Below are positions 1 to 64,000 of a stretch of DNA of 64,000 bases, one piece after another; within the stretch, counting starts at the first letter, position 1, and each line of letters begins with the position of its first letter. Origin of the DNA: Neophaeotheca triangularis (lineage: Eukaryota). The notes under the pieces were generated by a model that was not told where the DNA came from, ran no database searches, and worked only from the letters and a program-made list of their open reading frames with translations. Location of the stretch: positions 620,001 through 684,000 of the forward strand of contig BAAIJX010000005.1 of the NCBI GenBank assembly GCA_054600435.1, read 5' to 3'. Position numbers and translations under genes: made by a program.

Positions 1-2
1 CC

Positions 3-974
3 GCCTCCTTCATTCTAAGCGGAGACGGCATTCACATCAACGGCCATAACACAGGTGGCATCGAGGGCAACGGAGATGTTTGGTACACTGCAGACGCCGG
101 CACGACACGTCCAGGTCGACCCATGCCCTTTGTGTTTTGGAACGTCAGCGACGTAACAGTCCGAAATTTCTTCATCAAAGACCCTCCCTTGTGGGCTTAC
201 AACATGATGAACGCCACCAACGTCTGGATGGATAACGTTAGCAGCAACGCGACTTCCACCCAAGCCCCCTACGGCGAGAACTGGGTCCAAAACACGGACG
301 GCTGGGACACAATGGACGCCTACAACATCAAGCTCACCAACCTACTCTTCCAAGGTGGCGACGACTGCATCGCCATCAAACCCCGCAGCTACAACGTCGA
401 CGTCCAAAACGTCACCTGCGTCGGCGGCAACGGCGTCGCAATAGGAAGTCTAGGCCAATACCTCGAAGACTCGAGCGCCGAAAACGTCGTCATGGATAAT
501 GTGACTGTCATACGCATCAACGAGGACTTACACAACAGCGCCTACATCAAGACCTGGACAGGCGTGCTCACAGATCAAGGAACAGGCCAAGGCGCTTACG
601 AATCCGCCGGTAAACCTCGCGGCGGCGGCTGGGGCGTCGTGCGCAACATCCTCTTCTCCAATTTCCACGTCTACGGCGCCGATGGCGGTCCATCTATAAG
701 TCAGGAAAGCGGCGGTAATGGCAGTTTTCCTGGCTCTTCGTTGATGGAGGTCTCGAATGTGGCTTTTGTGAATTTCACGGGTTTTTTGAGTGGTGATGAG
801 AAAAATGGCCGGACGGCGACTGTCAGTTGTAGTGGGGTGTGGCCTTGCTATGGAATTACTTATAAGAATGTTGATCTTACGGTTGCGGAAAATAGCAGTG
901 ATACTGGGGTTGCCAAGTGTAATTATGTTAGGGAGCATGGGGTTTGGGGTCTTGGGCAGGGTTGTGACTCGTGA
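3..974 (+). CDS. Glycoside hydrolase family 28 (exo-rhamnogalacturonase / RgxB-like), 5'-truncated by the window edge
   Basis: The frame is open from nt 3 (ASFILSGDGIHINGHNTGGIEGNGDVWY...GRPMP). It carries GH28 motifs NTDGWD, GGDDCIAIK, GNGVAIGSLG and YIKTW. GNG/YIK in place of GHG/RIK suggests a rhamnogalacturonan-acting subgroup. Confidence 0.85.
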   Translation, partial: ASFILSGDGIHINGHNTGGIEGNGDVWYTADAGTTRPGRPMPFVFWNVSDVTVRNFFIKDPPLWAYNMMNATNVWMDNVSSNATSTQAPYGENWVQNTDGWDTMDAYNIKLTNLLFQGGDDCIAIKPRSYNVDVQNVTCVGGNGVAIGSLGQYLEDSSAENVVMDNVTVIRINEDLHNSAYIKTWTGVLTDQGTGQGAYESAGKPRGGGWGVVRNILFSNFHVYGADGGPSISQESGGNGSFPGSSLMEVSNVAFVNFTGFLSGDEKNGRTATVSCSGVWPCYGITYKNVDLTVAENSSDTGVAKCNYVREHGVWGLGQGCDS

Positions 975-1904
975 GGGTGAAGATGAACATGAACATGGGT
1001 TTTTGAGAATTCACAACTTGTTTTCTTTATCATACTCTATTGGTGATGTTGCTACTGTGCTGGGATATGCCAGCTCCCAGAGCAGCAAGAAAACTGTAGG
1101 GTCGGAGTTTGAGTTTCCTCTTGGATGCTAATGACTTGTAGTAAAGGCTCGCTGAATAATCGCTCCACATTGGCCAGTGAATGTGGTATCTGTGCTGTTG
1201 TTAGTCCCCGTTGGCGTATCTCGAATTCTTGATTGTTTATTCGAGGCCGATGGTGATGGAAACGGTGCTTTTTTGCGAAGAGCGGGGGCTTGGCTAGCCG
1301 ACGTCGGACCTGCCTTCCTAATTGAGCATACACGAGAGGATTGTGCCTGCCTTGGAGAGCTACACAACCTCACATGGGGAGTACTGAGGTAGTATGCGTT
1401 TACGTTGGAGTTATGGCATCGTTTCCGGATCTCGCCATTGAGGTCGCCCGCAAACTCTCCGCACAAGAGGAGGTTGCACATACGGAGGTAGACTATTGTC
1501 ATTAGCCTTCCGATTCGAATTCGTCCCCCCCCCTCGGCCTTCGTTCCTGAATCACCGCATGCCTTATCTTATCTAAGTAGCTTTCTGCCCCGCCAGGCGA
1601 ACCGCGGCGCGAGCACGGCACCACCGCAAAAGCAGCTTACCTACCCTTGTCACCAGGCCAATCGCGGAAAAGAAAGAAGAAACACAACCTCTTTCACCTC
1701 CCCCTCGTCCTCTACATTCTTGCAACGGTCGGCGAGCTCTTCCCAGTCTACTTCACTTGACTCTGCCTGCACTCTGCTCGCTCTCCCGCTTTCGCCAGTC
1801 GCCTCGAACTTGTCGAGCTCGAGCCGCTCGCTCGAGCTGTTGAGAGAGCTTCGAGTCACCGCTTTGGAGAGGCATTGGTCCTGATCCCAACCTTCACCGG
1901 CACC

Positions 1905-4900
1905 ATGACCGACGTAGCAGGCACCCACAGGACCACGGAGAATGGAGGCGAATATGGCACTCCGCACGCCGACGGCGACACCCACTCCTTCGCCAACACG
2001 GTGCATAGCAGGCTGCGCGCCAACAGCTCCATCATGCAGATGAAGAAGATCTTGGGCACGTCTTCCCGCGCACCCTACTCTGTAATGCCGATTGCGACAC
2101 CAAGCTAACCGCACTCGAGCTTTGTAGTTGCCAACAGAGGCGAGATCCCCATTCGTATCTTCCGTACCGCTCACGAGCTTTCGCTGCAGACTGTCGCGGT
2201 ATTCAGCTATGAGGACCGTCTTTCCATGCACAGGCAAAAGGCCGACGAGGCCTATGTCATTGGCAAGAGGGGGCAGTACACGCCTGTCGCTGCCTACCTG
2301 GCCGGCGACGAGATTATCAAGATCGCGAAGCAGCATGGTGAGTAGACAGCACCACCATCCTCTGGGCAGCCTTGCCTCGCCCGTCCCTGCACTGAGATAC
2401 CGGATACTGACTCGGGTTCGAAAGATGTCAACATGATACACCCTGGCTATGGTTTCCTCAGTGAGAATTACGAGTTCGCGAAGGCTGTGGAGGCGGCCGG
2501 CCTTATTGTATGTAAAGCAGGTTTCGAGGCTCTCGAAGAGCTAGACTAACAGTGTCACCATAGTGGGTTGGTCCTCAACCGCACGTCATCAACGACCTCG
2601 GTGACAAGGTCTCTGCTAGAAAGGCAGCTATCAAGTGCGACGTACCAGTCGTCCCTGGCACGCCTGGGCCTGTTGAAAAATTTGAAGAGGTCAAGGCTTT
2701 CACCGACGAGTACTCGTTCCCTATCATCATCAAGGCTGCTTTTGGCGGTGGTGGCCGCGGTATGCGTGTGGTCTGGAAGCAAGAGGATCTGAAGGACAGC
2801 TTCGAGCGAGCTACATCTGAGGCCAAGTCCGCCTTCGGCAACGGCACCGTCTTCGTCGAACGATTCCTCTACCGCCCGAAGCACATTGAGGTGCAGCTTC
2901 TTGGAGACAACCACGGCAACGTTGTTCACCTGTACGAGCGTGACTGCTCCGTTCAGCGCAGACACCAAAAGGTTGTCGAGCTTGCCCCAGCCAAGGACCT
3001 CCCTCAAGCTACTCGCGATGGCATTCTGTCGGATGCTGTGAAGCTGGCCAAGTCGGTCAGTTACCGCAACGCTGGTACTGCTGAATTTCTGGTTGACCAA
3101 GAGGGCCGCTACTACTTCATCGAAATCAACCCTCGTATCCAGGTCGAGCACACCATCACCGAAGAAATCACTGGTATCGACATCGTGGCTGCTCAGATCC
3201 AGATTGCGGCCGGTGCGTCGCTTGAGCAGCTCGGCCTCACGCAGGACAGGATTTCGACACGTGGTTTCGCGTTCCAGTGCCGTATCACCACCGAGGACCC
3301 CTCCCAGGGCTTCAAGCCCGACACGGGCAAGATCGAGGTCTACCGCTCTGCTGGTGGCAATGGTGTGCGTCTTGACGGTGGAAACGGGTTTGCTGGTGCT
3401 ATTATCAGTACGTTTGACACCTTTGTCCCCCTGAATGCCGCGCGACATGTACTGACATTCTTCTCCAGCCCCTCACTACGACAGGTAACTTAAAATGCAC
3501 ATCCAACTCGGAAAAGGTATACTAACAAATCTTATAGCATGTTGGTCAAGTGCTCCTGCCATGGATCGACATACGAAATTGTCCGCAGGAAGATGCTGCG
3601 TGCCCTGGTCGAGTTCCGTATCCGTGGTGTCAAGACCAACATTCCCTTCCTCGCATCCCTCCTCACTCACCCAACGTTCGTCGACGGCACTTGCTGGACA
3701 ACCTTCATCGACGACACGCCTGAGCTCTTCTCGCTCATCGGCAGCCAGAACCGTGCACAGAAGCTGCTTTCCTACCTGGGAGACATGGCTGTCAACGGCA
3801 GTCAGATCAAGGGCCAGATTGGCGAGCCCAAGTTCAAGGGCGACATCATCATGCCCGTTCTCAAGGACAGCAACGGGAAAGAAATTGATGTGTCGGAGCC
3901 CAGCAAGAAGGGATGGAGAAACATCATCACCGAGCAGGGACCAAAAGCATACGCTAAGGCTGTCAGGGCGAACAAGGGTTGTTTGATCATGGACACTACC
4001 TGGCGTGATGCACACCAGTCGCTCCTAGCGACCAGAGTTCGTACCATCGATCTGCTTAACATCGCCAACCACACCAGCCATGCGCTCGAGAACGCGTGGG
4101 CTCTGGAGTGCTGGGGTGGCGCGACATTCGACGTGGCCATGCGTTTCTTGTACGAGGACCCATGGGACAGGCTGCGCAAGATGAGGAAGCTGGTGCCCAA
4201 CATCCCATTCCAGATGTTGCTCCGTGGTGCCAACGGCGTCGCTTACTCTTCGCTCCCCGACAACGCCATTTACCACTTCTGCGAGCAGGCCAAGAAGAAC
4301 GGCATGGACATCTTCCGTGTTTTCGACGCTCTCAATGATGTGGAGCAGCTTGAAGTTGGTGTCAAGGCTGTGCTCAAGGCTGATGGTGTTTGCGAGGGCA
4401 CAATCTGCTACTCGGGAGACATGTTGAACCCTGGCAAGAAGTACAACCTAGAGTACTACATGAGCTTGGCCGAGAAGATTGTTGGCATGGGCGCCCACAT
4501 TCTCGGTATCAAGGACATGGCTGGTGTCCTCAAGCCCAGGGCTGCCACTCTACTCATCGGCTCGCTCAGGAAGAAGTACCCTGACCTTCCCATTCACGTC
4601 CACACGCACGACTCGGCTGGTACTGGTGTGGCATCCATGATTGCATGCGCCGAAGCCGGTGCCGACGGTATCGATGCTGCCACTGACAGCATGTCCGGTA
4701 TGACCTCGCAGCCTAGCATTGGCGCCATTCTCGCATCGCTCGAGGGTGGTGAGTGCGACCCGGGCCTTGATGGCTCCAAGCTGAGGGCTCTTGACAGCTA
4801 CTGGGCTCAACTCCGCCTGCTGTACTCGCCATTTGAGGCTGGTCTCACGGGTCCCGACCCAGAGGTCTACGAGCACGAGATCCCTGGTGGTCAGCTCACC

Positions 4901-5893
4901 AACTTGATCTTCCAAGCTTCCCAACAAGGCCTGGGTGCCCAATGGGCTCAAACCAAGAAGGCTTACGAGCAAGCCAACGACCTCCTCGGTGACATCGTCA
5001 AGGTCACACCCACTTCCAAGGTTGTCGGTGACCTTGCCCAGTTCATGGTTTCCAACGGTCTCTCGTACGATGACGTTCTCAACAAGGCCACTCAGCTCGA
5101 CTTCCCGTCCTCGGTGCTTGAATTCTTCGAAGGTCTGATGGGCCAGCCATACGGCGGCTTCCCGGAGCCTCTTCGCAGCAACGCCCTCCGCGACCGCCGC
5201 AAGATGGACAAGCGCCCCGGTCACTACCTCGACCCGATGAACTTTGACGAGATTCGCACCAAGCTCAAGGAGAAGTTTGGCGGGTGCTCCGAGACTGACG
5301 TGGCCAGCTACGCCATGTACCCCAAGGTCTTCGAGGACTACAAGAAGTTCACACAGACGTACGGGGATTTGTCCGTGCTGCCGACCAAGTACTTCCTCTC
5401 GCGCCCCGAAGTCGGCGAGGAATTCAACGTCGAGCTCGAAAAGGGCAAGGTGCTCATCCTCAAACTCATGGCCATTGGCCCGCTCAGCGAACAGACTGGT
5501 CAACGCGAGGTCTTCTACGAGATGAACGGTGAGGTGCGCCAGGTCACCGTCGACGACAAGCAGAGCTCCGTCGAGAACAAGAGCAGGCCCAAGGCCGACT
5601 CGAGCGATAGCAGCCAAGTCGGCGCACCCATGAGCGGTGTTGTCGTTGAATTGAGAGTGAAGGATGGCGGTGAGGTGCAGAAGGGTGATCCCATTGCTGT
5701 GCTTAGTGCCATGAAGATGGTGAGTCCCCATATAACTATCTCTCGTAAAGTACACATTGAAAAGTCTAGTCGCTAACGTATTTTACAGGAAATGGTCATC
5801 AGCGCCCCGCACGCCGGCAAGATTGGCTCCATGGGTGTCAAGGAGGGCGATTCGGTCGACAGCCAAGACCTCATTTGCAAGATTGTCAAGTGA
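1905..5893 (+). CDS. PYC1: Pyruvate carboxylase (7 exons)
   Basis: Exons 1905-2055, 2128-2337, 2425-2507, 2564-3407, 3469-3484, 3538-5719, 5789-5893. Motifs: KKILVANRGEIP, GGGGRGMR, ERDCSVQRRHQKV, DTTWRDAHQSL, HVHTHD, and the biotin attachment site AMKM|E. Confidence 0.97.
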
Positions 5894-6390
5894 GAAGTGC
5901 TTTGCTGGGATGTTTTGTCATTGTCGATGCAAGCAAAATTGAGATGAATTGTTTTCTTTTTCAACGCGTTGGAAGGCAGTAGCTTCCGTGTCGCGCTGTT
6001 GGTAGTGTAGCGATGCTGCAATGTACCTTTTTCCATACGTGTACATGACTGTCCATCATGTCAACGTTCAAGACTTGAGTCGCGGATAAGGCGCGTGAGT
6101 GAGTTGACGCCGACGGGAGACGGGTGCTTCGTCTCAAATGTCTCCAAGCTAGCGTGACTGACGATGAAGCCCAAATTCCCCGAAAGGTCGCTGCTACGAT
6201 GAATGCAAAGCCTAACGACGATACCTACGCGACAGTTGAATGTGTATTCAAAAAAGAAAGCTCTTTCAAGATATCAAAAGATCCAATCTAACACAAAAAC
6301 AACCATGCGCATCGTGAACCCCCTCCCCTCCCCGGGCCTCCCAACCTCCCACCAACCAACCCCTCCAACTCAGCGGTGAGCCCGCCAAAT

Positions 6391-6804
6391 TCACTTCTTC
6401 TCCGGAGCAGGCTTAACAGCACTAAATAAACAAAAAAGAAAAAAACAATCGTCAGTTTCCGCACCTCCTTCGGTTTTGAAAAAATCGCGCCACCCGGGGA
6501 GACTTCTTTTGAAGCATCCATCTCACTCACGTACCTCTCCCACAAATTCCCCAACACGCCCTTGGGCTGGCTCTGCTCCGTCAGGCTCTCGCGTCTTTGC
6601 TGCGATGCCGCGCTCTCCGGGTTGCGTTTCAGGTCTTGCAGGTTCGCGAACTTGGTGTCGGAGGACTGTAGGTTGGGGGGGGGGGGCGGGGTTAGTTTGG
6701 TTTTTAGGGTTTTGGTTGGTGTTGGTGTTGGTGTTGGTGTGGCTGACCTTGCGACGAGCGTCGTTGGTGTCGGTGGAGTTTGAGGAGGCTGCTGGGGAGG
6801 TCAT
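6391..6804 (-). CDS. Small 72-aa protein, conidiation-specific protein 8 (con-8)-like, 3 exons
   Basis: Exons 6804-6748, 6665-6535 and 6421-6391 have GT..AG ends and CTAAC/CTGAC branch points. They splice to MTSPAASSNSTDTNDARRKSSDTKFANLQDLKRNPESAASQQRRESLTEQSQPKGVLGNLWESAVKPAPEKK*. The family name is from recall of the RRxSS..F..L..KR..RRxS..EQ..G..G..W pattern. Confidence 0.7.
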
Positions 6805-6842
6805 GGCTGTTGGTTGGGGTAGGGATGATGGGATGGTATGGA

Positions 6843-6900
6843 ATGGGATGGGACGGGATGGGATGGGATGGGATGGGATGGGATGGGATGGGATGGGATG
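6843..6900. repeat. (GGGAT)n pentanucleotide microsatellite
   Basis: About 11 tandem units are directly visible, just upstream of the con-8-like ATG. Confidence 0.95.
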
Positions 6901-7399
6901 ATATGATATGGGTGGGTGGGTGGGAGGTAGTAGTGGATTGATAGGTTTTGGTATGCTTTGGAAGTAAGGTATGGATTTATTATTATTGTTATTGTTATGC
7001 CTCAGCTCGCTGCCCCATAATAATCGATTCCCAAAAGGCTCCAAGGCTCGAAGATCACTTGGAGAGCTTGCGAATCCACCTACCTTCGTACGTATACCTT
7101 CCCTTACCCTTTACCCTTTACCTTGTAACGCGCATAGAGCACTGACCGACCCTCCTTGTCGAGCATCGAAGCGTGAGGTGGCCATTGGCTCGTTTTGACT
7201 AGACCATGAGGAGGGTCACGAGACTGCTCTGGGAGGGGGTGAGGCCTGGCCCTGGGGGTCTGGATTCTGGAATCCGATCTACATGATGAGATTCTTCTTC
7301 TTCTAACGAATAATAATAAATAACTTGGAAGTGGTCGGGTGGCTTCCATTAGCTGCTTCATCCGGCTTCGGCTTGACGTCGTGATCGCCGAGCTTTTCG

Positions 7400-7407
7400 T
7401 GACGTCA
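7400..7407. promoter_or_regulatory. Palindromic ATF/CREB (CRE) site TGACGTCA
   Basis: Perfect TGACGTCA with a near-copy TGACGTCG at 7375, about 600 bp upstream of the con-8-like gene. Function is inferred. Confidence 0.35.
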
Positions 7408-8350
7408 GCCACATTGAAGCGAGAAGCCGGTCACGTGCTCAAACAATGCCCTGTTCCAGACCTCCAGCTTTTGCTGTTCGACGTCGGTGTCCTCGGCTGC
7501 AATAGTGATAATAGTGTGCCGAAGCTCACCCTCACTTCAGCTCCATAACCACCACACTAGGCAAGTAATAAAAGGTAACTGCCCCAACCAAGGCTCTTTC
7601 ATCTCCCAGCCGGGTGGGTAGAACGGCGCAAAACGGCTACGGCTGAGACTACCGGGCTCGAGCCGCTTGTCTGGCTACGAGCACTCCTCGACGGTAAAGG
7701 CCAGAAGTGGGAAGACATATGGAAGGGGGGAGGGGGAGGTCCAATTTTGCCGGCGAGGTCGGTGGGTTTGAACTTTTGAGATTGTAATGTGGAAATGTTT
7801 TTTTTTTCCATTGTCGAATCAAAACTCTAGCGGAATCCCGTCATGTTAATTGCTCTCGGCCGATGAAACGTGCAATGGGCCTGGCAAACCTCAGACTGCG
7901 CCCGGTCGATAAGGGGGCAAGCGCGTGCTTTAGATGCGAGGCCCCTTGGGTTGGAGATCGTGGAATGTTGCCAGGGAGGTCAGAGTCTCCAAAAGAAAAA
8001 GAAAAAGTGCAGAGGTCAATGCTTTGGTGGGACAAACCTGAAGACAATGACAAACATCGCACACCGGGACAAAGACCAAAGGTGGAATGAGATTAAGCCA
8101 CAAATGTAAAAAGTCCTACGTACTGTACAGAAAAGCTCCATCCCTCCTCAAGAAGTCTGTCGCAACAGCCCAGTTGAAGATACAATGTTTGCTCGGGAAA
8201 GAAAACAACAACGCCCGCTCGACAGAAAATGCTCCGAGTCCCCGACCGAGCACGCAGCAGCGATCAGCAAAGACGATTACAGACCGTTCTGCTGCTGCTA
8301 CTCAGCCATTACTACTAACTTCCTCCTCTCACTTCATTCTCAGCCCTTAC

Positions 8351-11300
8351 TCATCTGAAACCCCCGTAGTTGCCGGTAGGCTGCGGCATAACGCCGTTCA
8401 TCTGCGGAGCAGGGCTCTGGCCACCCATGGGGCCCTGCGTGAGCATCAACCTCGACTGCCCGAGGATAGGGCCGGAGTCCTCGTCCTTCTTCTCAGAGGC
8501 CTCGCGCGCTTTGCGTTCGTCGTTGTCCTTCTTCAGGGTGTCGATGGTCATCGCCTGCTGCGCCATGTGGTTGATCATGAAGGGCATGGTGAAGTCGTGC
8601 AGGCCGTTGCGCCATGCGAGCTCCATGACCGTGTGCAGCGGGATGAGCTCGTAGCAGGCGTACAGCATACCCACGTAGCATTCCTTGCTGCCGATGTCGA
8701 CGAAGTAGCGCAGGAGGTCTTCGACCACATCGGTCTTCTGACTGATGGCCGAGGTCTCGATCGCGTCCTTGTAGAGCTTGTCTTGCTTGGAGAGTGCAAT
8801 CGACTTGTCCCAGCGCTTGTTTTTGCGGTAGATGCTGGCAGCGATCTGGCGGAAGAAGACAAGTTCGTGCTTCTCGAGGCGCTGGGCGAGGGCAACGGCC
8901 TCGTAGTTGTCGAAGTTCTCCACCGAGTCGCGCAGAGTCTTGTAGTCTTCCTCTTCGATGAGCAGGTCGTTGATCGCATCATTGACAGCACGCTTGTTCT
9001 GGCTTTGCACATTGACGAGGAATGGCTTGATGAGGGGGATGTTGTCCGACTTCTCGAACATTTTGACAACACGGTTGACGTCAATGCGAGGGGTGAGTAC
9101 TTGCAGGAGGTCGGTGAGAAGATTGGGCTGCTCTTGGAGATAGAAGTTGAGAGCACGGTAGTAAATCTCCAAGTTGGCCACCTTGACGATGGTCTCCTTG
9201 AAAGTGTGGTGCTCCCATGCATCGGCAGCGCGCTCCATCATGGCGAGGGCGGCATTGTCGTACTCGTCGTAATGAGTGTAGAGGAAGACAAGCTCAGGCC
9301 ACAGATGGGCGAGCTCTGCAGCCCTTATCATCTTGGGGATGTTGATGCGGCCCCAGAAGATTCGGAGGTGCTCCATCACACGATCCGGGTGGTATTTGCT
9401 GAGCGCAATGCCGAGCTCCGAGAAAACGCCCATATGAGCTGGACTACGTTAGCCTGCGTATTCTGCATGAGAGGGGAGGGAATACATACCGCGTTCAAGG
9501 CCGAGACCAGCCTCCAAGAGGGAAATGAGCTCATCAAAGTACCCATTGCGCTCATACAGCTTGACCAGATCCTGCAGTTCCTCGGCATCGACGATGAGGT
9601 TCAGACCACAGATCTGCGCCAGGCGGAACTCCTTCTTGCCAATGCAAGCAGCGTGGACCTGCTTCCATACCTTGACGTTGTTGGCCTTGCGAGCACAGTC
9701 GACGGCGGCCTGGTAGTCTTCCAAGTGCACAAGAGTCGTGGCGAGTTTGGCCCAGTTGCTGATGCTGCTGTAGAAGATCTTGGCAGCCTCATGGAAGCCT
9801 TCCTCGTACGCCTTGTCACCGGATTCCTCGACGTTGGCCACGTTGGTGGCGTGGAGGAAGTCTTCGAGCTCGGACAGCTGGCTGGTGCGGGCGAAGCAGA
9901 AGGCGAGGGCGGTGTCGACAGCAGGCTCGCGAAGGGTCTTGCGTGCCATGCGCAAGTACTTGATGAGGTCCTCATCTTTGCCGGCGTGGGTGGCAGTCTC
10001 GATGACCTCGCCGTAGTTGCTCGGGTCTTGCGCGTGGATGTACGAGTCGATGGAGTCAGTGACCCTCAGCCCGTCGAGCTGGGCCTTCGCGACCTTGCTC
10101 CATACCTCGGGGAGATCGACCTGGTCGGCGTACTCCTGCGCACGATCAATGCTGACTACATGGTCGACGAGAACGGTAGTGGCGGAAAGGTGGTCGTTGG
10201 CCTTCTTGTGAATCAAGAACGCCTCCTCGTACATACCAACGTCGATACATGCTTGCGCAATGTCCTCAGGGCTGTAGTTCTCGAGCTGCTGGATGTAGTT
10301 CGCCATGCGACCACGGTCAGATTTGGCTGCCGTGAGCATGAGCAAGTTTTGCAGGTTGGCATTGTCGCTGAAACTGGTGGGCTCGAGGATGATCTTCTCG
10401 AGAAGCTCAATAAGCTCGACGGGAAGATCGGCTTCGAGGAAGGCGCGAACAGCCAAACTGACTTGCTCAGGGTCCTGACTTTCAGGGACAGCAGTGGAGA
10501 TGACCTGGTCGATGAGCGACCTCCTGTGGATGTTGTTCTCACTGAGCACGTAGGACCAGATCTCTGGGTCAGCACGCTCAAGCAAATATCTGGCTTGCGG
10601 CTTGAACATGGAGTTTTCGTTGGTGATGCTGATGAGTTCGAGGTCGTTCTGGCCCTTGCTGTACGCAATGAAGGCAAGGTTGGGGTCGCGCTTCTCGCAG
10701 TACTTGCCAACGCTCAAAGTATCGTACATGTCGTTCTCCTTCAGGAATTTCTCCGGGTTGTTGTTGCTGTCAATGTAGATCTTTGCGAGAGCGTCAAATA
10801 CGGCCTGCTGCTGGTTGCCGGCCGCAAGAGAAGCCTCGAGGAATGGCAGCAAGATCTTCAAGCGGTTGCGCGACTCGACCTCGCTGACAAGCTCATCTAT
10901 CGGAATAGAAGATGGCTCCACCGAGTTTAACAGACCCTTGACAATGTTCTCATCGCAGTCTACATCAAGCAGGCCGCCAATAACACCAGGCGTCCTCGCT
11001 GGGTTGACGCGCTGAACATAGACTTCGATGCTCTTGAACTGCTGGTTCTTGTACAGGTAAAGCACCAGGTCGTGGACGAAGTTGAATCGGTCGCAAATGA
11101 TAATCAAGGGCAACTGCTCGGTCAACCTCTGTTCCTTGAGGAAGTTCTTGACCTTCTCGGGGTCAAGCGCGTTGCTTTCACGACAGATTCGCTCAACCTC
11201 TTGCAGCTGACCCATCTTAGTAGCAGCCTCGATGTACTTGAAGGTGACGTCCTTGTCCTCGCTGAGGTTGACGATGCCACCAAGGTAGAAGTAGAGACCT

Positions 11301-13674
11301 TCGGCAGTCCTGTACTTTTCGAGCAAGTCAATGATGCGAGTGGGACCAAAGAGGTCGGAGTACTTCTTGGCGATGTTGATGACGGCCTGCAGGTTCTGGC
11401 GGATGTTGACCTTGAGCATCTCGTCCAAGCACTCCATTGCAAGGTCGACGGTGAGACGGCCAAAGTAGTTGATGATGAACTCCTCTGGGATCTTGTCGCT
11501 TTGCACGATGACCTTCTTAATGCTAGCAGGGTCTTCGTAGTGCTCAAGAGCGCGAGTCATTAAGCCTGCATTCTCGCACAACTGGGCAACACGCTGCTTG
11601 TCGTAGTGTGAGAACATCTCATTGCCAAGAATGGCATCGGCGACCTGTGGCGCGTTCATCAGGTTCATCTCGAGCAACCTCGTCTGGAGGTGGCCTTGCT
11701 CAGGTTGGTTGCCTGCTAGGGCGTCGAGAAGGAAGGCGGTGGCTTGCTGGATCATGCCCTGAGACTGGAAGACGTCAAGAGCTCTGTCGATGTCGATGAG
11801 TCCGGGGTCTTCACGGGCAATGCTTGTGGCGAACTCGGCAGCCTTGTCTGGGTTGACCCTCGCAATGTGCTGCAGAAGCCCGTTGAAGTCAGGTTGGTAG
11901 CCGGCCGATCTCGAGTACGGAAGGATTTGATCAAAGTTGCCCGACTCGGCCATGGCTGCAATGACTTTCTGAGACGCGCCGGCCTCTTGGTAAATCGACT
12001 GAGCCAAAGCCGCATCGTGCATGCGAACTAGGTCACCAAGCTGCTCGGAGCAACCAAGCTTGCCTTCCTTCATCCACTTGTCGAGCAAGTGCTTGCGGTT
12101 CTGCGAAAGCACAGGACGGGCCAACTCAATTGTCTCATGTTCGTTGAGCTTGCCCTTGTCGAGAAGCATACCGAAGTACTGCAGGATGACAGAAAGCTGA
12201 CCCTGCTGTTGCGGCACGTTCTTGAAGCGCTCGATCGTTTGGGGCGTTCGCAGAAATCCTTGGGGGGAGTTGGCAGCAACCTTTGCGGCTTGCTGGTAAT
12301 CTCCTCCGTTCAATAGCGCGTCAAATCGCTGCTGGTACAAAGTATCCGCACCTGGCAGACCAGCTCTGGAAGCCAGCTTGTAGGCCAACTCCGAATTCTC
12401 CGGGTTCTGCAGAAGGTATGGAATGATAGTGTTCTCATCCACGCTCACAGATAGCACCTGACCCTTCCTGTTCACGCCTACGATGCCCGAACCGTCCTCG
12501 TCGCCTGCGGTTGTGAAGATCGTGTCGCTCGAAATTCGGTTCATGAAGATTGTTGTGCCTGTCTCGAGGTCGTACAAGTGGATGAAGCCGTACTTGGTAA
12601 CCAAGTAGATCACTTTGTACTTGCTAGAAACTTGCATGGCCACGGGGAAGTCGTTGGTCGCTTCGGCAGGGAAGTAAATGTCGACGGCCTTCTTTTGAAA
12701 CTGAGGATTTGGCGCGCTGTGATCGACCTCGACAATGTGCAGCTTCGCGCCAGTTGCTGAACGGTTGGCGAAGGTGAAGAGTTTCGTGTCGGCAGGGGCG
12801 TCCTCCATGCGAAGCGTCCCGAATGCAGCTGCATGACCCTCGATGGCCTGGCTAATGCCTCGCGCTTTGGAGTATAATTGCATGCTTCCCACCACGCGAC
12901 CTTGCTGCTGGGAAATACCTACTACGACCATCCAGCTCTCATCATCGCTAACGCGGTAGTTGATGATTTGGCATCCCTACAAGTCTTCGTCAGCGCCAGG
13001 ATTAGCAACCTAAATTTATGCTCTTCAATTTACCGAAAGATTCTGGTTCCTCTCGAAGACCTTCTGCGGCTGGGCCTGGCTAGGATCGAAGATATTCCAG
13101 TGGTAGACACTCGTATCCGTGACCAATCCCAATGACGTCTCGCTGAACCACTTCCAGAAAACCACATCTTCGGCCATGGTCGTGCTCTTGATCTTGCTCT
13201 TCTGCGCCAGGTCGAAGATTTGTAGTGTTTTGCCGCCAGCCTTGAGCGCAATGATCTCCTTGTTCCAGTGCATGATGGCGCTGTCGGCTTTGATCGGTCT
13301 CTTCATTACGCTGTTGTTGTTCTTGAGGTTGACGATGACAACCTGAGGGGAGGCATTGTCGTCGACTCTCTCGCGCACGCAAACAAAGTGGTCGGATTCT
13401 AATGTCTTGATTGGGAATTAGCGTAGACTCGCTGGCAAGCCCTGGAGTATTACTTACACATGTGTTGAAGCCAATCGATTGTTGCTTCCAATCTGCGTCA
13501 GTATTTATGCTCACACTGGTGCCTCCAGGCTGATATAAGCTTGGGTCACGAACCGATATTCCAATCGAGTTGAGCTGGAAGGCGTTGGTTAGCTACAGCT
13601 CCGTGGAGAAACGGTGAGAACCGGGGATAACTCACCTGCAACAGCTCGGTGAACTTGATGGGGAGCGGCGCCAT
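8351..13674 (-). CDS. CHC1: Clathrin heavy chain (multi-exon)
   Basis: N-terminus MAPLPIKFTELLQ|LNSIGIS|QQSIGFNTC|TLESDHFVCVRE, followed by RPIKADSAIMHW, NDFPVAMQVS, KYGFIHLYDLET, CHCR repeats, LGLER|AHMGVFSELGIALSKY and the C-terminal hub. The ORF-track pieces are joined by short introns. Confidence 0.97.
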
Positions 13675-14686
13675 GTTTGCGGACTCAATGGGGCAGCCTC
13701 ATTAAGATACCAGCGAGGCGCAACGCTTCTCCTGAAGACCAACTGGCCCTAGTCGCGTCGCCGGATGTCGCGCGAAGTCCGGTGAAGAGATGGCGGGGAG
13801 TAACGAAGGTGGAGTGGTCGTGACGGGCGTGAACAGACTATGAGGCCTGAAGTTGAGAGGGTAAAGTATGGAAGGGAGAGGTTGGTTATTCTCAATAGGT
13901 TACGTTGTAAGGTAGCTGGAAGCAAGCAGGTCTGGCGGGCCATCTCGCTCGAGCCTAGCGGCTCTTGGAACTTGTTGATTCTGATGCCTGATGTTCAAGG
14001 CAGAACATATGGCTTGGCATTACAGAAGTTCACAACCAAGGTCCATGGGTACCTCGCACATCCCAGCTCCCAGATCCCTACGTCCAGCAGATGGATACAG
14101 TAGATCAAGTGACTCATAATCGGCTATCAATCTGGATACCCAAAGAGATTGCGTGAGAGAAATAATCTTGGCCGAGATGCTGTACAAACAAAGCCAGCTT
14201 CAAGGAACTGTGTAGTTGGACACAATAGTATCTACTGAGCCAAATATAACGGACTCGATAGCTTGCGTGAAACACAGTGTTTCACTTAGCAAGACCTTTG
14301 GTAATCTCCTTCACATGGCGAAACCAGAATTGCGTTGTGAGAAGATGTAGGACGGTGATACATGCATAAGCGAGGCGATTGCGCGCAGCCGGAGACGCAC
14401 TAAAGGCGTTTCCGTCGTCACTCGCCGTTCCCCACCAAAGGTCCTCTTTCTCCCGATTCTCCCCTCGTCTCGCCCACACTTCATTTCACAAATACACCCC
14501 CTCCAGCCTACTTTCTACGCGCATCCCTCTTCCTCACACATCTTCTTATTGTTTGCGGTCCAAGTCAGCTGCTCTTCATCACCCTAGGCACCGTGAAAAC
14601 CATCGACTGCCCCGCACCCACACTTCGCACACGCGACGAACAATCTCACGCACCACCAACAAAGCCAACTCGAGTGACCCGCAATC

Positions 14687-15588
14687 ATGGCGCCCTCCAA
14701 GGCACCCACCTCCTGGGATGATGAAGAGTCTGAAGGCAGCACCCCGCCGTCCTCGCCGCCTGTCATAACGCGACGCAGCAAGTTTGACGATGAGGAGGAC
14801 GACGCCGACGTTCTCGACGACTGGGACGCAGCCGAAGACAGCGAGGTTGAGCGCGAGAAGGCGAAGAAGACCGCGGAGGCTAAAGCAAAGGCCGAAGCTG
14901 AGGCAAAAGCCAACCACAAGTCCAAGAGCCAGCGCATCGAAGAGAAGCGCGCTGAGGCTGCGCGCCGGCGGCAGCTTGACGAGCTGGATGCTGAGGATAG
15001 CGAGGAGGACGAGGCTGCTAAGCGCGCAAGAATTCGCGCCGCTGAGAAAGAGAACGACCTGAAAGTCGCAGAAGACATGTTGGGCGGTATGGACAACATC
15101 GGTGTCTCCGACAAGCGTGGCGCCGTCAAGCCCGTCACGATCCAGGAGAGCGAAGACCCAGCCGACGCTATTGACCTCAGCAAACTCAAGCTGTTCAACC
15201 CTACCACCCCGGCTCAGTTCATGAAACTTCGCGAGACTATCGTTCCTCTCCTCACGGCCAACTCGAAGAAGCCGCAATACGCTATCATGATGCCCGAGCT
15301 CGTTAAGCAGTTGACTGCGGAACTGAATAGTGAGCAGATGCGCAAGGTCGCAACCGCCGTTACTACGCAGAGCAACGAGAAGATGAAGGCCGAGAAGGCT
15401 CAAGAGAAGGGCGGCAAGAAGACCAAGGCAGCGAAGACCAAGGGTGTGCTCAACGCGGACAAAGGCATGGCCAACCGTGCCGATACTACTGCCTACGACG
15501 ATGACGGCCTTGGAGAGTAAGTTACTTCGCGCGCGATTCAGTCTAAACCCACAGCTTGCTAATCCGAACTAGCGACGACTTCATGTAA
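14687..15588 (+). CDS. HCR1: Translation initiation factor eIF3 subunit J
   Basis: Motifs SWDDEE, KFDDEEDD..VLDDWDAAEDSEVEREKAK and EKMKAEKAQEKGGKKTK. A last intron (GTAAGT..CTAAT..TAG) adds the typical DDFM* ending. Confidence 0.92.
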
Positions 15589-16228
15589 GCGACTGCTGAT
15601 CCTACGACATCGATGAAGACGGCAAACACGAGTCGGACACGCGACCATACATCTTCCAAGGGAATAGGCGTAGGTGCTCCAACATAGTGAATTGCCGATG
15701 CGTACACAATTAGCGGGTGGGAATTGAATTGGGGAAGGCAAAATGGGGTGGGCACGGCATGGACGGGGGGCTTAATAGAGGAGGCGTTGGCACCTTGATG
15801 ATATCCAGCTTAATGCTTTCTTTTGCGTTTCCCTAGGCTACGGTAAACATGGTTCGAAGTCTCTCTACATACCATACCTTATGTTAATAGCCACTTCTTT
15901 GTACAATGTGGTATTCGTGAATTGCTCCTGGCGTTCTCTGACCATGTACGCTGTCCGTGCTCTAAAAAGTTGGTGGCCCGCGCTTTCTGCGATCTACACT
16001 TTTTTCGTCAACCTCATCTCTCGTGTTGCTGCGTGAACACTCTTTCAACGATACTTTACTTTTCTCCGCTCGCTCGTGTATTTGTACCGTAGCCGGTCTT
16101 TTGCTTGCTGTGCGCCGTAGCAGTGTTTCTTGAATTTGCACATATATCCTGTAGCTTTACAAATTCCAACGAGTGGCTAACGAAAAGTCGCTACTAGCTT
16201 CTCTGGAATTACGCGAATCGATCTTACT

Positions 16229-19200
16229 ATGGCAAAGCGGAAACAAGACGCTGTTGAAAATCCTGGTGGTTTGGAGGCCAACATCAAAGCCAAGAACAAG
16301 AAGCCCCGGCATTCGAAAGGTAGCGCTGAAACCTCAAGACTGCATCCCAGCTCCAAAACTACCTCTCCCGTGAAAGCGACGAATATACCCAAGGCCAAGC
16401 GTGCCAAACCCCGGACTATTCAATCTGCCGGGGACCATGCTGCACGACGACGAAAGGAACAAGCGGAGAAACGGAAGTCTCTCCCCAAAGACGCCATCTC
16501 AGAAGCAGCAACAGATTCCGAGAAAACGCCTTGGACTGAGGTAGCAGCACCTTTGACCACCAAAGAGGTCCCAGTACAGGATGCTGTGGCGTCAGCTCCG
16601 ACCATCGGACCGAGCAGAGTCCCATCCGGTGCACTGCCTAGTGGAAAGCAGTGGATACTCGCCACCGAGGACGAAATCGCACGTCTAAAGGCGGAGCGCA
16701 AACAGCTGAGAAAGGAGAAGCGGAGGTCAAAGGCACGACTGGAAAGGACTGACGGCCTGTCTAATGCGCTGCCTTCGACTGAAGTGGATGGCAAAGACGA
16801 AACGAGCGATTCGAAGTTGACCTCTACGACTCCTGTAGCCGACTTGAAGGCCGAAGCTGCTCGTCGGAAAGCGGAGCGCAAGCAGCGAAAGAAGGAGCGC
16901 AGGTCTTTGGCAGAGAATGTGAACCACCAGCCACGTAGCCTTAGCCCCTTGAATCAATCCGAAGTCGAGGAGCTAGACAGGACGGGTGCCAACTACTCAC
17001 CAGGCGAGGTGGGCTCCGAAAACGCACCTACTGCCGTGGACGCTCAACAATCAGCAGGACTCAAGAAAACCAGAAAGCAGCGCAAGGCTGCTGCCGAGGA
17101 CGCGAAACATCAATTACGCAGTCCTAGTCCACTGACGCAAGCCGAAGTTGAGGAGTTAGAGAAGACAGGAGCCGACTTGTCGCGAGATGAGGTCGACCCA
17201 GGAGATGCTTCCCCTACATCTGCTACTGATCTCGCAGCCAGGCGCAAGGAGAGAAAGAAAAAGTCCCGCAAATCTCGCGCAAGGGAAGGAGATAAAACTC
17301 CCGCGTCAGCAGCTATGTCCATCGATGGGCATCAGAGCACCAATCACTCCGGCGCCATCCCCAACAATGATGATCCATTGACGCCTTTGCTTGGGTCGAA
17401 AGAATTACTTGAAGCGGATTCAGGACAGCACGAGAACAACTCAGCCTCCAACGACAACGAAAAGCTTTCCAAAAGGCAACGTAAGCGGAAACAGGCCAAA
17501 GAACGCGCCCGCCAGCTTGAAGAAATCGACACGAAGAACAATCCATTTGCAAACCAGGCCTCCTCCGCAGAGCCTATCGAAGTCGAGGCCGAGGCGCTCG
17601 AAACGCCGAAAACCGCACCAAAAAAGCTACCGGACGCTCTGACAACCGTCTCCTCAACGTCTTTACTCACAGCACCAGAGAAGAGCTGGGCCGAAAGCTC
17701 GCCGATATCTATGGACGTCGAGGAGGGTGGCGTTGATCTGGTAGCAAAGTTTGATTCGCCAAACAGGCTCACAAACCGTAGCCCGCAGCACGAAAGAGGG
17801 CACGAAACTACCAAGCCAAGGACACAGACGGTAGCGCCAAACAATGCAGCCAAGAACAGCAAAGCCCTTCGAACACCATCTGATACCGGAGCCGCCTTCG
17901 CCGCGCTCAAAGCGCCTGTTTTTGGTTCACACCGCGAGAGCCTGAGTGGGAACCCATCGCTAGTATCGAAGAGAGCGACCGCCGTACCTACTTTCAACGA
18001 CAGCAAGAACATGGCTGAGACATGGAAGAAGATCAGTGCTTTCTACGGCAGCGATAGCGAATCCAGTAGTGAGAGCTCTGAAGACGAGAAGAATAGGAAA
18101 GGGGCCAGCGTCGCACCACAATCAGCACCACAAACAATTGGCGACAATGCCGAGAGTCAGGCTGGCGAGGGCGCGCTTGACGTTGGGGCACATAATGATG
18201 CACTGGGACGAGACCTGCGCGCCGATCAAGCAAAACTGTCAGTCGGCGAGCTTACGGATATTGCAAAGACCGCGGACCGTACTGCAAGCAAGGAAGCACG
18301 TGCTAATCAAGATAAGTCGGACGAAGAGAGCGGCGACATACCCATGAAAGACAGCGCATTGTCGAGCGGCGATTCCGATGGAAGCGAAGCCGAAAGTGCA
18401 GGCCACGAGTGCGACGCTGCGACGTCTGCACAAGAACAGCAAGCAGACGAAATCGCACCTCCAATCGTGCCCTCACACTTATCTCCAACCTCTGTGGAAG
18501 CCTCTGACTTACCCTCGAAGACGAACACTTCACTCTTCGGCCTCGATGATAGCCAAGGGAACAACAAGCCAGCCCGAGTGAATGCTCCCGACGAAGACGA
18601 CAAAGAGTTGGACGACTCTCTCAATGATGTATCAAAAGGAGTCTTCGAAGCCACTCGAGAATTGCCACCAAGTAAGCCACAAACACCCTGCGAAGCTCCA
18701 GCGAAACCACCGCGAGCAGTTGAGCATGAGAAGCTCATACAAACACCTCACAGTGATCATCTAGATTCAAGCATAAGGGATGAACGGAGGACAAAAAGAC
18801 GATCGCTCTTCGGCAGCTTAATCCGGGACAGCTCGCCTGTGGTCATGATATCTAGTCCTACCGTGATGATGCTTAGGGATATTGAATACAGTGGTTCGCC
18901 GCCAAAGCCACAAGAGCGCTCTTCGAGCCCCTTGAGCGATTTGGGCAAAACACCTAGCCCACCGCGAGCTTCTCGAAGTGCATCTCTAGACTCAGATGTT
19001 TCCAAGCCAACGGAAGCTGCGGGTTCGGCAAGCCCTCATGAACATGCGGGCACTCCGGCTGCGCAGCTTAAGAAGAAGCGTAAAATGACTGGAGCTACGA
19101 GCAAGCATTTCAGTACCAGAATGAAGAAATCGATCCTCAGACCACGTCCAGTGCGTCCAGAGTCTGGTCCATCTGCTGCTGAAATTGCACTAGAAGACGA

Positions 19201-20383
19201 GCTGGCTGGACAATCGGCAGCGCTTGATCACGATCACTTACACCTTTCTTGGCAGAAGGATGGAACACCAAAGGGCAGAAGCAAGGGGCGGGGACTCGTC
19301 GTTGCTAAGGAGGAGGAGGCTCAATCACCAAGCGCGTCAGAGTATGCAGGCTCCGAAAATGAAAGGCCGGCGAAACGCAGAAGTCGGAGGCCAGCGGCTA
19401 AAGGGACAGGAAAGACTAGCCAGTATTTCACGCCATCCAAGACTGTTCGCCGAGAGGATGACACAGCCTCGCCAACACCACTGAGCTCGAAACGCAAGGC
19501 ACGTGTCCCTGCTGGTACCTCGACGTCCGTAGTACCACCAATTTCAGACGAACGGTTTGGTTTGATACAGGAGAAGCTCTTCTTGGAGCCCTTCTGGCTA
19601 CTGATTGCAGTCACGTTCCTGAACAAGACTGGTGGTAAAGCAGCGGCACCGGTATTCTGGCAACTCAAAGCAGACTATCCCACTCCCGCCGCTCTCGCAG
19701 ATGCTAGTCAGAAGGACCTGCTTGACCGTGTCCGCCATCTAGGTTTGCAGACTCAACGCTCAAACCGTCTCATCGCCATGGCAAAAGCCTGGCTCGACGC
19801 TGGGCCGGTCGTGGGCGTGCGATATAGAACTCTCCATTATCCGGCGGCTGGCAATGGAAAGGAATTCAGTAAACATGACGCCATCGAAGGTGATGTCGAA
19901 GAGTGTATTGGAGCCATTGAAATTGGCAAAGTACCAGGTTGTGGGCCATATGCCTGGGATAGCTGGCGCATTTTTTGCCGGGACGTTCTGCGGGGCGTTG
20001 CTGAGGACTACAACGGCAAGGGCACGGAGCCTGGGTTCGAGCCGGAGTGGAAGAGGGTGCTACCGTTGGACAAGGAGTTGAGAGCCTGTTTGAGGTGGAT
20101 GTGGATGAGGGAGGGGTTCGCGTGGGATCCACTGACAGGGAAGCGCCGAGATGCAACCGCTGAGGAGTTGGACAACGCAATGCACGGACAAATGCGGGAT
20201 CTGCAGGCTGAGGTTGGGGTTGAGGGGGAGGTGAACCCATCAGAAGGTGCTGCTGAAACAGATGGCGGGCAGGGCGGGATGGTTCGGGGCACGGGTGGAG
20301 ATGGAGGTGCGGATGGAGATGAGCGAGATGCGTTGGATCAGGAGGTCATGAAAGGCGAAATCGACGTCAGACAAGAGAAATAA
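16229..20383 (+). CDS. MBD4-like HhH-GPD DNA glycosylase with a ~1100-aa low-complexity N-terminus
   Basis: The C-terminal FGLIQEKLFLEPFWLLIAVTFLNKT..YPTP..HLGLQTQR..PGCGPYAWDSWRIF matches the MBD4 glycosylase signature. Single 1384-aa ORF. Confidence 0.85.
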   Translation: MAKRKQDAVENPGGLEANIKAKNKKPRHSKGSAETSRLHPSSKTTSPVKATNIPKAKRAKPRTIQSAGDHAARRRKEQAEKRKSLPKDAISEAATDSEKTPWTEVAAPLTTKEVPVQDAVASAPTIGPSRVPSGALPSGKQWILATEDEIARLKAERKQLRKEKRRSKARLERTDGLSNALPSTEVDGKDETSDSKLTSTTPVADLKAEAARRKAERKQRKKERRSLAENVNHQPRSLSPLNQSEVEELDRTGANYSPGEVGSENAPTAVDAQQSAGLKKTRKQRKAAAEDAKHQLRSPSPLTQAEVEELEKTGADLSRDEVDPGDASPTSATDLAARRKERKKKSRKSRAREGDKTPASAAMSIDGHQSTNHSGAIPNNDDPLTPLLGSKELLEADSGQHENNSASNDNEKLSKRQRKRKQAKERARQLEEIDTKNNPFANQASSAEPIEVEAEALETPKTAPKKLPDALTTVSSTSLLTAPEKSWAESSPISMDVEEGGVDLVAKFDSPNRLTNRSPQHERGHETTKPRTQTVAPNNAAKNSKALRTPSDTGAAFAALKAPVFGSHRESLSGNPSLVSKRATAVPTFNDSKNMAETWKKISAFYGSDSESSSESSEDEKNRKGASVAPQSAPQTIGDNAESQAGEGALDVGAHNDALGRDLRADQAKLSVGELTDIAKTADRTASKEARANQDKSDEESGDIPMKDSALSSGDSDGSEAESAGHECDAATSAQEQQADEIAPPIVPSHLSPTSVEASDLPSKTNTSLFGLDDSQGNNKPARVNAPDEDDKELDDSLNDVSKGVFEATRELPPSKPQTPCEAPAKPPRAVEHEKLIQTPHSDHLDSSIRDERRTKRRSLFGSLIRDSSPVVMISSPTVMMLRDIEYSGSPPKPQERSSSPLSDLGKTPSPPRASRSASLDSDVSKPTEAAGSASPHEHAGTPAAQLKKKRKMTGATSKHFSTRMKKSILRPRPVRPESGPSAAEIALEDELAGQSAALDHDHLHLSWQKDGTPKGRSKGRGLVVAKEEEAQSPSASEYAGSENERPAKRRSRRPAAKGTGKTSQYFTPSKTVRREDDTASPTPLSSKRKARVPAGTSTSVVPPISDERFGLIQEKLFLEPFWLLIAVTFLNKTGGKAAAPVFWQLKADYPTPAALADASQKDLLDRVRHLGLQTQRSNRLIAMAKAWLDAGPVVGVRYRTLHYPAAGNGKEFSKHDAIEGDVEECIGAIEIGKVPGCGPYAWDSWRIFCRDVLRGVAEDYNGKGTEPGFEPEWKRVLPLDKELRACLRWMWMREGFAWDPLTGKRRDATAEELDNAMHGQMRDLQAEVGVEGEVNPSEGAAETDGGQGGMVRGTGGDGGADGDERDALDQEVMKGEIDVRQEK

Positions 20384-21395
20384 TAACGGAGGCTGGTGCT
20401 GAAGGCATTAGCAGTTCAGACATAGAGGTCATGCCGCGTAAGGCGGGCTCTACGAGGCAGTAAGAGAGAGAAAGACGAGACGTGCCAATGCTGCATGGCG
20501 AGCTTGGAGGCTCCATATGTTGGCCGGCCGAGAAAAATGAAAAGGAGGTTTCGATCGAAACAAAACTCTCGACAAGAGGGCGGATTCAATAGTGTTTCTG
20601 CCAGCGCTCGATATCAACCATACACAGCATATACGGCAACGCAAGTAGCCTTGGCGAAAGAGGCTCTAACATTGCCTTGCATAGCGGCGACCAGTCGTAG
20701 CGAGGCGTTTGTGCCACCACGGCCCTACGCGTGGACGCCAACCCTCTCCGCAAAGCCAAAGCCAAAGAGCAAGCCGCTAAACCCCCGCAATCCCGCTTTC
20801 GCTAGACCACACCCAGGACAATCTATGAGAGGAGCAGAATCGAGTTCAAGCTTCACCGCCAAACTACCATTATCTCATCATCTACCTTAGTCAACTTAGG
20901 GGGAACATGCACAACAAGCGAACTGTGAACTGCTAACTGCTACCAGCAGGTACGTACCGTATGTATTTGCTAACATCACAGCAAGCTGCCCGATCCTGGT
21001 AGTACCGCGGATGCTCGAAATAGCGAGTAGACAAGCGATTTGCTCTAGGACAAGCCCTGGGCGTGCACCGCATAGACTGGTCCAGCGATGTCTTTAGTAA
21101 ACAGAAAAGCAATCCATGGCTAGCACCTTGGTGTTTGGCACTCAATCACTACTTCCTTGGAGCCGCGCATACCCCAGTCGTTGGGCAAAACACCCAGAGC
21201 CAAGTCGATGTCAGAGATCCCCCCGACCATGATTCAGGACCTCGTCACGGCATAAAAGGTCCCCGCCCTCCCACATTCCAATCCTTCGCTTTTTTCTTGT
21301 CCTCAAAGCAAACCTACTCGATATCCCTGTAACAGTCAACGTTCGCTACACACACAGTCGCTACACTTGCAACTCAAGTCCTCTTAACCATCAAG

Positions 21396-22304
21396 ATGCG
21401 TTACTCCATTATCCTCACGGCCGCTGCCGCCGCCTCCGTCTCTGCCCATGCTGTTGGCAAGCGCCAGGACTCCCACGAGGTCGAGGCCCATGAAGGCTGC
21501 ACCTACACTGCCGGTGTAGAGTACGTTGATCCAAATCTACCCAGCCAACCATAGCACTGTCACTAACACTTCCACAGGCACTGCGATGCCCAGCCCGCTG
21601 AGCCTGAGCACGAGCCCCAGGTCCAGCCTGAGCAGCCCGCTCAGTACGACGACGACGACGACAAGGACGGTGAATACGATGACGACAAGGACATGGACGT
21701 CCCTGCTGAGCCCGTCGAGCCTGAGCACCAGCCCGAGGCTCCTGCTGAGCCCGAGCACGAGCCGGAAGTTCCGGCTGAGCCTGAGCACGAGCCGGAAGTG
21801 CCAGCTGAGCCCCAGCAACCCGAGGAGCCCAAGGAGCCTGAGGTTCCCGCTGAACCTGAGCACGAGTCTGAGGTACCAGCTGAGCCCCAGCAGCCCGAGG
21901 AGCCCAAGGAGCCGGAGGTTCCCGCTGAGCCCGAGCACGAGCCTGAGGTGCCCGCTGAACCTGAGCACGAGCCTGAGGTACCAGCTGAGCCTGAGCACGA
22001 GCCTGAGGTACCAGCTGAGCCTCAGCAGCCCGAGGAGCCCAAGGAGCCTGAGGCTCCCGCCGAGCCAGAGGTTCCCGCTGAGCCCGAGGTTCCCGCCGAG
22101 CCTGAGCAGCCCGAGGAGCCCGCTGAGCCCGTCGTGCCTGCGCCTGCGCCTGAGCCCGAGTACCCCGCTGGTAACGTCACCGAGCCCGTCCCCGCTCCCG
22201 ACCGCAGCGACGAGCCCGTCCCCTTCGAGGGTGCCGCCAGCAAGAGCGGCGCCACGTTCAGCCTGGCTGCCTTCATCGCCGCCATTGCCGCTTTCGTGAT
22301 GTAA
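21396..22304 (+). CDS. Secreted GPI-anchored Glu/Pro-rich repeat cell-wall protein (2 exons)
   Basis: Signal peptide MRYSIILTAAAAASVSA and a Kex2-type KR site. The intron GTACGT..CTAAC..CAG joins GVE|HCDAQP. PEVPAEPEHE repeats follow, then the GPI signal FEGAASKSGATFSLAAFIAAIAAFVM*. Confidence 0.85.
21700..22130 (+). repeat. Coding minisatellite: 30-nt (PEVPAEPEHE) and 45-nt (PEVPAEPQQPEEPKE) units
   Basis: Tandem gagcctgagcacgagcc/ccagctgagcc units are visible in both DNA and protein. Confidence 0.9.
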
Positions 22305-23974
22305 AATCGCGAATCGAACATCATGAAAATTCAGTCACCCTTTAACGGGGCATATGACACGAGGATGAGAATCTGAGGAGGACTTACGTTTTGATGATAG
22401 TAATGGGGCAAAGCTATGGCGGGTTTGAGTAACTAATCGTGGCTTTGATCTTTGTCGGGTTCCATGTGTGTACGCGGTGTATCTACCATGCATACCGCTA
22501 CTCCACGCTCGTCAACCTCAAACATGGCACAGTCTATGTATTCATCTTTGGCAACCAAAACACTTGATGTGGTGGCCAGTACTAGTATCCTTTGCTCTTT
22601 CACTACCACTATCTCGACAGGGAAGCAAACTTGGTAGTGGGGACTCTAGCATCGTCGATTTATCCTCCACTGCATGAACTACTGTACTGTACTGTACCGT
22701 ACTCCACAACTCCGCATTTTCGTCGTTCCCGATGCGAGCAGGTCTCCTCAACCCCCTTGCAGCATTCGGCAGCCAATAAAATCTGCAGCGCCGATTCTTC
22801 CCAGCCGAGTGGACGAGAAAGGCCACGACGACTGCAACAAACCAAACCATAAGACAACACAACCCAAGAGTCCGTCGTGCCCGTCACGTACTACAACCCT
22901 TCACCCGCAAGTCCCTCTCATCAAACCACCATATCTCGCCAAAATCCCCCTCCCTCTCAAAGTCTCCCTCAGACCAGACGTCCACAGCCCTACAAGCTAC
23001 AACCGCCCCCTCAAGTCGTCAACCCCCTCCACGTGCCCAAAAGAGGCGTCAAAGTAACGGGTACCTCGTTCGGCCGCCGAGTCCGCGCCGTCCGGCTTTT
23101 TAGACTTTCCACCACCAGGTACTAGTACTCCTAGGTAGGTCCTGTACCAATGTATCCCGCCCAGTGCTTACCCAGCGTGCCCAGCCACCCCGACCCGGCT
23201 CGTCATGAGATGAACGCCTGGGTTCGTTCCGTGGCGCGACCTGACTTAGGTAATGAGACGGGAGTTTTCTTGCCTCGCGAACGGCTGCGAGTACGGTGTA
23301 CCGTAGGTAGACGCCGTTGGGTCGGGGGATTTTTTTGCTTTCTTGTCGGGATTTTCCCTGTAGCTGCGGGAAATTGCTCGGGTGGTCGGTGGGAAATCTT
23401 TCTTGCTCGTACGCTGTTGCCCGCGAAGTAGACCACGGTCCACGGCAGGCGCAGTGGGCCGAGTGTTGATGATAATAATACCTTCACCTCAATCTTTAAT
23501 CTTAGTTGAAGGCCCAGGTCTTCAAGAATAGCAGGAATGGGGCCCCACGCTTCCCCAGTCTGTACAGTGTACACACTGCACAAGTTTCGAGATTCGAAAA
23601 GCCTCTGCGCTAATCAAAGTGTAAATATAGAATTTCCCGTTGCTGTAGTTCTGGAGCAGCCGCTTCTAGAGCCTGTGAATACGAGAGTCTGGGTCGCGGT
23701 GAGGCGTTGCGGAATGTAATAATGGGTAACTGCCTGGCAACCGCGAACAATGTATGTCATTCCTTGCTTCCCTGCCCACTGGAGGAGATACAAAAGCAAC
23801 GACGCTGCTGTAGACACCATCTCAGTTACCTGCAACCCATCAACACCAAGCCAGACACACCAAAAGACAACGAACATAATCTGCGACGTCAAAAGATCCC
23901 TCAAAAACACAACCTCCAGTCACCGAACAATCCCGCACCGAAGCCTCAAAACCAAACCGCCCCCAACCTCAACC

Positions 23975-24538
23975 ATGCGCACCACCCCTCTGATCCTCCT
24001 AGCCACCACGGCAGCAACCACAACCACGGCCCTCCAACCCCGTCAAACCGACCCCACCACCACCGCCTCCCCCGAAGTCTACACACCCCCAGACATCATC
24101 ATCAACGCGGTCCCGGGCTCCCTCCAGCTGGGCGCAACCTGCAGCGACGACGCCCAATGCGCCCACGACGCGCAATGCTGGGGCACCACGGCCATGACGA
24201 TCCGCTCGTGCGGCAGCTTCAACGCCGCCTGCGCCTCGGACGCGCAGTGCGCCACCAACACTTGCGAGGACATGTTGTGCAAGGGGTTTTTGGAGCCGGA
24301 AGATTATCTTAGCAATCAGACGCCCGACGATGCCGGCGAGGTCCAGCCTGTGCCGTTGCCCTCGCCCGTTGATGTCGAGTACCCGGCTGGTAATGCGACT
24401 GTGACGGCTGAGCCGTCGGGGACTGGGAACGTTCGTCCTACTGCGGAGCCCATGCCGTATGACGGTGCTGCTGGGAGGAGTGGAGTTGCGGTTGGGTTGA
24501 CTGGGATGGTTGCGGCTGCCGTGGCGCTTTTGTGGTAG
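23975..24538 (+). CDS. Secreted GPI-anchored protein with an 8-Cys domain
   Basis: Signal peptide MRTTPLILLATTAA. Cys domain LGATCSDDAQCAHDAQCW..CGSFNAACASDAQCATNTCEDMLCKG. GPI signal YDGAAGRSGVAVGLTGMVAAAVALLW*. Confidence 0.85.
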   Translation: MRTTPLILLATTAATTTTALQPRQTDPTTTASPEVYTPPDIIINAVPGSLQLGATCSDDAQCAHDAQCWGTTAMTIRSCGSFNAACASDAQCATNTCEDMLCKGFLEPEDYLSNQTPDDAGEVQPVPLPSPVDVEYPAGNATVTAEPSGTGNVRPTAEPMPYDGAAGRSGVAVGLTGMVAAAVALLW

Positions 24539-24835
24539 AAGGGGAGAATGGGCTGGTGTGTTGGGTTAAGGCTTGGATGATAAGGTGTTGGGGGATCAAT
24601 GGAAAGCGGGAAGATGGGTTTGGTAATGCTCGATTTACGTAGTAATGCAAATTTGGTAGTAATGAAGTCACGCTTCCCTTTTCGACTTGTTGTTTGGACA
24701 CTGTCGTCCATCGTGAATGTGACCAACCCTATTTTAGCACCAGACCTGTTCCTCTACCTCCCTGTATCAGGTGAAGAAAGAGCTCTCAAGGCAAGCCCGT
24801 GCCTCAAAAGGTTGGTTGGACGTCCCTTTACCAAC

Positions 24836-26452
24836 TCAATGCAAGACCTCTTCAATATCCGGCCCCGCCTCGTGCCTACACATCGGGCAACTGTACTCCC
24901 GCCACAGAGCAAGACATTCCGCATGAAAGAAGTGCCCGCACTGCAGCTCGATGACCTCCTCCCCCTCCTTGTATTCCTCCATGCAGATGGTGCAAGTACT
25001 CTCCAGCACCCTATCACGAGCATTGGCGAACCAGCTGTAAGGTCGCAAGATCGAGCCCGGGCGAGCGAGCGGTTGAGATGCCGATGCTTCTTCCGGAGCC
25101 CTGCGCGTACGTGGTCGACGTCGGAGGCCGCGAGCATTGGGCGGGATTTCACTGAAGGTGGCATCAAGTACGGTAGGGAGGCCGGGGAACCTGGGTCTGA
25201 TTTGTTGTTCAGGCATTGTATTTTCAATCAGAGTGCGGTATTGGGCTGCAGCTAGAAGTTCTCTTCGAGTAACCAGGCGACGGCTTAGATTGTTGCGTTC
25301 GGGAATATCCAGAGCACCAGCCGTGGTGTGCGGATCCATGGCACCCAGGGCACTTGTTACTTCAGAAGGAGTGTTGGTCTGAGATGTATTGAATGTCTCG
25401 ACAGTCCCCCGGGCTGGTGAGCCAGAGTCCGCCCCACTAGTTGTTTGCGCCCCAGCTGGTCTGCTCCTACCTCGCCATATCGCCGCTGACCCATTGTTAC
25501 GTTCAGGGGTCACGTCTGTCGCACGGCTGCTCCGTCGTTGCGTTGTTCTTGGGCTAGCGTCAAAGAGAGTCGCCTGCCGTGGTGCGTTCTCAAAAGATCT
25601 AGCATCGTGGACTAGACCAGATACAATGACAGCCGAATCTTGATCCGTGTACCCTAGTTGCTGCCGACGACTTTGCACCGTTTCGACGTACTCCTCAAAA
25701 CCTTCCTCGGTGTGATACAAGGTCTGTGGGATAGGACTGTCAACAGGCTGCTGCCACGGTCCTCGACGCAATATAGTGGAACCCACCGTGCCTCCCGAGA
25801 CCATTTTTTCATGCTTGATAGTCAGCCCTAAGCCCATGCAGTGAGGGCACAGTGTCTGCCCCGACGAACGGAAAAGAGGCCCACGGCGTTGCTCCAACCG
25901 CTGAATGTACTTAAGCTTGAGGGGCCGCAAGTTCCTCAACATCCAAGTGACGCTTTGAGCAAATCTCGCGTCGCATTCGATGTAGCCATCACGACAAGCC
26001 TCATAATGACATGAGCCGTTGAACAAGGTCTCCCTAATCAGATCGCCGGAAGGGTTGTCAAAGACCTCCACTCCCTCTTCCTGAGTAACGTGCTCGAGGC
26101 TGTATCCGACACCATCCTCGTAGTCACTGTCGTACAAGCAAGGTCCATCTATGAAAACTTCCGGCCGTGCAGTCCTGCTGTCTTCTTGATGGAAGATGAC
26201 GTATGCTTTACTACCGCTGAGCGCGAAAGTAGGACTTGGGTGTCCACGATGGACGACGCGTTGGATCATAGTTTGAACGGCGCTTCCCTCGGCGCCTGAT
26301 GCAAACGAGACTTTACGGAATAGAGCTGATGCATGGTCGTGAAAGGCTGTTTGGTTCTCGCCCCTGTTGCGAGTTCTTCGGGGCTTGCGTACGAGGACGA
26401 GCGTATTATCAGTGTTGCGTGAGAAGAGGCGAGGGCTGACTTCGGTAGCCAT
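24836..26452 (-). CDS. RING-H2 finger protein (putative E3 ubiquitin ligase)
   Basis: C-terminal CTICMEEY..LQCGHFFHAECLALW..CPMCR. The first ATG in the frame is at 26452 (MATEVSPRLF). Confidence 0.8.
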   Translation of the reverse strand: MATEVSPRLFSRNTDNTLVLVRKPRRTRNRGENQTAFHDHASALFRKVSFASGAEGSAVQTMIQRVVHRGHPSPTFALSGSKAYVIFHQEDSRTARPEVFIDGPCLYDSDYEDGVGYSLEHVTQEEGVEVFDNPSGDLIRETLFNGSCHYEACRDGYIECDARFAQSVTWMLRNLRPLKLKYIQRLEQRRGPLFRSSGQTLCPHCMGLGLTIKHEKMVSGGTVGSTILRRGPWQQPVDSPIPQTLYHTEEGFEEYVETVQSRRQQLGYTDQDSAVIVSGLVHDARSFENAPRQATLFDASPRTTQRRSSRATDVTPERNNGSAAIWRGRSRPAGAQTTSGADSGSPARGTVETFNTSQTNTPSEVTSALGAMDPHTTAGALDIPERNNLSRRLVTRRELLAAAQYRTLIENTMPEQQIRPRFPGLPTVLDATFSEIPPNARGLRRRPRTRRAPEEASASQPLARPGSILRPYSWFANARDRVLESTCTICMEEYKEGEEVIELQCGHFFHAECLALWREYSCPMCRHEAGPDIEEVLH

Positions 26453-26700
26453 GTCGGGCCGTATTGACGCGTGGTCAAGATCTGATGTGTGAGTGATGTG
26501 AAAGCTCTCTGGTGGTTCGCAAGGATATAAGCAGGGACAGATCTCCTGGTTCGTTTTGCTTGATGAAAGTTGTTGGTAAATCATTCGTGGCACGAAGGAT
26601 TTTCATGTAGCCTGGAGAGGGCGAGGCAATGGTTGCTGGTCCGTCACAACACGTCCCCAACATTCACCATACCATGACACATTGACAACGCCGCTAACAA

Positions 26701-27604
26701 TTACTGATCGAACCGACTGCGCTTCTTCGGTGGTCCAGCACTGAGCCCACCCGCAGTATCAACGCCCTCCATCTTCGAAGAAGTGACAAAATCAGTCTTG
26801 TTCTTTTCCTTCAGCTTCTTTTGCTCCCTTCGCTCGTTCTCCTCAACAAGATTCTCCACGTATAGCTGCTGTGGCCATTTGACTGGTACAGCCAACCCGT
26901 CCGCTAAAGTAGTCGCGTAGCTCTCGTCTTGGGAAATTCCAGCAAAATCCATAAGTTTCGGAAGCAACATTGGGTTTCGCAAAGTCGTGTTGTTTCGCAG
27001 CCGCTCGTTGAAGTGAACGCCCTGCTTCTTGAGCTCAAGGAAGCGCTCAAACTTCCTCGTTCGGGCCGTGAGAACAGCAGCTTCTTCGCTGTTCATGGGT
27101 GGCGGAGGTGGCGAGTCGGGAATGTCGAAATTGGGAACCGTAGGCATTGTGAGCTCGCGGATCTTTTGACGTTCCAAGGTGTATGGTGATATCGGCGGTG
27201 TACCAGGTTGCTCGACGACATCAAGCGCAGGTGGTACCGACGGGCCCGGTACAGGACCTTGTACCGCAGCAGCTGTCGCTGCTATGTGTTCTTCCGGCCG
27301 GTTTGATGTCTCACGGTCCTCAAGTACATGAATCGGGCCGGCTTCTTTCGACGCGGCTGTAGGGTGTTAGGGCATGTGCGCATTATTTCATTTCTCACAT
27401 AATTAGAAGATTCATACTGATAGCACCTGACTGCTCCGGCGGCGGTACTGATGTTTCGAGCTTTGCTACCTGGTATATGGCGTTGTTAGTGAGAATCGGC
27501 GCTTCTCAGCAGTGGATAAATTAGCATAATCCTACCTTTGCCGGCTTTTCGGGCTGAATATCATCGTCCTCATCGCTGCTACCGTAGCCGACCAGTCCAC
27601 TCAT
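26701..27604 (-). CDS. HCNGP-like / SAP30-binding protein homolog (spliced)
   Basis: Starts MSGLVGYGSSDEDDD. Core: NFDIPDSPP..KFERFLELKKQGVHFNERL..LRNPMLLPKLMDFAGI. Two short introns lie near the 5' end. Confidence 0.82.
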
Positions 27605-27913
27605 TATGAATAGTGTAGTGTACTTGATCTATGTTTTCTTAAAGATGTCTTTGCTTCACCACGATGGTTAAGCTTGCCATAATTGGGCAGCCATGATTCT
27701 GCCTGCGTCTCACCGCCCGGATTTTCAAGAAGTCGCGCGTCAGTCTATCCGCCTGGAGCTGGAGCTTCAACCTCGCCCCAAACGCAACCACTTGCTCTCA
27801 CTACAGCTACATCTTCCGCCACATCACCACACACCTCCCTTCTATCTTCGAATACCTTCAATTTTTCGTCGCCTACACTCACAGGACCACACTATTGAAG
27901 CAAAACCCCCACA

Positions 27914-28834
27914 ATGAACCACTTCCCTCAAGGCTGGGGCAGAGTACGTCCCCCCAGAATCATCCAAACGCAGCTCAGACACATACACAGACAACTAACC
28001 CTCATCTCCCAGCCCCGCGATGATATCTACGGCCCGTACAACCACTCTTACATGCCTTCGCAACAACAACAACCCATCAGCCACACCCAATCGCCCATCG
28101 TAACCGGCACCTCCGTCCTCGCAATCAAATACAGCACCGGCGTCGTCATCGCCGCCGACAACCTGGCCTCCTACGGCTCCCTCGCCCGCTTCACCGACGT
28201 CAAGCGCCTCAAGCCCTTCAACGCCAAATGCGTTGTGGGCTTCGGGGGCGACGTCAGCGACATGCAGTACCTAGACCGCCTACTCATGAGCCTCGACGTG
28301 GAAGAGAAGTACGCCGGGTCCTCGGCCGCAGACATGGGTCTCTCGTCTGCTCGCGATATCCAGGAGAGCGATGACGGCCAGGGCAAGGTGATGATGAGCG
28401 CGAGGAATCTGCACACCTACCTGGCCAAGGTCATGTACAAGCGGCGTTCGGACTTTAACCCGCTGTGGAATGCGCTGTTGGTTTGCGGGCTGGATGAGCA
28501 GGGTAAGCCGTTTTTGGCCAGTGCGGATTTGCTGGGGACGACTTTCAGCGGGCCCAGCATGGCGACGGGTTTCGGCGCGCACTTGGCTCAGCCGATTCTG
28601 CGTAGGGTTGTGCCGGATGAGAAGGCCACAAAAGACTTGAGCAGGGATGATGCGGTGCAGGCGGTTAGGGAGTGCATGAAGGTGCTATTCTACCGTGATG
28701 CGAGGAGTTCGAATGAGTACAGTTTGGCTGTCGTGGACGAGAAGGGGGTGGAGTTGAAGGAGAATGAGAAGTTGGAGAACCAGAGCTGGGCGTTTGCTGA
28801 GGGTATCAAGGGATACGGTACACAGACGGTCTAG
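27914..28834 (+). CDS. PRE4: 20S proteasome subunit beta-7
   Basis: Motifs TQSPIVTGTSVLAIKY, AADNLASYGSLARF, YKRRSDFNPLWN and VLFYRDARS. Intron 27944-28012 is in frame and unspliced in the ORF track. Confidence 0.95.
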   Translation: MNHFPQGWGRVRPPRIIQTQLRHIHRQLTLISQPRDDIYGPYNHSYMPSQQQQPISHTQSPIVTGTSVLAIKYSTGVVIAADNLASYGSLARFTDVKRLKPFNAKCVVGFGGDVSDMQYLDRLLMSLDVEEKYAGSSAADMGLSSARDIQESDDGQGKVMMSARNLHTYLAKVMYKRRSDFNPLWNALLVCGLDEQGKPFLASADLLGTTFSGPSMATGFGAHLAQPILRRVVPDEKATKDLSRDDAVQAVRECMKVLFYRDARSSNEYSLAVVDEKGVELKENEKLENQSWAFAEGIKGYGTQTV

Positions 28835-29586
28835 AGTAGCGAGGTCTTCAAGCGTGGCGATGGCGAATGAGCAAGTTACGTAGGAGCTCGAGTTGGCGAA
28901 TGCTGCCACGGCTCCTACAATAGCATTGTACAACAGTATATCAATGGCGAATGAGTATTAGACTGCGCCATACGACAGTCCGAGTCTGCAAAACTGATAT
29001 CAGGTTGGTGGACATTACAGATGAGGTCAAAATCACACCCCAAAGCCCTGGAGCTATCTTGTTCTTATGCAAAACATCATTCCCCGATCAGAGCTGCACC
29101 TCTCGAGGCAAAAGCAATCCTCAATCGCATCTTCTTGAACCTCGTCCTTGTCGGAAATCTGTCCAGCTTCCCCTTGTGAATGGCATTGTATGTTTCTAAA
29201 TCGCATGACAAGAAGCCCACAGAGGAGCTCGCAACAAGCAGAGAAAAGTCGGCAGGCAGTATAGAGGCAGCTTCCACGGTGGTACATAACAGAAACCCGT
29301 GCCGTTGAATGTGTGGCGTATTCAATGGGCGCATCTCTTTCGCTACAGCAGTCGCACTTGGGGCCGAAGAGTTACACAGGTGGTGGGTTGGTATGCCTCG
29401 ATACAACGACTTGAAGCCAGTACGGGCAGAGTGATACTGCATGGAGAGAAAGTATCCCAGAGTCACCGGGATGCACTGCACGCTCCCACTTCACTCCGTC
29501 ACCCAAGCAAAGAAGAGCAAAGCAAATAAAACCACTTCAGAAAAGATACCCAACCTCTGCACCAACAGCCAAAAGGGCAAAAGGGC

Positions 29587-29604
29587 AAAAAAAAAAAAAA
29601 AAAA
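29587..29604 (-). terminator. T18 run, Pol III-type terminator
   Basis: A18 on the plus strand, directly abutting the 3' closing helix of the structured element. Confidence 0.55.
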
Positions 29605-30030
29605 CCTGGACCGGCCCAAGCGCGCTTGAGCCCCAGGGGGTCACGTATCGCGGCCGCCTCAGTGTTGAACTGAAACAGACCGGTACCACCAATCGACCTA
29701 GAAATCTGTCCAATTAGCAATGTTAGCAACCGGAACCTAGAATCTGTGAAATCAGTAGGGTTAGAATACACAAACATTACGTCCTCCGCAAGCGCCCCCG
29801 CCACATCTCCGGAGAGAGAGCGGGCGGCCACACACCCCCAGGCCGCGCCACGCTCCCTCTCCCACACCTCCAAGTCCGGAAAGTCCAGGTGATTCCAGGT
29901 GATTCCAGGTTCGAGTCCGGAGAAGTCCAGGCAGGTGAGATTCCCACGTGGTCGCCCACCGTGGTACTAATCACCCAGTCCAGTGCTGCGAGATCCGGCC
30001 GGCTTACGGGACCGGGCCCCGGCGGATTCA
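29587..30030 (-). ncRNA. Candidate structured Pol III ncRNA with a 5S-rRNA-like head
   Basis: The minus strand reads GGGTGA-TTAGTA-CCACG-GTGG-GCGA-CCAC-GTGG-GAA-TCTCACC (5S loop E/helix IV-V, 29934-29975). There is a B-box at 29908-29918, hairpins at 29811-29862, 29652-29681 and 29615-29630, and a T18 run at 29587-29604. The 5' boundary is approximate. Confidence 0.6.
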
Positions 30031-30738
30031 TTGCGTTGTTTCGTTGGTCACTTGCGCGGTGGGTTGATTATATGGTTTGTTTGGGGGTGGCTGGGAGGTG
30101 GTGGCGCTGACGTAGTGAAACGTGGTGGTATGTTTGTTATGGTGGTATGTTTGTTATGTTGGATGTTGCGCAAATTTGTTATGGCTGTTTTGCGACTACC
30201 TATATGCTTGCGCATGCACTATACATCGTCAGTTTGCGCTTCACTTGATGTCTTAAATAAGGGCAATTGACTTGCCTTTAACGATGTCTCCTACGCTGAT
30301 TCCACATCGGAGGACAGTAGCGGCGACGCTGTCAACATCCACCTTCCCACAGCACCGCTTCAGTGATAGAGAGCCTTGTAGCTTTCTGCGCATCGGTGTG
30401 GCAATACTAGGTCGACATGATCGCTTCAGCCATTGTCCTAAAGTAGCGTCAGCAGTCATAATTTGTCGTGCAGCTCGGTCGAGGACAGTGAGAGAAAGCC
30501 GGGAGGCTCACCGGAAACAATCACGAAGAGACGAAAGTACCCATGCAGCAAATTAAACGTATAGCAACCGAATGTTCACTCTGCATTTGAGGGTATCTTT
30601 TCGCAGTAATCAAGCCCAGCAGTCCGACCGTGCCGCCCACTACGCCAATAAACACCAGCCTTGTCCCTTCAACCGTGCACCGACCATATCAATAGCCGCC
30701 CACCGTAACACGTATCCCGGACCCAATGGCTCTATCCC

Positions 30739-31339
30739 TCAAACTCCCACCCCGGCAATCTTCTTCAACTCCATCTCCTTGGTCAACTCTTGATCAAGCA
30801 GCTGCAACTCTTTGACCAAGTCCTGGCAAGCCTTGACCACAGCATCCTTGGGACTGATCTCCCCATCGGTAGCAACGCGCAGCTTGAACATCGCAAACAG
30901 CGGGTGCGGAACTTGGTAAGCGGCGAAGGTGACGTGGTCCGATTTGACGAGTTTGGCGCGGATGAGGTTGCCGAGGGTGTGGTCTTCCTTGTTGAACTCG
31001 AACATGGCTGCGTTTGGGACGCCTGGTAAAAGGAAAGAAGAGAGCGCTGGTTAGAGGGGGTTGCGGATTGCGTGATAGGCGGGTGGACTGCGCTCACGAG
31101 TCTCCATTTCATAGGTGACTTTCTTCTCGCCCTCGCCGAGCAAGAAGAGCTCGTATCTGTCTGGGATGTCAAAATTGCTCGTTTGAATGCTTGGTCCATG
31201 AAGTTTGAGATTGACGCCCAGTTGGGCAAAGGCGGCGTTCTGGGCGATATTGGGTGCGTTCCAGTGCATATTTGGGACGATTGATGCTGCGCTTGTTCTA
31301 TGTACGGTATTGGGAATCCTACCTGTCTGGCGCGTTCAT
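30739..31339 (-). CDS. RPB11: RNA polymerase II subunit RPB11 (3 exons)
   Basis: MNAPDR|YELFLLGEGEKK..|VPNAAMFEFNKEDHTLGNLIR..VTFAAYQVPHPL. Confidence 0.95.
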
Positions 31340-31832
31340 CTTGAAGGAATGGAGAGGTTCGCGAGTGTGGTGTGGTAGTGACGGTTTGTGGGAAGGAAGG
31401 AGAGGTGCGGACGTTGATAGTTGGATGTAGCTGGGGGGTGCAGGTGCAGGTGCGGGCGAGCTTTGACAGCGCGAAAGTTGAAGTGAAGTCGGTGGTCGTG
31501 GCTGTCTGTCGGGTGTGGGGCGGGCGGTCTAATCCCCGCAAGCCAATTGTGAGTGTGAAGCACTGGATGACTTTGGATGACCTCCTCTGAGCCGACCCTC
31601 GCTCTAAATAACACAACCTAGGTACTTCACTCCGAAGTCGCAGGGCATGATGATTCCCGGTCATTTATAAGTCTTGTGAATTGTATTTGGTTGTTATTGC
31701 TTTGTCAAGGTAGGCCCTGGGATTCCATACACCTCTGCCCTTTCCTCCGGACGCCAATCACCACCTCGAGCCAACCACAATAGTCGCGTTAGAAGCCCTC
31801 TAGTACTCATCTCGCAGCCAACTACAAAGAAG

Positions 31833-32897
31833 ATGGACGTCCTCAAGAGAGACTATCCCTGGACTTCATCGCCTCTTGTCAGCGTCGCCCCAATGCGGCT
31901 GATAAGCCTGTCGAACCTTGCCACGGAAGTCTCCAGCGCGGGCGGTCTAGGATTCATAGGCGCCGGCAGCGATGTTTCGAGTCTCGCACAATACTTCGAA
32001 GAGGCCCGCGAGCAAATATCCTCGCATGCTACCCTTAAAGACGTGAAGCACATCCTCCCAGTAGGCGTCGGCTTCCTCCTCTGGGCCGGCGACGCCCTTC
32101 TCGCCTCTGCTCTACCACTGATTGAGAAGTACAAGCCTGCAGCGGTCTGGCTTTTTGCTCCACGTGATCCGGAACAGCTTGTCCGCTGGACGAATGAGAC
32201 ACGCCGTGTGACCGACGGTGCGACGAAAATTTGGATTCAGGTGGGCACTGTGGCTGGCGCTATCGAAGCTCTAGAGAATTGTAGGCCTGATGTGCTGGTC
32301 GTTCAAGGCAATGACGCCGGTGGTCATGGCCTGGAGAAATGCGCTGGATTAGTCTCGTTGGTGCCGGAAGTGGAAGATGCTGTCGCGGAAGTTTGTAGGT
32401 CAAAGTCCATCGATCGGCCGGTTTTGATTGCTGCAGGTGGTATCATGGACGGTAGAGGCACGGCCGCGGCGCTTACCCTAGGGGCCTCGGGTGTGGTCAT
32501 GGGAACGAGGTATCTAGCCTCGCCGGAGGCGAATGTGGCGAAAGGATATCGAAAGGCTGTGTTGGATGCAAAGGATGGAGGAGTGAACACGGCAAGGGGC
32601 AAGCTTTATGACCAGCTCAGAGGCACGACAGACTGGCCCGGAGAGTATGGAGGCAGAAGTGTGCTAAACGAGAGTTGGTATGATGCGGGACGGGGAATGG
32701 GCTTTGACGAGAACAAGCGTCTGTACGACGAGGCAATGCAACAAGGAGACGAAGGATGGGGTCAAAACGCCAGATTGACTACCTATGCTGGGACCGGAGT
32801 CGGGTTGGTCAAGAACTTGCAAGATGCTGCTACTATCACCAAAGAGGTCAGGGAGGATGCCGTTCGTCATTTGAAGCGAACAACAGAGCTCCTTTAG
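31833..32897 (+). CDS. Nitronate monooxygenase / 2-nitropropane dioxygenase family flavoprotein
   Basis: Motifs APMR, AGGLGFIGAG, VVQGNDAGGHG, AAGGIMDGRG..LGASGVVMGTRY and YAGTGVGLV. Confidence 0.9.
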   Translation: MDVLKRDYPWTSSPLVSVAPMRLISLSNLATEVSSAGGLGFIGAGSDVSSLAQYFEEAREQISSHATLKDVKHILPVGVGFLLWAGDALLASALPLIEKYKPAAVWLFAPRDPEQLVRWTNETRRVTDGATKIWIQVGTVAGAIEALENCRPDVLVVQGNDAGGHGLEKCAGLVSLVPEVEDAVAEVCRSKSIDRPVLIAAGGIMDGRGTAAALTLGASGVVMGTRYLASPEANVAKGYRKAVLDAKDGGVNTARGKLYDQLRGTTDWPGEYGGRSVLNESWYDAGRGMGFDENKRLYDEAMQQGDEGWGQNARLTTYAGTGVGLVKNLQDAATITKEVREDAVRHLKRTTELL

Positions 32898-33526
32898 AGC
32901 ATTCACGATAATTTCTTTCAGGACTGAGGATTGTGTTTGCGGCAGGTTGGGCATTGATGTCGAGACAGCAGATCGAGGCCGGTTGGAAGTGGGGGGTTCC
33001 GATGCTTGGAAGTGGTCTTGAACTGCGCATGGAGTCGACTAGAAGATCACGTTTACTAATACAAGCCACACCAAGACGACGCAGCGGAACTCTTGAGTTC
33101 ACAACGTGCTCGTCACTCAAGTTTGGATAGTATTCAGGATTCAATCCTGATATTGTCTTCACAAGGGCCATAGGGGCGATCATCCAATTGGAGCTCGAGA
33201 ATACCCAGGTAGCCGCTCCAAGACCATAAAAAGCGCCAAGAGCCAACGCCTCTCACCTTCTATCGAATACTTTAATGCACTTCACATTCTTCATCTGATC
33301 GGAAATTCCCAGTGTCTATAACTTCAGCATTCCGTGCGCGACTTTTCCAATCGACTGTCTGATACAGCCTCATATTCCCAAGGTTATATGCTCCACAGAA
33401 GCAAACAAGCACCTCAAGGTGAACTTGACAAGAGAAAGCCGGTTGACAAGGGAAAGCCGGTAGGTACACTAGCACTGGCTATTGGAGAAGCATTTGCATC
33501 AGACTCATCGATGCATGCGCCACAAC

Positions 33527-34495
33527 CTACGTCCATCTCTCGTAATCGGGGAAGTACCGTTCATGAATCCTGGAAGCGTAATCCAGCACCGAGGGCAGCC
33601 CACGCACAATCTCCGCGGTAGCAGGACCACTATGAAGGGCACGTCAGATATCGTCCGTCACGAATACCAGCAAATATTCTTGCTCGTGACATTCCTCCTA
33701 GGGACTCACCTTTCTGCAACGAGTGATGAAACAATAAACCCAAACAACGCCGCATCGGCATCCGTTGGTTGCTTACCACCCAGACACCATACCGGCTCAT
33801 CCCTAGCCACAGTCGACTCGGCAAATCTCTGTTTCAGCATCTCCTCCAGCGACTCCCAAATCTCTTTCGAAAAAGCCCGGCGCTCTTCATCAGAATGCCG
33901 GCCTGTGCCCTGTCCATACAACGTTGACACCATACTGCGATAAATCACCAGTCCCACAACCACCTTAACCGGATATGGTAACCGCCAGAGCACCTGATCG
34001 CGCTGGGTGTAGTAATTTTCGATCCAGCGTTCGTACAGCTAAAACCCACCAGCATCGCGTCAGCTTCAAATCACTTCAAGCTCCCAAAACCCAAGAACCA
34101 AGCCAGGAAGCAGCGGACAGCTTGCTCACACTCAAAAAATACAGCCGCTCCTCCAACAACGCCACCAACCCCTTTACCCCCGCCCTCTCCACCCCCGTCA
34201 ATCCCTCATGAACTCTCGGCAGCAAGCCCCTCCCCTCTAGTTCGCGAACAATCTGCGCCGAGTCCGGAACCTGCTCGGCCCCGCCACCACCACCAGACCC
34301 CTCGGATGAAATTTCAAGATACGGGATCTTCCCCTTGGGAGCCTCACGTGGCCCTCCCGCTCCAGTCTCATAAGCGACACCCGCGTGCCGTAGCCGGAAC
34401 TCGACTTTGGTCACGAAAGCGGACCAGACGTAGACTTTGGCGGGGGGAAAGCCACGGTGCAGGGTCAAGCCTGGTGCTGGGGTCGGAGAGGGCAT
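33527..34495 (-). CDS. Glutathione S-transferase-like protein (FAX/metaxin-like), 3 exons
   Basis: VWSAFVTKVEFRLR..APKGKIPYLE..DSAQI, then LLEERLYF|YERW, PTDADAALFGFI, and a final exon GPATAEIVRGLPSVLDYASRIHERYFPDYERWT*. Confidence 0.85.
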
Positions 34496-35089
34496 AGCGG
34501 GCTGTGATTGTTCGAGCGAGGTGGGGGTTTTCTGCTTGCGAAAGGAGTCGGTTTCTTTCTGGATCGGAGGGGATGGGTGGGTTGTTGCGGGACTGAATTG
34601 GATTGAATTGGATTGGATTGGACTGTTGGGTGTAGTTGTTGTCGTTGTTATTGTTGTTGGTGAGGGTTAGAGTTTGAGGTTTATCGAGCGGAGTCACTTT
34701 TATTTTGAAGCGTTGCGCACCTAGATACCCCCTTTTTGCTTCATATGCAACTATTGATGCTATACAAGCGACACTTGAATCCCCTTCACGAGATCGAGAC
34801 ATGCGTTACCATGTGTCAATAATCTCCCAAGGCGCTCACCTACCTTAATTATATACCCAGCGTCGTTGGTGGGCCTGATGTCAGCGGGGTTTTGAGACGG
34901 ATTCCCCAACGCTCCGGGGTGTCCGGGGTATCTGGGGATCCAGTGCGAGATTCCAGTAGGTACCTTACCTGGTACTAGGTAGCCTACGGTAGGCTCCCTT
35001 CACTGAAAATCCATAATAGCAATGCCGGTGCAACCACCGCCTACCTAGGTACTTATCAGTCGGTAATGGCGTGCGAAAGGGGGGGCAAC

Positions 35090-35730
35090 ATAGTGACTCA
35101 AAAAACCGGACCGGGGTTCTCCGCGCTTCGCATTTCGCTTCTATCATAATTACTTTCTCGTATGCTCGAGAAGAACTTCGATATTTCGAGTATAACAAAA
35201 TTGCCAGAGCATCTCGATACTCCTCGAAAAGCGAGAATTCTAGGAGCAAAGGCTCTGGCCGACAATCTCGCCACCGAAGGCGTAAAGATCCCTCTTTCGA
35301 AAATTGCGACTTCTCTCGGAGAATCGAAGACTACGGTGATTCGTACGATACGATCCGAAAGCGATCGACGACGATTTGAGCAACGCGACGTCTACGAGAA
35401 GGAGAAGCGCTACGAGACACCGAATGAAAAAGAAACAAAAGACAATCGATGCTGGTCGGAAACGCGCCGCGAAAGAACTTGTCCCTACCGAGTCCTCTTC
35501 TCCGAAACGACGCCGTGTCGGCGACGCGGATTCCTCGAAAACAACAACTCGTGGTCCCGACCCTCGAGGTAGACGAAGTACTCGACTCGTGACACCCGAA
35601 CTCGATAGAATCGAAGCTACGGTAGAAGAGAACGGACCCGACGGACACAATCTCGATAACGAGATTCTACGATGCGAGGCGGAACTTCCGGATGTCATGG
35701 AAACACAGCGCCCAGATGAGAACGTATAGA
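35090..35730 (+). mobile_element. Degenerate Tc1/mariner-type transposase fragment (N-terminal HTH only)
   Basis: HLDTPRKARILGA..IPLSKIATSLGESKTTVIRTIRSESDRR and, in another frame, DPRGRRSTRLVTPELDRIEATVEENGPDGHNLDNEILRCEAEL resemble fungal Tc1-like transposase N-termini. Composition is skewed toward TCG/CGA. No DDE domain or TIR pair was found. Confidence 0.6.
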
Positions 35731-36054
35731 GGACTGAAGGAACGGGTATGTGAAAAAAAGACTAAGATTACCACCGCCGCGCGCTATGTACATATATTGA
35801 CAGCCCACTAGGTACTTTTATGCAAAGACTCAAGCCCAACCAAGCGAAATCCGAACCGGTTTGGAAAAGGAATGGCACATCGTCAAAGCGGTCTTAAGAC
35901 CACCTTCAGACTGTGAGCAGCATTACCACAACACCAAGAACGCAAGAAAACGAAAAACCCAATCCGAAAAGCTACCAGCCGTGTATTCCCCAAACCACCT
36001 ACACCACCTCCCCTGCCCAATCCCATCGCCTCCACATTCACGACCCCTTTGAAG

Positions 36055-37533
36055 CTAAAACCCAAGCAAAGCCCTAGCCCCTATCTCACTACACACATAA
36101 ACCGTCTCATGCGAATCGGTAAACCCATTAAACCTGGTAGCCGAGCACTTGGTGTAAGCGCCCATCTCCTCAAAATATAGCCAATCGCCCACATCGACAG
36201 TGTCCAGACTCCTCCAGTCCTCGGAAATGCAGTCGATGCCGTCGCACGTGGGGCCCCAGATGGAGTAGGCGATGCTGCGGCTAGAGGCGCGAGAGGAGGC
36301 GTTGTCGGCGTTGTCGGCGTTGTCGGAGTTGGGGATGGGTGAGGAGGATGATGAGGACGACTCGTCGTAGGAGTTGTAGCCGCTGTCGACGAGCGAGGCC
36401 GAAGAGTAATTGTAGCCGTCGCGTTTGCGGGCCGTGCGGAGGACTTGCGGGATTGGGTGTTGGTGGTCAAACATGATGGAGCTGAAGTTGCCGTAGACGC
36501 CGTCGTTGAGGTAAAGCATGTAGTTTTTGACACCGGAAGCGCGATCTTCGACGGTGCGGCGCGCGATGACGTTGGCCGCGATGGTGAAGGCTGACGACGT
36601 GTAGTAGCGGCCTGGTTCCGCGATGATGCGGATGTGAGGGGGGAAGTGCTCGTCGAGGGCGGTGCGGAGGACGGCTGCCATGTCTTCGAAAGTCTCCGAT
36701 ACGAAGCCGCCGCCTACGTCCAGGGTATGGGGGTGGAAGCCTAGGGCGGCGGCTTGGTCAAAGACGAGGCGAGCGTCGCTGACGGCTTTGAGGAAAGCAC
36801 TTGGGTCCGAGGCGCCGGAGCCGACATGGAAAGCCACGCCTGCAACGTTGAGGTCAAGCTCTTTGGCTAGAGTCAGGAGCTCAACGGTGTTATCCATGCT
36901 GGCGCCAAACTTCTGGCTCAACCGACAGAGACTGGCCGAGTCGTCGGTCAAGATGCGTAGGTAGAGCTCGGCCGAGGGAGCAATCTCCTTGATCTTGTAA
37001 AGCTCGTCGGTATTGTCAAAAGTCATCTGCCTGACGTCCTGCTTGGCGGTGTAGCGCAGGTAGCTCTTGGTCTTGCACGGCTGGGCGTAGATGATGCGCG
37101 AAGGGTCAACACCCGTCTTCAGAACCTGTTCAATCTCGCTCTTACTCGCGCAGTCGAATCCAGCGCCCAGCGCGGCCAGCAACTTGACCACCATCAGGTC
37201 GGGGTTGCACTTGACGGCGTAGTGTGGCTGCACACGCCTGAGGTGCTTCTTCCACCTCATGTGCTGGCGGTAGACATCGCCCAAATCAGCCACGAAAAAG
37301 GCATCCTCCTCTCCCGGCTCGCAGTCATCCGGGTCCACGCCCTCAATCTTCTTCTGCAGCGCAGCTCCAATCATCTCTTTCGCGACCTTTTCTCCATCGC
37401 GGTCACTGTCAACAGCGGCAGACCCGCCATATTCGCCGTCGAGCTGATGCTGTTCGTAATGATTCGTCTTCAAAGACAAATGATCATCGTAATCTTTGGT
37501 AAAAGGCTCGATAGCGCAAGGTGCCATAACCAT
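36055..37533 (-). CDS. SPE1: Ornithine decarboxylase
   Basis: Motifs DAFFVADLG, PHYAVKCNPD (PLP lysine), GFDCASKSEI, FHVGSG, LDVGGGF, EPGRY and WGPTCDG. Confidence 0.97.
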   Translation of the reverse strand: MVMAPCAIEPFTKDYDDHLSLKTNHYEQHQLDGEYGGSAAVDSDRDGEKVAKEMIGAALQKKIEGVDPDDCEPGEEDAFFVADLGDVYRQHMRWKKHLRRVQPHYAVKCNPDLMVVKLLAALGAGFDCASKSEIEQVLKTGVDPSRIIYAQPCKTKSYLRYTAKQDVRQMTFDNTDELYKIKEIAPSAELYLRILTDDSASLCRLSQKFGASMDNTVELLTLAKELDLNVAGVAFHVGSGASDPSAFLKAVSDARLVFDQAAALGFHPHTLDVGGGFVSETFEDMAAVLRTALDEHFPPHIRIIAEPGRYYTSSAFTIAANVIARRTVEDRASGVKNYMLYLNDGVYGNFSSIMFDHQHPIPQVLRTARKRDGYNYSSASLVDSGYNSYDESSSSSSSPIPNSDNADNADNASSRASSRSIAYSIWGPTCDGIDCISEDWRSLDTVDVGDWLYFEEMGAYTKCSATRFNGFTDSHETVYVCSEIGARALLGF

Positions 37534-37631
37534 CCGGGCTGATGGATCGAGGTGTTGGGTGGATGTGTTTTTGGTCGGAAAAGTGAAAAAGATATCGGTT
37601 TAGTTAGTCCTTTGATCTGCAAGAGCAGACG

Positions 37632-37916
37632 TTAGGGAGGCTTGAAAGGCGCAAAGCCCAAAGCTACAAGTCCTTGAGCGCGAAGCCGAGAATCCTCCCC
37701 GATCAAGGGAAGACGCTCAGAGTGACTCTTATGCGGCAGCTGAGGAGGAGGAGCGGTTTCCGGGTGGTTTGGTTGCGACTCGAGCAAACCGAAGGGGTCG
37801 TCCTGGAGAGCCACGAGAAGCTCAGGCGGTGTGACAGGCGTGGGAGATGGCTGGAGGGGGGATCGAGTTGTTGATGTCCCGGTGGGCTCGCGTGAAGGCA
37901 ATTTGGTTGATGACAC
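37632..37916 (-). promoter_or_regulatory. Candidate non-AUG regulatory uORF (uCC-type) in the ODC leader, ending FKPP-stop
   Basis: There is no ATG on the minus strand from 37534 to 38287. The ORF has near-cognate starts (GTG, TTG) and ends ..LGFAPFKPP* 98 nt before the ODC ATG. Confidence 0.6.
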
Positions 37917-38491
37917 GTTCTAAGGCCTGGGAGGCCGTGGTGACGTTGCTGCCTTGTTAAGACCCAAGGCTGATCTTAGGGTTGAGTGTGGAAGTCCACG
38001 GTGTCCACGGTGATGGCTGTGTAGCGGGTGATGTCGCCGTTGACAGTAGGGCAAAGATGTTTTGTGAAGATTGTAGACGTCGGTGGTGATGGGAAGAATG
38101 AAAGAACAGTAGGTAGTAAGTTAGGTGGGAGATGGTAGGAGTAGTACTAGTAGCCCGTGTTTGTAGTGAAAGTGCGGGATTTTCTCAACTTCGTCACTGC
38201 TGGGCGCTGTCTGGGGGCTTGGCTTCACGGTTCCGTGGAGAGTCGAACGCTTTGGCGGTGTTTTTCGCCACGTTCCTTGCAGGCCTGCATATAACCGAAT
38301 CACCGAATGCTAATGCTTACTCGGTACTTCATTATTTCCGCACGACTACTCCACCAGATCTCATAAGAACCCAACACTGATCGTAAAGTGTAGACAATCC
38401 TATGGTGTCTAGTTACCTAACCCGTTCCCCGACTATTCAAAACTGGGCAAAGAGACGACACCGCATTAGCCGTCCACGTCTCAGCATCGAC

Positions 38492-40670
38492 CTAGCCACG
38501 TCTACTCGGCGTGGGAAAAACACCCACAGCGCGTCTACGAATAGGCCCTCCACGCTCATAGAATCTGTCGTCATATCCCTCCTGATTTCCCATACCATAG
38601 ACGCTGACGCCGCCTCCATGTTCACCATGACGATCCAAGGTGTTAGAAAAGTGACTACCCAGATCGCGCTCACCCTGACGTCGACCAAAGTATTGCATTC
38701 GGCGTTGCGGTAGCATGGTGTTTCGGGAGCGGTCGTTGATGCTCGCTGGAGTGTTGTCGAGGTGAAAAGGATGGGTAAGTTGAGCTCGCAAGGCTTGCTG
38801 GTAGTTGGCGGGGTTCATGGGAGGAGAGGTATCGCGGCGGTAGCGGTTGCTGTGGGTATTTTGGGAAGTCAAGCGGAAAGAGGGCGCGGGCGCAGGGTTT
38901 CGGGAATTGGTAGGCGTCTGGGCTCTTCTGTGAAAGTCGACTTTTGTCAACGGGTTGTGCTTTTGGTTTTGGATCGGCTAGCTAACTAGCAAGAAGGACG
39001 ATGTTTGCTCACCCGGCAGTGCTGGAGCTGTCGTAGTCGTGCTCTTCTCCCTGCCAGTAAGAAGACGTGGTGGGTTCGTTGAAGGTATCTCTTCCTTCCT
39101 CCCCAGAGCTGCCCTCTTCGTCTTCGCTGGCATCGGAGAACTGGGCCTCGTTGTCATAGCCGTAGTTGAAGTCGTAGTCTTGCCCAACGCCTTCGCTCTC
39201 TGGCTCACTCGATGGGTAGGCGTTGGGAGTTCCGTATCTGTCCGCTCGTGACGTGTCGTCGTAGTGATTCTCATACGCCTGGAAACCACTGATACCGTCC
39301 TCACCATCGCCCTCGCCCTCGCTTTCCTCGTCATCGTCCTCGTCGTCGTCCTCGGAAGATTCATCCTCGTCGCTGGCCGGGGCGGTTGGCCGTACTCTAG
39401 GGCGGTTGATGACATTGCGCTTGCGACCAAAAACACCACGAGCCGCCGGCTCCTCTCCGCCACTAACAGAATCCTCACGGGCGCCTTCGCGGGCAGTATC
39501 GTCGTCATCCTCATCCTCGTCCTCATCCTCATCATCATCATCAACAACGATAGGGGCGCCACGTCTGTGGTTCGCCGCACGCCAATCCGACCGCGGCGCC
39601 ACGACAGCATCCGACTCCGAACCATCGTCGTCCGACCTCTCGGTGCGTCCAAAGTAAGACCGACCGGTTTCCTCATCGTCGCCAACAATAAAGCCATCAA
39701 GATTCGTGTCGTCCTCCTCATCCTCGTCGTCGTCGTCTTCCTCACTCGAAACGCCATCACTCAAATCGTGGCGCCGCCTATTCACCCAAGGCCGTCCACC
39801 CCCGAAAAGCTCGTCAGCCACTCTCTCCATATCGTCCGGCCGCCTCTGATCCTCATTGAAATCAATCTCATCCTCCGGATACCCGCCCCAAATAACGCCA
39901 TGCTCATCCCCGCGATCCTCGTCCTCCAGCTCATCGTCCAACTCACTGTCACTCGAAATCCCCTCGCCGTCCGAATACCCAAAATCGCTCATGTAGTCGT
40001 CTCCAACAGGAACACCGCAGTGCTCGCAAAACCCGTCCTCGACCTCGTGAAGACAAGCCGGACATCTCATAACATGATCCGAAGCGTCGTGAATCGGCAT
40101 GAGGTGCCTGTTAGTGCCCTGCTTGAAACGTCCCTTGAACAGCCCGCCAGTGCGCGGGTGCATGTCGGCCTTGTCGTTGGCAACAATGTCCGCTTCCTCC
40201 TTCGCCCACTTCTCGTGCTCCTCTTTCGTCTCCCCGTCCGGCAGCAGCTCGTGGCGGTTGAGGAAGATCATTGTCATTTCGCGAATGAGGTATGAGGGCA
40301 CCGGCTGCTGGGAGACGTTGCTGCGGCAGTCCGGGCACGTCATTTTGTGGTTTTGGACCAGCCAATTAGATAAGCAGCTGTAGCAGTAGGTGTGTCCACA
40401 CGCCAGGCCGTAGGGTTCGTAAAGTAGGCGATCGCAGATCTTGCAAGTGATGAGGTGGCGCATGGTTACGACATCGTTGGAGAGGGTAGTAAGGGCGGTC
40501 TCGTGGTGGCAAGGTTCGGATTTTGCGGTGGTGTTGGTGGCCATGTTGTCGTTTGGTGCGTCTGTGGGAAGGTAGGAATCGGCTGGCATTGGCGCTGAAG
40601 TGCTGAGGTGCTGCGGCGCGGTGTCGGAAGAATGCCTGGCCCTCTTGCGCGACCCGCCCTCACCGTCCAT
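38492..40670 (-). CDS. C3HC4 RING E3 ligase with long acidic tract (Psh1-like)
   Basis: CKICDRLLYEPYGLACGHTYCYSCLSNW..CPDCR, a second CxxC..CxxC, and a D/E-rich tail. A probable final intron (GTGAGC at ~39012 to TTTCACAG at ~38928) adds the ORF ending at 38492. Confidence 0.78.
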
Positions 40671-41339
40671 GGCTGGAGGTGATATCGCGCGTTTGGGTGC
40701 CACTTTGTCGAGAGTCGTGGGGTTTGCACGTGTTGTGTAGTTGAATTGCGCGGCTAACGTTGGTGGAGGATCCGCGAAAGGAAGTGACCAGCAGAGACTG
40801 AGTAGACAGCGGGTAGGGGGTAATTCGGTGGGAAGAGCTATGGCGAAGAGTGAAGGAGTAGTCGGAGGTTGGTAGTTCACTTCAAGTCGGGAAAAGATAA
40901 GGTCAACAACTTGAGGCAAGGTAGGTACGTAGAGTCAGTCGGGTGGATGCCACAAATTATAGAGGCCCGTGCGCAACCTTTGGGCAGCCACTTCTCGCTA
41001 TCGTCTCCTTTCCTTTCTCTACTAGATAAAGTTATGCGATTCAAAGTGGCATAGGAATGGCTATGCAATGTAACGTCAAGTCGAGCGCAGACGTCACCCG
41101 GGCATAAAGTCGAAGAATGGAAAGAATGCGCGCTTGTAACTGAATAGCAAATGCCTTGCGATAGTCTGTCCCTCCGTATTCTGTGCAATATATCCAAACC
41201 CGCTGGGCCAAGCAAAGTCGAAAAAATGCTTCGCCAAAACGTCGACTGAAAGAAACAAAGACCGGATTTCCTAACCACCCTTTTCCCTCTTGCCCAACCA
41301 AACGAACGCTTTCCTCCCCGGGCCCTTCGCAGATCCCAC

Positions 41340-44300
41340 TCACCTCCCATACTCCAGACTCGGAATGACCACCGGCCCATACTTGAGCGGCTGCCCAAAA
41401 CTCCCCTCATTCTGCACCATAAAATCAGCCGCCAAACTTAACCTCCCCGCGCCCTTAGCGCCAGGGGTCACGGTCCCGAAACTGCCCTGCACGATATCCG
41501 GATCATAGATAACACAGGCCAAGTAATTCCTTCTAGCCATCAACCTCCTCATCTCCCGTTGCCGGCCATCGACGTCCGCGGCGAAAATCTCCATCATGTC
41601 TTCTTTGGTGTCTGTGGGTTGCGAAGGCGTGCTGCGGTGGCCGTTGGCGGGGATGTAGAGGGGTTTGGAGTTGTGCAGCATGCGGAGGACGTAGGAGGGC
41701 ATGGGGCCGTTGACGATGGAGGAGGTTATGAGTTGGTACATGGTTTTGTGGTCAGAAGGGTGCGAGGGGTCGTGGACGAGACCTGCGCCGCAAACATTGA
41801 CGCTGCCCGAGAGGAAGGTCATGCGCAGTGATTTGTTGTGCGAGATGCCCTGCAGGGTGCGGATAATATAGGTGCGTTCGAGGTCCTGATTGAAGAGTCA
41901 GTATGAGGGATCGGGACTTTTAATCTTGGGACGGTGATGTCTCACCTTCGACTCGTGCGTCCACATGTCGCGCAGCTCGTCGAGTACTTCGACTTCGCCG
42001 AAAGGACTCAATACACCCTGCATCAGCCCACTCTTACCAACCGCCTTCTTTACGCCGTCGAAACCAGAGTTTACCACACCTTTTGCACCTACTATACCCG
42101 CAACACCGCCCGCGACCTTGCCGAGCATGTTGAAACCCCCCGTGACGGCTTTTTTACCCGTAGCAACTGTGCTGGCGACATGCTCCACGGCCTCTAACCG
42201 CGGGTAAATGACAGGCACGGGGAAGATCCACATGCAATGCTGCACACTCGGCGGCAAGACTGCGATTTTTGGGAAGAGGCCCTGATAAGTCGGTCCAGCC
42301 ATGACTTGGTGCGTATTGCGTTCGCCTCTGGTATCGGGGCCGACAACAACCACGCTGGGTCCCAGATACTTGACATAGTGCCAACCGGTCCCTGTAATGG
42401 TGAAGAGGTCAATGTCGTTGCTAACGTTGCGAAGGATCTCGTGGGTGGTGTGGTGCTGGAAGAGGAGGTACATGTCTATACCAATGCGGCCTAGGTTTTT
42501 GAAGACGTGGCTTTGCTGCATGTAGTCTGGATAGCTGCCGTAGCCATCGAAGATGTCGTGATCGTCGAGAGCACAGATATGCGGAATCTGCGCAAAAGCT
42601 TCGCGGATCGCTGGCTGGTCGAAGTGGGAGGTGTAGTAGTGGAAGTACGCGTGGGTGGCGTCTTCGTCCATCTTCGCCGTCCATTGAGCGTTCTTTCTGT
42701 TGTCTTTGCCGCTCATCTGTGTCCATTGACGTAGTGCTTGTATGTCCTTCCACAACCTGTCGGCGTATATTTGTCCCCCGAGCCCGATTTGGACGTGAAA
42801 GCCACCGCATTCTTGGTGCTTCAGCAATACGTCCTTCCACATCAGAGGGATGCCTCCGAGCCTTGTTCTTTCGTTTGCGGAGACATTCAACGCAAAGTCG
42901 TTGCCGCTGTGAGCGATGAAGCGCCAGCTTGTTTCGTGTCTGCTCGCCACTAGGAACTCGTACCGCGTGCAACCCAAATGAGACGTGATTGCATACGTCC
43001 ATTTTGCAGGGTGATCTTCCTCCATGCGTAGATCGACGTCGTAGCGATAGAAAATCCAGCGCTGATGGCTGTAAATGGGATGAGCTTTGAGTTGTCGTGG
43101 GTTCGGCGACAAATCGGTAGACTGATGGATATGTATTGTTGGAGGGTGTGCAGCATCTGATACGAGCATGATACTTCCAAGCCACAGACCTCGCTCCAGG
43201 TCCATGTTCGTATATCGCAGGTAAGGGCCGAAATAGACCCCATTCGTAGGTGCTACTTTGTACATCTCCACGCCAGCTGTGGGAGGCGGCCCGGTAAAGA
43301 TAGTTGAAGTTGGCGTGGCGGCGAGCGAATTCATGCTCATCATGCTCTCGCGTTGAGGGAAACCCGCTGTCTGCGGGACGGGTCCGAAGCTTGGAGAGGC
43401 TAGGGGCTGCTTGAAAGTCGAGCCTGTGGGCGACGTGAGTGGATTTTGGAACGTGCTGACGGGAGACATGGGCTCCTGCAAGTTCAGCGGATTTGGGCCC
43501 TTGGGAAATTCCCATTGCGTGGATTGCGTCGGTAAATGGATGTAGTAGTATTGGCCTGAATTGCTGTCAAGATGCGCTATCCAGCCCTCTGGGAGAGGCG
43601 GAGGACTTGCTGGACCAGCATCGGCTGGACCTGGCGATGCAGATTGATTTGCTTGATTCACATTGACTGGCGCCAATCCACTGGATGCTCCGTTCTGCTG
43701 AGCTGGCAGTTGTTGGTGAGGATCGATCTGTGACGGTTGCTGGGGATCATTATGGAAAGCAGGATGCTGTCTGATGTTCGGGTCTTGAGCAATGCGCGCA
43801 CCCGCGCTGGTGGTAGTTTGCGCTGGGCTCGCAGTTCCTGTATTGTACCGCCCCTTCTCGTTAGGGTATTGGGATTGCGCTGAGCCGGCCACAGGTGGAC
43901 TATACGCTGGCGGTGGCTCCTCATTCACGCTCAATCCGGCCATGCCGTTTTCCATTTGCCCACTAGGGCTTGAAGCGGATTGCGGCTGGGGAGGATAAGT
44001 AGGTTGTGTTCTCTGTTGGGAGGGCGTCCCTCTCTGGCCGGCAGCTTCTTCACTATAAGACACCGGCTCGTTGCCTTGAAATGTCACGGGTGGACCATGT
44101 GGTGCCGAATCTGGGCGCTCGGTCGGACTCCATCTGCCAGCACCGGCCGTAGGGGGCTGGGATTGACTGACTTGAACGGGGGCTCCACGCTGAGGTTGAG
44201 GCGATTCATATTGTCTCGCCTGCGGCTGGGCGTATTGTCTTGCTCGCGCTGCGGCCGCAGCACTCTGCATCTCGTTGAGCGTGTTAGTGCCGGGGATTCC

Positions 44301-45174
44301 ACTTGCAGCATAACGCGCCTCGATGCCACTCAACCCTTGCGGGTTGGCATCTACAGGAGTTTCTGGGGGAGGAGGCGAGCCCCTGGAGGCTCTCGTAGTG
44401 GAGGTCGAAGCGGTACTGTCGAGCCTATTGACGCCTGACGGGTCAGTGGTATTCAGGTTTCCTTGCCTTCCTTGCCCTTCTTTTCGCTGCGCAGGGGCTG
44501 GCGACGCAGCACTCAACGGTGGTGGGTAGTATTGTTGTTGATAGTCGGGGTAGGGTTCTTGAGCAGCAGGAGCCGGTGCAGCTGCAGAAGCAGGCGTCCC
44601 CTGCCTGTTGGGTTGCCTCTGGAACAAATCCTCATCGTCCTTCTCAGGTGGTTCTGGACCACCCGGGCTTTCTGGGAACAGGCTTCGCGATTGTGAAGGT
44701 GGCTGCTCGGCGACATTCTCAGCTTGCGGCGGTGGGGAGAAGCCGTAGCCGTAGCCTCCCATGGTTGGCCTGTTCGGGTCGTTGGCCTGGAAGCGCGCCC
44801 TGCGCCCACCGCTACTGCCTGCTGACATATCCGAATTGATACTCGCTCTCTTGGAATGACCGCCTCTCCCCTCTTCTGCGAGTTCGTTGGGTGTCTCAGA
44901 CCTGCTCGGTGCTCTCCTCTCCCCAAAAGTTGGGGTTCCTTGTCGGGAGGAGCTCTGATAGTGATTCTGGTACGGCTGTGGTAATGGTCCGGCGGGTGGA
45001 GGCGACGTCGGCATGCCATAGGTCTGCGCAGCACTACTCGAGGGTGGTACTTGGTATGACGCCCATTGCTGAGTGGGACGATCGTCTGTCCCACCGGAGG
45101 GTTGTGGGGAGCTCGTCTTGTGTATGCGAAGAGGTGCCGGTGTACCCTCGGCAGCTCCGGTCTGTTGCTGATAC

Positions 45175-45219
<45 letters not shown>

Positions 45220-45293
45220 GGCTGCGGCTGTGGAGGCGGCGAGGGTGTGTAGTTCAGGAAGAGTTCGTCGCCCTGTCCGTGGCCTTGTGCCAT
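41340..45293 (-). CDS. WW-domain plus PhoD-like metallophosphatase-fold protein with a Q/P-rich N-terminus
   Basis: WW domain LPEGWIAHLD..GQYYYIHLPTQSTQWEFP. PhoD-like region GFHVQIGLGGQIYAD and DDHDIFDGYGSY. An intron after HESK joins the 41340-41822 ORF. Confidence 0.85.
45165..45231 (-). repeat. CAG/CAA polyglutamine repeat
   Basis: The protein reads PQPQPQ14YQQQ; the plus strand shows a (CTG/TTG)n run. Confidence 0.9.
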
Positions 45294-45950
45294 GGTGAGT
45301 GACTACTGCCGTCAGTGCCAGCTGGAGCGGCCGGATATGTCTAAGGTATGTGCAAGTGCGTTGGAAGCGTCGCTGACGATGGATCCAGGTCAGCTCCCGA
45401 GGTCACCTGCAGCTTCGACAGGGCCCAGGAGTCGTGTTGCCGTGGGTTATAGTAGTACCGCCTCCTACCTACAAAGTAATATATGTAGGTGCCACCCGGT
45501 GTTTTGAAATGGTTGATGAGAGAAATTGGGAAAGACGACCTCACATGTCCACTACCTCTTGTGCGCACAGTACGTAGATGCAGCCTAGTATGTAGGTCGA
45601 GCTAATAGTAAAACAGCTAGCTCTATATATCGAGGTCGCCCTTCAGCCCTTCATATTCAGCCTACCTCCACTACGGTCGCGGCCCAAGAGAGAGGAAGTG
45701 GGCTTTAAGCGCGAAGCTGTCTTTAGGCTGACCGTGGCTGTCCTGCATGAGCCAGGCCATTGGCTCGCTCTAGCCGCCGACATGCCAGACGGCAGTACAT
45801 ACTACTATGTACTATGTACTGTGTAGTCACCGCACCCACTCGTCTTCTTCACGCACACCTAGGCTACAGCACAGCACAGCATAGCACAGCACATAACCAT
45901 TTCCTTCATCGCGTAGGTACCGTAAAGTATGCACGCATGTTTTGTGTGTT

Positions 45951-46039
45951 TGTCTGTCTGTCTGTCTGTCTGTCTGATTGATTGATTGATCGATTGATTG
46001 ATCGATTGATGGATTGATTAATTGATTGATTGATTGATC
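45951..46039. repeat. Compound (TGTC)n(GATT)n tetranucleotide microsatellite
   Basis: Directly visible, in the divergent promoter between the WW/PhoD gene and STE24. Confidence 0.92.
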
Positions 46040-46253
46040 AGAATCGATTGACCGTTTCTTCCGTGTGTGGAGCTCTCTCTCTGTTCGGGAGGAAAAACGG
46101 CCGAAACCTAGCGCAGGGTCAACACTGTCCAATCAGCCATCACTCCTGAGGGGAAAGCCACCTCAGCTTGTAGAACCGAACCTACGTCTTCACATCGATC
46201 GTCAATGGCTGAATAAGTTAGAACTACCTACCTCTACACACTCCTCCTATATC

Positions 46254-47693
46254 ATGGACTTCTTACGACGCCTCGGGGCGGGGCTGGACAACCCCTCCGT
46301 ACCATGGAAGAGCCTGATCATCACCTTTGCCATTGGTGAATATTGCCTCGAATCCTACCTCAGCTACCGGCAATACCAGGTCCTCAAGCGCAAGACGATC
46401 CCCCCTCAGCTCAAAAACGAAGTCGACCAGGCCACCTACGACAAGTCCCAAGCCTACGGCCGCGCAAAATCCCACTTCAGCTTCGTCTCCGGCGTCTGGG
46501 GCCAGCTCAAGAACCTCGCCGTCATCGGCTGGGACGTCTACCCCAAACTCTGGGCCCTGACAGGTCTCTGGCTGACCCGCTATGCCCCCGAGGGCTACCG
46601 GGGCGAAATCACACACTCCCTCGTCTTCGGCTTCACCTACAGTCTAGTTGAAACCGTTCTCAACCTGCCCTTCAGCTACTATTACAACTTCATCCTCGAG
46701 GAATCCTTCGGCTTCAACAAGCAAACCCTCTCCCTCTGGGTGACAGACCTGCTCAAATCCCAAGCCCTCTCCTTCGTCTTCGGGATCCCCATAGGCGCCG
46801 CCTTCCTTAAGATCATCCAGAAAACCGGCGACCAATTCTTCCTCTACGTCTGGCTCTTCACCCTCGCCGTCCAGCTGTTTGCCATAACAATCTACCCTAT
46901 TGTCATCGTCCCGCTCTTCAACAAGCTGACCCCACTCCAACCCGGCCCGCTCAAAGACCGCGTCGAAGCCCTCGCCCAGCGCCTCAATTTCCCTCTTGCC
47001 GAACTCTCCGTCATCGACGGCTCCAAACGCTCCGCCCACAGCAATGCCTACTTCGCCGGCCTGCCATGGAAGAAGAAGATTGTCATCTACGATACGCTGA
47101 TCGAAAAGAGCACGGAAAAGGAGATTGAAGCCGTCCTGGCGCACGAGCTGGGCCACTGGAAGATGGGCCACACGACCAAACTCCTCGGTATCAGCAGTTT
47201 CCACTTGTTCTACGTCTTCACGCTGTTTAGCGTCTTTATCAACAACAACAGTCTCTACGAGGCTTTTGGGTTCTTGAAAGAAAAGCCGATCATCATTGGT
47301 TTCATCCTGTTTAACGAGGTCTTGAGCCCGACAGACAGTGTGGTCAAACTACTCATGAACATCTGGACGAGGAGTATGGAGTTTGAAGCTGGTACGCGCT
47401 ATTTCCCCTACCCACCTCCAACTAATCAAACCCCTTTCGTCAAAATCCAAACCCTCGCTAACACATCGATCCCCGCAGACGCCTTCTCCCACAAATTGGG
47501 CTACGCGCAAGAACTCGCCTCCTCGCTCATCAAGCTGCAAATCCAGAACCTGTCTTCCATGGATGCCGACTGGATGTACTCGTCCTACCACTACTCGCAC
47601 CCGATCCTGACCGAGAGGCTAAAGGCCGTGGGCTGGACCAGCGAGAAGAAGGTTGGAAGCGAAAAAGCGACGCCGACGAAAGATGAGCTTTAA
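46254..47693 (+). CDS. STE24: CAAX prenyl protease 1 (peptidase M48)
   Basis: Motifs KSQAYGRAK, LEESFGFNKQT, DGSKRSAHSNAYF, VLAHELGHW (HEXXH), EFEA|DAF and YHYSHPILTERL. Intron 47392-47478. Confidence 0.96.
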   Translation: MDFLRRLGAGLDNPSVPWKSLIITFAIGEYCLESYLSYRQYQVLKRKTIPPQLKNEVDQATYDKSQAYGRAKSHFSFVSGVWGQLKNLAVIGWDVYPKLWALTGLWLTRYAPEGYRGEITHSLVFGFTYSLVETVLNLPFSYYYNFILEESFGFNKQTLSLWVTDLLKSQALSFVFGIPIGAAFLKIIQKTGDQFFLYVWLFTLAVQLFAITIYPIVIVPLFNKLTPLQPGPLKDRVEALAQRLNFPLAELSVIDGSKRSAHSNAYFAGLPWKKKIVIYDTLIEKSTEKEIEAVLAHELGHWKMGHTTKLLGISSFHLFYVFTLFSVFINNNSLYEAFGFLKEKPIIIGFILFNEVLSPTDSVVKLLMNIWTRSMEFEAGTRYFPYPPPTNQTPFVKIQTLANTSIPADAFSHKLGYAQELASSLIKLQIQNLSSMDADWMYSSYHYSHPILTERLKAVGWTSEKKVGSEKATPTKDEL

Positions 47694-48252
47694 GGAGGAG
47701 CGTCTCTTGTCGATGTGTGGGAGCGATGGTGTCGAGGCGCAGTTAGTAGTCGGATGGACATTGCATGCTTGGGGTGTGGAAGAGCTTTGTTCTTGGCGTA
47801 GGATTAACTCCGCTACATTCACGGCTCGGGCATGCCACTGTTGTCCCCGAAAAGTCGATGTTCGAGCGTTTTAAAACTTCACGTGTTTGCCGCCCGTTCT
47901 GACCATTGTCTTCGTAGCCTTCCCTTGGCTTGTAATTGACGTTGCTGACTTGCGCTTCGGCTTACCCACGACACGATCATGAGCGTCGGCCACTTGCTCC
48001 TCTCGACCGCTCACCGCGAGAGAGGTAGACGGCATGAGCTCCTGGGCCGTAGCACCTTTGGCTCTCTTTGACTTCTTCGCTCCAATCATGGCTCCCCCAT
48101 CACTCGGACCCTTGGCCTTCCTCTCCCTCGCGACTCCAACCTCTGCACCTCTCTTCACTACAGACGACGCCTCTGCTACTCAAAACAGCAAAGTCAGCAA
48201 TTTGAACGCCAGGTCACGTCACCATCCACATCCCAACCGCCTGATGTCAATA

Positions 48253-48903
48253 TCAACCTTTCTTCTTCTCCGCCTGCATCGCCTTGTTCCTTGCCTTCTT
48301 CGCCGCCTTCCTCGCCGCCTTCTCCTTCTCCGTCTTCGCCCGCTTATCCACACGTCCCTCATCATCATGCTCCTCCAGCACAGGCGGCCCCTCGCCCTCC
48401 CTAACCACCGGCGCTCCCTCGCGCTCCCCCACCTCCCCCTCCACAACCCTCTGCTGCCGATCAAAAACCTCCTTGTCCTGCCAGCCCTCCACCTCCTCGC
48501 GCCCACTCACTCCCGCCCCATCATCCCAAGAATCCACCCTCTCCTCCCGCCTCCTCTTCAACGAACTCTTCAGCGGCTTCTTCTCCCTCCTCTCCTCGTC
48601 CCCGCCGAGCAAATCCCCCAGATCCTCTCCCGTGAACCTTGCCAGTTCCTCTCGCGTCTCGGCCACCAAGCTCTCGCCCCTCAGCCCAGCTTCTATGCGT
48701 CGCAGATGGTGGAGAGCGAGCCCGCCATTGGTGCCCGCTGTTGCGCTGAACGAGATGCCGGAGCTCGAGAGTATGGAGTCCGGGTGGAGGTGCGGTTGTT
48801 TTTGCGAGCGGGTTAGGAAGGTTGAGAGAGTGGTTTGGGCTGTTGATGGGGGGAGAGGGTGCGTGGTATGGTGGAGGGAGGGTGGGGGGCAAATTGGTGG
48901 CAT
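48253..48903 (-). CDS. Probable RNA polymerase I subunit A14-like protein
   Basis: FL..PHLHPDSIL..GGLALHHLRRIEAGLRGE followed by a basic C-terminus. The family assignment is from recall. Confidence 0.55.
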   Translation of the reverse strand: MPPICPPPSLHHTTHPLPPSTAQTTLSTFLTRSQKQPHLHPDSILSSSGISFSATAGTNGGLALHHLRRIEAGLRGESLVAETREELARFTGEDLGDLLGGDEERREKKPLKSSLKRRREERVDSWDDGAGVSGREEVEGWQDKEVFDRQQRVVEGEVGEREGAPVVREGEGPPVLEEHDDEGRVDKRAKTEKEKAARKAAKKARNKAMQAEKKKG

Positions 48904-49178
48904 CTTGTTGCTGAAGGGGTTTCGGCGGTGGTAGTGGTGGTGGTGGGATCTCTTCGTGTTGGCGGCGCGGTAGCGCGTGGGCTTGTTGCGAGTGCTTTTG
49001 CTTGAGCTGGAGAATCGCGGGCGGAACTTTTTGGTTTTGGGATTGGTGGCCCGTGCGCTTCTCCGAATCCGCCGCGCCATGGGACGAACGTCAAGTCGAG
49101 GTGAAGGTGTGTGTATGGTACCTAGACGACGACACCAGATTGCCTCCATATCAACTACCGCGAAGGCAATCGCACAAG

Positions 49179-49646
49179 ATGATCTGTCTCCGCTGCATCA
49201 GAAGCTCTCTCGCAACGCCGCTACGACAACTTCGGCAAATAGCCCAACAATCGCAACCACAACTCCACCACCAACAGCAAAGGTACCACCCACTCCACTC
49301 CCACAACCAGACCACCCCAAAACCCCCCACCTCTAACACCGATCAAACCAGACCCCTCACCCTCCTCACACGCCTCCCAACCCGCCCCTCCCTCTCCCCT
49401 AGCCAAACAACTCCCACACCCACCACCGGCCTCGCCAGCACCGGTCTCGAGACCCCCTCCTCAATCTCCGCGACCCTGCCATCGCCTTCCTTGGTCCAAG
49501 CCCGCGGCGCCAAGAGAGTGACGTTCAAACCCAGCCATATTGTGCGGAAAAGGCGACATGGGTTTTTGTCACGGGTTCGGACGAGGACGGGCCGGAAAAC
49601 GCTGATGAGGAGGCGGTTGAAGGGGAGGAATACTTTGAGTCATTAG
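49179..49646 (+). CDS. Mitochondrial ribosomal protein bL34m
   Basis: Presequence-like N-terminus ([10 protein letters not shown]..). The C-terminal [41 protein letters not shown] is the L34 signature. Confidence 0.92.
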
Positions 49647-50206
49647 TGGGGGAATTGGAAGAAGGCTCTAGGGTTTCTTTTTTGGGGAGGTTTATGGGTT
49701 GAGGGAATGGAAGGCAGGGGGAATGCTGGGATGGCGGGGACGGGGGTTGTTGGGTTTGTGTGGAAGGTGCTGGAGTGGATGAGCGGGTGGGTTTGTAGGC
49801 TCGCTTGCGAGCGGAATGGAAAGGGATGGCATGGGAGAAGGCCACTCGGGCTCTGTGAATGAGGGTTTGGGTGAGGAGGGATGGAGGCTAGACGTGAGAT
49901 GCCGGCTTAGGAGAAACCGCACACCCTTGAAGAAAGAAGAGTGCGAAGATACAACGTGTGGCTTTTGTAAAATAGGATATACCGCCAGAATGCAGCGTTT
50001 GAAGAATCCATTGGAGAAGTCTCCACCTTTCAGCCGACCAACTCGGTAAAATACCAACAGAACCCCTGTCAAACAAGGTAAAAGAGGTCAAAAAGCAAAG
50101 GACACAAGGCCAGCCCTCGAACCCAGACCGACTACTACAGAAGGCTAAAGTTATTCCCCCAACCGCGCTCAGAGATTATTTACTCGGAGAACAAGAAGAT
50201 CAGCCC

Positions 50207-51109
50207 TCAAACCCCCTCCTCCCCAGCCGCCCTCCTAACAAACTCCCCAGTCCTCTGCACCTGACTCAGAAACGGACTATGGCCACTCTCCACGCTCTCA
50301 ACCCCTACCGCCTCCTTCCCCCTTACCCCCTCCAGCCTCCCCACAACCGCCCTCTGCACTCCCACCGGCAGGGCTCGATCCAGCTCGCAGAGTAAATAGC
50401 TCACCCGGAGCTCCTGAACCTCCCAGGCAGCATTGGCGGTAATGGGCTCGATGTAGACGACTTGACTCTGAGCGGGACCCAGCAGGGAAATCCAGTGGCT
50501 GGCCGAAGAGGCGGGAAGGTCGTGGTAGAAGAACCAGCTTGCACCGGGGGGGTCGCGGGGGACCGCGAAGGCCTGGTGGGGCGGGGCCAGGGTTTGGCGG
50601 AGGGGTTGAGGGGGCGGGGTTGCTGCGTCGCCGGGCTGGGTCTTGCTTCCGGTGGAAGTCGGGGGTTGAGTCGAGTCTGCGTTCTCGTAAATCAGGGCCG
50701 AGCAAGCTGTAGCGGCTTGGACGAAGGTTTCGCCGCTGAGGGGCAGCATTGCGGCGATGGCTGCGATGGCTGTGACGGCGTTGGGGTGGTTTTGGGAGCG
50801 GCGGGTCGCTGGGTCGAGGCCGGTGATGGCGTTGATGGCTGGGACGCCGCCGTAGCTGTGGCAGAGGATGACGATGTTGTTGGGGCTTGAGGAGAGTTCT
50901 TCTTCGAGGGCGGCGCGGATGGTTGCGGTGTCATCGGCGAGTGTTTTGGGGGGCGAGTTGGGGTCTTGGGTTGAGGGCAGGGAGAGGGGGAGGGTTTTGT
51001 AATTGTAGGTTTGTAGGTAGGTTGCTAGGGGTTCGAAGTGGGCGGGGCGGTGCCAGGAGCCGTGGACGAGGACGATTGTTGGTTTGGAGTTTGGGGTCGA
51101 TGAGGCCAT
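50207..51109 (-). CDS. Alpha/beta hydrolase (methylesterase-like)
   Basis: IVLVHGSWH, nucleophile elbow CHSYGG, CELDRAL (Asp) and SGHSPFLS (His). Confidence 0.88.
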   Translation of the reverse strand: MASSTPNSKPTIVLVHGSWHRPAHFEPLATYLQTYNYKTLPLSLPSTQDPNSPPKTLADDTATIRAALEEELSSSPNNIVILCHSYGGVPAINAITGLDPATRRSQNHPNAVTAIAAIAAMLPLSGETFVQAATACSALIYENADSTQPPTSTGSKTQPGDAATPPPQPLRQTLAPPHQAFAVPRDPPGASWFFYHDLPASSASHWISLLGPAQSQVVYIEPITANAAWEVQELRVSYLLCELDRALPVGVQRAVVGRLEGVRGKEAVGVESVESGHSPFLSQVQRTGEFVRRAAGEEGV

Positions 51110-51620
51110 GTTGTGGATTTTGTTGGTGTTGCTACTGAACGGCAAGTCTGTTTCTTATTCGTTGTTAATTTGTGATGGTATCCTAGATGCTGCTGCTGCC
51201 TGCTCAATGGCGAAGGCCTTGTGTTAAACTCGCAATCGAAGCCTTTGCGGTTTTCTTGGGCATAGGTCAATAGTTGAAAAGCAATCAGGTTTGGTTTTAT
51301 GGCCGCAAACACCATTCCATCCCCCTACAGGTGTTTGATAGATGGCCACAGGAGTCATCAGCATGGCGAGCTTCACGTTCCAGGTTGTACCTAGGTAAGG
51401 TTCGCCTCTGCAGTGAGATTCAGCCTCGCAACGGCAGCTCCACTTGGTACAATATCAACCCCCACATCAATATGCCTATCCGCGTTCACCAAAGATGAAT
51501 TATCACGACTCACGAGTGCTAGGACGACAAAAGGAACGCCGGATCAGAGAATCTGAGCCCCGCTAAACGTATCCATCATCTCGCCGTCCTCGATGCCAAT
51601 ATCAAACGCTCACCCACCCC

Positions 51621-54512
51621 TCACATAACAACACACCCAACCCCATACATAGCCCTCTCCACATCGCCCTTCACCAAATACCAATCCGCCCTCCTCTCCG
51701 CAAACTCGTAAACCTCCTCGGCGGCAAAAATACCCCGATACCTCTGCGTATCGGCGATAATGGCCGCCAACTCCTTCGCCTGCTTCGCGCTCTCACTCTG
51801 CTTAGTACTCAGCACACTCCCGCGCTTGCCACCGCCGCCAAACATGTTCCCGGGCGGCTCAATGTGTACCAGGTAGATCTGGCCGAGTTCACGTAGCGCG
51901 GAGAAGTAAGGGACGAGCTGCTTCTGCCGCAGAGTGTTGACGAAAGAAGCGTAGTGGTTTATATCGGCTATGAGTTTGATGGCGCCGTCGATGGAGATGC
52001 GCTGGCGTTTGAAATGTTTGCACAGCGCGCCGAAGAGGCGGAGTCCGACTTCTTGCGTGAAGACGTCCAGCATATTTTTGTCCGTGCTGCCGACGAGCAT
52101 GTTCGTGTGGCCGGAGACGGTGTCGACGACTTGTTGGGCGGTGAGAGAGGGCCCGATGTCGAGACCGCTGGACTGTGAGGTTGGATTGAAATCGGTGGGT
52201 TTTTGTGTCGTGGCGCAGATGTATTCGACTTCGGTGATGAGGACGTCGATGCCCTTGTTGAGACCGGCGGCGACGCGCTCGTCGAGCATTTGCTCAAAGC
52301 GCTTCTTTTCTTTGACCGCCGGGTCGAGGAAGTCGTCGCGATCGGTGAGTTTGGTGGAGACGAGTTCTTGCGCGTAGAAGACGTCGACCATTTGTTGAAT
52401 TAGGTCGCCTAGGTTGACGAGTTCGAGAAAGGTTACGAGGGGCTCGACGCCGATTGCTTGCCCGCTGTGTTCGGTGCCGTTGCCATTGGGATGAGATCGG
52501 AACTGGCGTACTTCGCGTGGATTGTAGGAGCCTAGGTGCTCGACTGCCTTGTCAAAACCGGTCTTTATGTGTCGACCTCCGAGGATGGTGAGGAGGTTGC
52601 AGAAGATGGCTTCGCATTGCTCTTTGGCTGACGTGCCTGGCTTGTCACCCATTTGAACGAAGATTGCGGCGCGCTCGAGGGATGCTTTGGCAAGATGGGT
52701 GAGGTTGAGAGCCACTTCGACGCTAAAGAGCGTTTTAATGCCCTCGAGTCGAGAGTTCATGATGGCTGCTTTGGCCGCAAGCTCCGTCGTAGGAGCTTCT
52801 GGGAGAGGCGTCGATGCGCGATTTCCTGCGCCTGAACCGTTCAGTGAAGGTGTCGAGGTCCGCGTTCCACTACCTTCACTATCCACAACCGCCGAAGATC
52901 GATTGGCCGCATTCACTACTGGTTTCGTAGTTCCGAAGGCTGGCATGATATTAACCGGCATCATGACTACTTTTTTGAAAGAGGAAAGGAAGTCTCTTTT
53001 AGCGGCCTGTCGATTGACATTCGACATGAAGAAAGACTCTGTCGATGCCTCCTGCTCAGACAGTTGCTTCTCCCATTGGCCGACCTCTGCTGTAGATTTG
53101 TTTTTGAAAACGTCGAGCTCCTCTTTCAAGTACAAATCAACGTGCTTGTCGAAACACTGCAAAACTGTACTTTTCGACTGCTCTCGGAAGTCTGGCGGAG
53201 TTGCCTTTGTAGGCTGCAGCGAAGCAGTCAATCGCATCGCCTGTCCAAACGTTCCAGACACCGCTTTAACGTATGCATCAACACTCCTCGAATGCGTTTC
53301 GTCGAACAGAGTAGTGAGATAATCGGACATCACCTCTTCACATATGCGCGACAAGAAAGGCGTCAGTACGTCTGCTGATGGGAAGATTGTATCAATGACG
53401 GTGGCCTGATCGACAAGCACACCAGCGATACCCTCGAAGAATCGTTGTGACGCATTCAGATCGACATGGCCGGGCGCGCAGCCTTCAAGACAATCTAAAG
53501 GCTTTCCAAGGCGCAACGTCCGCTGCATGATCGGGTGGCTGGTGATGAAAGAATCGATAACGGCAGCTCCACCATTCAAGGTAACTAGCACTTGAGCATA
53601 TCGTCGCATTCGGCCGTCAACATCGCTATCGATATATCCATGACGGAACTCCTGAAGCACGGCATTTTCGAAAACGCCCATCATCGTATCCAATCTTTCC
53701 TCTCTTCGTTCCCAGCCCTGGCTATCGTCGCATCGCGCAAACCTCTTCAAATTTGCCAAAACCTGAGCTTGCTGCTCCGGATCTCTGTACGTTCGAAATA
53801 CCAACGAATCCGAGTGACCTTTCGATCGATCCAAGTCCTGGTAAAGCGGGCCAAGAGCTCCGTAGATTTTCGCAAACTCCTCTTTCGCATGTCCTCTAAT
53901 CGATCTGACATTCTCAAAAGCCGCCAAAGCACTCATTAGATCCCAACTCCTCGAAGGCTCTTGCGAGGGTACCGCATTGTCAAACCCATCCGACAGCGTT
54001 TCTTTTCTCCTCGATTTTCCCTCAACCTCTACACTCCTCTTATATCTCTCCTCCTCGAATCCAGCGTCAAAGAGCGTCACACTTCCCGCATGCCGTCTGC
54101 CAGTCCCATTCACACCCACGCCCGTCCTCTCCTTCTCCTCAACCTCCTTACTCCTCCTCGCCTCCACTTTCCTCCTAACCAACGCCTCCTGCCTCTGTTT
54201 CGCCTCACTCTCATTCCATACCCCCATCGCGCGCAACCGCTGCTGCCACCGCGAATCATCGTAGACCATCTCGTGTAAGCGCCTGGAAACTCGCGCACAA
54301 CGCACCAAGTCCGGGACAGGTACGTAATCCAAGATCGTCGCCAGGAGTTCGGCAGGCAGCACGGGCTTCGAGTCCACGATTGCAGTGGCGCGCAGAGAGG
54401 CCAGCACGTTGTCATTGCTGCGGCTTGGGACGTTGGTCATTTGGGCTTGTTTGAGGGCTGCGAACTTGTGGGCAGGGGGCTTGCCCTTGGGTGTGCCAGT
54501 ACGCGCGCTCAT
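51621..54512 (-). CDS. RCY1: Recyclin-1 (F-box plus Sec10-like domain)
   Basis: N-terminal F-box LPAELLATILDYV..ARVSR. Sec10-like region FLELVNLGDLIQQMVDVFY, KKRFEQMLDERVAAGLNKGIDVL and EEVYEFAERRADW. C-terminal CaaX motif CVVM. Confidence 0.9.
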   Translation of the reverse strand: MSARTGTPKGKPPAHKFAALKQAQMTNVPSRSNDNVLASLRATAIVDSKPVLPAELLATILDYVPVPDLVRCARVSRRLHEMVYDDSRWQQRLRAMGVWNESEAKQRQEALVRRKVEARRSKEVEEKERTGVGVNGTGRRHAGSVTLFDAGFEEERYKRSVEVEGKSRRKETLSDGFDNAVPSQEPSRSWDLMSALAAFENVRSIRGHAKEEFAKIYGALGPLYQDLDRSKGHSDSLVFRTYRDPEQQAQVLANLKRFARCDDSQGWERREERLDTMMGVFENAVLQEFRHGYIDSDVDGRMRRYAQVLVTLNGGAAVIDSFITSHPIMQRTLRLGKPLDCLEGCAPGHVDLNASQRFFEGIAGVLVDQATVIDTIFPSADVLTPFLSRICEEVMSDYLTTLFDETHSRSVDAYVKAVSGTFGQAMRLTASLQPTKATPPDFREQSKSTVLQCFDKHVDLYLKEELDVFKNKSTAEVGQWEKQLSEQEASTESFFMSNVNRQAAKRDFLSSFKKVVMMPVNIMPAFGTTKPVVNAANRSSAVVDSEGSGTRTSTPSLNGSGAGNRASTPLPEAPTTELAAKAAIMNSRLEGIKTLFSVEVALNLTHLAKASLERAAIFVQMGDKPGTSAKEQCEAIFCNLLTILGGRHIKTGFDKAVEHLGSYNPREVRQFRSHPNGNGTEHSGQAIGVEPLVTFLELVNLGDLIQQMVDVFYAQELVSTKLTDRDDFLDPAVKEKKRFEQMLDERVAAGLNKGIDVLITEVEYICATTQKPTDFNPTSQSSGLDIGPSLTAQQVVDTVSGHTNMLVGSTDKNMLDVFTQEVGLRLFGALCKHFKRQRISIDGAIKLIADINHYASFVNTLRQKQLVPYFSALRELGQIYLVHIEPPGNMFGGGGKRGSVLSTKQSESAKQAKELAAIIADTQRYRGIFAAEEVYEFAERRADWYLVKGDVERAMYGVGCVVM

Positions 54513-55141
54513 GACGGAAGCGACTGAGGGCCGTACGCCTTGACCTTTGAGGTGAGGTATGTACGGTTGCCTTTCTGTTCAATCGAGGGACGTTGGAGCT
54601 GCCATCGAGGTGACGCCTGCGTATGTTATGTAAGCAGCCCGACAAGGTGCCCCCAGCTGGGCTGGAGGTGTCGATGTGGAACCGACCGTCAAGACAAGAC
54701 GACCGTTCCACCGTTTCACAGCGAACACCTCGCATGATATCTTGGCCCGGGATCGACTGCTGTCTTTATCCTGAACGTCACCTGCAAAGCAACGGCGGCA
54801 TGGTATGATATCTCACTGGTACCTTATTAGCAGCAGGCCGTCGGCACATTCGCAGGGCCATGCGGCCTCTCACCAATCGCATTGATGCCCAACCCTCTGT
54901 GCGCATATTAGCGCTACAGCCACCGAGTCGTCTGGACTACGAACCAAGGCAAGGCACAGACAGCAGAGTGCAGCTATCTTACATGCTCCCATCGCCCTGT
55001 AAGTAACGTGGTTGCTCGACAAGGTAGGTTTGCTAATTGCATCTCCACTCTCTTCTCATCCATTGTCAGCCCGCAGAGACCTTCCACCGTCGGCGCGCAC
55101 ACCCACCCACCAAACACCGAGTAGCGAGACCACAACCAAGT

Positions 55142-55813
55142 ATGTGTTTCGTCAAGGTCAAAGAAGACGAAGACTACTCAGTCCCCGCAAGACGCGTCCG
55201 TCGCGTGCGAGAGCGCACACCCTCCCCACGTCGTTCTGCCCGCTATTCGCGCACAGTAGTCGAAGAGCGACGGCCCTCGCCCCGAGCCTCCTTTGCACCA
55301 CCACCTCCCCCACCTCCCCCAGCGCAACCTACAGTAGTCGAGCCACCGCCACCGCCACCACCACCCGCGCCCGCCGCCAGTGTACGCAGTCGCAGCCGCA
55401 CCAACAGCCACTATGTAGAAGTCGCGCCATCCACATCCTCCAGTTCATCCTCCAGCTCCGACGACCTACGCTCCCGCGCTACGAAGAAATCCCACAGAAC
55501 CTCTGCCCAGGGCTCAGGCTACCACATTCGGGAAAAGGAGTACAGACGATCGCGAGGGTATTCGCAACCACGGCAACCGGAGTATGAGACTTTCCGCTAT
55601 GTGGATGCGCCTTCTTCTGGTCGTGAGAGTAGGGGCGGTGGTGGTGAGGGCGATAGGGATCGGAGTTTGAATGTAAGGGTTCGGGACTCGGGAGGGCCGA
55701 GGAGTAGTTTCCAGGATGATCCGAGGGCTTCGAGGCAGAGTTATGGGAGGCAGAGGGAGAGGATTGAGGTGGAGGATGGGTATGGGAGGAGGAGGAGGGA
55801 TTACAGAACGTGA
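55142..55813 (+). CDS. Hypothetical Arg/Ser/Pro-rich low-complexity protein
   Basis: 223-aa ORF from ATG 55142 (MCFVKVKEDEDYSVPARRV..) filling the gap between RCY1 and the synaptojanin-like gene. No domain recognised. Confidence 0.65.
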   Translation: MCFVKVKEDEDYSVPARRVRRVRERTPSPRRSARYSRTVVEERRPSPRASFAPPPPPPPPAQPTVVEPPPPPPPPAPAASVRSRSRTNSHYVEVAPSTSSSSSSSSDDLRSRATKKSHRTSAQGSGYHIREKEYRRSRGYSQPRQPEYETFRYVDAPSSGRESRGGGGEGDRDRSLNVRVRDSGGPRSSFQDDPRASRQSYGRQRERIEVEDGYGRRRRDYRT

Positions 55814-56454
55814 TTGGGAGGTCCCTTGTTGAGGATGAGTTGGAGGGCCTGTCTAGAGTTTCTCGGGTCGTGAAAAGAATTGTAAGACGGGGTGTGTACA
55901 GCTTGTCCGGTGCCGACGGAGTGATACGAATTGTCATTTATGTATGTATATGGCGACATACTGAGCGTTGTAGCGGTTGCGGCCTGCAAGCGTTGGTTTT
56001 GATATACATGCGACGATACCTCGATTAAGTTTTGTCATGTCCATTCTCCTAGGTTAAGTATTGTATGGTTGCATTTACTACCTACATGAGCTGTTCAAAT
56101 GCATGTCGTTGGAGAGAGGTAGAGAGAGAAGCGTACCCCATGTGACAACATTGAACGGCTGTGGACGGGTCACGAATCGCCAGCAGACGCGCTTGAAGAA
56201 GAAGCACTCAAGCACTCGATCAGCCAAACTTCAACCAAGCCCCTGCAAGTCCAGCCATATCACATGTCCCTACATTAATAGTTTTGTATTTGCTGCCAAT
56301 ACTAGGGCTCAAGCGCTGCTCCGTCAGACTGACTAGAGATTATCACGTCCTTGCCGCAGACTCGTCACCCTCCAACTGCTATCAACAGCATCAGTGCTGA
56401 TGAAGCCAGCCCTAGTCCAACAGGCCCGGCAGTCATGATAGGAGAACAAACATC

Positions 56455-59400
56455 ATGCCCATTCGAGTCCTACTGAGAGATGGGCCCCAAAGGGCTATAG
56501 CCCTGGGCACCGACACCCACGTTCTCATTTTTCAACACAACACCTCCGCCGCAAGCTCGAGAAACCAATCTACTACTTCCGTAAATGAGGGAGCAGCGCC
56601 AAAATGTGTCGTCGAGTTCTCTACATGGGAGGCCGCGCAGATGCAAGGCTTCCGCTCGACGAGCTCTCTCAATGTCCAAGGCACTCTCGGTCTAGTCACC
56701 ATCAACAACGATGTCTTTTTATGCGTCGTCAGCCAGAGCTCCAAAGCCGCCACCTTACGCCCCGGCGAGACAGTACAGCGGATTCTTGGGGTCGAGTTTC
56801 ACTGCCTTAACCGGCCTGACTTTGACCATTTACTGCTCGATCAAGTAAACCCCTACCCGTCGGACGATCTCGATGCCGATGGTCGGGATCATAGGCACAC
56901 GCAAGACCCGCAGTTCGAACATCCCTGCATGGCCCTCAAGAAGCTGCTCAGTGGCGGCAGTTTCTACTACAGTGCCGACTTCGACCTGACCAAGAGGCTC
57001 CAGGACCGCTCTACCGATACTAGTACTGTGGCAATAGACAGTCTAGACGCCGGTTTCTTGTGGAATACATACATGATTCAACCTCTGGTTGACTTCCGCT
57101 CACGTCTGTCTGAGCAAGCACGAGTCGCCCTGGACGAGTCAAGAATCTTGACTTCTGCTATTCGAGGATTTGCGCTGACGGTCGCCGTGCCACCATCGTC
57201 TTCGCCAGCCAGGAGCAGCGCTTCTGGCATGCCGTCTAATCTGACGCTGATTTCGCGTCTCTCATGTCGAAGAGCAGGTACACGCTTCAACGCACGAGGT
57301 ATTGATGATGATGGCAACGTCGCAAACTTTGTTGAGACGGAGACCATCTACTGCACAGATGACCTCTGCTTCTCGTACGTTCAGATCCGAGGTTCGGTGC
57401 CGCTTTTCTGGGAGCAGGCGAGTGGCCTACCGGGACAGCAAAAGGTCACCATCACCCGGTCTACAGAAGCGACACAGCCGGCTTTTGACAGACATTTCGA
57501 GTCCGTGTTCAGAAGTTATGGGGACGTTTTTGTTGTGAATTTGCTCAGCGAGGAGAAGCCGAGCGAGATACAACTCACACGCCAGTACTTTGGACACATC
57601 GAGCGTAGTACGCTCAATTCGAGGCACAGTCACGGCGCTCACGACTCTTCGGACCACAAGCATATTCAGGCTGTCAACTATGATTTCCATGTAGGTTATT
57701 GAACTCGTTTTGTGGGCGATGGAGCAAGCTGACTTTGACTTCCAGGCCGAGACACGAGGACCGAATGGGTACGAAGCTGCCATTGGAATTACGCGCTATA
57801 TCAAAGACTCTGCACACGTCTTCGACTACTACCTGTCCGAAGAAGGTCAGGAAAAGCCACGCATCTCCGCGGGTGGCATGAGAAATTCCGTCTTGCAAGA
57901 TCAAAATGAAGTGCTCAAACAGGCGGGTGTCTTCCGTACAAACTGCATGGATTGCCTCGACCGCACAAACCTCGTTCAGACCATCATCTCGCAGATGGCT
58001 ATTACAATGTTCCTGGAGCAGAGGGGTGAGCAAAAGCCCATTTCTGACTTTTGGGCCAGACATGGCATGCTTTGGGCGGATTGCGGTGATGCTTTGAGTA
58101 AAATCTACGCGGGAACCGGTGCGCTCAAGTCATCCTTTACTCGGCACGGGAAGATGTCGCTTGCTGGTGCCTTTGCAGATGTTCGAAAGAGTGCGCAGCG
58201 ACTTTACATCAACAACTTCGAGGACAAAGGACGCCAGAATACCATCGATATGTTGCTCGGCAGACTCATCGGGCAAATCCCTGTGCATCTGTACGACCCC
58301 GTGTACGACTTTGTGACCGAACAGTTGTCTCGGAGGGCTCCCGAGTACACAAGCTCCGAGAAGATTAACATTTGGGTCGGTACTTTCAACGTCAATGGCA
58401 AGGCTGAGGGCCTCTACAGCGACCTCACGGAGTGGCTCTGCCCGGCTATTGATCAGTCGCTTCAGACACCAGAGATTGTGGCGGTGGCGTTTCAAGAGAT
58501 AGTAGAGCTGTCGCCACAGCAAATCATGTCCACTGATCCGTATAGAAGGCAGCAGTGGGAGGATGTTGTTCGGAAGACGCTCAACACACACGCACAAAGT
58601 CTTGGATCTGAGGAATATGTCTTGCTGCGAGGTGGACAGCTAGTTGGAGCTTCATTGTCCGTCTTTGTCAAAGCAAGCGTACTGCCATACATCAAGGACG
58701 TCGAGGGCGCGGTGAAGAAGACCGGAATGAGTGGTATGGCGGGCAACAAGGGCGCAGTAGCCATCAGGATGAACTACGCAGACACCACAATCTGCCTTGT
58801 AACCGCGCATCTTGCCGCCGGCTTCGCAAACTACCAAGAACGAAACCAAGACTATCAAACAATCAGCAGCGGCCTTCGTTTCCAGCGCAACAGGGCCATC
58901 CACGACCACCAATCCATCATCTGGTTTGGAGACTTCAATTACCGCATCGGAATGAGTAATGACAGAGCCCGCCAACTCATCGAGAAAGGCGACTTAGGGA
59001 CGCTCTACGAAAACGATCAACTCAACCTCCAAATGGTACACGGCAAGACTTTCCAGTTCTACGCAGAAAAAACACCCACATTCGACCCAACATACAAATA
59101 CAACCTCGGCACCGACGTCTACGACACCTCCGACAAAGCTCGTATACCCGCCTGGTGCGACCGCATCCTAACCAAAGGCGACAACCTCAGACAACTCTAC
59201 TACGAAGCCGCACCCCTCCGCTTCTCCGACCACCGTCCCGTTTGGGGACTCTTCCAATGCCGCATCAGCGTCGTCAACCAAGCGAAAAAGGACAAGATCT
59301 CCAACGACCTCTACGCCAAACGCCGCGCCAACATCGCTTCCCAACCAACCAGCAGCCTCCTCGACACCGACACGGAAGACGAATCTCAGCCCGCCGGCTA

Positions 59401-60172
59401 CGAGTCTGGAGAAGCCACAGGCGGCCTACCACCCGCCAGCTCCGACCGCCGCAAATGGTGGCTCGACCACGGCATGCCCGCCCGCTCCACCGCCAAACCC
59501 CCAGGCCCAAACTACGCTCCAAACCCCTCCCGCCCACCTAACCCCTTCTCCCCCACCACAGAACCCGACTGGGTCAACGTCGAAAAACCCTCGACCACAT
59601 CCCGCCAAAACAGCACCACCTCCCTCACCCCACAGCCAAACCCCCGAACCCGCACCCTCGCCGCCCCTCCCTCTCAACGCCCCCAGTCCCACACCTTCGA
59701 CGGCAACGGCAGCCGCGACCATCCTCCCCCCCAGCCCCCTCGGCCCCACAACACCACCACCCCACTCATCCCCTCCTCCACCTCCGAACCCCCCAACCAC
59801 CACCACAACCTCAAGCAAACTCTCCGAAAACCCGCGCCCCCGCCGAAACCCAAACCGAGCAACCTGCGCGACGGAACCGCACCCGCACCCGCACCCGCGC
59901 GCACCGCCACGCCTCCACTCGTCCCCGAGCCCCGGCGCACGGGTGCTGTTGCCAACGCTGCCCCGCCGAGAAAGCCCATCGCCGTGACCACTGGACTTGG
60001 GGGCTTGGCGAACTCCGGGGCACAGGGGCAGGGGGGAAACAGTGGTGGTGGTGGGGGAAATGCTCCCGAACTGCCTCGTAGGAGGCCTGAGCCCGGGAGA
60101 GGGTTGATGGATGAGGATGACGAGGAGGAGGTGAGGGGGTTGGGGGCCTGGGAGGTTCTGAGGCCCGGGTAG
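56455..60172 (+). CDS. Synaptojanin-like polyphosphoinositide phosphatase (SacI plus 5-phosphatase; Inp52/Inp53-like)
   Basis: SacI motifs RAGTRFNARGIDDDGNVANFVETE and RTNCMDCLDRTN. 5-phosphatase motifs GNKGAVAIR, WFGDFNYRI, PAWCDRIL and SDHRPV. Pro-rich tail. Intron 57691-57745. Confidence 0.95.
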
Positions 60173-61220
60173 GTGGGTGGGTGAGGGAGGGAAGGTGGAC
60201 TTGTTTGAGTTTGGCAGTGCGGGTGGGGGTTGAAATGGGGACGGGAGAGGGAAGGAAGGGGGAAGTTTGGGAGCTTGGGTATTGTTTTGGATGTGGTGTA
60301 AGTGTGGATGTGACTGAGGGCGGTTATGGTGTTGGTGGTGGTCGATGGTGGCGGGGGGCGAGGGTTTAGATTGGTGGGTCGAAGGCGGAGAACAAGGGGA
60401 ATCGGGCTGTATAGCGAACGCACACTTATACGCAAAAACTGTGCACGCCGGTCTGGAAGAGAATAAGCGTACCTTGATTTATCTTCTCCTTGTTGCGAAA
60501 ACACGTGAGTTGAAAACGTGGAATCTCTTTTTCATCTCTCGATAATAAACGTTTCTATCCTGTTCTATTCCACTCTACTACTACATACACACACCCTTTT
60601 TCCTGCCTGCGGAGATCAAACCACCGCCGATGTTTTTGCAATAGTGGATAGCGAGAGGAGTACTCGTACAAAACAATCCTGCCGACCTGCCTTAGCCTGC
60701 CAGCCTGCCTGAATGCCTGGATGCCAGCCAGCTCGTGGCCATTCGAAGTGCGGGTGAAGCGACCCCAGCCCACCCGCCCCGGCGATGCTGTCGAAATCTG
60801 CCCAGGATGCTGTTCGGAAGCATCCACGCGAGCGACGAGCCCAACAGAGGCACTACGCGCTCGAGAGCGATGGAGGCGGTCGAGATGGCCGATCGAGACT
60901 GGAGGCACGCACGACGCCAGACCGGCAGCAAAGGCAAAAAGCAGAGCTCGCGGCCATTGCAATCACCAACGTGCGAGCAGATAGGCTTACCAGCTAGCTA
61001 GGGCCTCAGCGTGCCAGCCAACCAGCCAACCAGCTAACCGACCAGTCTGTTAGCGAACCCGCGCGAACCAGCCCGACATCCAACCACCGTATCAAAACAG
61101 CCGGTGACTCAGACGCAACCAACCCTGTTCCTCCCTGCCATGCTCCATCCCCGAACAGATCCACCGCAACGGCCACAAACCACCAATCCACCCCTCCCAA
61201 ACAAGTCCTCCACCCATCCT

Positions 61221-62816
61221 CTACGACGGCCGCCAAAACCTCCAAGCCCCAGGATCGCCCCCACCCCCGACCAACTCCTCGACTCCCTCGCGGCCCTTGG
61301 CCTGCAAGAACACTTCCTGGTCAATCTCCACCCCGCCGACAACAGCCGGGTACAAAACCCCAACGCCATCGCCACCGAGGGTCGTGGTGAAGATTTCAAA
61401 ACCCTCTTGCTCGAGTTGGGATTGCAGGGACGCGAGACCCGAGGGCGCTTTTGTGGTGGCATTCTCGGAGTCGGAGTCCTTGGACGTGGGAGTGTTGGGA
61501 GTGGGGGAAGGGGTATTGTCCGGTTTGAGGAAAGTGATGGCGCAGCCGCCGCCACCGGCACCGGTCAATTTGGTCCAGCCGATGCCGGAGTCTTCGACGA
61601 GGTATTTGAGTCGTTCTAACCGCGGGTGTGAGACTCCCAGGGCGGTTAGCAGGCCGTGGTTTACTGCTGCCAGCTCGCCGAGGGCTTTGACGGCTTCGGC
61701 GCTCGTGGGGTCGAAGGAGTCGTCTGTGATTAGGGAATGCGCGGATTTGGTGACGCTGTCGATGGCATTGAGAAGGCTTTCGGTGACGACGGGGTGGGCT
61801 TTTTTGAGAGCGGCGACTTTGGCGACTTCGGCCGCGGTGCTTTTGGGTTGGCAAGTGTCGACTAGGAGGAGGGGGAGTTCGGGGAAGGCACGCAGGATTT
61901 GCACCAAGGGGGGGAGAGTGTAGTCGGTACGTTGGAAGAGGACGGCTCGGCCGTTGGTCGCGACGGTGTTGTCGACGCCCGAGGGGTTGCCGTGGATGAG
62001 CATTTCGCCTACAAAGGCCCAGCGGTTGATGCGTTCGAGTTGCGAGGCGGCTTCGGGGGAGGGCTGGTCGGGGTGCGGGCCGCTGAGGGCGCGGGCTTGC
62101 AGGAGAAGGGCGCTGGCGATGCAGACGGAGATGCTGGCGCTGCTGCCGAGGCCAGCGCCGATGGGGATTGTCGAGCGGAGGGTGTAGATGCAGGCGGGGG
62201 AGGAGGGGGAGCCGAGGGAGCAGAAGAGGTAGAGGAAGGTTGAGGCGGCGGCTTGATGGATTTTGCGCTTTTCCGGGGGGAGGTGGGTGCTGATGGGAGT
62301 GATGTGGGGTTGGAGGGCGGAGACGAGGTCTGGGTCGAGGGAGGTGACGAGGTCGTAGTACTTTTTGCGGCGCGAGGGGTGTGTGAAGCAGTCCCAAGGG
62401 AGCGAGGGGATGGACCAGGTGTGCGAAAGACCTATGTCGGAGAAGTTGAGCGTGACGGTTCGTTGCGATTTGGAGAGAGTGGTGCAGAGGAGGTAGGAGC
62501 GGAGGGAGATGGCCGCCGCCATGGCGGCTTTGCCGTGCACGACGGCATGTTCGCCATAGACTATGACTTTTCCCGGGGCGGAGACGATGAAGGGGGGTGC
62601 GAGCGGGTTGGAGAGTTTGCGGTCGTGGGCCGGACGGTGTGGGATGGATGTGGATGTGGATGTGCTGGTCGGGGTGGAATCGTCTTCGTTGCTGCTGCTG
62701 CTGGTCGAGTCCGACCTGTGTACTCCGCCTCCTCCTCCTCCCCCTCCTCCATTGGTATGTTTCATCTCGCCATTGACCCTACCACCATCGACCGAATTGG
62801 CACGCGTGCTGCTCAT
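61221..62816 (-). CDS. ERG12: Mevalonate kinase
   Basis: Motifs SAPGKVIVYGEHAVVHG, PIGAGLGSSAS (GHMP kinase), HGNPSGVDN and KLTGAGGGG. Confidence 0.95.
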   Translation of the reverse strand: MSSTRANSVDGGRVNGEMKHTNGGGGGGGGGVHRSDSTSSSSNEDDSTPTSTSTSTSIPHRPAHDRKLSNPLAPPFIVSAPGKVIVYGEHAVVHGKAAMAAAISLRSYLLCTTLSKSQRTVTLNFSDIGLSHTWSIPSLPWDCFTHPSRRKKYYDLVTSLDPDLVSALQPHITPISTHLPPEKRKIHQAAASTFLYLFCSLGSPSSPACIYTLRSTIPIGAGLGSSASISVCIASALLLQARALSGPHPDQPSPEAASQLERINRWAFVGEMLIHGNPSGVDNTVATNGRAVLFQRTDYTLPPLVQILRAFPELPLLLVDTCQPKSTAAEVAKVAALKKAHPVVTESLLNAIDSVTKSAHSLITDDSFDPTSAEAVKALGELAAVNHGLLTALGVSHPRLERLKYLVEDSGIGWTKLTGAGGGGCAITFLKPDNTPSPTPNTPTSKDSDSENATTKAPSGLASLQSQLEQEGFEIFTTTLGGDGVGVLYPAVVGGVEIDQEVFLQAKGREGVEELVGGGGDPGAWRFWRPS

Positions 62817-63806
62817 GATTGCTTTCTGATCTACCGTGACCACCTTGTGATCTCTCTTTATATATCTCTTATCTCTTATCTCTTATCTCTCCACGCGCAT
62901 CGAGTCTTTCGAGTCCACCTGCACTTGGTCGTCTCCGGCTCGAGAAGGCCAGCGAAAAGAGGAGAGGGTTCTTGGTGCATGTCCATGTTTGGCGCAATCG
63001 TTCGATTTTCTTTGTCTCTCCGAATGCGCCTCGATGGCCCGGCTTGCGTCAGTTTACTAGTTTAGTCGCTTCTGCCAGGGGCAACCGGGAAAACCTGGGG
63101 TGCGTCGATGTTCTCCATCTTGATTGGCTGTGGGTGATTTGCAGCTAGCAGCCGGCTGGGGATTGACGTCTCTCCGACAGGCTGGAGTGCAGGTTGAGAG
63201 GAAGGGGATGAAGAAGTCGTTTTCTCACGATTCTCGGGTGTGAAGAGAGCATGCTGTAGACTTGTAACGAAAACCCGGAATTCCAAAGAAAAAACACCTG
63301 ACAAAAACGAGCCGTTCTCCTCTACCGTTGTGAACACCTGCCAAGTCAAGCCCCTACATACTTGGACACAAGACTAGAAGAGCTATCATCAGCCAAAGCC
63401 GTTCTATACTATGGGAAAAGCCCCGCCTATAGTCTCCTCGCAAAAAGGGGGTTGTAGCCCGCCAAAGACGCAGCTGCTCCTGCTCCCCCCTTCTCTCTCA
63501 CTTCCACGTCACGTCCTGTTTGACGTCCGATGTAAGATACCCATTTGTCCCGAATTCTTCCGCACATGCGACTCATTCCATTCATGAAGAAAAAGAAAAA
63601 GGCTCCCACACCATACAAACATCGTCAACCCACCACGTTTGCTTCCCAATCCCACAAGCCCGCCTCGCTTTCCCCAAAACCCAATTTTCCCCAAAACCCA
63701 ATTGGCCCTACTACAAGCCATGGCAAATCTGGCACAGCAAGAGGCGAGCCAGAGTCGTCAGCCTCCAGCCCCTCCACCAGCAGCCTCCACAGACTGATAC
63801 AAAACT

Positions 63807-64000
63807 TCAGAGATCGTCATCATCAGCATTCTCGTTCTTATTGTCACGACGAATCGGGATTTTGATGCCTTGCTGCGCGAACTTTTTGCTCAACGGTGTG
63901 CTCTCAATCACTCCGGGGAACTTCTTGGCGCTGAAGACCTGGAATTTGTCGCTGAAACACGAGGCGAGGACGCGGGCTTTGCCCTTGTTGAGACCGCCGT
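63807..64000 (-). CDS. velB: Velvet regulator VelB, 3' end only (absent from the ORF track)
   Basis: Manual translation gives GGLNKGKARVLASCFSDKFQVFSAKKFPGVIESTPLSKKFAQQGIKIPIRRDNKNENADDDDL*, the conserved velvet-domain end in its VelB form. Confidence 0.88.
   Translation of the reverse strand, partial: GGLNKGKARVLASCFSDKFQVFSAKKFPGVIESTPLSKKFAQQGIKIPIRRDNKNENADDDDL

Follow-up and report, generated by a model that had tools for sequence, protein, structure and literature searches.

A probable truncated 5S rRNA pseudogene in the lineage-specific spacer between PRE4 and RPB11

The spacer between the convergent genes PRE4 and RPB11 has been found to hold, on its minus strand, a fragment of a 5S rRNA gene, followed by a tail of about 320 nt of single-copy sequence which ends in a run of 18 thymidines (T18). 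By origin this fragment is very probably a truncated 5S pseudogene, and for the feature as a whole the reading towards which we lean is that of such a pseudogene lying in ordinary, lineage-specific spacer. As a 5S pseudogene it would be an ordinary object, one more relic of a family known to shed many, which marks the spacer at a gene adjacency absent from the other sampled relatives. The locus would matter if the promoter-bearing half of the relic still fired, and otherwise not.

The spacer and its 5S-derived fragment

The window, the whole 64-kb stretch of DNA that was analysed, is fungal DNA. PRE4 corresponds to a plus-strand ORF at 27914-28834 with a proteasome domain (PF00227, E 2.8e-27) and RPB11 to a minus-strand exon at 30739-31005 with an Rpb11-type dimerisation domain (PF13656, E 1.7e-27), the two genes being convergent and separated by a 1.9-kb spacer. 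A first-pass annotation, made from the sequence alone, reported no credible CDS in this gap. This holds, because the nine spacer ORFs of at least 50 aa gave no Pfam family in eight cases and one sub-threshold chance match in the ninth, and because the ORF at 29077-29442 carries insertions of 4 nt and 1 nt in another strain of this organism (the second strain, run X2). Metatranscriptome contigs from two runs (X3 and X4) match PRE4 without mismatches at 28297-28878, 28212-28406 and 28416-28673, and run X3 contributes one short, diverged RNA piece on RPB11 (30949-30996, 8 of its 48 letters differing). No RNA contig of these runs lies on 28926-30863, at a depth of 3-7x which is too low to show absence and so is evidence neither way. 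One X4 RNA contig joins 27943 to 28013, marking a 69-nt GT..AG intron (27944-28012) near the 5' end of PRE4.

The features of the spacer are as follows, in the direction of the minus strand:

30072-30067, minus strand: TATAAT, at -30 to -25 of the extrapolated start
30049-29991, minus strand: stretch aligned to the 5S 5' half by the first-pass annotation and by cmscan, not detectably 5S when taken alone
29990-29922, minus strand: 5S rRNA-derived fragment, RF00001 positions 53-120 with a good match to about position 112, also seen through the X2 contigs
about 29976-29971, minus strand: putative IE, by ungapped extrapolation (ICR positions from PMC7279448)
about 29963-29953, minus strand: putative box C, by ungapped extrapolation (ICR positions from PMC7279448)
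29921-29605, minus strand: tail, a G+T-rich spacer sequence present once, in which local hairpins, a 10-nt tandem repeat and a chance-level CTAACCCTA occur
29908-29918, plus strand: B-box-like GGTTCGAGTCC, the only match in the window on either strand, with no tRNA around it
29884-29910, within the tail: 10-nt tandem repeat of 2.7 copies, containing CCTGGA
29604-29587, minus strand: T18, read as A18 on the plus strand, with GCCCTTTTGCCCTTTT after it

At gathering thresholds, Rfam returned no match in the whole 64-kb window. In E-value mode the only meaningful match in the spacer was to RF00001, on the minus strand at 30049-29924 (26.8 bits, E 0.0046, against a threshold of 38), and the same match was obtained in a 2.1-kb scan. 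Model positions 53-120 alone reach 26.1 bits (E 0.0025) at 29990-29922, so that the proposed 5S 5' half adds 0.7 bits, and the stretch 29986-30085 searched by itself gave no RF00001 match at E<=10. The score comes entirely from the 3' half, so that loop E with helices IV/V is intact and helices I-III are undetectable. The former are present with a GCGA loop, a posterior probability near the maximum and 14 pairs in the minimum-energy fold, and the alignment marks many non-pairs in the latter. The loop E and helix IV-V portion which had been claimed for the minus strand is thereby confirmed, as is the prediction that cmscan would return a partial RF00001 match only (it is both partial and sub-threshold), while the "distorted 5S 5' half" described upstream of it is not borne out. 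A TCCCGT motif does occur at 30011-30006 (minus), 35 nt before TTAGTA, a spacing which we take to be close to that expected in a 5S gene.

Helix I, in which the two ends of the molecule pair, and helices II/III together with loop C are expected of a functional 5S gene and are lacking at this locus. Also absent, as the first-pass annotation had observed, is a T-run terminator directly after the 5S 3' end, the next minus-strand run of four or more thymidines being T18, about 320 nt downstream. At the columns of the type 1 promoter, the positions of which are given in PMC7279448, IE and box C match well and box A poorly. The first-pass reading is supported in placing on the minus strand a 5S-derived piece that holds the IE/box C part of the internal promoter.

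Contigs of the second strain, compared over 27900-31300, connect the fragment to other 5S sequences of the genome. Their summed depth is about 112 along this interval but reaches 1881 and 2043 in only the two bins that hold the fragment, summed depth not being equivalent to copy count. Similarity to the extra high-depth contigs is confined to about 29935-29987 and amounts to at least 80%. Two of them continue on the minus strand into GUUGUAUGU and GUUGUAGC, each followed by TTTT, which constitute a normal 5S 3' end with its T-run, and two others diverge at 29971 and 29987; complete and truncated relatives therefore both occur in this genome. The copy in the window lacks GUUGUAUGU, the 3' strand of helix I, a sequence exactly complementary to the 5' end ACAUACGAC printed for Aspergillus 5S-related sequences (PMC5063351, in part). 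The continuation of the extra contigs into a normal 5S end and T-run indicates that the fragment belongs, as a diverged copy, to the dispersed 5S family of this genome, and the basidiomycete-type, foreign origin that had been suggested for the head is not needed to explain it.

The locus combines significant but partial 5S similarity, in the absence of an intact coding sequence, with kinship to the genome's multi-copy 5S family, the two marks of a 5S pseudogene. In filamentous fungi, 18-83% of 5S sequences have been counted as pseudogenes, with truncated copies among them (PMC5555474, in part, citing Rooney and Ward 2005).

The tail and its folding

The sequence behind the fragment is of a different kind. 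In the second strain the depth over the tail is 87-128, against the baseline of about 112, which is the single-copy level; no second copy of the tail occurs within the 64-kb window, and neither flanking direct repeats nor a target-site duplication have been found. On account of these three results the tail is not a SINE or MITE by the available tests, and the dispersed copies with target-site duplications that had been set as a check on the first-pass reading have not appeared. Nor does the tail match a known Rfam family at E<=10, as that reading had anticipated, save for a spurious mir-6794 match (25.9 bits, threshold 74) which reflects a GC-rich hairpin only. The reversed B-box had been correctly located, and the 11-mer is unique in the window. 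A tRNA or B-box relic has been rejected, given that ARAGORN found 0 tRNA genes, no tRNA family matched at E<=10 and the B-box-like 11-mer stands alone on the plus strand.

T18 is present as had been described and is the longest homopolymer in the 64-kb window, where only two runs reach 10 nt or more, and further T4 runs come after it. In a transcribed unit it would act as a Pol III terminator; otherwise it would be a poly(dA:dT) tract. On the plus strand (29520-29604), the A18 comes after 2.6 copies of CAAAAGGG, with an AATAAA some 60 nt before it, an arrangement which resembles a retro-copied poly(A) end; a plus-strand retro-copy ending in A18 was considered and rejected, with no target-site duplication found.

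The reading of the entire unit as a structured RNA has fared poorly against controls. Folding of the 446-nt minus-strand RNA gives -183.3 kcal/mol against -175.7 +/- 6.6 in shuffles (z -1.15), a stability that 17 of 100 shuffled sequences equal or exceed, and the plus-strand fold has a z of -0.20. The hairpins proposed at 29811-29862, 29652-29681 and 29615-29630 are indeed present, but they carry no strand-specific signal, the largest of them (29811-29862) departing from mononucleotide shuffles no less on the plus strand (z -5.2) than on the minus (z -3.2). Likewise, the complementary octamers ACCTGGAC/GTCCAGGT proposed as a closing helix can pair, but the octamer before T18 is weak evidence for such a helix because the CCTGGA to which it is complementary belongs to the 10-nt tandem repeat. 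The asymmetry between G-U and A-C positions, taken earlier as evidence for the minus strand, is compositional. There are 18 G-U pairs in the minus-strand fold and 4 in the plus, yet shuffled minus strands average 20.6, and a strand difference of at least 14 such pairs is seen in 42% of 40 random 320-nt windows; G+T richness accounts for it. The lack of a T-run before T18 is no more informative, stretches of 445 nt without a T4+ run being found in 2150 of 6356 windows and in 43% of shuffles. No measurement made here shows the 320-nt tail to be a new structured RNA.

Taking these results together, the feature is best explained as a truncated and decayed copy of the fungus's own 5S gene, which would have been left by the birth-and-death turnover of dispersed 5S genes in filamentous ascomycetes. 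The 3' half, with loop E, helices IV/V and the IE/box C portion of the promoter, has been retained, perhaps along with an old upstream TATA box, while helices I-III are no longer recognisable and both the 3' strand of helix I and the terminator of the gene are gone. The following 320 nt would be ordinary lineage-specific spacer, GC-rich and prone to slippage, with chance hairpins and a poly(dA:dT) tract at its end. Low-level Pol III read-through to T18 may occur, with a product that would lack any role, and the relic itself presumably has no function of its own.

Between-strain divergence, synteny and alternative readings

An alternative to the dead relic, which we consider unlikely, is that the locus is a Pol III gene that is still active and functional: TFIIIA would bind IE/box C and TFIIIB the TATAAT, with a start near 30042 and read-through to T18. 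The well-kept box C/IE region and the position of the TATAAT both favour it. Ungapped extension of the RF00001 53-120 alignment puts the 5S +1 at about 30042, some 80 nt upstream of box C, and relative to it the TATAAT is placed where TFIIIB would sit. Fungal 5S genes, as in Neurospora, need an upstream TATA box, and box C suffices in yeast. The run of sequence free of T4+ up to T18, with more T4 runs after it, would suit a Pol III unit as well, although such a gap is not unusual. A precedent is provided by AfuSINE3 in Aspergillus fumigatus, where most copies have no terminator and transcription of 2 of 5 has been detected by RT-PCR (PMC5063351, in part).

The divergence between the window and the second strain also bears on this question. 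Within the block 29571-30115, which coincides with the interval from the TATAAT to T18, 4 of 488 covered sites differ, 57 nt of the block (29815-29871) lying outside the listed pieces. The left flank (28835-29475) differs at 16 of 641 sites and the right flank (30116-30349) at 15 of 234, with a 17-nt indel in addition; for comparison, the PRE4 ORF differs at 4 of 921. Fisher's test of the block against both flanks pooled (31 of 875 sites) gives p = 0.002, and against the left flank alone p = 0.04, in a comparison of one strain pair. The low divergence is thus co-extensive with the putative unit, and this block and the TATAAT position are a possible counterpoint to a dead relic, since they fit a live unit. 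The contrast between a well-kept 3' half and an unrecognisable 5' half could, in the same way, reflect selection on the promoter part. Recent common ancestry of the block would leave the same pattern as constraint.

Two further differences between the strains have been noted in the adjoining sequence. At 29446-29570 the second strain has two 140-nt contigs, each with a depth of 68.9, of which one matches the window exactly and the other differs from it in 8 letters; these may represent a heterozygous or mixed sample, deep haplotypes or a diverged duplicate. Just upstream of the 5S relic, at 30123-30167, the 17-nt unit TGGTGGTATGTTTGTTA is tandemly repeated in 2.7 copies, and the second strain has one unit fewer (17 nt missing at 30123).

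Relatives of the locus have been sought in metagenome contigs, where 153 PRE4 relatives were found and the best 80 of the 153 were used (56-75% protein identity). RPB11 was found by tblastn near none of these 80 PRE4 loci (0/80). The only blastn match to the element in them was of 19 nt in one locus (L035, E 0.006), which is noise, and nhmmer together with a regular expression for the 5S motif found nothing over the 564,256 nt of the same 80 loci. In a further run, X19, which has the organism label in common with the others and a more diverged genome, pieces of PRE4 and RPB11 lie on separate contigs of 123.5 kb and 107.6 kb, far from their ends, and no piece falls on the spacer at 80% likeness or more, which is evidence neither way. 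The PRE4-RPB11 adjacency is not conserved and is specific to the lineage, and the spacer is to be seen as a lineage-specific junction because none of the 80 loci has RPB11 or the element and because the X19 genes are on different contigs.

The lineage-specific interval speaks against a live Pol III gene, as do a box A region and an entire 5' half which are not 5S-like, the lack of any thermodynamic or strand-specific structural signal, the tandem 10-mer inside the tail and an estimate of constraint drawn from one strain pair. Such a gene would yield an RNA of about 440 nt, encoded by a single copy and having its own role, the 5S relic having been co-opted as its promoter in a non-mobile exaptation of a type 1 promoter, an outcome which we likewise hold to be doubtful. 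The type 1 (5S) promoter has been described as characteristic of 5S genes only (PMC7279448), and copies of it are also carried by mobile elements. On that description, and mobile elements aside, a cellular RNA that was fixed, single-copy and driven from this promoter would represent a new route to a Pol III gene.

Improbable, in our judgement, is a role of the relic as a cis-acting DNA element, which would bind TFIIIA/TFIIIC and, with the poly(dA:dT) tract, form a nucleosome-free boundary or a 3'-end region between PRE4 and RPB11. Extra Pol III factor sites act as boundaries in yeasts, and the position between two convergent genes, the length of T18 and the conservation of the block between the two strains are all consistent with this, but a factor site with a T-tract would take up only a small part of the conserved block of about 550 nt.

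A long Pol II ncRNA filling the 1.9-kb gap, such as a telomerase RNA with CTAACCCTA (29765-29757) as its template, is very improbable. For two convergent genes the gap is long, and it contains no CDS; CTAACCCTA, which lies on the minus strand in the conserved block, is a 9-mer of 1.5 telomere repeats, complementary to TTAGGG and the sole such 9-mer in the window. Telomerase RNAs of Pezizomycotina are 1.5-2.4 kb in length, with a 9-nt template in Neurospora (PMC3592445, in part). Nevertheless, by our own estimate the 9-mer is within chance, because similar 8-mers occur 12 times in the window. No A4+ run that could serve a triple-helix pseudoknot lies downstream on the minus strand, no telomerase family matched at E<=10, and conservation is poor in the remainder of the gap, which has indels. 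The order of 3'-end elements argues in the same direction: in Aspergilli it is U-tract, 5' splice site, branch point (PMC3603654, in part), while AUACGU (29648), GCUAAC (29727) and the U-tract stand here in reverse order.

The weakest candidate, and one to which we give hardly any credence, is a 5S-derived SINE (SINE3 or AfuSINE3-like) or another mobile element with a 5S promoter, since the layout of a 5S head with an unrelated body and the low-copy 5S-related elements of Aspergillus (PMC5063351, in part) are met by a tail at single-copy depth with no second window copy, by the lack of flanking direct repeats, by a 3' end that is a T-run instead of an A-rich or LINE-like tail, and by a retained 3' half where the Aspergillus elements keep the 5' half.

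Comparison with known systems

Several arrangements in which 5S sequences have been put to other uses, or have decayed, resemble this locus in part. In Yarrowia lipolytica, dicistronic tRNA-5S genes have been described in which a 5S sequence shares a Pol III unit with another segment (PMC2566860). There the tRNA lies upstream as the promoter and the 5S is functional, whereas here a 5S relic lies upstream and the downstream part corresponds to no known RNA. The LTR elements Cassandra and Ajax, as well as SINE3, conserve only the promoter-bearing part of 5S and cannot fold as 5S (PMC10886601, in part), in which they are like the present fragment; they differ from this locus, where LTRs, a target-site duplication and repeated copies are absent.

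AfuSINE3 and SINE3-1_AO are similar in having a 5S head without a 5S terminator and unrelated sequence behind it, of 160-280 nt in those elements, and they have a low copy number with some copies transcribed (PMC5063351, in part). In the same source their 5S part comprises positions 1-64 and about five related copies are given, in contrast to positions of about 53-112 and a tail that is single-copy in the second strain for the locus studied here. A search of the literature on fungi turned up no fixed cellular RNA driven by a 5S promoter, a result that covers that search only.

Classical Aspergillus 5S pseudogenes retain the 5' half of the gene, which is consistent with the AfuSINE3 sequences; in comparison, the present copy has retained the 3' half and is accompanied by a TATA-like box and a block conserved between strains. 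With the truncated 5S pseudogenes of filamentous ascomycetes (Rooney and Ward 2005, as related in part in PMC5555474) it shares the character of a dispersed partial copy with destroyed secondary structure, found alongside complete copies that bear a terminator.

Follow-up and report, generated by a model that had tools for sequence, protein, structure and literature searches.

Is a telomere-like 9-mer, lying within a candidate small RNA between two protein-coding genes of a filamentous fungus, the template of a compact telomerase RNA, or does it belong to something else, such as a spliceosomal intron in a Pol III transcript? Both ideas were raised by the sequence-only reading of the window, by which we mean the whole 64,000-nucleotide stretch of DNA analysed here. 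The element sits in a gap of 1.9 kb between convergent genes, RPB11 on the minus strand (PF13656) and the proteasome beta-7 gene PRE4 on the plus strand (PF00227). The PRE4 exon shares 100% identity with a protein of Neophaeotheca triangularis, and the next named relatives, all Dothideomycetidae, follow at 73-76%; judged by sequence, the host of the 9-mer locus is a Dothideomycete. For comparison between strains we used sequencing runs X2, X3, X6 and X7 of the seven listed: X2 represents a close sister strain, X3 and X6 each gave one identical short contig at a depth of ~2 and contributed nothing independent, and X7 aligned solely to the PRE4 and RPB11 exons, on two separate contigs. Loci from relatives were gathered by a PRE4-based metagenome scan, of which the best 80 of 153 were kept (top identity 75%); ~43 of these reach at least 2 kb downstream, and 73 orthologous PRE4 introns recovered from the 80 served as controls. 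An HCNGP-like gene (26704-28834) next to PRE4 is present in 32 of the 80 related loci and RPB11 in none, and the joining of PRE4 to RPB11, within which the element lies, seems to be specific to this lineage. Elsewhere in the window, nested coding repeats of 9, 30, 75 and 105 nt (21717-22131) give rise to a Glu-Pro-rich protein stretch.

The 9-mer is certainly there. As first reported, TAGGGTTAG lies at 29756-29764, and it is the sole telomeric 9-mer in the window, in any register and on either strand. Taken as a template, CUAACCCUA comprises ~1.5 telomeric repeats, which is the template length of Pezizomycotina telomerase RNA (PMC3592445) if the host telomere is assumed to be TTAGGG; no host telomere sequence is found within the 64-kb window. 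By chance, one would expect 0.09-0.17 copies of the exact 9-mer per window and 1.09 if any register and either strand are allowed (P of at least one, 0.52), so that its occurrence is ordinary on the scale of the window, and in the related fungal DNA of the 80 loci telomeric strings occur at 6 per Mb of single strand. Finding it inside an element of 448 nt is, however, a ~0.3% event, or ~1% given two CTAAC motifs, and it is this coincidence that makes the 9-mer worth examining; CTAAC continues with CCTA in 2 of 480 cases, the present site being one of the two. The 9-mer is also unchanged in X2, which is one close strain (orthologs in other species were not found), folding predictions leave its bases partly free (unpaired at 0.2-0.98 per base), and the unit around it resembles a Pol III gene, all of which speaks for a telomerase-type RNA.

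Other features of such an RNA speak against it. M. graminicola, too, is a Dothideomycete, a class from which a long telomerase RNA is already described. Pezizomycotina telomerase RNAs combine a template-pseudoknot domain with a junction bearing a 4-bp P6.1 and a NUNGN loop, and the canonical molecule of N. crassa measures 2049 nt and that of M. graminicola 2425 nt (PMC3592445), whereas our element has ~445 nt and neither a pseudoknot triple helix nor a P5/P6/P6.1 junction. Even an insect telomerase RNA of 135 nt retains its pseudoknot (PMC11892584). The sequence-only reading had looked for a U-A-U pseudoknot and failed to find one, and we agree: no AAA occurs from 29755 to 29340, the first lying 415 nt past the 9-mer and beyond the T18 run that closes the unit, the number of U-tract/U-tract/A-tract arrangements from the 9-mer up to PRE4 is zero, and with no A-tract 3' of the 9-mer such a pseudoknot cannot form. 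No credible instance of a three-way junction with a 4-bp P6.1 and NUNGN loop is present in the unit either; the matches to the P6.1 pattern are G-U-rich, appear at background rate (2 in the unit, 7 in 3.7 kb), and none occurs as such in the predicted folds. As for the helix proposed to enclose the template, its arms (29780-29770 and 29727-29717) do form 10 of the 11 possible pairs, with two G-U pairs among them, but the enclosure does not survive in context: 83% of 500 flank shuffles reach 10/11, and the arms pair with a probability of 0.00 when the whole RNA is folded and of no more than 0.24 when the 75 nt are folded alone, which leaves the 9-mer with no template-enclosing or boundary helix of the Pezizomycotina kind. 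An upstream telomerase RNA cut by the spliceosome at the donor was considered as well and excluded, because no telomeric 7-mer lies between the RPB11 stop and 29781. With CCTA lost, moreover, from the duplicate unit described below, a compact Pol III telomerase-type or telomere-guide RNA appears very improbable to us.

What, then, is the 9-mer? The AU-rich GT...AG segment at 29780-29706 on the minus strand, which the earlier reading had correctly picked out, is 75 nt long with 39% GC and is set between stretches of 67% and 61% GC; what had escaped notice is that it is built on a 38-nt tandem duplication carrying four branch-type heptamers. Unit 1 (29731-29766) reads CTAAC-N4-CTGAT-N4-CAG-ATTCTAGGT and holds the 9-mer, CTAACCCTA on the minus strand, as a branch-type CTAAC plus the variable spacer CCTA, and unit 2 (29694-29728) reads CTAAC-N4-CTAAT-N4-CAG-ATTTCTAGGT. 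The two lie 38 nt apart and share the form CTAAC-N4-CTRAT-N4-CAG-ATT(T)CTAGGT, of which the 9-mer is the first half-unit. They are identical at 25 of 33 positions, a similarity equalled in 1 of 5000 shuffles, and the pattern CTRAY-N-CTRAY-N-YAG occurs twice in 128 kb, both times in this insert. Comparison of the two units shows divergent spacers next to preserved branch-type motifs and AG: unit 2 keeps all five CTAAC bases of unit 1 but just one of the four CCTA bases. Nowhere else in the window do four TNCTRAY heptamers fall within 60 nt, and at all 807 sites in the 80 fungal loci the number stays below four. The PRE4 intron 1.7 kb away carries CTAACCCT at its branch point, that is, eight of the same nine bases, and a relative's PRE4 intron (L051) contains a telomeric 10-mer. 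We therefore think that the telomere-like 9-mer is most likely the branch motif CTAAC followed by four unconstrained spacer bases, and not a telomerase template.

The alternative that had been offered alongside telomerase, an intron within a Pol III RNA, turns out to be the better reading, and indeed much about the insert (GTAATG...CAG, 29780-29706) is what one would expect of a U2-type intron. It has GT...YAG ends; its 75 nt lie inside the 47-89 nt range of the control introns, below which a 37-nt version would fall; and CTAAC stands 17 nt from the AG in both units, within the range of 10-20 nt seen in 68 control introns. A TAG acceptor ending at 29698 would alternatively give 83 nt. The composition cuts both ways, since a GC change-point at 29779-29782 favours an intron, whereas the low-GC stretch ends near 29660 and not at 29706. 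The weak point is the donor: GTAATG has T at +5, where 72 of 73 control introns have G, and it matches the U1-complementary consensus at only 5 of 9 positions. Complementarity of the insert to the LSU 3' end or to 5S shows no excess, and an introner-like element was dismissed, the insert not being multi-copy by X2 depth. On balance, the best reading of these signals is a putative insert of spliceosomal-intron type with an atypical donor.

Folding is broadly consistent with removal of the insert, although less decisively than we might wish. When it is deleted in silico, ensemble diversity drops from 0.32 to 0.15 per nt, a four-way junction appears and every listed helix has P of at least 0.77; against the intron, 15 of 75 other deletions of 75 nt give an equally well-defined fold. 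The junction has the makings of a tRNA-like module. Its 5' part (29781-29799) consists of an acceptor-like strand and the sole A-box-like word of the unit, TTGCGGAG (29791), and its 3' part (29649-29694) of an anticodon-like arm, a T-arm with the loop TTCAACA and an acceptor-like strand; the sole forward B-box-like site (29670) lies in that T-arm, so that the insert is bracketed by the one A-box-like word and the one forward B-box-like word of the unit. ARAGORN finds no tRNA gene in the window at threshold 100. After removal to the CAG acceptor it scores 86 for a 76-nt, tRNA-Thr(GGU)-like structure of pseudogene grade (10 of 1000 shuffles), and after removal to the TAG acceptor at 29698 it scores 96 (1 of 2000 shuffles), the latter being the one GT-AG cut to rank in the best 15 of 2735 deletions; without splicing, every place in the window stays below 94. 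Its relaxed mitochondrial mode calls tRNAs everywhere and was disregarded. The scores are driven by the 3' half, and the likeness to a tRNA is modest, because 20 GT/AG pairs were tried, many non-splice deletions come close in score and two G-G mismatches interrupt the acceptor stem. The insert-free RNA is thus predicted to form a well-defined, though weakly tRNA-like, cloverleaf.

The rest of the body is GC-rich and contains hairpin A at 29811-29862 (z -3.4 with boundaries picked after the fact; P ~0.85) and, towards the 3' end, the 8-bp, tetraloop-capped hairpin C at 29613-29632 (P 0.88-0.99). Taken as a whole, the unit folds with a z of -1.4, and its body, with chosen ends, with a z of -2.8. 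A 10-nt tandem repeat of 2.7 copies (29884-29910) offers CCTGGAATC, which is complementary enough to GATT(T)CTAGG in both duplicate units to form a duplex predicted at -11.6 to -19.3 kcal/mol; that the repeats at 29913-29890 pair well with both units counts against splicing, and in these folding models suggests a structure that is retained. In a separate observation, a fungal-looking contig within a bacterial assembly (L126:1450-1768, G003:C368) ends in a CCACCTGGAAT-type repeat array, after a broken, spliced transposase-like gene of a family that we take to be KDZ-like. Its match to window positions 29931-29884 (84%, E 2e-5) is probably a low-complexity coincidence.

A second feature that the earlier reading had passed over is that the head of the RNA derives from 5S rRNA. 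The unit as we delimit it runs for ~445 nt on the minus strand, from ~30048 to 29601, and consists of a degenerate 5S head, the GC-rich body and a T18 run. The head (29924-30049) scores 26.8 bits against RF00001 (E 0.0035), below the gathering score of 38 and far from the 102-106 of true 5S, and its 5' half, box A and helix I have decayed. Within it, 5S positions 72-103 (29939-29970; loop E, helix IV and the box C region) are identical at 30 of 32 bases to each of six bona fide fungal 5S genes, and nothing outside 72-103 is kept. We take these positions to be the box C promoter region, and the retained core would then be a TFIIIA promoter element. At 30068-30074, 20-26 nt upstream of the likely start near 30048, stands a TATA-like CATATAA, to which we assign a role on the assumption that Neurospora 5S promoter anatomy applies here. 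Downstream of the core, CCTGGAC replaces the 3' strand of 5S helix I and is followed by TTCT at the place of the terminator (29921-29931), where a T4 run follows GGGAAT by 14 nt in all six true fungal 5S genes. The 5S terminator has thus been lost, and the first run of four or more T comes ~335 nt later: it is the T18 run at 29587-29604, a putative Pol III terminator and the first minus-strand T4+ after the RPB11 stop. Directly before it lies the 3' strand of a terminal stem (29604-29612), whose partner is either CCTGGAC (29931) or CTGGAC (29983); the stem has P 0.97 in the body fold and 0.77 with 29983 in the full fold, and its position immediately before T18 has a probability of ~0.002 by k-mer frequency. 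A perfect B box, GGTTCGAGTCC, lies at 29908-29918 in reverse to the unit and is the sole match to the B-box consensus on both strands of the 64 kb; it is possibly an orientation-independent TFIIIC site. The element matches no Rfam family. At gathering score nothing in the whole window is found, and at E<=10 there are just the 5S head and unconvincing miRNA, lncRNA and snoRNA matches. RNase MRP/P, SRP, U3 and C/D or H/ACA snoRNAs were dropped as candidates, since Rfam support and their partner motifs are missing.

How well is the unit conserved, and how often does it occur? Among the changes listed for X2, the unit has 4 in 387 covered positions against 31 in 888 in the flanks (p=0.014, one strain). 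The figure is provisional, since it draws on the listed changes, and three stretches do not enter it: 29815-29871, 29446-29570, which is biallelic, and 30402-31000, which is partly coding. The insert has one listed change (29721), all motifs and the 9-mer being intact, against 2.6 expected for neutral DNA (p=0.26), a deficit that counts against an intron. Depth on the X2 contig, a weak guide to copy number, is 86-151 over the body, like the flanks, and 4951 over the 5S core; with one copy in the window, the unit is apparently single-copy. We saw no target-site duplication, no common word of at least 6 bases between the element's flanks, and no second copy of the head or LTR pair in the window. 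No homolog was found in other species, either in the PRE4 loci (0 of 80, the best of 153) or in pattern scans: the 5S-core pattern gave no match in viral contigs and six true 5S genes in genome contigs, and a T-arm 16-mer gave 36 matches in viral contigs, none with a convincing extension. Several side observations belong here. X2 has loose ends at 29971 and 29987, where two contigs agree with the element over the 5S core but are unrelated to it upstream, and additional 5S-core-derived units, or 5S copies that are truncated, may exist in the genome; two further loose ends, at 29935 and 29940, lead into two different true-5S 3' ends, which suggests that 5S isotypes exist. Six bacterial assemblies (L081-L086) include eukaryotic 5S contigs, two of them also eukaryotic LSU rDNA, presumably of basidiomycete type, and represent contamination. 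Finally, ~230 nt past the RPB11 stop there is a canonical intron-like segment on the minus strand, GTGAGC...GCTGAC...TAG (30511-30438, 74 nt), with six listed X2 changes inside it, none of which touches donor, branch site or AG; it points to a spliced transcript, either a 3' UTR or a lncRNA, that runs in the direction of the element.

Bringing these strands together, we lean, with a confidence that falls somewhat short of even, towards a single-copy, 5S-derived Pol III unit, set between RPB11 and PRE4, that carries an insert of spliceosomal-intron type. If so, TFIIIA would bind the retained 5S core, TFIIIC would join (A- and B-box-like sites are present) and Pol III would start near 30048, pass TTCT and terminate at T18. 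The spliceosome would then excise 29780-29706, or the segment up to 29698, probably inefficiently, from a donor that is weak or bulged and with redundant branch sites, to leave a compact RNA with a tRNA-like four-way junction, which may itself serve as an internal promoter or as an RNase P/Z processing signal. Besides the donor and the pairing of the 10-nt repeats, the loss of 5S box A and the lack of a homolog in the other species searched weigh against this account. A more prosaic possibility, unlikely in our view yet a genuine contender, is that we are looking at a decayed 5S pseudogene or SINE3-like relic that lost its terminator, had its repeats built by local duplication and has no selected function. 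The sub-threshold score of the head, the X2 contigs that share the 5S core alone, the unremarkable folding z of the whole unit and the empty PRE4 loci all fit such a relic, but it sits poorly with the sharp retention of 5S 72-103 only, with divergence below that of the flanks in the one strain compared, with a terminal stem placed immediately before T18 and with conservation between the duplicate units that is specific to motifs.

Could the RNA instead function without being spliced at all? We consider it rather unlikely that the AU-rich loop of an unspliced Pol III RNA acts as a decoy or scaffold for SF1/BBP, U2AF or the U2 snRNP, displaying four branch heptamers complementary to U2, together with paired AG acceptors, but lacking a competent donor. 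No stretch in 1.1 Mb of single strand has as dense a set of branch motifs, folding predicts three of the four heptamers to be largely unpaired (0.56-0.70), the donor is atypical and the insert is no more variable in X2 than the rest of the unit; yet we found no precedent, simple duplication of an intron 3' end would also yield redundant branch sites, and the unspliced fold is heterogeneous. A version of this idea that we regard as improbable is a functional single-copy RNA with a 5S box C promoter, in which a four-branch-site array lacking a competent donor interrupts a tRNA-like module; it is just as much a long shot that such an RNA would be a decoy or scaffold for SF1, U2AF or the U2 snRNP or, alternatively, an acceptor-only splicing substrate. 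It is also distinctly doubtful that the array serves another donor, the canonical GTAAGC at 30002-30007, which by alignment with 5S lies in an insertion in the loop C region. The resulting intron of 264 or 302 nt would carry the 5S core, and would be removed either from the Pol III RNA itself or from a spliced Pol II read-through of RPB11 or a lncRNA. This hexamer, created by insertion relative to 5S, is the donor of 7 of 73 control introns, the 30511-30438 segment provides a second canonical intron-like structure upstream on the same strand, and the U6 gene of S. pombe has its B block inside an intron (PMC5855946). On the other side of the ledger, that intron would take one strand from the terminal stem and another from the cloverleaf's long GC stem, the products fold less stably per nt, and 264-302 nt lies far outside the 47-89 nt control range.

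Our search of the literature, mostly confined to papers and main texts outside subscription, returned no description of such a unit, and the available portions of two fungal ncRNA screens (PMC8216456, PMC5640933) describe none. Its parts nevertheless have relatives. The SINE3 elements of Aspergillus, including AfuSINE3 and SINE3-1_AO, likewise join a 5S-derived head to an unrelated body of a few hundred bases, read through past a missing 5S terminator and occur at low copy number (PMC5063351), and the element shares with them the combination of internal Pol III promoter (box C core, 30/32) and foreign body, its box A being lost. It differs in that AfuSINE3 keeps the 5' half of 5S (1-64) with poor promoter boxes and the element keeps 72-103 only (PMC5063351); it also has neither dispersed copies nor a target-site duplication, is apparently single-copy and more conserved than its flanks, and has a T18 end and an intron-like insert. 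Cassandra and Ajax of the TRIMp3 type retain just the promoter part of 5S and have lost the 5S fold, as here, but are reported, in the sections available, from plants and nemerteans and not from fungi (PMC10886601), and the element shows no LTR pair in the window and no target-site duplication. The unit, in other words, works like a SINE3 or TRIMp3 promoter fusion but parts from these in copy number, target-site duplication and LTRs. Insertion of a Dada-type element into 5S (PMC3706591) was rejected for want of a target-site duplication and of a downstream 5S remainder. Spliceosomal introns do occur in Pol III RNAs, namely in fungal U6, where promoter elements can be intronic, but those introns have canonical donors and lie in a known snRNA (PMC5855946), whereas the element has a donor without +5 G, a duplicated acceptor and no Rfam family. 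A 5S gene can drive a downstream RNA in filamentous fungi, as in the 5S-promoter and 5S-tRNA-Gly cassettes for sgRNAs (PMC8542335), and the tRNA-5S dicistrons of Yarrowia place 5S and tRNA modules in one transcript (PMC2566860); the element, by contrast, is natural and degenerate, runs from 5S to tRNA-like and has neither module intact. A survey of several ascomycetes that took tRNA genes as its starting point describes, in the text available, no Pol III fusions beyond tandem tRNA genes (PMC2566860).

Why should this matter? For those who search filamentous fungi for telomerase RNAs by template, the lesson is that a branch-point CTAAC followed by pyrimidines mimics a TTAGGG template and is a trap. 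Were a branch-site array without a competent donor to prove the right description, splicing capacity would be tied to the output of TFIIIA and Pol III. If the reading that we favour is true, namely an intron-type insert in a 5S-derived Pol III unit, a SINE3-like unit would have been exapted in a fungus, the Pol III transcripts with spliceosomal introns would no longer be snRNAs alone, and this fungus would possess a natural RNA gene made of a 5S promoter fragment and a tRNA-like module, the maturation of which depends on the spliceosome.
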